DNA of 34,617 bases from a virus (Duplodnaviria > Caudoviricetes). A program made the position numbers and the translations under genes. Positions 1 through 34,617 of this stretch are shown here, in pieces (position 1 is the first letter of the stretch; each line of letters opens with the position of its first letter). The stretch lies in the IMG/VR virus record IMGVR_UViG_3300047278_000021, positions 1-34,617 of that record. One strand, written 5' to 3'. The notes below the pieces were generated by a model. It saw only the letters and a list, made by a program, of their open reading frames with translations. It did not search any database and had not been told where the DNA came from.

Positions 1-2
1 CG

Positions 3-125
3 CTGCAAGATAAGTTAATCGACGCGCAAAAAAATGTAATAAAAGAGCAAGATGAAAAGATTATTGGTTTAGCTTTTGATCTTGAGTATGAGCGGCACAC
101 CAATAGCTTTAAAGGAAAAAAATGA
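3..125 (+). CDS. 5'-truncated hypothetical protein
   Basis: Open frame LQDKLIDAQKNVIKEQDEKIIGLAFDLEYERHTNSFKGKK* from the window edge; its stop overlaps the next ATG (ATGA). Confidence 0.55.
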   Translation: MQDKLIDAQKNVIKEQDEKIIGLAFDLEYERHTNSFKGKK

Positions 126-283
126 AACTTGATCTATTACGCGCTCAACTGGCGGCGGCCAAGGACGTGTTGCGCCACCGTCAGAAGCTAATGAACGAAG
201 CGACACGCGCTTACAACCGTGTTTTTGTAACTGTTAAAAAATTGGAGGAACGGTATGAAAATCACTTGGCGAAAACTAAATGA
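122..283 (+). CDS. hypothetical protein, 53 aa (not in ORF track)
   Basis: Manual translation MKLDLLRAQLAAAKDVLRHRQKLMNEATRAYNRVFVTVKKLEERYENHLAKTK; AAAGGA RBS upstream; ATGA coupling. Confidence 0.65.
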   Translation: MKLDLLRAQLAAAKDVLRHRQKLMNEATRAYNRVFVTVKKLEERYENHLAKTK

Positions 284-446
284 AACTATGGCCACGCTTT
301 CGGAGGAAGAGATCATGGCCATGCTTGAATACGAACGCACCCATGAGCGTCGGGTGAAGATGCTGTTGCGCTTGCACCAGCGCGGCAATTCTATGCGTGT
401 GGCGCGTGAGCGTATTGAACTGTTGAAAGAGGGGGTGAGGCCATGA
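255..446 (+). CDS. hypothetical phage protein
   Basis: 63 aa ORF with GGAGGA RBS; ATGA overlap with next gene. Confidence 0.7.
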   Translation: MKITWRKLNETMATLSEEEIMAMLEYERTHERRVKMLLRLHQRGNSMRVARERIELLKEGVRP

Positions 447-580
447 ACAAGATTGATTTAATTATTGACAACATTATGTACGCCAAGCTGGTCAAAGAGC
501 AAGCACACATTGATGAATTGCTTGAAGAAGCCCTAGCCGCTGCCCGTGAACTCAAAGAGTTGAAGCCTGTTGCGTGGAAA
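443..580 (+). repeat. imperfect direct repeat, copy A (partner 34423-34560)
   Basis: Ungapped manual alignment: 20 mismatches in 138 nt. Confidence 0.9.
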
Positions 581-715
581 AGCAAAAATCGTGGTTTATA
601 TACTTTTGAACCACCTGCAACACTAATGCCAACACCACTCTACGCACTTGATGAACACAGCAACTTTGTGAGCAGCGGCACAGCGTATCCAATTATTGAT
701 GCGGTGACAAAATGA
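443..715 (+). CDS. modular accessory protein (KIDLII...AAAR.L..LKPVAW...PLY family), copy 1
   Basis: GGTGAGG RBS; paralogous to 29719-29940(-) and 34423-34617(+). Confidence 0.7.
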   Translation: MNKIDLIIDNIMYAKLVKEQAHIDELLEEALAAARELKELKPVAWKSKNRGLYTFEPPATLMPTPLYALDEHSNFVSSGTAYPIIDAVTK

Positions 716-972
716 CAGACACAAAACAACCAGAGGCTTTGCGCTTGGCTGACGCCCTAGAGCGTGGCACTTATCTGCTGTACTTAGAGCGTGACAACAC
801 AGCCACCGAACTTCGCCGCTTGCACTCGCTGAATCAGGAGTTGCTTGAGGCGTTGAAACAGGTGATGACTTGGATTGACAATTGGGATCCTGAGTTTACC
901 TATGACCCTGACTGGCCTACTGATGAAGACAAAGCCAAAACAGCAATCGCTAAGGCAGAGGTGACGAAATGA
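712..972 (+). CDS. hypothetical protein (ELLEALK...AIAKAE module)
   Basis: Coupled ORF sharing its C-terminal module with 969-1235. Confidence 0.7.
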   Translation: MTDTKQPEALRLADALERGTYLLYLERDNTATELRRLHSLNQELLEALKQVMTWIDNWDPEFTYDPDWPTDEDKAKTAIAKAEVTK

Positions 973-1235
973 TTAAGCACACAGCAGCACCGTGGCATCA
1001 AGGCGGCTATGAAGTTCAAGACGATAAAGGTGCGCTTATTTGCAATTTATCGGGCTGGCGTGGTGAGCAACAAACTTTAGCCAACGCCCGACTAATAGCC
1101 GCTGCGCCTGATTTACTTGAGGCGTTGAAAGCAATGTTGCGGAGCTATGAGTTTTTGAAGCCACCGCACTCCCCAATGTCGGATGCGCAAAAGAAAGCAC
1201 AAGCAGCAATCACTAAGGCAGAGGGGTCGAAATGA
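969..1235 (+). CDS. hypothetical protein (HT.APW...ANARLIAAAPDLLEAL family)
   Basis: Common phage early-gene motif ANARLIAAAPDLLEAL. Confidence 0.75.
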   Translation: MIKHTAAPWHQGGYEVQDDKGALICNLSGWRGEQQTLANARLIAAAPDLLEALKAMLRSYEFLKPPHSPMSDAQKKAQAAITKAEGSK

Positions 1236-1657
1236 GCCGTGAATTACTTCAGCAAGCATTGGATGCTTTGGAATTAGTTGATGAACAAGCTGACTTTTCA
1301 AATGGCGTAACTGATACAACAGGGACAATGGATGAAGGCAAAGTTGTTATAGGTGGAATTGTCAGTGACGCTATTGCAGCCCTTGAAGCCGCACTCGCAC
1401 AACCTGAGCAAGAGCCTGTGGCTTACGCAGATGCCTTAGATTTAGCTAAAGATGGCAATTGGGATACGTTTATTTGCAAACATTCAAGCGAAAATCATAA
1501 AGGAACTCGATTTAAGATTCCTCTTTACACCGCACCGCCACGCAAAGAATGGGTCGGTCTGGCAGATGATGTTGTGGCAATGATTGAAAAAACTGTTTTG
1601 ACACGAAAACAAGCAATCAGAATGATTGAGCATCACCTGAAGGAATTAAACAAATGA
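1232..1657 (+). CDS. Ead/Ea22-like accessory protein
   Basis: ALAQPEQEPVAY...PLYTAPP...WVGL motifs typical of lambdoid accessory ORFs. Confidence 0.6.
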   Translation: MSRELLQQALDALELVDEQADFSNGVTDTTGTMDEGKVVIGGIVSDAIAALEAALAQPEQEPVAYADALDLAKDGNWDTFICKHSSENHKGTRFKIPLYTAPPRKEWVGLADDVVAMIEKTVLTRKQAIRMIEHHLKELNK

Positions 1658-1929
1658 GCACGCTTGAAAACATCTTAAAGTATTGCAAGACACCAAAAAC
1701 GACAAAGGACATTGCTGAGTATCTTTGTCTTGAGAAACAAAGCATTTATACGCACTTAAACAGACTTCAGCGCAACGGCAAGATTGAGAAGCTTGGTGAC
1801 GGTCGACGCAGAGCAGCGCCAGCTACGTTTGTCGTTGTGAGACAAGCGCCAACAGTGACAGAATCGACAGATGAGTACGAAAACCTCGCAATTACTCACG
1901 CTCATGCGCCATTTGGATTACGACTATGA
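1654..1929 (+). CDS. winged-HTH DNA-binding protein
   Basis: ILKYCKTPKTTKDIAEYLCLEKQSIYTHLNRLQRNGKIEK fits a wHTH pattern. Confidence 0.7.
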   Translation: MSTLENILKYCKTPKTTKDIAEYLCLEKQSIYTHLNRLQRNGKIEKLGDGRRRAAPATFVVVRQAPTVTESTDEYENLAITHAHAPFGLRL

Positions 1930-2156
1930 ACAAAAAGATTGATGAATCAGAAAAGCTAAAGAAAATGCTTAATCTTATGTACGACAGAGGATTTGCAGAC
2001 TGTGAAACAGCAGCAAGACTAGCTATTAAAACGGCAGTTATGCAAGAGCGTGAAGCTTGTATTGAAATATGTAATGATTTTTATAACAATTTGCGACCTA
2101 AAAACGAATGGATTAGGCGTGTTTCAGAAGCAATCAAATCAAGAGACAAAGAATGA
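1926..2156 (+). CDS. hypothetical protein (EREAC family)
   Basis: Coupled ORF; QEREACIEIC motif is also in 29927-30193(-). Confidence 0.65.
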   Translation: MNKKIDESEKLKKMLNLMYDRGFADCETAARLAIKTAVMQEREACIEICNDFYNNLRPKNEWIRRVSEAIKSRDKE

Positions 2157-2383
2157 CAAAAACAGATTACATACATCTATTTAAAGAAGCTTGTGGCGGT
2201 CGCTGCAACGCTGAATACAATCCTTGTGCTTTTAGGCAAGCTGCTGATTCGTTAGCTGCGTTAAAACCTGTGGCGTGGAAAGAAATAAATACAGAGCATT
2301 GTTACATTGACAAAGATTGTTGTGATGATGATGAACCAATACCACTTTACGATTTAAACGGATGGGAAAATGAATCTAATTAG
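2153..2383 (+). CDS. hypothetical Cys-rich protein with PVAW...PLY module
   Basis: Coupled ORF; CGGRC..EYNPC and LKPVAW...IPLY. Confidence 0.65.
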   Translation: MTKTDYIHLFKEACGGRCNAEYNPCAFRQAADSLAALKPVAWKEINTEHCYIDKDCCDDDEPIPLYDLNGWENESN

Positions 2384-2600
2384 CCCAAAACAAATACTGA
2401 GAAACTTGGAAAACGGGTTTTTTATGACGCATCAAGAACAGACTGAAGCCGCTGAGTACATTCGACAGTTGCAATTTTCAAATCAATCGTTAATGGAAGG
2501 TATGCTTCAAAATGCTGAAGAAGTCGTTAGGCTTCGCAGAGAACTTACAGAAGCATTAGGGCTTGACGCTGCAACAAGAATATTTGGAGCAAAGAAATGA
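2370..2600 (+). CDS. hypothetical protein
   Basis: 76 aa overlapping ORF within the operon. Confidence 0.6.
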   Translation: MNLISPKQILRNLENGFFMTHQEQTEAAEYIRQLQFSNQSLMEGMLQNAEEVVRLRRELTEALGLDAATRIFGAKK

Positions 2601-2971
2601 CTTTTGAAGACTTTTGGCTTAAATACCCTCGCAAAGTCGCTAAAAAGACTGCTATGCAAGCGTTTAAGAAACTAGCTATAGATGAACAAGAATTAGCTGT
2701 CGAAGCGTTAGAGACGCATTTAGAGTACTGGAAGATCAAAGAAACAGAAAAAGACTTTATCCCGCACCCTGCCACATGGCTCAATCAAGGTCGTTATTAC
2801 GATGAGCTAGATATGCAGCCAAAGCAGCCAAAGAAGCCAGCTTTGCCGTGGTACTCTACAGATCAGCTGACGATGGACAAAAGTCGAGAGCTGAGCTTGA
2901 CGCCACGACCCGGCGAAGACATGGGCCAATTTAGAACTCGTATTGCTAAGCGTATTTCTGAAACTCAATAA
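2597..2971 (+). CDS. replication-initiator C-terminal-domain-like protein, no N-terminal HTH
   Basis: FEDFWLKYPRKVAKKTA..AFKKL...FIPHPATWLNQGRYYDE matches the C-terminal domain of phage replisome-organiser/O-like proteins and begins at residue 3. Confidence 0.7.
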   Translation: MTFEDFWLKYPRKVAKKTAMQAFKKLAIDEQELAVEALETHLEYWKIKETEKDFIPHPATWLNQGRYYDELDMQPKQPKKPALPWYSTDQLTMDKSRELSLTPRPGEDMGQFRTRIAKRISETQ

Positions 2972-2980
2972 AGGTACATC

Positions 2981-3187
2981 ATGAAACTCACAAAACAAGC
3001 AGCATTAGACTTTGAAAACATCACAGGCGAACTTGAAGTGCAAATCTTCAACTTACTTGAAATAGAGAAACAGTTTGAGTTTATGACTGAGCAGAGCATG
3101 GCTCTCATTGACGCAATTAACTCGCTGAAAATGATTAGCCAACAATGTATGCAGCTGAATGAGTTTTACTGGAGACAAGAAAAATGA
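2981..3187 (+). CDS. hypothetical protein
   Basis: AAGGT RBS; 68 aa; coupled to next gene. Confidence 0.65.
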   Translation: MKLTKQAALDFENITGELEVQIFNLLEIEKQFEFMTEQSMALIDAINSLKMISQQCMQLNEFYWRQEK

Positions 3188-3429
3188 AAGATTTATTTGG
3201 AGACGAAGAATTTGACTGGAAACGTGAATGGCAAGGTATGCCAGAGTTTGAGCAGAGTAATCTAAAAACAATTCACTCAATCGTCGTTAATTTCATCACT
3301 GTCGAAGATATGAACGAGTTTTCTGAGCTGATAGGCAAGCGCATACACTTTACGACTAAAAGCGTGATGTATCCCGTTAAAGTAAACGTAGACAAAAAAG
3401 TGTGGATCGACGATGAAACAGCATCCTAA
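3184..3429 (+). CDS. small acidic partner of the glycosyltransferase
   Basis: EWQGMPEFEQ...IVVNF.T.ED...F.ELIG...TKS..YP; GGAG RBS; overlaps the glycosyltransferase gene. Confidence 0.65.
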   Translation: MKDLFGDEEFDWKREWQGMPEFEQSNLKTIHSIVVNFITVEDMNEFSELIGKRIHFTTKSVMYPVKVNVDKKVWIDDETAS

Positions 3430-4258
3430 GTACCCTGTCTACATCATCTCGAAAGGTCGTGCTGATACACGCAAAACAAGCAAAGCTTTAGAACAAATGG
3501 GCGTTGCTTACAGAATTGTGATTGAAGCGCAAGAATACGATCAATATGCTGCTGTAATTGACAAAAAAAAGATCCTTGTATTGCCATTCAGTAATCTTGG
3601 TCTAGGCAGTTACCCTGCTCGCAATTGGTGTTGGGAGCACGCAATCAGTGAAGGACACGCTTTTCACTGGATACTTGATGACAATATTCACGGCTTTGCT
3701 CGACTTTATAAAAACAAACGCATACCGTGTAAATCAGGCGCAATCTTTCGAGCAGCTGAAGACTTCACAGACAGATACGAGAACGTTGCACAAGCAGGCT
3801 TTCAATATCGCTTTTTTGCTGAAGAGCGTACAGATATGCCAGCATTTAGACTGAACACACGCATTTTCTCGTGTATTTTGATACGCAATGATTTACCGCA
3901 TCGTTGGAAGCTCAAATACAACGAAGACGTTGCTCTTTCGCTAGATGTCTTAAAAGACGGATGGTGTACGATTATTTTTAACGCATTTTTGCAAGACAAA
4001 GCGGCAACGCTAAGCATGAAAGGCGGCAACACAACAGAGCTGTACGCTGATGGTGACAAAAAGAAAGAGAAGTCACAGACGCTTGTAGACGCTTATCCAG
4101 ACTTTGCATCGTTAGCTTGGCGCTACGACAGGTGGCATCACAGAGTCGATTTTGACGTTTTCAAGAAAAATATACTCAAAAAGAAACAAAACTTAGCAAT
4201 ATCTGAAGGTATTAACGAATTTGGCATGAAACTCGTCGCAAGAGAAGCGCATGAATGA
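3413..4258 (+). CDS. TAGT/GREB1-like (TET-associated family) putative DNA glycosyltransferase, GT-A fold
   Basis: PVYIISKGRA, ARNWCWEH, HWILDDNI (metal-binding acidic motif), FSCILIRN, NEDVALSL, MKGGNT. Confidence 0.75.
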   Translation: MKQHPKYPVYIISKGRADTRKTSKALEQMGVAYRIVIEAQEYDQYAAVIDKKKILVLPFSNLGLGSYPARNWCWEHAISEGHAFHWILDDNIHGFARLYKNKRIPCKSGAIFRAAEDFTDRYENVAQAGFQYRFFAEERTDMPAFRLNTRIFSCILIRNDLPHRWKLKYNEDVALSLDVLKDGWCTIIFNAFLQDKAATLSMKGGNTTELYADGDKKKEKSQTLVDAYPDFASLAWRYDRWHHRVDFDVFKKNILKKKQNLAISEGINEFGMKLVAREAHE

Positions 4259-4580
4259 GATAGATCCGCACAAAGCTGTCGAGTACATCTTTGACAACGC
4301 ACCAGAGTATGCTCGTGCTAAGGGTAGACTTGCAGAGCTTGAGGTGTTTAAAAGCAGTCTCAAAGCGATTCTTATGAAAAGCAGCTACGAGACTGCAATT
4401 GGCGCACAAGAGCGAGAAGCGTATGCTGATCCAAAGTATCAAGAGTTAGCCAAAGCTATCGGTGAAGCTACAGAGCAAGCTGAGCTTCTAAAGTATCGTT
4501 TAGAGTCAGCAAAGCTCAGAATCGAAGTCTGGCGCACACAAGAAGCAAACAACAGAACAATTGACAGGCTAACAAAATGA
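4251..4580 (+). CDS. conserved helical phage protein (possibly UvsY-like)
   Basis: AQEREAYADPKY...LKYRLESAKLRIEVWRT; all-helical; the UvsY link is weak. Confidence 0.55.
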   Translation: MNEIDPHKAVEYIFDNAPEYARAKGRLAELEVFKSSLKAILMKSSYETAIGAQEREAYADPKYQELAKAIGEATEQAELLKYRLESAKLRIEVWRTQEANNRTIDRLTK

Positions 4581-4753
4581 CAGATTACGGTGAAACTTTA
4601 GTAAAATTAACAACAGCAATCAATCATTATCACGATTTAGTCAGAATGTTGAAGTTTGAAGCAGCAGCAGATGTCGCTGTTGATATTCAGATGTTGAGCA
4701 ACGACTTACGATTATGGGCTAAGCAGAAATGTATAGAAATGCGAAACTCTTAA
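4577..4753 (+). CDS. hypothetical protein, 58 aa (not in ORF track)
   Basis: MTDYGETLVKLTTAINHYHDLVRMLKFEAAADVAVDIQMLSNDLRLWAKQKCIEMRNS; ATGA-coupled; fills the operon gap. Confidence 0.65.
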   Translation: MTDYGETLVKLTTAINHYHDLVRMLKFEAAADVAVDIQMLSNDLRLWAKQKCIEMRNS

Positions 4754-5013
4754 AAGCTTGCAGAGTATTGCCTTGCCAGCTTTGCGACTCTGAAGACGGT
4801 ACTGTCGTTGCAGCGCACTCAAATCAGCTGTTTGACGGTAAAGGCAGAGGCATCAAAGCTTCTGACTATCGAGTCGCTGCACTGTGCTTTACTTGTCACG
4901 CAGAAATTGATCAAGGCAACAAGCTCAGCAGAGAACAACGTCGAGAGATGTGGGAACAAGCGCATAGAAAGACGATAGGCGAGCTTTTTGAACGAGACTT
5001 GATCAAATGCTAG
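4729..5013 (+). CDS. YbcO/DUF1364-like putative Zn-binding nuclease
   Basis: PCQLC...VAAHSN...GKGRGIKASD...ALCFTCHAEIDQG. Confidence 0.8.
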   Translation: MYRNAKLLKACRVLPCQLCDSEDGTVVAAHSNQLFDGKGRGIKASDYRVAALCFTCHAEIDQGNKLSREQRREMWEQAHRKTIGELFERDLIKC

Positions 5014-5369
5014 CTACGCTCAAATTACCGTTGCCACCGACTGTAAACAGTTATTGGAGTAATTTTCGTGGCAGAACTATTCTTAGTCTGAAAGCTCGTT
5101 TATACAAGATGACTGTCAGCGAATATGTTGCAGAGCACAAAATACCTAAGTTTGGCGCACACAGATTGCACGCAATTATTACGATATTTCCACGAGATAA
5201 GAGAAAAATTGATTTGGATAATCGTCTTAAAGCTTTATTAGATAGCTTACAAGACGCAGGAGTCTTTGATGATGATGAGCAATTTGACAAAATAGAGATT
5301 GCAAGAGGCTCGATTAAATCAGGCGGTGCTTGTACAATTGTCGTTGCGACTATCGAAAACGAGGCGTAA
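5007..5369 (+). CDS. rusA: RusA Holliday junction resolvase
   Basis: LPLPPTVNSYW...DLDNRLKALLDSLQDAGVFDDDEQF catalytic motif. Confidence 0.92.
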   Translation: MLATLKLPLPPTVNSYWSNFRGRTILSLKARLYKMTVSEYVAEHKIPKFGAHRLHAIITIFPRDKRKIDLDNRLKALLDSLQDAGVFDDDEQFDKIEIARGSIKSGGACTIVVATIENEA

Positions 5370-5726
5370 ATGGACTTTCCTGCTACTTTTGTATCTACGC
5401 TGCTACATAGCGCAACAAACGCACACTTCATGCACTTTCAAACTGAAAGCTACGCAGAACATAAGGCTTTGCAAAAATACTACTCAACTATTGTCGATTT
5501 AGTCGACGATTTTACTGAAACGTATCAAGGCTGCAACGAAAAGATTAAAAAGTACCCAGATGAGTTTCATTTAGCAAAGAATCCTCAGCAATACTTAAAA
5601 AGTCTTAGCGAATTTGTTGAAGAAATCAGAAAAGAGCTGCCGCAAGAGACGCAATTACAGAACATCATTGATGAAATTGCACAGTTAATCGACTCAACGC
5701 TGTATCAATTACGCTTTCTAAAATAA
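5370..5726 (+). CDS. ferritin/Dps-like four-helix protein (DUF5856-like)
   Basis: AHFMHFQT.SYAEHKAL..YY...LVDDFTETYQG...NIIDEIA.LID.TLYQL. Confidence 0.7.
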   Translation: MDFPATFVSTLLHSATNAHFMHFQTESYAEHKALQKYYSTIVDLVDDFTETYQGCNEKIKKYPDEFHLAKNPQQYLKSLSEFVEEIRKELPQETQLQNIIDEIAQLIDSTLYQLRFLK

Positions 5727-5736
5727 GGACAACGCT

Positions 5737-6087
5737 ATGAATGACGCAATCCAAAACCCAGAAGCACAGAAGCTAGCTCAAATGCTGCAACAGCAACAAA
5801 TGCAGAAAATTTTGCAATCAATTTCAGCACCAGCAATGGGCTCGGCTGCAATGTCTAACGCTGATATGCAAAACATGACACGAGCGCAGCCAGACTACGG
5901 TATGAACGTTGGTTCAGCACCGATGCCGTCTTCGATGCAGCAACAAGGCGATTTTATGCAGCCGTCAGTGCAAATGGGACAACCAATGCCAAACAGCATG
6001 GGTAGCATGGCTGCAAAACCAACACCAATGCCCTCAGTACGAGGCGATGGCTACATGAGCAACTACGAAATGATGCGTAAACGCTAG
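5737..6087 (+). CDS. Met/Gln/Pro-rich low-complexity protein
   Basis: AAGGA RBS; N-terminal EAQKLAQMLQQQQ helix followed by a likely disordered tail. Confidence 0.7.
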   Translation: MNDAIQNPEAQKLAQMLQQQQMQKILQSISAPAMGSAAMSNADMQNMTRAQPDYGMNVGSAPMPSSMQQQGDFMQPSVQMGQPMPNSMGSMAAKPTPMPSVRGDGYMSNYEMMRKR

Positions 6088-6095
6088 AAAACAGT

Positions 6096-6248
6096 ATGAA
6101 AGCGGGTCTCTATGCGAATATCTTCGCAAAGCAAGAGCGCATTAAGAATGGCTCAGGCGAAAAGATGCGTAAAGTAGGCAGCAAGGGTGCGCCTACTGCT
6201 AAAGACTTCAAAGACGCAGCTAAGACAGCTAAAGAGCCTAAGAAGTGA
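6096..6248 (+). CDS. small basic protein, 50 aa (not in ORF track)
   Basis: MKAGLYANIFAKQERIKNGSGEKMRKVGSKGAPTAKDFKDAAKTAKEPKK. Confidence 0.7.
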   Translation: MKAGLYANIFAKQERIKNGSGEKMRKVGSKGAPTAKDFKDAAKTAKEPKK

Positions 6249-6255
6249 CATATAA

Positions 6256-6269
6256 TTAACCTATCTAAA
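6256..6269. promoter_or_regulatory. operator-like site TTAAC-ctat-CTAAA upstream of terS
   Basis: One mismatch from the TTWAG-N4-CTWAA motif; adjacent TATAAT at 6251-6256. Confidence 0.45.
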
Positions 6270-6292
6270 GCTCTAAGACAATTGAGAAAGAT

Positions 6293-6607
6293 ATGGAAAG
6301 CACTAAAGTACAGAAAACTGCTAAACGAATGCCACCTAACGCAGGTAAGGGCAGAGTCGCAGGTGTGCCAAACAAAGCAACAGCAAAAGCACGAGAAGCG
6401 ATTGCTAATTTTGTAGACGGTAACGCTGACAGACTACAGACTTGGCTCGATCAAATCGCATCAGATGAGCGATATGGTCCAAAAACAGCTTTTGAGTGTT
6501 TCATGGCTGTCGCTGAGTACCATGTGCCTAAGTTAGCGAGACAAGAACACGTAGGCGCAGATAACGGACCTATTGAACTGGTCGTAAAATGGCAAGACGA
6601 GAGGTAA
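6293..6607 (+). CDS. terS: terminase small subunit
   Basis: GKGRVAGVPNKAT N-terminal motif; EHVGADNGPI C-terminal motif; directly upstream of TerL. Confidence 0.8.
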   Translation: MESTKVQKTAKRMPPNAGKGRVAGVPNKATAKAREAIANFVDGNADRLQTWLDQIASDERYGPKTAFECFMAVAEYHVPKLARQEHVGADNGPIELVVKWQDER

Positions 6608-7926
6608 CGCTACCTTACTCGCCACGAGTAGCGTTTAAACCATTCCACAACAGAACACAACGCTGGGCGTGCTTAGTTGCCCATCGCCGAGCAGGCAAGA
6701 CTGTTGCAGCTATTAACGACATTGTGCGTGCAGCTCTAATGAGCAAAGACGAATACCCACTGTATGCGTACATTGCACCGTATCGCTCGCAAGCTAAGAG
6801 CGTTGCATGGGACTATCTCAAACACTTTGCAGCACCTGTACTCAGAAGCTCAAACGAAGCTGAATTGACAGTTGAGCTAGTGACAGGTGCAAAGATCCGT
6901 CTATTTGGTGCTGACAACGCAGACGCAATGCGTGGCTTAGGATTCTCAGGCGTTTTCATGGATGAGTACGGTGACTTCAGACCTAGCGTTTGGGGTAACG
7001 TAATTCGACCAACGCTATCCGACAAACAGGGATGGGCTGTCTTTGCAGGTACGCCAAAAGGAAAGAACCAGTTTTGGGCAATCTACGATCAAGCTACTAA
7101 AAGCGATGGTGAATGGTTCTGTTTAAAGCTCGCAGCATCAGAGTCAGGGCTTTTACCTCAGACTGAGCTGAACGCAGCACGAGCGCAAATCTCTGAGGAT
7201 CAGTATCTTCAGGAATACGAGTGCTCATTTGAAGCAAGTATCCTAGGCGCATATTATGGCGTTGACTTGCGTGTCGCTGAAGATGAGGGTCGCATCACTG
7301 ATGTACCTTATGATCCAGCAACGCCCTGCTACACCTCATGGGATCTTGGTTATCGTGATGACACAGCGATTTGGTGGTATCAAGTTATTCGCAACGAGAT
7401 ACATTTAATCGACTTTTTTGCTATTTCCGGTGCTAATATTGATGAAATTGCTAAAATAATCAAAGAAAAGCCCTATAAATACGGAAAGCATCAACTTCCG
7501 CATGATGCGAGAGCGAAAACTCTAGCAGCGCAGGGTAAGTCTGTGATTGAGCAACTCGCTGAACATTTAGGCATTAACAACATGGCAATTGTGCCTGATC
7601 TTGGCGTACAAGACGGAATTCAAGCAGTGCGGCAGTGTTTACCGATGTGTTGGTTTGATAAAACTAAGTGTTCTGACGGTCTTGAAGCTCTGCGACAGTA
7701 TCAGCGTGAGTACGATGAAGACAAGAAAGCGTTTAGAAGTAGCCCAAGACACGACTGGACATCGCACCCTGCTGACGCTTTTAGAATGATGGCTGTCGCT
7801 TGGCGTTTAGAGCCTAAAGTTAAGCCAGTTGATAGAGTCAAGCCTCTTATGGTAGGACCTGAGAACACTGTAACGCTAGAAGATATGTGGGCAACCCACA
7901 CAACGAAAAGGAGTAGTCGATTATGA
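6589..7926 (+). CDS. terL: terminase large subunit
   Basis: Walker A HRRAGKT, Walker B VFMDEYG, GTPKG motif, nuclease WDLG..DDT and SHPADAFR. Confidence 0.96.
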   Translation: MARREVTLPYSPRVAFKPFHNRTQRWACLVAHRRAGKTVAAINDIVRAALMSKDEYPLYAYIAPYRSQAKSVAWDYLKHFAAPVLRSSNEAELTVELVTGAKIRLFGADNADAMRGLGFSGVFMDEYGDFRPSVWGNVIRPTLSDKQGWAVFAGTPKGKNQFWAIYDQATKSDGEWFCLKLAASESGLLPQTELNAARAQISEDQYLQEYECSFEASILGAYYGVDLRVAEDEGRITDVPYDPATPCYTSWDLGYRDDTAIWWYQVIRNEIHLIDFFAISGANIDEIAKIIKEKPYKYGKHQLPHDARAKTLAAQGKSVIEQLAEHLGINNMAIVPDLGVQDGIQAVRQCLPMCWFDKTKCSDGLEALRQYQREYDEDKKAFRSSPRHDWTSHPADAFRMMAVAWRLEPKVKPVDRVKPLMVGPENTVTLEDMWATHTTKRSSRL

Positions 7927-8228
7927 GCGGTGTACAACGTGGTTATGGCTATCAATACGAAACAGTCGCAGCTTCACAAACGACACAAATGCTTGGTGGT
8001 GCAGGCGCAGCAGGTGATTACTTGCATCGTCTCATTTGCACAATTAGCTCAGCAGCTACAGCAACAGTCACGCTTACTGACGGTGTAACAGCGATTGCAA
8101 TCGTTCCCGCACCTGTCGCTAGTACTGGCGTGCTTGATATTGAGCTGAATATGGCCTCTTTTACGTCCGGCTGGAAAGTCACAACAGGCGCAGGCGTCTC
8201 AGTCGTTGCGGTTGGTCTGTTCACTTAA
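7923..8228 (+). CDS. hypothetical beta-rich virion protein
   Basis: GGAG RBS; Gly/Ala/Thr/Val-rich; coupled to TerL. Confidence 0.65.
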   Translation: MSGVQRGYGYQYETVAASQTTQMLGGAGAAGDYLHRLICTISSAATATVTLTDGVTAIAIVPAPVASTGVLDIELNMASFTSGWKVTTGAGVSVVAVGLFT

Positions 8229-8238
8229 GAGGTTCTAA

Positions 8239-8607
8239 ATGGACTTTCAGTATCAAACTGACGATGAAAGGCAAAAGCTTTTAGCTCAATTCTTGCAAGC
8301 GCAAGAGCAAGCGAGAAAGATGATGCAACCGTCAAATGCGCCAGATATGATGCCTCAGTATGCAAGTCAAAGCGATATGAACTCGCCTGAAGCAAATATG
8401 AGTCCTTATGTCAGTGCAATTGGCACAGGCGGTTATGGCAACAATATTGCATCAGGCTTTGGTCAAATCAGAGGCAACATACCTATTGATGAGAACACGA
8501 CAATTAGCCCATACGCAGGTGGCGCAGGTGTTCGAGGCTCAGCAGGCGGGCAACGCTTAGGGCTGTTTATGCCGCAATTTGGCGTAAATCTCTCGCATAA
8601 ATTTTAA
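8239..8607 (+). CDS. hypothetical protein with Gln-rich N-terminus and beta-strand C-terminus ending in Phe
   Basis: GAGG RBS; ends ...PQFGVNLSHKF. Confidence 0.7.
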   Translation: MDFQYQTDDERQKLLAQFLQAQEQARKMMQPSNAPDMMPQYASQSDMNSPEANMSPYVSAIGTGGYGNNIASGFGQIRGNIPIDENTTISPYAGGAGVRGSAGGQRLGLFMPQFGVNLSHKF

Positions 8608-8616
8608 GGTTTGATC

Positions 8617-10815
8617 ATGGAAGCTCTCACAGGCATTCAGAAGTATCTGAACATCATTGCTCAATATGACAATGAGTTTAAGAAGTGGGAAGCACGCACA
8701 ACTAAGATTGTGAAGCGTTATCGTGACGATAATCGCAATGCAAACACAAATGAGACAGCAAAGTTTAATATTTTGTGGTCAAACGTTCAGACGTTAATTC
8801 CCGCTGTGTATGCACGATTGCCTAAAGCTGCTGTAAATCGTCGCTACGGTGATAACGATCCCGTTGGGCGTGTAGCTTCGCAGCTTGTTGAGCGTGCGTT
8901 AGACTTTGAGATTGAGCATTATTCAGACTTTCGCAGTGCAATGCGTCACGCTGTTGAAGATAGGTTTCTTGGCGGTCGAGGCGTTGCATGGGTTCGATAT
9001 GAGCCACACGTTGTAGCGCAGGATATGCCTGATGATGGGTATCAAATCACAGAAGACGTAGACAAAGAAACAGGCGATAACTCAGAAAACTCTGAGGCTC
9101 TTGACGGCTCTGCTGGCATGGATGCAGAACCGCAGGAAGAGATTGAGTACGAATGTGCGCCTACTGACTACGTGCATTGGAAAGACTTTGGGCACTCAGT
9201 CGCTCGCACTTGGGAAGAAGTCACGCAAGTCTGGCGTTGGGTGTACATGACTCGTGAAGCTCTTGTCGAACGATTTGGCGAAGACGAAGGCAACAAAATC
9301 CCTCTCGACGCAGGTCCTGAAAGCAACAAGCAATACACGCAAAACAATAAAGATTTCACACGAGCAAAAATCTGTGAATTGTGGGACCTAGAGACTGAGA
9401 AAGTTTACTGGTTTAGCAAAAACTCAGGCGTCATCATTGACGAACGTGATGATCCTCTTGAACTAGAGTCGTTTTTCCCATGCGCTAAGCCTCTCTACGC
9501 AACGATGACAAGTGACACGCTTGTACCTGTTGCTGACTTTGTGCTGTATCAAGATCAAGCGCAAGAGCTAGACATCTTGACAGATAGGATCGACGGTCTT
9601 GTCAAAGCTTTGCGTATTCGTGGCGTCTACGACTCGTCGCAACCAGCTTTGCAACGTCTACTGACTGAGGGTGACAACAATACGTTGATTCCTGTCGACA
9701 AATGGATGGGCTTTAGCGAGAAAGGCGGTCTAAAAGGCTCAATCGACATCTTACCAATTGATCAGATTGCAGGCGCATTGATTCAGTGCTATCGAGCTAG
9801 AGACGAAATCAAGGGGCAAATCTATGAAATTACGGGTATTTCAGACATTGTTCGTGGTCAAACTTCGGCAAGCGAAACAGCGACAGCTCAGCAAATCAAA
9901 GGACAGTACGCAGGTCTTCGACTTCGCTCGATGCAGGAAGACGTTGCACTTTTCGCCTCAGAGCTGATTCGTCTCAAAGCGCAGATTATTTGCTCTAAGT
10001 TTCAGCCACAGACGATTATTCAATACTCTGCTGCTGAGCAAATGAGTGACGCTGACAAAGAGTTAGTACCTCAAGCGTTGATGTTGCTCAAAGACAAACC
10101 ATTACGTAACTTCAGAATTGAAGTCGCAGCTGATAGTCTCGTGCAGATTGATGAGAATCAGAATAAACGTGAACGAGTAGAGTTTCTACAAGCTATGGGT
10201 GGTTTCTTGTCGCAAGCGTTACCAATGGGTCAACAAGCACCAGAGTTAGTGCCTATGCTCATTGATATGGTCAAGTTTGGCATCTCTGCATACAAGCAAG
10301 CAGCACCAATCGAGGGCACAATTGATCAAGCTCTTGAGCAGATGAAACAGAAGCAAGCGCAAGCATCAACGCAGCAGCAGCAGCCAGATCCTGAAATGAT
10401 GAAGATGCAAGCAGATCAACAGCGAGAGCAAGCACGCACTGAGGCTGATATGCAAATCGAGCAAGTCAAGATGCAGAGCGAAGCAGCTTTAGAGAAGCAG
10501 AAACAAGACTTTGAAGCGTGGAAAGTACAATTTGAAGCGCAAAACAAGCTTAATTTAGCTCGTATTGCTGCTAACCCGGGCGTTGACGTACCACTACTCG
10601 AAGCGCAAGAGCTACAAAGTAAACAAATGGTTCAACAACTTGCTGGCAGCCTCAATGATGCAATTAACAGAATGACAGAGCTGCATCAGAATATGTTGCA
10701 AATGCAAGCGCAGACAATGGCTCAGATTGAGGGCGTTAAAAACGCAGCATCAGCACCTAAACGAGTGATTCGTGGCGCTGACGGTAAAGTCATTGGCGTT
10801 GAGGTTGTGCAATGA
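8617..10815 (+). CDS. portal protein (P22-like, long C-terminal coiled coil)
   Basis: Size and position after TerL; IYEITGISDIVRG..ASETATAQ motif; Gln-rich helical tail. ATG 8617 preferred over TTG 8611. Confidence 0.88.
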   Translation: MEALTGIQKYLNIIAQYDNEFKKWEARTTKIVKRYRDDNRNANTNETAKFNILWSNVQTLIPAVYARLPKAAVNRRYGDNDPVGRVASQLVERALDFEIEHYSDFRSAMRHAVEDRFLGGRGVAWVRYEPHVVAQDMPDDGYQITEDVDKETGDNSENSEALDGSAGMDAEPQEEIEYECAPTDYVHWKDFGHSVARTWEEVTQVWRWVYMTREALVERFGEDEGNKIPLDAGPESNKQYTQNNKDFTRAKICELWDLETEKVYWFSKNSGVIIDERDDPLELESFFPCAKPLYATMTSDTLVPVADFVLYQDQAQELDILTDRIDGLVKALRIRGVYDSSQPALQRLLTEGDNNTLIPVDKWMGFSEKGGLKGSIDILPIDQIAGALIQCYRARDEIKGQIYEITGISDIVRGQTSASETATAQQIKGQYAGLRLRSMQEDVALFASELIRLKAQIICSKFQPQTIIQYSAAEQMSDADKELVPQALMLLKDKPLRNFRIEVAADSLVQIDENQNKRERVEFLQAMGGFLSQALPMGQQAPELVPMLIDMVKFGISAYKQAAPIEGTIDQALEQMKQKQAQASTQQQQPDPEMMKMQADQQREQARTEADMQIEQVKMQSEAALEKQKQDFEAWKVQFEAQNKLNLARIAANPGVDVPLLEAQELQSKQMVQQLAGSLNDAINRMTELHQNMLQMQAQTMAQIEGVKNAASAPKRVIRGADGKVIGVEVVQ

Positions 10816-11210
10816 CGCTTGAATATTCAAACGCTGTTAGACACGCTCAAAACGAAGGTTTGATTACTTATGCTGGCTCTAATGCGTTGTTTAATCTGTA
10901 CAACGGTGTGCAACCAGTCAACGCAGATACAGCGATTACTACGCAGACGTTGCTTGTAAGTATGCCTGTTGTAGGCGTCTTTGGCACTGACACAAATGGC
11001 ACACTTACACTCAGCTCTGTTACGCAAACAAACGCTGTGGCAACAGGCGCAGCTACATTCTTTCGTATCTTTAAATCTGACGGCGTTTCTGTCATCATGG
11101 ATGGCTCTGTCAGCACAGCGAGCGCAGACTTAATATTAAACACTGTTGACATCTTCATTGGTCAAAGCGTCGACATCACAGCAGGAACGATTATTCGAGG
11201 CAACTCATGA
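10812..11210 (+). CDS. virion structural protein
   Basis: Beta-rich; A.ATG.ATFFRI...DGSV motif of phage structural proteins. Confidence 0.6.
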   Translation: MTLEYSNAVRHAQNEGLITYAGSNALFNLYNGVQPVNADTAITTQTLLVSMPVVGVFGTDTNGTLTLSSVTQTNAVATGAATFFRIFKSDGVSVIMDGSVSTASADLILNTVDIFIGQSVDITAGTIIRGNS

Positions 11211-12808
11211 CAGTTACCGTAAAACACCCATTTGTAAGTGCTGTTGTCGATTCTGCTGACACGAGCTTAGTCAGGCCTAGTAACTGGAACGCTGATCACA
11301 CAGTCGTAGGTCTAGGCACAGCAGCAGAGTTAAATGCTGGCGTTGCTAACGGTGTTGCTACTCTTGACGCTGGCGGTCAAGTGCCAATTAGCCAGATCCC
11401 GCCTATGGGCGATTTGAACTATCAAGGCACTTGGAACGCATCAACAAACACGCCTGCACTTGTATCAAGCGTTGGAACTAAAGGTTATTACTATGTTGTT
11501 AACGTGGCTGGTTCGACAAACCTTAACGGCATCACAGATTGGCAAATCGGCGATTGGGCTGTCTTTAATGGATCAATCTGGCAGAAAATTGATAACACAG
11601 ACGCAGTTACAAGCGTCAACGGCTACACAGGCGCAGTCGTATTAACTGCTGCTGACGTAAGTGCTGTACCGTACACAGGCGCAACAGCAGCAGTAGACTT
11701 AAACGCTAAGACATTGACTAACGTTTCTCGTCTGGGCATCAATTCGACTGCTGTACCAGACATTCTGCTGCGTGCTTATGGCGATAACAACTCAACGAGT
11801 CGCATCGGTATTCGTGGTTACTCAGCAGATGCTAATAGCTCGTCTATGCGTGTCGCTAAGTTTCGTGGCACATTTGCTGCACCGCAAGCACCACTAAGCG
11901 GCGACAGTTTAGGCAAGTTTGAGCTAGCAGGTTACGGTACAACGTCATCAAGTGGGTATCCTCAAGCTTCGATTGAAGGCCTTGCTACAGAGAACTGGGG
12001 TGCTACAGCTCGTGGTGCAAAAGCTGTTGTTAAGGTGACGCCAAACACGACGATTACGCAAGTCACAGCGTTAACGATCAATCAAGACTCGACTGCTGTA
12101 TTTGCGAATACTGTCACTGCTAACGGAGTGTTGTTAACAGGCAACACAGGCACAGTCACAGGCGTCACAGCGACAGCACCAGTCGCATCGTCAGGCGGCA
12201 CAGCACCCGTCATTTCAATGGCAGCAGCGACAGCAGCAGTCAATGGTTACTTGACTTCGACTGATTGGTCGACGTTTAACAGTAAGCAAGCAGCAGGTAC
12301 TTACGTTAATTCAGTCTCAGCGACAAGCCCGCTTACGTCATCTGGCGGCGTTACGCCAAACCTTGCAATGCCAGCAGCCACAACGTCTGTTAGTGGCTAC
12401 TTAACAAGCACAGACTGGACAACGTTCAACAATAAAGGCTCTGGTAGCGTCACAAGCGTTGCTGCAAGTGTGCCTGCATTTCTCAGCGTTGCTGGCTCGC
12501 CCATCACAAGCTCAGGAACGCTTGCAATCTCGTACAGCGGCACAGCTCTACCTGTCGCAAACGGTGGCACTGGCGTTACTGTTGTTGGAACTGCTGGCAA
12601 TGTACTTACTTCTGACGGTAGCGTCTGGGTAAGCTCTGCACCAGCAAGCGGCAACATCACGACTAAAGGCTTGTACGAAAACGCTGCAATCATCTCTGCA
12701 AACTACACAATTGGCACAGGCAATAACGCTGTGAGTGCAGGGCCAATCACCATCAATAGCGGTGTCGTTGTCACTGTTCCCTCAGGTAGCGTCTGGGTCG
12801 TTGTATGA
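11207..12808 (+). CDS. fibre protein (head or tail fibre)
   Basis: NGVATLDAGG, YQGTWNASTNTP, VTSVNG, duplicated GYLTSTDW.TFN.K repeat, LPVANGGTG; C-terminal SAGPITI..G..VTVP.GSVW domain. Confidence 0.8.
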   Translation: MTVTVKHPFVSAVVDSADTSLVRPSNWNADHTVVGLGTAAELNAGVANGVATLDAGGQVPISQIPPMGDLNYQGTWNASTNTPALVSSVGTKGYYYVVNVAGSTNLNGITDWQIGDWAVFNGSIWQKIDNTDAVTSVNGYTGAVVLTAADVSAVPYTGATAAVDLNAKTLTNVSRLGINSTAVPDILLRAYGDNNSTSRIGIRGYSADANSSSMRVAKFRGTFAAPQAPLSGDSLGKFELAGYGTTSSSGYPQASIEGLATENWGATARGAKAVVKVTPNTTITQVTALTINQDSTAVFANTVTANGVLLTGNTGTVTGVTATAPVASSGGTAPVISMAAATAAVNGYLTSTDWSTFNSKQAAGTYVNSVSATSPLTSSGGVTPNLAMPAATTSVSGYLTSTDWTTFNNKGSGSVTSVAASVPAFLSVAGSPITSSGTLAISYSGTALPVANGGTGVTVVGTAGNVLTSDGSVWVSSAPASGNITTKGLYENAAIISANYTIGTGNNAVSAGPITINSGVVVTVPSGSVWVVV

Positions 12809-13233
12809 CAGCAGCTTTTCAGACTAATGCGTTTCAGCCTGATGCGTTTCAGACGCTCACAGTTACTGGCGTTTTAGACGCTACAGATCAAAACGACTCT
12901 GGCTCATTTACAGGCGTTGTACAGGTTGCGCCTATTGTCGTAATGGATATGCACGACGGTGGGCCAAAACGCAGAAAGAAAGAAGCTGAAAAACAGAAAA
13001 AGCGCAGGGATGACGTTTTAGCTCTTTTTGAGCATTTAGTCGAGGGTAAGCCACTAATTGCAGAAGAAATTGCTGCACCATTCATTAAGCAAGCTACAAT
13101 AAGCGAACTAAATGAAGTAGATTTTGTTAAGACTGTTGATTTTGATGCTCTCATAGCTGATTTATCAAAAGTGCAGCAAATCTATGACGCATATATTGAA
13201 ATGGATGATGAAGAGGTGCTGGCTCTGTTATGA
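12805..13233 (+). CDS. hypothetical protein
   Basis: AFQ.NAFQ.DAFQ N-terminal repeat; acidic DDEE.LALL C-terminus. Confidence 0.65.
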   Translation: MTAAFQTNAFQPDAFQTLTVTGVLDATDQNDSGSFTGVVQVAPIVVMDMHDGGPKRRKKEAEKQKKRRDDVLALFEHLVEGKPLIAEEIAAPFIKQATISELNEVDFVKTVDFDALIADLSKVQQIYDAYIEMDDEEVLALL

Positions 13234-13556
13234 AGAAGACTTACGTTTACGTTGACGGTGAATTAGTCGAGAAAGGCTCGGATGAACATCTTGAGCGAGT
13301 GTACGGTCCTTTTGTGATGCCAGACATTCAACCTTATCAAAGCATGATTGACGGCTCTATGATCACAAGTCGCTCACGACACAGAGAACACTTGCAAGCG
13401 AATGGCTGCATCGAAGTAGGCAACGAAAAGATGCAGACTCAGTACGCACCTATCTCGCAAGAGAGCAGACGCAACACGCTACGACAGCAGCTTGGTAACA
13501 TGACGCACAAAGAAGCGCAGCGAATTTTGACAGATTTACGCAGAAAAATTACTTGA
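13230..13556 (+). CDS. conserved hypothetical head-module protein
   Basis: DIQPYQSMIDGS.ITSRS.HREHL..NGCIEVGNE. Confidence 0.7.
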   Translation: MKKTYVYVDGELVEKGSDEHLERVYGPFVMPDIQPYQSMIDGSMITSRSRHREHLQANGCIEVGNEKMQTQYAPISQESRRNTLRQQLGNMTHKEAQRILTDLRRKIT

Positions 13557-13566
13557 GGGAGTATTT

Positions 13567-14487
13567 ATGAGCGATGAGCAACTAGATAGAAAAGAGCTGT
13601 TAATGCAACAATTCGACGCTGCTGAAGAAGCGCAGCCTGTTGTTGATGTGCAGCCAGCTACAAATGTAGCACCTGAGCCTGCACCAGAGCCACCAATATG
13701 GGATAGACCACCCGCTTCGTGGAAAAAAGACTATCACGAAGTTTGGCAAACAGCAGATCCGAAGCTGCGTGAATACGCATGGCAGCGTGAAGAAGAGATG
13801 AAGAAAGGCGTTGAGCCTTTACTCTCAAAAGCTCAGTTTGCAGATCAAATCCAGCAAGCAATTGAACCTTACCAGAACAATCTGCGAACGCTAGGAATTG
13901 CGCCCCCACAAGCGATTAAAGCTCTGATGGATGCTGACAACGTGCTGCGACACGGCACGCCTCAGCAAAAAGCGCAAATGTTTTCTACTCTTTCGCAGCA
14001 ATATGGTGTAAATTTAGGGGAAATCAACAATCTGCAACAACAGTATGTTGATCCCACTGTGTCAATGCTTCAAAATGAGCTTTCGAGCGTCAGAAATGAA
14101 GTTTCGTCATGGAAACAGCAGCAAGAAGAAGCACAGAACCAAGCTTTATTAGGTGAAATTAACGTTTTTGCTGATAAAGCTGAGTTTTTTGAAGACGCTC
14201 GCCCGACAATGATCCAGCTTCTGAACTCAGGAATGGCTCAAAACTTAGACGAAGCGTATAACAAAGCATTACGCCTAGATGAGTCTCTGTCTAACAAGCT
14301 ACAGCAAAGCACACAAGCTAAGACTGAAGCTGCTAAACGAGAATCAGCTAATAGAGCAGCAAAATCTGCTCGGGCGGCAGCGGTCAGCGTAAAAAGCTCT
14401 ACACCCGGAGTGAACACGGCTACCAAAGCGCAAGATAGACGTTCATTATTGGCCGAACAGTTTGACGGTCTTAACGAACGCTTTTGA
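13567..14487 (+). CDS. capsid scaffolding protein
   Basis: Acidic/Pro-rich N-terminus and coiled coil; directly upstream of the capsid gene. Confidence 0.75.
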   Translation: MSDEQLDRKELLMQQFDAAEEAQPVVDVQPATNVAPEPAPEPPIWDRPPASWKKDYHEVWQTADPKLREYAWQREEEMKKGVEPLLSKAQFADQIQQAIEPYQNNLRTLGIAPPQAIKALMDADNVLRHGTPQQKAQMFSTLSQQYGVNLGEINNLQQQYVDPTVSMLQNELSSVRNEVSSWKQQQEEAQNQALLGEINVFADKAEFFEDARPTMIQLLNSGMAQNLDEAYNKALRLDESLSNKLQQSTQAKTEAAKRESANRAAKSARAAAVSVKSSTPGVNTATKAQDRRSLLAEQFDGLNERF

Positions 14488-14508
14488 TAACCTAATCGGA
14501 GAGTAACT

Positions 14509-15510
14509 ATGGCCTTCGCCAATAGCTCGATCAGCGACATCATTGCGACTAACATTCAAAGCCGCACCGGTGAACTTGCTGACAACGTAACAAACAATAA
14601 CGCCTTGCTTCGTCGTTTGAAAGAACGCGGCAACGTCAAGACTTTTAGCGGCGGTAACGTAATTTTGCAAGAGATTATGTACACCGATAGCGCAACGGAT
14701 AATACAAATTCTTATTCCGGATATGAAGTTTTAAACGTCAGCCAAAATAGTCCTATCTCGGCGGCCCAATTTTCCATCACCCAGTATGCGGCAGCAGTGT
14801 CGATTTCTGGCTTGGAAATGATTCAAAACAGCGGTAAAGAAGCAATTATTGACCTGCTTGACGGTCGTATGAGTGTTGCTGAAGCGCAGTTAGCCAATCG
14901 TATTTCTCAAGACATTTATCTTGATGGTACCGGCAACAGCGGTAAAAACATCACTGGACTAGGTGCGGCTGTTCCTGATGCGCCTTCGTCAGGCACATAC
15001 GGCGGCATCAATCGTGCTACTTGGTCTTTCTGGCGCTCAGTCTCTTACTCTGGCGTCACTGACGGATCTGCTGCTGTTTCATCGTCAAATATCCAAAAAT
15101 ACATGGATTCTGTCGCTGTTCAGCTGATTCGTGGCACAGACAAGCCTGATTTGATCGTTTGCGATAACAACTATTATTCGTTGTACTTGCAATCGCTTCA
15201 GTCGATTCAGCGTATCACTGACGGTGGCAACTCTAGCGCAGGTGCTGGTTTTGCTAGCTTGAAGTACTACGGTGCTGGCATGGCGTCTGACGTTGTGCTA
15301 GACGGCGGTATCGGTAACGATGCTACCGCAAATCATATGTGGTTTCTGAACACCAAGTATTTGATGTTCCGTCCTCACGTTGACCGTAACTTCGTGCCAA
15401 TCGGCGGCGAGCGTCAAGCTGTTAACCAAGATGCAATTGTGAAGCTCATCGGCTGGGCCGGTAACCTCACATCGTCTGGCCCTCAGTTTAACGGCGTGTT
15501 GATTGCTTAA
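14509..15510 (+). CDS. major capsid protein
   Basis: 333 aa; GGAG RBS; HK97-type layout (LADNV..NNALL, YGGINR, PDLIV.D). Confidence 0.88.
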   Translation: MAFANSSISDIIATNIQSRTGELADNVTNNNALLRRLKERGNVKTFSGGNVILQEIMYTDSATDNTNSYSGYEVLNVSQNSPISAAQFSITQYAAAVSISGLEMIQNSGKEAIIDLLDGRMSVAEAQLANRISQDIYLDGTGNSGKNITGLGAAVPDAPSSGTYGGINRATWSFWRSVSYSGVTDGSAAVSSSNIQKYMDSVAVQLIRGTDKPDLIVCDNNYYSLYLQSLQSIQRITDGGNSSAGAGFASLKYYGAGMASDVVLDGGIGNDATANHMWFLNTKYLMFRPHVDRNFVPIGGERQAVNQDAIVKLIGWAGNLTSSGPQFNGVLIA

Positions 15511-15531
15511 TTAACATAAAAGGAAACTATC

Positions 15532-15828
15532 ATGGCTTATTCAGTCTCGCCAGTCATCGGTGCTACGCTTACTAGCACTGTTACCACTAACACTAACAGC
15601 GCAGGCACTGCTGTACCGACAAGCGGGCCTCTTGGGCTGCAAGTCTTTGGTTCAGACGGTCGTTTGTACGTTCTAGCAAAAGCTACTGCAAGCATTGCGG
15701 CTTCGGATGCAGATTGTTCTGTAGACGCAACCACATTTGCAGCTACAGCTTCTGGCGGTTCGTACACAAGTCCTGCTGTTGCTTTAGTTTCAGGCGATTA
15801 CGCTTGGTTCAGCAAAGCATCAGTGTAA
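15532..15828 (+). CDS. capsid decoration/cement protein
   Basis: Small Ala/Ser/Thr-rich ORF after the capsid gene; AAGGA RBS; followed by a terminator. Confidence 0.6.
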   Translation: MAYSVSPVIGATLTSTVTTNTNSAGTAVPTSGPLGLQVFGSDGRLYVLAKATASIAASDADCSVDATTFAATASGGSYTSPAVALVSGDYAWFSKASV

Positions 15829-15838
15829 AGTAGTACAT

Positions 15839-15872
15839 GAGAGAGTAGGGGCAACTCTGCTCTCTCGTTTTT
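15839..15872 (+). terminator. Rho-independent terminator
   Basis: GAGAGAGTAGGG-gcaa-CTCTGCTCTCTC hairpin followed by GTTTTT. Confidence 0.85.
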
Positions 15873-15890
15873 ATCTAACGGGAGAGGATT

Positions 15891-16436
15891 TTGGGACTAG
15901 ATAGCGATATTCGTAATGCAGACTCACAGTTATTTGTTGAGTTTTATACTTTTGAACACCCAAGTACAGATGTAAAAAAGCCCTATCAAGGTTCGCCATT
16001 TGTTAGAATAGTGGTGCCCGGTGATAAAACAAACATTATTGAGCAACCTGTACGTGAGAGCCATAAAACGAGATTTCCTCGCCAGTGGCTACATTATCAG
16101 ATGCAAAACAACGATGCTGCGATGATTGGCACGCCGTTAAAAGATTGGCACACAAGTCGACCGACTGAGTTTAATCAATTGCAATTAGAAGAATTAAGCA
16201 TTTTGAAGTTTCAAACTGTTGAGCAAGTAGCTACTGCTTCAGATATGCAACTTCAGAAAGTAGGCATGGGCGCAACAGGTTTGCGTGATAAAGCTAGAAG
16301 TTTCTTGTTGAACAAAAACCAGTCTGAAAGCCAAATTGAAATAGAGAGTACAAAGCAAGAAGTAGCTGAATTAAAAGCGCAACTTGCTGCTCTCATGGCT
16401 GAAAAGAAGGTTGGTAGACCGAAGAAAGAGGAATAA
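15891..16436 (+). CDS. hypothetical protein (TTG start)
   Basis: GAGGA RBS before TTG; KKVGRPKK C-terminus. Confidence 0.7.
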   Translation: MGLDSDIRNADSQLFVEFYTFEHPSTDVKKPYQGSPFVRIVVPGDKTNIIEQPVRESHKTRFPRQWLHYQMQNNDAAMIGTPLKDWHTSRPTEFNQLQLEELSILKFQTVEQVATASDMQLQKVGMGATGLRDKARSFLLNKNQSESQIEIESTKQEVAELKAQLAALMAEKKVGRPKKEE

Positions 16437-17342
16437 ATGTCAACAATGCTGCAATTAGTTACGCAAGTAACAAGCGAGCTAGGCGTATCAACACCAAACT
16501 CTGTAGCGGGTAACACCAATCAAGACGTTATCCAGATCCTAGCTCTGATGAACGCATCAGGCTACGAGCTACTGAAGAAAGGCGATTGGCGCAGACTTAC
16601 AAAGCAGCATTTGTTTACGACAGACTTCACTAACACGATTGGTGACGTTACTCTTGGCACGTACACGATTACAAACATTCCTAGCACCGTAGGCTTTGAC
16701 TCAACTTATCAAGTCACAGGCAACGGTCTAGGAAATGCTGTTTATATCGTTAGCGTAGACTCATTAACGCAAGTCACAGTAAATCAGCCTGCAACAGGCA
16801 CTTACTTGGCATCTAATTTGTGCTTTATGAAAGTGCAATACGATTTGCCTGCTGACTATGATGCGACTGTGCCACGTACCCATTGGGATAAGGCCAAGCA
16901 TTGGGAAATGCTAGGGCCAACAGACGCACAGCAATGGGAATGGTTGCTATCTGGCTTCATTTCGACTGGACCTCGTATTCGCTGGCGTTTGTTAGGAAAT
17001 ACGTTTCAAATCTGGCCGGGTGTCTCAACCAATGAGTTACTTGGATACGAGTATCGCTCACAAGGTTGGGCAGAAGCAGCAGACGGCACTGCTAAAAACT
17101 CATTTACAGCAGATAGCGACAGATGTATTTACCCTGATCGTTTGATGGTTCTTATGACAAAGTTGAAGTACTTTGAGGCTAAAGGCTTTGACACGACAGC
17201 AATGTACAGAAACTACATGACTGAGCTAGAGACAGTACTCGCACAAGACATGAGTGCTGCAAATCTGTCATTTGCGCCACGACCCGGCACAGTGCTGATT
17301 GGCTACGACAACATTCCTGACACTGGTTACGGCCCTAATTAA
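16437..17342 (+). CDS. head-tail adaptor / tail tubular protein A-like
   Basis: Position; TMLQLVTQV..ELG N-terminus; YDLPADY motif. Confidence 0.65.
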   Translation: MSTMLQLVTQVTSELGVSTPNSVAGNTNQDVIQILALMNASGYELLKKGDWRRLTKQHLFTTDFTNTIGDVTLGTYTITNIPSTVGFDSTYQVTGNGLGNAVYIVSVDSLTQVTVNQPATGTYLASNLCFMKVQYDLPADYDATVPRTHWDKAKHWEMLGPTDAQQWEWLLSGFISTGPRIRWRLLGNTFQIWPGVSTNELLGYEYRSQGWAEAADGTAKNSFTADSDRCIYPDRLMVLMTKLKYFEAKGFDTTAMYRNYMTELETVLAQDMSAANLSFAPRPGTVLIGYDNIPDTGYGPN

Positions 17343-17343
17343 C

Positions 17344-18888
17344 ATGGCTACACGCAGAGGCATCAATCAGCTAGTACAGCACAACGCAGCTCGTGTTGCA
17401 TCGTTGCCCTCGCCTATCGGCGGTTGGAACGTGCGAGACTCGATTGCAAATATGGACGTTGTTGACGCTGTGCAGCTGACTAATTTGTTTCCGTCAGTCA
17501 ATAACGTAGTGCTGCGACCCGGTTACACTAAGTTTGCAACAGGTTTGCCCGGTCAAGTGCAGTCTCTCATGGGCTACTCGTCAGGCGTTACAAACAAATT
17601 ATTTGCTGCTGTCGCTGATGAAATCTATGACGTAACTGCTGGTGGTGCTGTAACGTCACCAGACCTGTTTGGGCTGTCAAACGCTAAATGGGAATATGTA
17701 AACGTCACCACACCAGCTGGCGGCTACCTATATGCTGTAAACGGCGTTGATGATCCTATTGTCTATAACGGCACTACGTGGATCACGCCCACAATTACAG
17801 GCGTCAATCAGCAAGACTTAAACAACATTACAACATTCAAGAATCAAATTTGGTTCACTGAAAACGATACGCTTAAAGCGTGGTACTTGCCTACTTTGTC
17901 GATTCAAGGCGCAGCTGCTTCTATTGACATGAGCGCAGTCGCTCAGCTCGGTGGCACTCTCGTCAACGTAGGCACTTGGACAATTGATGCAGGCTACGGC
18001 GTTGATGATAATCTTGTCTTCATCACTTCAAATGGCGAAGTCATCGTTTACGCAGGAACAGATCCGTCAGATAGCACAAAATGGTCGCTGATTGGCGTAT
18101 GGCGTGTAGGTAAGCCAGTTGGTAAACGCTGCATGATTAAGTACGGCGGTGATATTGTCATCTTGACGTATAACGGCGTTTACCCACTTGCTGCGAGTTT
18201 GCAGTCTTCACGCTTAGACCCTCGCATTGCGTTGTCAGACAAGATCCAAGGCGCTTTTGCTTCTGCGACACAAACTTACGGCGATACCTTTGGCTGGCAA
18301 ATGATATTTGACCCCAAACATAACGCTTTAAGCGTAAATGTGCCAATCGCAGTAGGTCAACAGCAGCAGTACGTAATGAATAACATCACAAAATCATGGT
18401 GTAACTTTACTGGCTGGGCTGCTAACTGTTGGGAAATCTTTGAAAACGAGCCTTATTTTGGCGCTAACGGCTACGTTGCACACGCATGGGATGAGTCCTA
18501 CGCTGATGACGGTGCAAACATTAACGCTAACGCTTTTCAAGCTTTTAACTACTTCGACTCTCGTGGTGTCAAAAAATACTTTACACGAGCTAGACCTAGC
18601 CTGTTTACAAATGGCGCACCAGCAGTGTTTGTTGGGATGAACGTCGATTTTGACTTACAAGACACGACTGCATCACTAGCGTTTTCGCCTAGCAATTACG
18701 GTCTTTGGGACTCTGCTTTATGGGATGCGTCATTTTGGGGTGCAGACAACATTATCAGCAATAACTGGCAAGGGATCACTGGCATCGGCTACTGTGGCTC
18801 TACTCAGTTTAAGTCAGCTTCACAAGGTACAACTATCTTGTGGGCATCAACCGATATTGTTTATCAGCTCGGATGGGCTGGAATATAG
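17344..18888 (+). CDS. tail hub / tubular protein B (P22 gp10-like)
   Basis: P.PIGGWN..D, VVLRPGY; beta-propeller-like composition. ATG 17344 lies right after the upstream stop. Confidence 0.7.
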   Translation: MATRRGINQLVQHNAARVASLPSPIGGWNVRDSIANMDVVDAVQLTNLFPSVNNVVLRPGYTKFATGLPGQVQSLMGYSSGVTNKLFAAVADEIYDVTAGGAVTSPDLFGLSNAKWEYVNVTTPAGGYLYAVNGVDDPIVYNGTTWITPTITGVNQQDLNNITTFKNQIWFTENDTLKAWYLPTLSIQGAAASIDMSAVAQLGGTLVNVGTWTIDAGYGVDDNLVFITSNGEVIVYAGTDPSDSTKWSLIGVWRVGKPVGKRCMIKYGGDIVILTYNGVYPLAASLQSSRLDPRIALSDKIQGAFASATQTYGDTFGWQMIFDPKHNALSVNVPIAVGQQQQYVMNNITKSWCNFTGWAANCWEIFENEPYFGANGYVAHAWDESYADDGANINANAFQAFNYFDSRGVKKYFTRARPSLFTNGAPAVFVGMNVDFDLQDTTASLAFSPSNYGLWDSALWDASFWGADNIISNNWQGITGIGYCGSTQFKSASQGTTILWASTDIVYQLGWAGI

Positions 18889-19286
18889 TACAAGGCGCTG
18901 AAATAGGCGCTTGGGTAGCTGATCGAATTGCTGGCGAGTTTTACTCTGAAAGCAGTAGTGCTATTGGCTTACAGAAAGACGGTTTAACAGTAGCAGGCGT
19001 AATTTACGAAAACTGGAACAAAGCATCAATTTTTTGTCACATTGCAATTGAAGCAAGATTGACAAAAAAATATTTAAAAGCGATTTTTGATTATCCTTTT
19101 AATGTATGCGAAGTAAAGAAAATTATTGTTCCAGTAGTCTCAAATCACGTTAAAAGTATAAAATTAGTGACAAATATGGGATTCACTGAAGAAGCTAGAA
19201 TCATTGATGGTTCGCAAGACGGTGACATTATATTTTTGACAATGACAAAAGAAAATTGTCGGTTTTTAGGGGTTCGTTATGGGTAA
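18873..19286 (+). CDS. GNAT-fold protein of podovirus tail module
   Basis: AIG...G...AGVIYENWN...IFDYPF...N.KSIKLV..MGF.EEA. Confidence 0.7.
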   Translation: MGWNIVQGAEIGAWVADRIAGEFYSESSSAIGLQKDGLTVAGVIYENWNKASIFCHIAIEARLTKKYLKAIFDYPFNVCEVKKIIVPVVSNHVKSIKLVTNMGFTEEARIIDGSQDGDIIFLTMTKENCRFLGVRYG

Positions 19287-20751
19287 GTCTACCAGTCCAC
19301 CACCAGTGCCAGATTATTTAGCAGCAGCTAAAGAACAGGGCAAGCAAAACATTGACGCTGCACAGACTAGCTCACGTTTAAGCAACCCTAACATGGTGAC
19401 GCCTTACGGCACGCAGACAGTTTCGTACGGTGCGCCCACGTTTGATGAAACACGGTTCAACACTGATTTGGCAAATTATCAGCAAAACACAAAAAACATC
19501 AATCGAAACTCTTTTTATCAAACTGGCACATCAGATGACGGCTCACAATACAAATACTTTGACGATGCTGGCTATCAAGCGGCGTTAAAAGGCGCAGGCA
19601 CAGCACCTGATCGTAGTGCGTACACTTCTGTTGGCACGCCTACTGTCACGCAGACATTAACGCCTACAGCGCAAGCAACATTAGACGCACAGCAACGAGT
19701 ACAGCAACGTTTAGCGCAGCTCGGTGGCACTGCTATGGACAACGTGCAAGCAGTGTTGTCGCAGCCTTTTGTGCCTACTACGACTGAGATTAAGCACGAC
19801 TTTGGCGGTTACAAAGATGTGCCAAATGCTGCAAATTTCATGGCCAAGACAGATGTGCCGCTTCAATACGGTATTGACACAAGCGGCGTTGCAGCGATGC
19901 CAATCAACGCAGGTACAACAGCACAAGATTTGATCTTGCAGCGTTTGAACCCAACTATTCAAGCTGGCGATGTCTCTTTTAGGCAACAGCTTGCAAATCA
20001 AGGTCTTGCACCCGGAACCGAGGCTTACGATAAAGCGTTACGCAATCGTGAGATGAGCAAAAACGATTTATATAATCAAGCTGCTCTGCAAGGCATCAAT
20101 CTTGATATGTCTGCACGCAATCAAAGCGTCAACGAGCTGCTGAACTTAGGCAATTTTGGCAATCAAGCTCAGCTTGCTGGCGCTGGTTTGTACAACACAG
20201 CGATGGGTCAAAACTTCAATCAAGGCATCACAGATCAAAGTCTTGGCTACAATCAATCGCTAGGCAAAGCACAATTTCAAAACACTGCACAGCAGCAACA
20301 ACTTGCACAAGATTTGGCGTTGCGTAGTCAACCACTTCAAGAGCTTGCAGCAATTATGGGCGGTTCGCAGATCCAGCTGCCTCAGTTTTCAGGTTATCAA
20401 CCAGTCAACGTAGCTGCTTCGCCTACTTTTAACGCTACACAAGCTCAGTATCAAGGTCAGCTTGCAAGCACAAACGCTCAAAATGCTGCAAACTCACAAA
20501 TGATGCAAGGCTTATTTGGCCTTGGCGCAGCAGGACTTATGGCGCCTGTAGGCACGTTTTCTGATCGTAGATTAAAAACAAACATTAAACAAATTGGCAC
20601 AGCCGAGAACGGTCTAAACGTATATTCGTACAATTACATTTGGGGCGGCCCAACGCAATTAGGCTATATGGCTGATGAAGTTGAAAAGATTGCACCAGAA
20701 GCTGTTGGCGAACGTGACGGGTACAAAACCGTTGATTACGGGATGATTTAA
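19279..20751 (+). CDS. DNA pilot/ejection protein with C-terminal peptidase S74 chaperone domain
   Basis: MGKS..PP.PDY..AA N-terminus; Gln/Asn/Ala-rich body; SDRRLKTNIKQIG...GYMADEVE..PEAV...VDY. Confidence 0.75.
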   Translation: MGKSTSPPPVPDYLAAAKEQGKQNIDAAQTSSRLSNPNMVTPYGTQTVSYGAPTFDETRFNTDLANYQQNTKNINRNSFYQTGTSDDGSQYKYFDDAGYQAALKGAGTAPDRSAYTSVGTPTVTQTLTPTAQATLDAQQRVQQRLAQLGGTAMDNVQAVLSQPFVPTTTEIKHDFGGYKDVPNAANFMAKTDVPLQYGIDTSGVAAMPINAGTTAQDLILQRLNPTIQAGDVSFRQQLANQGLAPGTEAYDKALRNREMSKNDLYNQAALQGINLDMSARNQSVNELLNLGNFGNQAQLAGAGLYNTAMGQNFNQGITDQSLGYNQSLGKAQFQNTAQQQQLAQDLALRSQPLQELAAIMGGSQIQLPQFSGYQPVNVAASPTFNATQAQYQGQLASTNAQNAANSQMMQGLFGLGAAGLMAPVGTFSDRRLKTNIKQIGTAENGLNVYSYNYIWGGPTQLGYMADEVEKIAPEAVGERDGYKTVDYGMI

Positions 20752-20752
20752 T

Positions 20753-22282
20753 ATGGCTAACCAGATTGCACAAACGATGAACCCAATGGCTGCAATGATG
20801 GGGCCTGACGTTGCTCGTCAACAATACGAGCTTGCTCAAAATCAGCGTTATGCAGACATTTTGATGCAACAAGCGTTGCAAGAACAGCCTCAAGGTCAGA
20901 TGGTCTCTGGTCACTACGTAGCACCTAGCCCTGTGCAAGGTCTTGCTCAATTGCTAAAAGCTTATGTCGGTCGTAAAGCTTCTGATCTGATTCCTGAGCA
21001 ACAAGCAAAAGTTGCGTCTGCACAAATGCAACAGGTGCAAAATCTGTTTGGCGTTGGGGGCGGCACTGCACCATCTCAAGCACGAGATATGGCACTTGCT
21101 GGCGGCGCATTGCAAGGCGATGTTGGCCCTACAACAACTAACGCTGCTCGCATGGATGCTGTGCAAGCAGGCACTGGTTCTGCGATGCCAATCCCTATGG
21201 GCATGGATCGACGCACTGCAATGATGCAGTACATGATTGATCCGAAAGCGTATGCGACTGCTTTGTCATCGCATAGCTCACCTGCTGAAATTCAGAAAGT
21301 CGCTGCTGCTGCTGGTCTTGTACCCGGATCGCCACAATATCAAGCAGTTATGCAAGGCAACGTATTTAAATCGAATTTTGTTGCGCCTACGTCAGTAGCA
21401 CCGGGTGCAGGCATTGTTATGCCGGGTCAAAATAGACCGGGCTTTATTATGCCTGAGAAAGGTATGCTTACAAATCCTCAAACTTTAGGCGTTTCTTTAC
21501 AACCGGGTTATGCAGGTGCTCAAGGCACAATTAAAGGTACAGAAGCGTTAATGACAGGTATTGCAGGGCTAGCGACTACGCCACAAGCAAAGCTTAACGA
21601 GTCTAATCAGCAAGTTGCAAGCACGCAATTAGAGAACCTTGGCGGTGTTGGCGCAATTAACAACCCGTTTGCAGCGCAGACTGCTACAGCGTTGCCAATT
21701 ACGCCTCAGTCTAGCAATGCTGGCGTTGTGCTTGCGCCTAACCCTGTCGTGCAAGATACGCAAAAGCAGCTAAACACTAATTGGATGGAAAAGGTTTTAA
21801 GTCCTGCGATTGCGTCTGCTGAAAATGCTCAGAACACGATCAACAGCGTTAAGATTCTGCGTGGCTTGAACTTAGAAACAGGCTTTGGTGCTGATGCTAA
21901 AGCTGCTGCATCAAGCGTGCTTGCTTCTGCTGGTGTTAAAGGCGCTGAAAAATACGCTACAGACGCACAAATCTTTAAAACTGAAGGCGCTAAACAATTG
22001 CTGAACGTATTAGCTGCTCAAAAAGGCGTTGCATCTGAGACTGACGCTAAAAATGCTGCACAAACATACGCTAAGTTAGCAAACACGCCACAAGCGAACC
22101 AGTTTATCTTTGACTTAGCAGAAGCGATGGCAATGCAAGATCAGCGTAAAGCGTCTTATTTTCAAGAAGCTGCTGCAATACCTAAGCTACAAAATAACTT
22201 ACCTGCAATCAGCAATCAGTGGCGCAAAGTCGAAGGCTCTATTTTCCAATTGCCTTCAATGCAAAAGTATAAGGTGCAATAA
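20753..22282 (+). CDS. internal virion/ejection protein
   Basis: Gln/Ala-rich; GQMVSGHYVAPS..Q.LA motif; lies between ejection genes. Confidence 0.65.
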   Translation: MANQIAQTMNPMAAMMGPDVARQQYELAQNQRYADILMQQALQEQPQGQMVSGHYVAPSPVQGLAQLLKAYVGRKASDLIPEQQAKVASAQMQQVQNLFGVGGGTAPSQARDMALAGGALQGDVGPTTTNAARMDAVQAGTGSAMPIPMGMDRRTAMMQYMIDPKAYATALSSHSSPAEIQKVAAAAGLVPGSPQYQAVMQGNVFKSNFVAPTSVAPGAGIVMPGQNRPGFIMPEKGMLTNPQTLGVSLQPGYAGAQGTIKGTEALMTGIAGLATTPQAKLNESNQQVASTQLENLGGVGAINNPFAAQTATALPITPQSSNAGVVLAPNPVVQDTQKQLNTNWMEKVLSPAIASAENAQNTINSVKILRGLNLETGFGADAKAAASSVLASAGVKGAEKYATDAQIFKTEGAKQLLNVLAAQKGVASETDAKNAAQTYAKLANTPQANQFIFDLAEAMAMQDQRKASYFQEAAAIPKLQNNLPAISNQWRKVEGSIFQLPSMQKYKVQ

Positions 22283-24459
22283 TGGCAACACCTGATAACT
22301 TTAGTCAGCAATACGCCCCGTTAGCGACAAAAGTAGGTGATCAGCTCGGCGTTAGCCCTGATCTTCTGCTGACGCAATGGGGTCTAGAAACTGGTTGGGG
22401 TAAATCAGTAATCCCGGGCACTAACAATCTGGGCAACATTATGGACTTCTCTGGCGGCGGCGTTGCTGCTGTCGACAACTATAATGGTCGAACTGACAAG
22501 TATCGTGCTTTTGAGACGCCTGAAGCTTTTGGTGATCATTTTGTAGACTTAATTAAACGCAAGTATCCAAGCGTCGTAGGCTCAGGCAGTGATGCAGTAA
22601 AGTTTGCTACAGCTTTAAAACAAGGTGGTTATGCAGAGCATCCTGAGTACGTCGATGCAATTGTCAACACAGCGCAATCATTTAGACAACGGCCAGAAGC
22701 GATGAAATTTATTGCAAATGCAGCAACATCAGACGCAAACCCGCCAGCAATGTCAGCAAATGATCCTTTTGCTGATCTAAACACAAAATTTGCAATTGGC
22801 GCAGCGCAACCTACGCCAAATCGACAGCAAAACGCAGACAATCCATTTAGTGATTTAGACGCTAAATTTACGCTGCCAACTATTCAACAAGCTGCGCCAC
22901 AACAGACAGAAGCACCAAGAATGAGTGCTGGCGATGTTGCGTATGGTGCAGCAACAAACTTAATCCCTAGCGCGGTAAAGTACGGGACTGATATTGTTCA
23001 AGCGATTACAAATCCAATTGGTACTGCGAGCAGCATCCTCGACGTAGGCGCAGGTGCGTTGCAAAATGCGCTGCCTAAGCAAGTTGTTGATTTTGTTAAT
23101 CAATTCAATTCAAACCCAGAAGCAGCGCAACGTGCTGTTGCAGCAGCTAACGCTGTAGGCGGCGAATACGCTAAGAATTACGGCACTCTTGAAGGCTTTA
23201 AGAAACATTTAGCGACTGATCCTGTCGCTGTGTTGGGCGATTTGTCTGCACTGCTTACTGGCGGTGGCTCTGTAATGAGCAAAGTACCCGGTATTACAGG
23301 GCGTGCTGGTCAAGCTTATTCTTCTTTTGGCCGAGCAATTGACCCGTTAAACGTAGTAACAAAGCCAATCACAGGTGCTGCAAAATTAGCTGAAATGCTT
23401 GCTACGCCTACGCTTGGCATGACTACAGGCGCAGGTGCTGAAGCAATACGTGAAGCAGCAAAGTCAGGCGCAGCTGGCGGCACTCGTGCACAAGCGTTTT
23501 TAGATCAAATGCGTGGTAACGCACCAATCGAAAACGTTGTAAACACAGCAAAAGAAGCTGTAGCAGAGCTGTTTAAGAATCGTTCTGACGCTTACACATC
23601 AGGCATGGGCGGTGTTACGAAAAACACAGCTTTACTGGATTTTGCACCAATTGATCAAGCTGTTGCAAAAGCACAAAGCATAGGCAGCTTTAACGGCATC
23701 GAGATCCGTGGCAACGCAGCAGCAGCATTAAGAGAAATTGCAGATAAAGTCGCTGAGTTTAAAGCTGGTGATCCTGCTATCTTTAGAACTGTTGAAGGCT
23801 TTGACAAGCTAAAGCAAGCTATTGGCGACATTCAACAATCGTTACCGTACGGCACGCCTGCTCGCACAGTCGCAGATGGTTTATACAATTCTGTTAAAAA
23901 CGAGATTGTTAAGCAAGCACCAGATTACGCAAAAGTGATGGGCGATTACGAAAACGCTAGCGCATTGCTCAAAGACATTCAGGGCACCCTTTCGCTTAAC
24001 AAAAATGCAAACGTAGACACATCAATACGCAAATTGCAGTCGATTATGCGTAACAATGCGAACACAAACTATGGTCGCAGAGTCGATTTAGCAAAAGAGC
24101 TAGAAGCGACAGGTGTGCCGGGTGCTGATACGCTGTTCCCGCAGATTGCAGGGCAAATGTTGAATTCTAAGACGCCTCGTGGCATACAGGGCGGTGTACT
24201 GCCTGCAGCCGCTGGTGGTGCAGCTCTGACTGCTGCGTTTACAAACCCTATGGCTCTAATTCCAATAGCTGCTGGCGCACTTGCAAGCTCGCCTCGTTTA
24301 GTGGGCGAAGCAGCTTATTACGGCGGTAAAGCAGGCGGTGCTGCACAAAAACTTGCTGAAGCTTTAAAATCGTACTCAGATAAATCGCCAATTGACCCGT
24401 ATACATTGCGTATGCTTGCAACTAAACTAGGTCAACAACAGACTGAAGAACAGAGGTAA
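22282..24459 (+). CDS. ejection protein with N-terminal GH73/FlgJ-like glucosaminidase
   Basis: QWGLETGWG...NNLGNI...YRAFET...ALKQGGYAEHPEY catalytic motifs. Confidence 0.8.
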   Translation: MATPDNFSQQYAPLATKVGDQLGVSPDLLLTQWGLETGWGKSVIPGTNNLGNIMDFSGGGVAAVDNYNGRTDKYRAFETPEAFGDHFVDLIKRKYPSVVGSGSDAVKFATALKQGGYAEHPEYVDAIVNTAQSFRQRPEAMKFIANAATSDANPPAMSANDPFADLNTKFAIGAAQPTPNRQQNADNPFSDLDAKFTLPTIQQAAPQQTEAPRMSAGDVAYGAATNLIPSAVKYGTDIVQAITNPIGTASSILDVGAGALQNALPKQVVDFVNQFNSNPEAAQRAVAAANAVGGEYAKNYGTLEGFKKHLATDPVAVLGDLSALLTGGGSVMSKVPGITGRAGQAYSSFGRAIDPLNVVTKPITGAAKLAEMLATPTLGMTTGAGAEAIREAAKSGAAGGTRAQAFLDQMRGNAPIENVVNTAKEAVAELFKNRSDAYTSGMGGVTKNTALLDFAPIDQAVAKAQSIGSFNGIEIRGNAAAALREIADKVAEFKAGDPAIFRTVEGFDKLKQAIGDIQQSLPYGTPARTVADGLYNSVKNEIVKQAPDYAKVMGDYENASALLKDIQGTLSLNKNANVDTSIRKLQSIMRNNANTNYGRRVDLAKELEATGVPGADTLFPQIAGQMLNSKTPRGIQGGVLPAAAGGAALTAAFTNPMALIPIAAGALASSPRLVGEAAYYGGKAGGAAQKLAEALKSYSDKSPIDPYTLRMLATKLGQQQTEEQR

Positions 24460-24461
24460 TT

Positions 24462-25154
24462 ATGAGCTTTAACGGGAATGGCGTCTTTCAAATCAACACA
24501 GCAGGTCAACCTGTTGTTGCTGGCACTGTCATCAGCTCGACAACGTTTAACGCATTGACGACCGACTTAGCTGCAGGTCTGACGAACACAATCACTAAAG
24601 ATGGGCAATCTACACCGTTAGCCAATATCCCAATGGGTGGTTTCAGGATTACGGATCTTGCTGCTGGTGTCTCAGCTTCAGACGCAGTGCGATTAAGCCA
24701 GCTGCAAGGCAATACACTTAATTTCATGACTGTCTCTGGTACTGATGTGCTAACAGGTTCGCTTGTTCCGCCACTGTTAGCTTACGTGACTGGTGCAATG
24801 TTTAGCTTTGTCGTTGCAAACACGAACACAAGCACAGTCACGCTAAATATTGACGGTCTTGGCGCTAAAGCTGTCATGCGTAACGGCACTGAAGCTCTGC
24901 AAGCAGGCGATTTAACTGCTGGAAACATAGTCGTTGTAATATATGACGGTACAGAATTTCAGCTCATCTCTGTCGGCTTTGGCGGTGGTGCAACTGGCGC
25001 TGGTGGCGATAAAATCTTCATCGAGAACGGTCAAACTGTGACAACGAGTTACGCAATTCCATCGCTTTCTAACGCTATGTCAACAGGGCCAATCACTATC
25101 GCATCTGGTGCGACAGTGACAATCCCTGCTGGCTCGGTTTGGGCAATTATTTAA
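24462..25154 (+). CDS. proximal tail fibre protein
   Basis: Podovirus fibre N-terminus; NT..VTLNIDGLG.K motif; C-terminal FIENGQT...STGPITIA.G..VTIP.GSVWAII. Confidence 0.75.
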   Translation: MSFNGNGVFQINTAGQPVVAGTVISSTTFNALTTDLAAGLTNTITKDGQSTPLANIPMGGFRITDLAAGVSASDAVRLSQLQGNTLNFMTVSGTDVLTGSLVPPLLAYVTGAMFSFVVANTNTSTVTLNIDGLGAKAVMRNGTEALQAGDLTAGNIVVVIYDGTEFQLISVGFGGGATGAGGDKIFIENGQTVTTSYAIPSLSNAMSTGPITIASGATVTIPAGSVWAII

Positions 25155-25163
25155 GGGTTCAAA

Positions 25164-25388
25164 ATGTCAGGACAAATTAAACTTAAAGCACCAAGTCTAG
25201 GCGGCGATATTACGCTCACAGCTACAGACACAGCTTCAAGCGTCGTGTTGACGCTTCCTGCTGCGACAGCGACAGTTTTAGCATCATCAGCTGCGTCTGC
25301 GTCTGTGCTTAACACGGTGACTAATAAGATTCCCGTTGTCATTGGCGGCGTAACTTACTACTTGTTGGCTTCTACGTCAGCACTATAA
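25164..25388 (+). CDS. small fibre subunit
   Basis: G.ITL.A...AS...LTLPAATATVL motif. Confidence 0.6.
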   Translation: MSGQIKLKAPSLGGDITLTATDTASSVVLTLPAATATVLASSAASASVLNTVTNKIPVVIGGVTYYLLASTSAL

Positions 25389-25398
25389 AGGAAAGAAA

Positions 25399-26262
25399 AT
25401 GCCCTCAATTATCGGCGGTAGCACAGGCGTAGCACCATCACAATGGACAACAGCAGGTAGACCCTCTAGCCCATTAAACGGGCAATTGGGGTGGAACACT
25501 ACGCTTGCACAATTAGAAAGTTGGACGGGTTCGCAATGGCAACAAATTACATCGTTGTTGTATAGCATCAGCTATTTAGTTGTTGCTGGTGGTGGTGGTG
25601 GTGGCTCAAACGGCGGCGGCGGCGGTGGTGCTGGCGGGTTATTAGCATCTACAAGTGCAGTTACAGGCAGTACATCTTACCCAATCACTATCGGAAGTGG
25701 CGGTGCTGGTGCTTCTGGTTCTGCAAATGGATCAAATGGTACAAACTCTATTTTAGCGGGTATTGCAACAGCAATAGGCGGCGGTGGTGGCGGCGGTGCG
25801 GCGGCGGGAAGTAGCGGCGGTTCTGGAGGCGGTGGAAGTAGTGCTGGTGCTAATTATGCTGGCGGTGCTGGAACGGCTGGACAAGGTAACGCTGGTGCTG
25901 CTGGGGTTAATGGTGGGGCTTCCGGTGGTGGTGGCGGTGCGGGTGCTGCTGCTACGGGTGTTAATGGTGCAAACGGTTCAGCAAATTCAATTTCAGGCTC
26001 ATCAGTAACTTACGCTGGTGGTGGCGGCGGGATTTCTGGCGGTACGGGTGGCTCAGGCGGTGGCGGTGCGGCTGGCGCATCCGGTATTGTTAATACTGGC
26101 GGTGGTGGCGGTGCATATAATGGCGTATCTACTGGAGCTGGTGGCTCTGGCATAGTCATCATTTCTTACGCAGGCGCACAAAGAGGCACAGGCGGCACAA
26201 TCACATCTAGCGGTGGCAACACTATCCACACATTTACAACTAGCGGTACATTTACAGCCTAA
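25399..26262 (+). CDS. glycine-rich fibre-tip/receptor-binding protein 1
   Basis: WTTAGRPSSP..GQLGWNTT; YLVVAGGGGGG; GGSGIVIISY; IHTFTTSGTF. Confidence 0.75.
   Translation: MPSIIGGSTGVAPSQWTTAGRPSSPLNGQLGWNTTLAQLESWTGSQWQQITSLLYSISYLVVAGGGGGGSNGGGGGGAGGLLASTSAVTGSTSYPITIGSGGAGASGSANGSNGTNSILAGIATAIGGGGGGGAAAGSSGGSGGGGSSAGANYAGGAGTAGQGNAGAAGVNGGASGGGGGAGAAATGVNGANGSANSISGSSVTYAGGGGGISGGTGGSGGGGAAGASGIVNTGGGGGAYNGVSTGAGGSGIVIISYAGAQRGTGGTITSSGGNTIHTFTTSGTFTA
26158..26199 (+). repeat. 42-bp exact repeat (partner 27478-27519)
   Basis: ATCATTTCTTACGCAGGCGCACAAAGAGGCACAGGCGGCACA in both Gly-rich genes. Confidence 0.9.
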
Positions 26263-26276
26263 TTAAGGAGAATATT

Positions 26277-26624
26277 ATGGGTCATTTTGCCAAAGTAGTT
26301 GACGGTAAAGTCACGCAGGTCATTGTTGCAGAACCAGAGTTTTTCGAGTCATTTGTTGACACAAGCCCCGGATCTTGGATTCAGACTTCATACAACACCC
26401 AAGGTGGCGTACACAGAAACGGTGGCACACCACTACGCAAGAATTATGCAGGCGTGGGTTACACCTACGATGCCGTGCGTGATGCGTTTATCCCGCCTCA
26501 ACCATTTGCGTCTTGGCTGCTGAACGATGACACTTGCTTGTGGGAAGCGCCTGTTGCTGTACCTGCTGACGACAAGAGCTACGCATGGGACGAAGCCACG
26601 ACTTCGTGGAAAGAAATCGTTTAA
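26277..26624 (+). CDS. conserved fibre-associated protein
   Basis: MGHFAKV...WIQTSYN...RKNYAG.GYTYD..RDAFIPPQP; AAGGAG RBS. Confidence 0.75.
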   Translation: MGHFAKVVDGKVTQVIVAEPEFFESFVDTSPGSWIQTSYNTQGGVHRNGGTPLRKNYAGVGYTYDAVRDAFIPPQPFASWLLNDDTCLWEAPVAVPADDKSYAWDEATTSWKEIV

Positions 26625-26637
26625 TTAAGGAAATATT

Positions 26638-27582
26638 ATGTCACTTGACGTTCAAGGTGTTGACTATCTAAAACTGCCCGTAGGTACAACGGCTCAACGC
26701 CCTACTATCCCTGCAAGTGGCATGATTCGACAAAACTCTACTACTGGGTTTCCAGAATGGTATGACTCTGTAAGTGCAGCGTGGATTCAATTCAACAAAG
26801 CACCTAATTATTCAGTTAGCTATCTTGTTATCGCAGGCGGCGCAGGCGGCGGTTATGCTTACGCAGGTGGCGGTGGCGCAGGCGGTTTATTAGCGTCTAC
26901 AGCATCATTGACATCTGGCTTAGGCTACACAATCACAATTGGTGCAGGCGGCGCAGGCGGCACATCTGGGTCAACAACTGGCGCTAATGGCTCAAACTCA
27001 GCAATCGTTACTGTAGCAACAGCAACTGGCGGCGGCGGTGGATCTGCTGGCTTTACAGGCACAGCGGGTAGCGCAGGTGGTTCTGGCGGCGGCGGCGGTG
27101 GCAATAACGGCGCACCGGGCGCAGGCGGCGCAGGCACAAGTGGGCAAGGTAATGCAGGTGGTTCTGGGCAAAACAATTCGTTAAGCGCACCGGGCGGCGG
27201 CGGCGGTGGCGCATCTGCTGTTGGCGCAACTGCTGTTAGTAATGGCGGCGCAGGCGGTGCAGGATCATCAAGCAGCATTAGTGGTGCAGCAGTAACTTAC
27301 GCAGGCGGTGGCGGTGGAGGTTGTGGTCCTGCAGCAAGCGCAGGTGCAGGTGGTGCGGGTGGCGGCGGTGCAGGTTCAAACTCTACAGTAGGCTCTGCGG
27401 GAAGTGTTAACCTTGGCGGTGGCGGCGGGGGCGGTGCTAATAGCAGTGCAGGCGGCGCTGGTGGTTCTGGCGTAGTAATCATTTCTTACGCAGGCGCACA
27501 AAGAGGCACAGGCGGCACAGTCACATCAGTCGGTGGGTTTACTATTCATACGTTTACTTCGAGTTCAACATACAACGCATAA
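26638..27582 (+). CDS. glycine-rich fibre-tip/receptor-binding protein 2
   Basis: LKLPVGTTAQRP...GMIRQN.TT; paralog of 25399-26262. Confidence 0.75.
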   Translation: MSLDVQGVDYLKLPVGTTAQRPTIPASGMIRQNSTTGFPEWYDSVSAAWIQFNKAPNYSVSYLVIAGGAGGGYAYAGGGGAGGLLASTASLTSGLGYTITIGAGGAGGTSGSTTGANGSNSAIVTVATATGGGGGSAGFTGTAGSAGGSGGGGGGNNGAPGAGGAGTSGQGNAGGSGQNNSLSAPGGGGGGASAVGATAVSNGGAGGAGSSSSISGAAVTYAGGGGGGCGPAASAGAGGAGGGGAGSNSTVGSAGSVNLGGGGGGGANSSAGGAGGSGVVIISYAGAQRGTGGTVTSVGGFTIHTFTSSSTYNA

Positions 27583-27596
27583 CGCTTTATATGTTT

Positions 27597-27630
27597 GCAG
27601 CAGTGCTAACTTTACCGTTAGTGCTGCTGT
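27597..27630 (+). terminator. intergenic hairpin (terminator or processing site)
   Basis: 14-bp stem GCAGCAGTGCTAAC/GTTAGTGCTGCTGT with 3 G-U pairs; weak U tract. Confidence 0.5.
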
Positions 27631-27682
27631 GTAATTTGTTACTAATACCTTGGGCAATATTTGCAATATTTAAGGGTAAATA

Positions 27683-27937
27683 ATGGATTGGCAAATAATC
27701 ATCAACATTGGTGCAGGTGGGCTACTGTCAATCGGTGGTTGGTTTGCTCGTCAGCTCTGGGATTCTGTCAAAGAACTCAAGAAAGAGATTGCCGATTTAA
27801 AGTTGCACGTTTCAGAAACTTACGCTAAAAAATCAGAAATTGAAACGCTTGAATCTCAAATGGAAAAACGTTTTGATCGTCTTGAACAGATGATTGCTCG
27901 TCTGTACGACAAGATAGACTCTAAGGCTGACAAGTGA
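27683..27937 (+). CDS. single-TM coiled-coil membrane protein (holin/XhlA-like)
   Basis: N-terminal hydrophobic helix then coiled coil; first gene of the lysis cassette. Confidence 0.6.
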   Translation: MDWQIIINIGAGGLLSIGGWFARQLWDSVKELKKEIADLKLHVSETYAKKSEIETLESQMEKRFDRLEQMIARLYDKIDSKADK

Positions 27938-28539
27938 CAGACCAAAAAGATACGCTAATGGGCGTACTTAACTATGTAAACAGCCCGTTTAAGCTGTTTG
28001 TAGTGGTACTGCTAGGCGTATTGGGTTATGTAGGCTATTTTGTGTACGACAACAAAAACTTTTTATTTAACGTATACGAAAAGTCTAACGCATTACCCAA
28101 AATTCAAGCAGCTAGGTTTGACCACGTTGTTGAGTTGCTGATGAAAGACTCAAACGTGCTTGTTGTGTCGATTATGGCTGTTGACCCAATCTTTAATAAA
28201 CGGGTCGTTCTCAGAGTAGAGAATCGTGACGGTAAACGAGCAAAACATCTTGAAAATGTAAATATTGGCTTGTTTACAACTAACAGCGCAAACAATTCTG
28301 ATGTTGTCGAACTCATGGCTGGCAACGTGCCGTGTGGGTTTTACTCAGTACCTCAATCTGAGGCTGGCATTTATTACCTTGAACAAGGCGCAACATTTGG
28401 TTGCAGAACAAGCGTGCCGCCAGACTACACGAGCTTTATTGGCCAGATTACAGTCATGTATAAAGACGCACCACTTGATTTAGACAGAGCAAAGGCAATC
28501 CTTGTCATTGCTGCACGAATGTTATCGGAGGTCAAATGA
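27934..28539 (+). CDS. T4 holin T-like protein (one TM plus periplasmic domain)
   Basis: TM at about aa 19-38; DTLMGVLN, ARFD, FIGQITVMY and AARMLSEVK parallel my recollection of T4 gp t. Confidence 0.55.
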   Translation: MTDQKDTLMGVLNYVNSPFKLFVVVLLGVLGYVGYFVYDNKNFLFNVYEKSNALPKIQAARFDHVVELLMKDSNVLVVSIMAVDPIFNKRVVLRVENRDGKRAKHLENVNIGLFTTNSANNSDVVELMAGNVPCGFYSVPQSEAGIYYLEQGATFGCRTSVPPDYTSFIGQITVMYKDAPLDLDRAKAILVIAARMLSEVK

Positions 28540-28604
28540 TCTGGATTAAACAGAAGTGGGCGCAGTTTGTAGCTTGGATTAAAGACTTAGGAGGGCTGAA
28601 ATAA
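28536..28604 (+). CDS. 22-aa amphipathic peptide (not in ORF track)
   Basis: MIWIKQKWAQFVAWIKDLGGLK; GGAGG RBS; ATGA overlap upstream and TAATG overlap downstream. Confidence 0.6.
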   Translation: MIWIKQKWAQFVAWIKDLGGLK

Positions 28605-29017
28605 TGTTTCCAATAATGGATATTTTAGGCATTGGCATGAAGGTCTTGGATAAGTTCTTTCCAGACCCAGAACAGAAAGCCAAAGCCCAATTAGAGTTAA
28701 TGCAGATGCAGCAGAATGGCGAATTAGCCAAGATGCAGGCAGATATGCAAGAGCAAGGAGAACTTACCAAGCGTCAAGAAAACGATATGCGGTCTGACTC
28801 TTGGCTTAGTAAAAACATTCGTCCTATGACCCTTATAGCTATTCTTAGCGGGTACTTTACGTTTGCAATGATGAGTGCCTTTGATATTGAAACTAACAAG
28901 GCATACGTTGAATTGCTTGGGCAATGGGGTATGTTAATAATGAGTTTTTATTTTGGCGGCAGAACGTTAGAAAAGATTATTGACATGAAATCCAAAGGAA
29001 AAGACGATGCTAAGTAA
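28604..29017 (+). CDS. holin (GTA 3TM holin-like)
   Basis: K.LDKFFPDP..KAKAQLEL...SDSWLSKNIRP...SFYFGGRT.EK. Confidence 0.8.
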   Translation: MFPIMDILGIGMKVLDKFFPDPEQKAKAQLELMQMQQNGELAKMQADMQEQGELTKRQENDMRSDSWLSKNIRPMTLIAILSGYFTFAMMSAFDIETNKAYVELLGQWGMLIMSFYFGGRTLEKIIDMKSKGKDDAK

Positions 29018-29543
29018 CTGGAAACTAGCTTTTGAGCAAATGCTCAAGTCGGAAGGTGGTTTTACTGACGATGAAAGAGATAAGGGTAACAAGCTACCAG
29101 ACGGGCGCAAAGGCAGCACCATGCTGGGTGTAACTCAATACAATTGGGAAGCGCACGTTGGGCATCAAGTAACGCACGATGATATGCGTAAGCTTACGGC
29201 TGCTGATGTTGAACCGCTATACAAACAGAAGTATTGGGATATTGTTCGTGCTGACGAACTACCTAGCGGAATTGATTATTTGGTTTTTGATATGGGGGTG
29301 AACGCAGGACCAAATTGTTCCGTAATCCTGTTGCAAAAGGCGGTAGGCGTAACGCCTGATGGTGGCTTTGGGCCAATGACTATGGCTGCTGTACAAGCCA
29401 TTGACCCTGTTACATTGATTGAAAGATTTAGCGCAGAAAAAGTAGTTTTTTACCGTAGTCTTGATTCTTTTGCTGTCTACGGTACTGGCTGGCTAAACCG
29501 TGTGGCTGACGTTAAAGTAAAAGCTGCTGCAATGCTAGGCTAG
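29007..29543 (+). CDS. endolysin, GH108 family with peptidoglycan-binding domain
   Basis: SEGGF..D..D.G...TMLGVT; FDMGVNAG; LQ..VGV..DG.FGP.T; GWLNRV. Confidence 0.92.
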   Translation: MLSNWKLAFEQMLKSEGGFTDDERDKGNKLPDGRKGSTMLGVTQYNWEAHVGHQVTHDDMRKLTAADVEPLYKQKYWDIVRADELPSGIDYLVFDMGVNAGPNCSVILLQKAVGVTPDGGFGPMTMAAVQAIDPVTLIERFSAEKVVFYRSLDSFAVYGTGWLNRVADVKVKAAAMLG

Positions 29544-29726
29544 GTAGTACCTTGCAAACCGTGTTTTGTTTCCCTGAATCATCACGGTTTCAATCTTCAA
29601 ACCTTGCTCTTTAAGCTTGTACACAATATCAGCTAGTCGGGTAGCACGATACAGATTGATTGCTTCCCAACTAGTGATGTGTTTGTGTTTTTTTAAGTGC
29701 AAATAAACAGAATCAATTTTAGTCAT
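29535..29726 (-). CDS. small winged-HTH protein
   Basis: HLKK...ITSWEAI..Y.ATRLADIVYKLK..G..IET...ARY. Confidence 0.75.
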   Translation of the reverse strand: MTKIDSVYLHLKKHKHITSWEAINLYRATRLADIVYKLKEQGLKIETVMIQGNKTRFARYYLA

Positions 29727-29940
29727 GCTTCACCTCATCAAGTGCGTAGAGTAAAGTTTCTTCAGGCAATACAACGCCATCAAACAACGCAGCACCTCTG
29801 TAAATGTGTTTTGATGCCATGCCAACAGGCTTCAACTCCCGCAACTCACGGGCGGCGGCTCTGGCTTTCAAAATCACATCCATATCTTCTACCGCATAAG
29901 CGCACTCAAGCGCATCAATAATTAAATCAATCTTGTTCAT
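29719..29940 (-). CDS. modular accessory protein (KIDLII family), copy 2
   Basis: Likely start MNKIDLIIDAL at 29940; first 26 nt identical to the copy at 443. Confidence 0.7.
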   Translation of the reverse strand: MNKIDLIIDALECAYAVEDMDVILKARAAARELRELKPVGMASKHIYRGAALFDGVVLPEETLLYALDEVKHD

Positions 29941-30193
29941 GGTTACCCCTTGCTCTGATTGCTGTGGCACATTCTTTTTGGCGCTTATACCATTCAGGAC
30001 CGCCACCCCAAACATTTAAAGCAGGGTGTACTCCCATTGACTCACACAACTTTGCACAAGCCTCACGCTCATTTTGGCGCACAAGTTCTGCAAAGCGTTC
30101 AATATGTTCATTGTCAGCAATCCAGCCTTCACACATTTCTGCGTCAAATTCAAACCCTGCTTGTTCAACAAGTTTTTTTAATCGTTTGTTCAT
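29927..30193 (-). CDS. hypothetical protein (ERFAELV...EREACAKLC family)
   Basis: Start MNKRLKKL at 30193 with GAGGA RBS; common phage motif. Confidence 0.7.
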   Translation of the reverse strand: MNKRLKKLVEQAGFEFDAEMCEGWIADNEHIERFAELVRQNEREACAKLCESMGVHPALNVWGGGPEWYKRQKECATAIRARGNHEQD

Positions 30194-30345
30194 TGAATCC
30201 TCACGCATTTGTAAGTGCCAAGTTGCGCCCCTGCTGCGCTGCACAGTTCTGCTGTCGCAAACGTACCCATTGGTCGCCAATCTTTGAAATTGTCATATGG
30301 AGGTTTAGTTGCCACGATTGAAAAATACAAAAGTAAATAAGTCAT
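30190..30345 (-). CDS. small hypothetical protein with Cys pair
   Basis: MTYLLLYF...GTFATAELCSAAG...YKCVRIQ; coupled in the operon. Confidence 0.55.
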   Translation of the reverse strand: MTYLLLYFSIVATKPPYDNFKDWRPMGTFATAELCSAAGAQLGTYKCVRIQ

Positions 30346-30539
30346 AGCATCACCAACGATAAAAGTGGAAAAAAACCAAAAACAAGCGCCAACATTAACA
30401 AACCAACAACCCAAGCCACCAACGGTATGCGCTCGTCAGCTGCCGAATAACTTGTCTGGTTCCGCATTGTGCGAATGGTGCGCCCTGTCCAGTTAGGATC
30501 ACCAAGGTCTGTCAGAAAAGGCCAGTTATGTTTATTCAT
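30342..30539 (-). CDS. small membrane protein
   Basis: MNKHNWPF... with a C-terminal hydrophobic helix. Confidence 0.55.
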   Translation of the reverse strand: MNKHNWPFLTDLGDPNWTGRTIRTMRNQTSYSAADERIPLVAWVVGLLMLALVFGFFPLLSLVML

Positions 30540-30792
30540 TTCCGTCTTCCTCGTTAGCTGTGATTTTTTCAATATGGTTAATGTCAATGAAATGCGTGTA
30601 CATTGGGCAAGCACAAATCAACACATCGTCCCGATCAATTTTGATAAACGGCTCGCCGTTAGAATCTAGTTTTACACCGTCTGCAAACTGATCCATAAGT
30701 TCAGCAATTTTCTTGTCGGATAGTTCGTGCGACAAATCACGCATAAGCTGGCGTTTGCCTTCGTCTGTAAGTTCATGGTATGAATATTTCAT
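30532..30792 (-). CDS. hypothetical protein
   Basis: 86 aa with AAGGTG RBS. Confidence 0.6.
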   Translation of the reverse strand: MKYSYHELTDEGKRQLMRDLSHELSDKKIAELMDQFADGVKLDSNGEPFIKIDRDDVLICACPMYTHFIDINHIEKITANEEDGNE

Positions 30793-30795
30793 GAC

Positions 30796-30945
30796 TTACA
30801 CCTTAAATCCGTTAGAGTTAAGAATTTGTTTTTCTTCTGGACTAGCCAAGCACACAGCCATTTGGTGTTTGTACAAGTAAGCCTGCAATCTTGCTCGTGT
30901 CTTGTCGTTGGGGTTTGCTACAAACGCTTGAATTAATTTACTCAT
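30796..30945 (-). CDS. hypothetical protein, 49 aa (not in ORF track)
   Basis: MSKLIQAFVANPNDKTRARLQAYLYKHQMAVCLASPEEKQILNSNGFKV; ACAGGTG RBS; first gene after the promoter. Confidence 0.65.
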   Translation of the reverse strand: MSKLIQAFVANPNDKTRARLQAYLYKHQMAVCLASPEEKQILNSNGFKV

Positions 30946-30989
30946 TTTATGCACCTGTATTTGTTAAATGGCGTTAGTGCCATAACTAG

Positions 30990-31018
30990 ATATTAAGCTA
31001 TCTAAACAATCAATGCAA
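30990..31018 (-). promoter_or_regulatory. sigma70 promoter with embedded operator
   Basis: TTGCAT-N17-TAATAT on the minus strand; TTAAG-ctat-CTAAA at 30993-31006. Confidence 0.7.
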
Positions 31019-31066
31019 ATGTTTTTTATTAGTGTTTTCACTAATGTTGTATTTTTGCTATGGGGT

Positions 31067-31121
31067 GTGCGAACAATCTAAAGCGAACTAGGAGGAGGGA
31101 CACGCAAAAGAAAGCTCGCAC
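31067..31121 (-). ncRNA. hairpin exposing anti-Shine-Dalgarno CCCUCCUCC
   Basis: Minus strand GTGCGAGC...GTTCGCAC stem; apical loop contains CCCTCCTCCT. Confidence 0.4.
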
Positions 31122-31128
31122 TCAAGAA

Positions 31129-31866
31129 TTATATGCGGTTCTTCTTTTTGTAGAAAGCTAGAAGATACTGAAAACAGTGCCACGCTTCAGTTAAATCGTC
31201 TTCAGAGTGCTCAATCAGTCGAACATCGCCACTTTCTGTAAAGTAGATGTTTGCACATCGAGCTGTAGGCAAACCTAAACCCTCTCGATAAGCTGCGAGC
31301 TGCATGATTTGTTCGTGAAAAGGAGTCACTTTGCTTAAATCGCCCTCTTTACTCTTGAAATCAACGACAATATTTGATGAAATTAGATCAACTTTGCCAC
31401 CAAAGCCGTTTGAAGCAAAAGAACGTTCTGCTTCCCAGATGTGATTAGCGCCAAAATGCGACTCTAACGCAGTGTTTACATTGCTGACAAAATCGGGAAA
31501 TATGTAGTTTTTGCCCCGATAGAATTCTTCTAAAACACCATGCAAACGAGTGCCTCTGTCTGCTGCTTCACGACTTGTGCTTTTAGCGTCAGACATGACA
31601 CGCTGCAACCAGTTTTCTTCTGTCTCGTTCTCAGCTCTTGGTAACGTCAGCGCAGCTAATAGAACCTGCTGCTGCAACCAGTTATTAAGCCCCGGTTTAG
31701 CAAGCAGACCTGTAATCGTTGTGACTGACGGTACTAAGCCACGCTCACGAGCGTCTGTTAATCGAGTATTACGCTCGACGCCATTCTTACCAATAATTCG
31801 ATATGCAGGCGAGCCGTCTGCTGCGTACCAGTGCCCACTTTCTGAGTCTGCTGTTTTAATTATCAT
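31129..31866 (-). CDS. PD-(D/E)XK exonuclease
   Basis: PSVTTI, AADRGTRLH, E....GFGGKVDL...VVDFKS, QLAAY; in the ERF/SSB operon. Confidence 0.85.
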   Translation of the reverse strand: MIIKTADSESGHWYAADGSPAYRIIGKNGVERNTRLTDARERGLVPSVTTITGLLAKPGLNNWLQQQVLLAALTLPRAENETEENWLQRVMSDAKSTSREAADRGTRLHGVLEEFYRGKNYIFPDFVSNVNTALESHFGANHIWEAERSFASNGFGGKVDLISSNIVVDFKSKEGDLSKVTPFHEQIMQLAAYREGLGLPTARCANIYFTESGDVRLIEHSEDDLTEAWHCFQYLLAFYKKKNRI

Positions 31867-32081
31867 TGTTCTCTCGCTTTCATAAATTCATCTGCAATTT
31901 CAAAAGCTCGTGTATTTGCTGCTTTTGCCCATGTTTGATCGTCAATTGGTAGCTGCCAATCACCAGCGCACATACCTTGCAAAACATTTGCAGCAACATA
32001 ATCCCGCAGGCTCATGCCATGAGCCATCCCGTCATCAGCAATCCACGTAGGAAATGCTGGTATTAACTTGTTAAAATTCAT
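31863..32081 (-). CDS. conserved phage protein (PAFP...GMSLRDY.AA family)
   Basis: Characteristic motif; ends AFEIADEFMKARE. Confidence 0.75.
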   Translation of the reverse strand: MNFNKLIPAFPTWIADDGMAHGMSLRDYVAANVLQGMCAGDWQLPIDDQTWAKAANTRAFEIADEFMKAREQ

Positions 32082-32221
32082 TTTTGCACCTGTTTTGCTA
32101 ATTTTTTGAGCATTTCAATAGCGTCTTCAACATCTTGCATAGCTCGCTGATCGAGAACCATGCCATCAAACCATTGTTGAAGACGCCAAGAAATCAATAT
32201 TGCTTCTTCGCTTTGAGTCAA
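32078..32221 (-). CDS. hypothetical protein, 47 aa, TTG start (not in ORF track)
   Basis: (M)TQSEEAILISWRLQQWFDGMVLDQRAMQDVEDAIEMLKKLAKQVQK; AAGGGG RBS; ATGA coupling. Confidence 0.55.
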   Translation of the reverse strand: MTQSEEAILISWRLQQWFDGMVLDQRAMQDVEDAIEMLKKLAKQVQK

Positions 32222-32231
32222 GACTTACCCC

Positions 32232-32654
32232 TTAAAACGGAACATCGTCTTCAAGATCCATCACGTTGCCCTCTTTAATCGCTCGATATGCGTCTTGCTT
32301 AGGTGCTTTTTGAGGTGTTGCAGGTTCTTCAGCAGATTTACCGCCAAGCATCTGCATTTGATCTGCAATCACTTCTGTTGTGTATTGATCTACGCCGTCT
32401 TTGTTGACCCATTTGCGAGTAGTCATACGACCAGCGATGTAGACTTGCGAGCCTTTGCGTAAATAATCGCCGCAAATGCCAGCAAGTTTCTTAAACGTGA
32501 CAATACGAACCCACTCGGTAGATTCTTTTTCGTTAAATTTAGAGCCTACAGCTATTGAGAAGTTGCAGACAGCATCGCCAGCAGGCGAATAGCGCACTTC
32601 TGGATCTTTGCCAAGACGCCCAATAAACTCGCAGCGATTTAAGTCGTTAGCCAT
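32232..32654 (-). CDS. ssb: single-stranded DNA-binding protein
   Basis: LNRCEFIGRLGKDPEVRY...YLRKGSQVYIAGRM.TRKW; acidic DDVPF tail. Confidence 0.96.
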   Translation of the reverse strand: MANDLNRCEFIGRLGKDPEVRYSPAGDAVCNFSIAVGSKFNEKESTEWVRIVTFKKLAGICGDYLRKGSQVYIAGRMTTRKWVNKDGVDQYTTEVIADQMQMLGGKSAEEPATPQKAPKQDAYRAIKEGNVMDLEDDVPF

Positions 32655-33223
32655 TAGTTTGCACCTTTTGCAGTAAGTTGAACTTTGATACCGTCATACA
32701 TCATTTTCAGCACTTCTTTCTGCGTGTCAGGTGCAGACTTGTACCACTTTGCAAAGCACGCTTTTAAAGCGTCTAAATCAGTCATTGCAGACATTTCATC
32801 GACTGCATAGTCTATATCTATCGTCACAATTGTTTGCTGCTTAGGCGGCGTTTTAACAGCTGCTTGACCGTCATCGTCTTCTGAGGCGATTCCTAGCGCA
32901 GCTTGCAAACTGTAACGCTTTGCGTAGGTAATGGCAGATCCGAAACCTTGAGCGTCTTGCTTTGTTGCAGGAATGAACAACACGCCGCAAGACAGCTCTT
33001 GACCAGACTCATGAACAAGAACAGTCTCGACAGAGACGCCACCGTCAGCTGTGTGTAGCTTCTGCACAAAAGCGAGACCATTCGCTGAGAGCGCAGGTCT
33101 TACAGCGTCAATCACAGAAGCGAGCGAGCTGTATGCAGATTTAAAGTGGGGGTTTTTTGCGTCTTTTGCTGCGTGACTCATAGCAGCTTGAGCTTTTACT
33201 AATGACTTAGCTAATTCGTTCAT
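32654..33223 (-). CDS. erf: ERF family single-strand annealing protein
   Basis: KNPHFKSAYSSL; QGFGSAITYAKRYSLQAALGIASEDDDG. Confidence 0.93.
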   Translation of the reverse strand: MNELAKSLVKAQAAMSHAAKDAKNPHFKSAYSSLASVIDAVRPALSANGLAFVQKLHTADGGVSVETVLVHESGQELSCGVLFIPATKQDAQGFGSAITYAKRYSLQAALGIASEDDDGQAAVKTPPKQQTIVTIDIDYAVDEMSAMTDLDALKACFAKWYKSAPDTQKEVLKMMYDGIKVQLTAKGAN

Positions 33224-33268
33224 TTTATGTACCTGTATGGTTTTCCTGACGGGTATGTCAGTAGATAG

Positions 33269-33297
33269 ATATTAAGTCATCTAAACACACAAGTCAA
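33269..33297 (-). promoter_or_regulatory. leftward early promoter (PL-like) with embedded operator
   Basis: TTGACT-N17-TAATAT on the minus strand; TTAAG-tcat-CTAAA at 33272-33285. Confidence 0.75.
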
Positions 33298-33315
33298 ACA
33301 CATACAGAAACATTC

Positions 33316-33331
33316 TGTTAAGATAGCTGCA
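33316..33331 (+). promoter_or_regulatory. extended -10 promoter for a leaderless mRNA, overlapping a degenerate operator
   Basis: TG-t-TAAGAT at 33316-33324, 6 nt before ATG 33331; no SD. Confidence 0.55.
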
Positions 33332-33546
33332 TGAATACAACAGAAATCATTGCTTTTTTAGGCGGCACTTTTGCTGTCGCTAAGCTATGTAAAGTGAGTG
33401 CGCCAGCTGTGTCTCAGTGGCGCAACAACGGTATGCCTAGCGACAAGCTAATCATGCTTGCTGCTGAGCTTGAAAAAAAGTCTGAGGGTAAATTTAGTCG
33501 TAAAGAAATCGAAAACTGGCAACAGATTTGGCCAGAATTACGATAG
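33331..33546 (+). CDS. Cro/YdaS-like HTH regulator
   Basis: IIAFLGGTFAVAKLCKVSAPAVSQWRNNGMP...IWPEL. Confidence 0.85.
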   Translation: MNTTEIIAFLGGTFAVAKLCKVSAPAVSQWRNNGMPSDKLIMLAAELEKKSEGKFSRKEIENWQQIWPELR

Positions 33547-33641
33547 ACTGAAAACGCCTTTAGCAAGCATGAAACGAATACTGGTAAGGGTCTAGTTTCA
33601 AAAGGTTAGCTTCAGACCTTGGCAGCTCGGAAAGACGAGCA

Positions 33642-33670
33642 TTGACATACAGAAAAGTTAATAATAGAAT
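33642..33670 (+). promoter_or_regulatory. near-consensus sigma70 promoter
   Basis: TTGACA-N17-TAGAAT. Confidence 0.85.
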
Positions 33671-33675
33671 TAAAG

Positions 33676-33765
33676 CGTTGGTGTGGAAGCCGATGTAGAC
33701 CGTTTAAGTCTGTATCTTGCCTCGAAAGGGGCTTCCACCAAGATGCAGATTTAAGCGGTTTTTTT
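33676..33765 (+). terminator. attenuator-like leader RNA with terminator
   Basis: 21-bp stem 33699-33719/33739-33759 (3 G-U) plus T7 tract; inner CCTC-gaaa-GGGG; loop sequence GGCTTCCAC complementary to upstream GTGGAAGCC. Confidence 0.75.
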
Positions 33766-33779
33766 ATGCCTGATCGTAG

Positions 33780-34030
33780 ACCAAAGTTTGCTGCGAAGAA
33801 ATAAGGACTCAGAACCTGACAGGTGTAGTGAATTGTGAGTACGTTGTAATCTGGAGGCTCTAACGACATACCAGCGGATTACGATAGCAAGCATACTGGG
33901 GGAAAGTGAATGAAACACTGCACACATAGGCGGCGAAGTCAGCACCTATTTCACGAAAGGCTGACGGGTTCTGTGGCTCCGAAAAGCATAGATGAAGGCC
34001 TATTTAGGTAGGCTAGATTCGCTCACCAAA
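33780..34030 (+). ncRNA. candidate multi-stem, pseudoknotted ncRNA
   Basis: Nested helices 33810-17/33966-73, 33823-30/33916-23, 33846-53/33875-82, 33926-30/33945-49; pseudoknot 33938-43/33960-65; hairpin 33998-34013; no + strand ORF in the track. Confidence 0.55.
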
Positions 34031-34039
34031 AAGCATCAA

Positions 34040-34200
34040 TACTAGAACAGATATATAACTGTTTGATAATTAAAGATAAAAGTGATTTAAATAAAAATGA
34101 CAATTTTATAGTTGAGCAAAAGTTATGCACAGGCAAGATAAAAATGGTTCAAAAATTACATCTGTTGTAAAACTGCAAAACATCTAGTTTGCTATTTTTT
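34040..34200. other. candidate replication origin: AT-rich tract with DnaA box
   Basis: AT-rich intergenic DNA; TTATGCACA at 34123-34131 fits TTWTNCACA. Confidence 0.45.
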
Positions 34201-34225
34201 TATTCATCATGTTAAGATAGCTAAA
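34189..34225 (+). promoter_or_regulatory. rightward promoter with overlapping operator
   Basis: TTGCTA-N18-TAAGAT with extended TG; TTAAG-atag-CTAAA at 34212-34225. Confidence 0.6.
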
Positions 34226-34243
34226 CAATTAAAGAGGCTCAAA

Positions 34244-34426
34244 ATGACGATATGGGATTGGATCTTTGTCTTCTACGCTGCAATTGCATTAGCTCTGTTT
34301 GCTGCAATTTGGCTCTGGAAGACGCCTACAGAGAAAGCTGCACGACTGACTGAGAACAATCATTGTCAGTGTTTGCATCCGATTAAATGTGATTTATTTG
34401 ATAAATGTATGAGGAATGAAAAATGA
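34244..34426 (+). CDS. small membrane protein with C-terminal Cys cluster
   Basis: N-terminal TM; CQC..PIKC....KC; GAGG RBS. Confidence 0.65.
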   Translation: MTIWDWIFVFYAAIALALFAAIWLWKTPTEKAARLTENNHCQCLHPIKCDLFDKCMRNEK

Positions 34427-34617
34427 GCAAGATTGATTTAATTATTGAAAACATTGAGTACTCCAAGCTAGTCACGGTGCAAGCACACATTGATGAGTTG
34501 CTTGAAGAAGCCCTAGCCGCTGCCCGTTCGCTGCGGAAGTTGAAGCCTGTGGCGTGGGAAACGTATGGTCTTACTTTTGCAGACGGAAAAGTACTTTATC
34601 ACACGCACCCAAAACAG
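34423..34617 (+). CDS. modular accessory protein (KIDLII family), copy 3, 3'-truncated
   Basis: MSKIDLIIENIEYSKLVTVQAHIDELLEEALAAARSLRKLKPVAWETYG... runs off the window end. Confidence 0.7.
   Translation, partial: MSKIDLIIENIEYSKLVTVQAHIDELLEEALAAARSLRKLKPVAWETYGLTFADGKVLYHTHPKQ

Follow-up and report, generated by a model that had tools for sequence, protein, structure and literature searches.

RNA-dependent replication origins are already known from ColE1, T4 and the lactococcal phage c2. In ColE1 a non-coding RNA takes the place of an initiator protein, as stated in the passage of PMC5043065 on this plasmid, and the corresponding passage of PMC4412123 specifies that a stretch of rG in the RNA must pair with a stretch of dC in the template. 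The T4 passage of the latter source describes oriF and oriG as a promoter together with a DNA-unwinding element that forms an R-loop (PMC4412123). For the Ceduovirus phages c2, bIL67 and 923, the section of PMC7150918 that deals with their origins reports three non-homologous types of non-coding origin, with a PE1 transcript, that replicate plasmids without phage proteins. Weinberg et al., in the part of PMC5737381 concerned with such elements, suggested a part in replication for three other motifs, and cautioned that motifs of this kind may be single-stranded DNA.

The sequence analysed here, hereafter the window, is a phage record of 34,617 nt (CheckV completeness 100%; end repeats absent) that carries a structured non-coding RNA downstream of its Cro-like gene. 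With moderate confidence, and judging from comparative sequence data, we read this element as a ColE1-like R-loop origin RNA that replaces the O/P initiator pair. Since the RNA contains a short address that is copied just downstream, it likely pairs with its own DNA and opens the replication start.

Like ColE1 RNA II, the locus combines the lack of an encoded initiator with a folded non-coding RNA, an upstream segment of which is predicted to pair with the downstream template. It differs from RNA II in the length of the conserved structure (about 195 nt here versus 550 nt), in its anchor, where a word of about 20 nt that varies from phage to phage replaces the rG/dC run, in the AT-rich tract that follows, and in its control, apparently exerted by a leader. 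The search for ColE1-family homology gave one 27-nt chance match in a plasmid, and at E ≤ 10 no Rfam match to such a replicon or to RNA I. With the T4 origins the locus shares a promoter, a transcript and a downstream unwinding tract, and primase could act on the displaced strand; unlike here, the T4 passage of PMC4412123 mentions neither a folded pseudoknotted RNA nor a guide repeat. The resemblance to Ceduovirus, where the cassettes lie at the head of the early operon, lies in interchangeable and mutually non-homologous non-coding cassettes, represented here by RF02932 and two further elements, X and Y, in one slot. Unlike in Ceduovirus, the host belongs to a different phylum, the slot is a lambdoid one filled either by one of the cassettes or by an O-like initiator gene, and there is a self-matching repeat. 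No homology to Ceduovirus origins was detected: with 33835-34045 as query, blastn found five short matches among 50,697 phage records, none of them lactococcal. The slot after cro and a leader, and the repeat with its AT-rich tract, recall the lambdoid O/ori arrangement, the closest relatives being of the DUF1376 type. Unlike lambdoid O/ori with its P loader, the locus has no N-terminal DNA-binding initiator domain and no loader-like gene, and its two repeats lie inside the RNA, whereas the lambdoid ori has four inside a gene. The RF02932 element is homologous to none of these replicons and, by analogy, probably has a similar mode of action, in which the G run is replaced by a variable guide.

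A scan of the 56 ORFs of the window against PHROGs recovered terminase, portal, capsid, lysis, Erf, SSB, exonuclease, RusA, HNH and Cro-like genes, whereas matches to a full initiator, a polymerase, a primase or a helicase were absent. The window's record was also searched with DnaB_C and gave no DnaB-type helicase. Three initiator profiles (DUF1376, phrog_270 and HTH_36) were searched in whole records, and in the window none of them yielded a DUF1376 domain, an intact N-terminal half of phrog_270 or an HTH_36 match over the cut-off. The Cro-like gene (33331..33546, plus strand; PF14549 over the cut-off, phrog_35) serves as the slot marker. It is directly divergent from the Erf/SSB/exonuclease operon (window positions 29700-33546), and the PHROGs scan detected neither a second repressor nor an integrase. 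The preliminary description of this DNA had allowed for a conventional initiator or helicase in the unassembled part of the genome. One hidden between the contig ends is unlikely, given the CheckV value of 100% and a close relative (L255, whose copy of the ORF at 2597-2971 is 84% identical) in which the 1232 nt from the RNA to that ORF are unbroken; on this contig, which is also locus L055, small ORFs are all that separates them. Paralogous small ORFs (34423-34617 and 443-715), nearly identical over about 45 residues, flank the contig break.

The content of the slot was compared among 80 loci fetched with the window's Cro, 59 of which had at least 700 nt downstream. In these 59 the slot held a DUF1376 gene 10 times, RF02932 once, element X 16 times and element Y 32 times, and never two of them. 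Adding loci selected with ORF 2597-2971 (n = 95) gave 10 with DUF1376, 16 with RF02932, 34 with X, 32 with Y and 3 with other content. A similar promoter, hairpin and T-run preceded the slot content in the Cro relatives, and Pfam confirmed DUF1376 on all four slot genes tested. At the level of whole records, DUF1376 was found in 0 of 50 RNA-bearing records (0 of the 23 that were at least 90% complete) and in 11 of 44 comparison records, only one DUF1376 record being near-complete and the slot itself being visible in 10. RF02932 was found in 0 of the same 44, with the window record and Paraburkholderia/Caballeronia genomes as positive controls for the search. A loader-like gene adjoined DUF1376 in 10 of 10 DUF1376-slot loci, as against one RNA locus. 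None of the phrog_270 matches in RNA-bearing records had an intact N-terminal half, and HTH_36 exceeded its cut-off in none of 68 records. The exclusion of a DUF1376 initiator by the RNA, named as a check in the preliminary description, is seen both in the slot and in the 50 RNA-bearing records. The broader proposal made there, that the RNA may replace an initiator, is strongly backed by these comparisons, through the slot swap, this exclusion and the self-matching repeat; its two outer helices, its DnaA box and a specific partnership with ORF 2597-2971 are not supported.

Element X (L335, L329, L400, L254; about 200-500 nt after cro) is non-coding and about 250 nt long; compensatory changes are visible in it, and the three loci scanned gave no Rfam match. 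Element Y (L344, L385, L391, L392; about 210-560 nt after cro) is a non-coding cassette of about 330 nt that ends in G runs, which favour R-loops. It had no Rfam match in the two loci scanned, and the complete Y records tested gave no DUF1376, phrog_270 or DnaB_C matches.

The core of the RNA in the window (33844..33969, plus strand) is a member of Rfam family RF02932 (Betaproteobacteria-1), with 80.3 bits against a cut-off of 49.4 over the full model (positions 1-120); the earlier statement that it fits no named family was mistaken. Rfam types RF02932 as Gene; sRNA and catalogues it without a known function, and literature searches by family name, accession and concept found no published one. 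No other Rfam match in the region was credible at E ≤ 10. Resemblances to a group I intron, RNase P or a ribozyme were dropped, there being no Rfam match at E ≤ 10, and the covariance models ARRPOF, GEBRO and PAGEV, which we take to be included in Rfam 15, gave no match at the same threshold. We presume that the family goes back to Weinberg et al. 2017; the main text of PMC5737381, in its passages on such motifs, does not name Betaproteobacteria-1. By blastn, no cultured phage or plasmid carried the RNA variant of the window.

Homologs were collected with two search patterns. The first yielded 11 viral loci, all 11 over the Rfam cut-off, and the second 120 viral loci (an estimated 570 or so IMG/VR stretches) together with 121 loci in genomes (estimate: about 140). 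The viral loci served to build a nucleotide profile, which retained 209 of 255 matches, namely all 132 viral or own sequences (partly by construction) and 77 of 123 genomic ones, mostly from Burkholderiales; RF02932 was over the cut-off in five of five betaproteobacterial genomes tested. The alignment of 197 full-length sequences was reduced to 134 non-redundant members with a mean identity of 55%. Covariation was tested on the 92 of these 134 that reached at least 95 bits, against 60 tree simulations of independent columns, a simplified in-house version of a tree null and not R-scape.

Because the fold of the 231-nt sequence alone was unremarkable (z = -1.47), helices were judged by their homologs. 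Helices P2 (33890-93/33918-21), P3 (33926-30/33945-49) and P4, and the three pseudoknots PK1 (33871-74/33896-99), PK2 (33906-10/33950-54) and PK3 (33938-43/33960-65), all on the plus strand, covary, with pairs reaching 1.38 against a null maximum of 0.55. The printed RF02932 consensus line leaves PK1, PK2 and P3 unpaired. One covariation, 33931/33944 (U-G or C-A), is non-canonical. All the motifs named in the preliminary description are present in the sequence, and they fared differently among the homologs. Its pseudoknot, formed by ATAGG/CCTAT and GTCAGC/GCTGAC, stands, with mutual information of 0.9-1.4, above all 60 tree-simulated nulls. The helix 33846-53/33875-82, part of P1 (33844-54/33873-84, plus strand), showed mutual information of 0.38-0.79 in a first alignment but was not significant in the alignment used with the tree null, where it is poorly aligned. 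Its reading of wobble pairs on the plus strand holds as well: 142 G-U cells versus 33 A-C cells were counted there, as expected of a plus-strand molecule. The two outer helices did no better than controls. The pairing CAGAACCT/GGGTTCTG, with its 5' arm at 33810, forms 8 bp in 6 of 80 homologs versus 5.3% in controls, and CAGAACCT belongs instead to a local hairpin with compensating arms; GTGTAGTG/CACTGCAC occurs in 8 of 80 homologs versus 10.9% in controls, and the family pairs 33890-93 with 33918-21 in its stead. The Rfam match, PK1, PK2 and the repeat described below were absent from that description.

Conservation extends about 67 nt past the Rfam model, which ends without P4, P5 and the repeat R1/R2, to position 34036. 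A relative's contig matches the window up to the same position, with different letters replacing 34037-34118. Within this plus-strand extension, the predicted guide R1 (33967..33989, outside the Rfam model) has its 5' block held by the covarying hairpin P4 (33970-72/33990-92); its variable 7-mer (33982-88) is placed in the loop of that hairpin by the local fold of the window. Of 66 members, 44 form hairpin P5 (34002..34018) in the family register 34002-07/34013-18 with 5 bp or more; the GCCTAT/GTAGGC register proposed earlier is found in 6 of 66. The predicted DNA target R2 (34016..34036) is the 3' end of the conserved element. R1 and R2 are linked by ten column pairs about 48-50 nt apart that covary by identity and not by complementarity (E ≤ 0.03, tree null). 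Across 92 sequences the R1 7-mer has 68 distinct forms; it agrees with its own R2 at 5.2 of 7 positions, versus 2.5 of 7 when compared across lineages. It has no complement inside the RNA (4.25 versus 4.44 nt in controls). The 5' block, in R1 as in R2, also has possible pairing partners within the RNA (columns 137/160 and 160/187). Third copies of the repeat are at chance level (11 of 44 loci versus 7.7 expected copies), and a U-tract end after R2 is rare (2 of 92). A template/variable repeat of the DGR type was considered and rejected, as there is no reverse transcriptase among the annotated neighbours and the substitution bias includes pyrimidines.

The mismatches between the two copies carry a direction. 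If R1 RNA lies on the strand complementary to R2, mismatches of R1 G with R2 A and of R1 U with R2 C form wobble pairs, and the reverse ones do not. Wobble-compatible mismatches outnumbered incompatible ones by 60 to 24 in the alignment (p = 0.004 against composition), and by 51 to 22 (61 lineages) or 44 to 21 (40 lineages) when counted by lineage. A motif-anchored test on 71 of 134 members, anchoring being impossible for the other 63 and the extension being absent from some members, gave 49 versus 14 (p = 1e-5), plus 43 versus 0 at a near-constant site. Pairing of R1 RNA with the R2 template also gave the stabler duplex in 69 of 71 members, with RNA parameters as a proxy, a comparison that is not independent of the anchored test. 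An A-rich composition next to the AT tract could account for the purine part of the bias; the pyrimidine part is opposed to such a drift but amounts to 14 versus 5 only. These patterns suggest that R1 RNA likely pairs with the template strand of R2.

Beyond R2 lies an AT-rich tract (34037..34200; AT 0.76, and 0.80 over 34037-34120), the predicted unwinding element. It is the most AT-rich 150-nt segment of the genome, and in 65 homologs the tract has a median at the 95th percentile of its own locus and falls in the top tenth in 63%, which supports the AT-rich tract noticed earlier. The DnaA box placed in it, a 9-mer at 34123, is not conserved (4 of 65 loci versus 2.9 expected), and sites with one mismatch to the box occur five times in the whole window. 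No GC-skew switch was seen at the element (13 of 27 primase-type loci), and GC skew in the window is confounded by the transcription switch at cro.

In the mechanism that we propose, transcription would start at a promoter after cro and run through an attenuating leader. Covariation shows that the RNA folds into a core with three pseudoknots and the hairpins P4 and P5, and that the phage-specific word R1, in the P4 loop, is repeated about 50 nt downstream as R2, the two copies changing together. As the wobble bias suggests, R1 RNA would pair with the template strand at R2, and P5 would tie up part of the R2 sequence in the transcript. By analogy with ColE1 and T4, the R1/R2 pairing may anchor a persistent R-loop that reaches into the AT-rich tract, where either the RNA end would prime the leading strand or the displaced strand would load helicase and primase. 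These two enzymes would come from the host in the phage of the window, which encodes neither, and from the phage in the relatives with primase-helicase modules. A more far-reaching version, tentative and on the whole unlikely, makes RF02932 an RNA-guided replication initiator, in which the core is a scaffold, the P4 loop a reprogrammable guide, the matching DNA word is found even in trans and the AT tract is opened, and which belongs to an uncatalogued panel of origin RNAs (X, Y, W and others). In such a guided initiator the pseudoknotted core would perhaps dock a helicase loader of the host or the phage; origin RNAs would have replaced O/P proteins across freshwater betaproteobacterial phages, with base pairing setting replicon specificity.

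The neighbourhood of the RNA was surveyed in 91 viral loci with long flanks. A replication gene was nearby in 57: a ParB/SF2-helicase/TOPRIM-primase module in 28, a C-terminal-only initiator of the ORF 2597-2971 type in 24, a primase-helicase in four and another SF2 helicase in one. Six loci had cro only, and 28 had neither a recognised replication gene nor cro in their flanks. Among 80 loci selected with the primase, the RNA was present in 28 (18 of the 56 with good flanks), a count biased upward because the primase query was taken from RNA-bearing loci; in all 28 it followed the primase on the same strand, at a distance of 17-653 nt. Fifty primase loci were RNA-negative and had a downstream flank of 1 kb or more, and 29 of them matched motifs of other recurring non-coding elements. 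One of these, element W (L412, L418, L423, L429 and others), has a G-rich end and was recognised by motif in 24 of the 50; further recurring non-coding cassettes downstream of the primase are those of L421/L422/L446 and of L427/L433/L441/L454.

Paraburkholderia and Caballeronia carry one to four RF02932 copies per genome, many of which stand alone as cassettes some 350 nt long that have a near-constant repeat and a promoter-like site. These solo cassettes (L140, L157, L160, L168, L171, L173, L220 and others) often lie near DNA-repair genes (LigD, Ku, a Pol III alpha-like gene and SRAP) and not near phage genes; they may be remnants, RNAs that have been domesticated, or a trace of mobility. Together with the 28 of 91 loci without a recognised replication gene or cro and the lack of a GC-skew switch, they speak against the origin reading. 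They also give ground to another explanation, in which the element is an RNA cassette, mobile or selfish, that targets its own 3' end in the manner of a bridge RNA and spreads into a hotspot, or else is a trans-acting sRNA with an unrelated role. Several solo copies per genome, the sharp 3' boundary at R2, the loci that lack recognised replication neighbours and the Rfam type sRNA all fit this account. A parasite would, however, be expected beside an initiator gene, which 0 of 50 records show, and the RNA-bearing phages have no other detected initiator. Moreover, the annotated neighbour clusters contain no recombinase, reverse transcriptase or transposase, and terminal repeats are not evident by eye in the flanks. 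We regard a mobile cassette or unrelated sRNA as distinctly unlikely.

The proteins that might serve an origin at this locus bear on a second alternative. ORF 2597-2971 (plus strand) is a stand-alone C-terminal half of an O-like initiator, matching phrog_270 positions 179-260 of 383, and a possible accessory factor. Its homologs stood alone in 80 of 80 cases and were accompanied by the RNA in 24 of 80 loci (13 of the 35 with at least 5 kb upstream). In L332 the homolog occurs together with DUF1376, it is missing from five near-complete records picked with Cro (four of Y type and one of X type), and other RNA-bearing phages use primase-helicase modules. The preliminary description had named co-occurrence of this ORF with the RNA as a check; the 24 of 80 loci and L332 do not support a specific partnership. 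Its predicted structure (pLDDT 89) gave nothing at E ≤ 0.001 in Foldseek and a best Z of 6.1 with VIA, on a 42-residue piece. Residues 83-124 form a three-helix tail with weak likeness (Z 4-4.5) to SAP, LEM and Rho N-terminal domains and to baseplate pieces; nucleic-acid binding by this tail, judged from the model, is possible. ORF 1654-1929, a weak winged-helix match, occurs with all slot types, including DUF1376 phages, and in 3 of 91 RNA loci, which makes a split initiator unlikely.

On these proteins, R1 and R2 could be read as iterons of a protein-read DNA origin bound by ORF 2597-2971 or ORF 1654-1929 as a split initiator, the fold being secondary or formed by single-stranded DNA. Lambdoid origins have this layout, with AT-rich DNA behind a direct repeat; the window does hold a weak winged-helix ORF and a C-terminal initiator half with its weakly SAP-, LEM- and Rho-like tail, and motifs of this kind may be single-stranded DNA according to the relevant part of Weinberg et al. 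(PMC5737381). A protein that reads double-stranded DNA, however, gives no ground for the directional wobble bias, and the repeat has two copies only, with third copies at chance (11 of 44 loci versus 7.7 expected). The winged-helix ORF is shared with DUF1376 phages and present in just 3 of 91 RNA loci, and the same RNA stands alongside three unrelated protein sets, with G-U prevailing over A-C by 142 to 33. We consider such iterons very unlikely and retain the R-loop origin as the preferred reading.

The region after cro from which this origin RNA would be transcribed shows no sign of coding, as had been described: its longest stop-free stretch on the plus strand is 52 codons, the span lengths of homologs are evenly spread over the three frames (28/22/21), and its two minus-strand ORFs have no Pfam match. 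A predicted sigma-70-like promoter (33642..33670, plus strand) matches the consensus at 11 of 12 positions with a 17-nt spacer. The TTGACA-17-TAGAAT promoter of the preliminary description is thus present, but such sites are not enriched in the region (2 versus 3.1 in shuffles). A similar TTGACA site follows cro in relatives irrespective of slot content. The leader (33676..33765, plus strand) consists of a long hairpin (z = -6.28) and a T7 run, and is a predicted attenuator; the earlier assignment as an attenuator finds support in this hairpin and its T run, and not in a canonical terminator search (0 found). Of 80 members, 50 have a T-tract upstream of the RNA, and leaders of this kind also stand ahead of DUF1376 in L331, L332 and L403 and ahead of the other slot RNAs. 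The leader hairpin and T run are variable in sequence and match no Rfam family; an alternative pairing, 33680-91/33730-39, could act as a switch.

Between the leader and the core lies an optional small hairpin module (33777..33819, plus strand; outside RF02932) with a conserved 8-nt loop at 33807-14. It was found in 48 viral loci, with complementary arms of several types in 46 of them; the RF02932 pattern lies 3' of it in 13 of the 48, and the module is absent in L030. In loci L488-L535 it appears as a two-hairpin module with an invariant 8-nt loop that precedes RF02932 or other structured elements (L493, L494, L509). The module is a candidate protein-binding or antitermination site. In lambdoid phages, put and nut sites are located after cro. 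That the RNA itself is a transcription-control element for the early rightward operon, such as a put-like antiterminator or attenuation platform with R1/R2 as an RNA switch or polymerase anchor, would suit its place after cro and a terminator-like leader, co-directional with the downstream early genes and without a terminator of its own, but of the features of put position alone fits, it would not explain why the DUF1376 initiator and the loader-like gene beside it are strictly excluded, and the smaller optional hairpin module upstream is a better candidate for such a role, which together make it highly improbable.

If the R-loop origin reading is correct, it would assign a role to RF02932, an Rfam orphan widespread in phages (one pattern alone is present in about 570 IMG/VR stretches), and would explain how replication starts in many complete phage genomes of 33-36 kb without a detectable initiator, helicase or primase. 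Literature searches did not find any other compact RNA with pseudoknots that takes the place of an O-like gene one-for-one and whose guide is self-matching and specific to the lineage. The repeat makes the origin idea directly testable by compensatory mutation, and small orthogonal, protein-free origins are a possible yield. Elsewhere in the window, a glycosyltransferase-like gene (3413-4258; phrog_842) and a gene resembling a starvation-inducible regulator (5370-5726; phrog_858) were observed.
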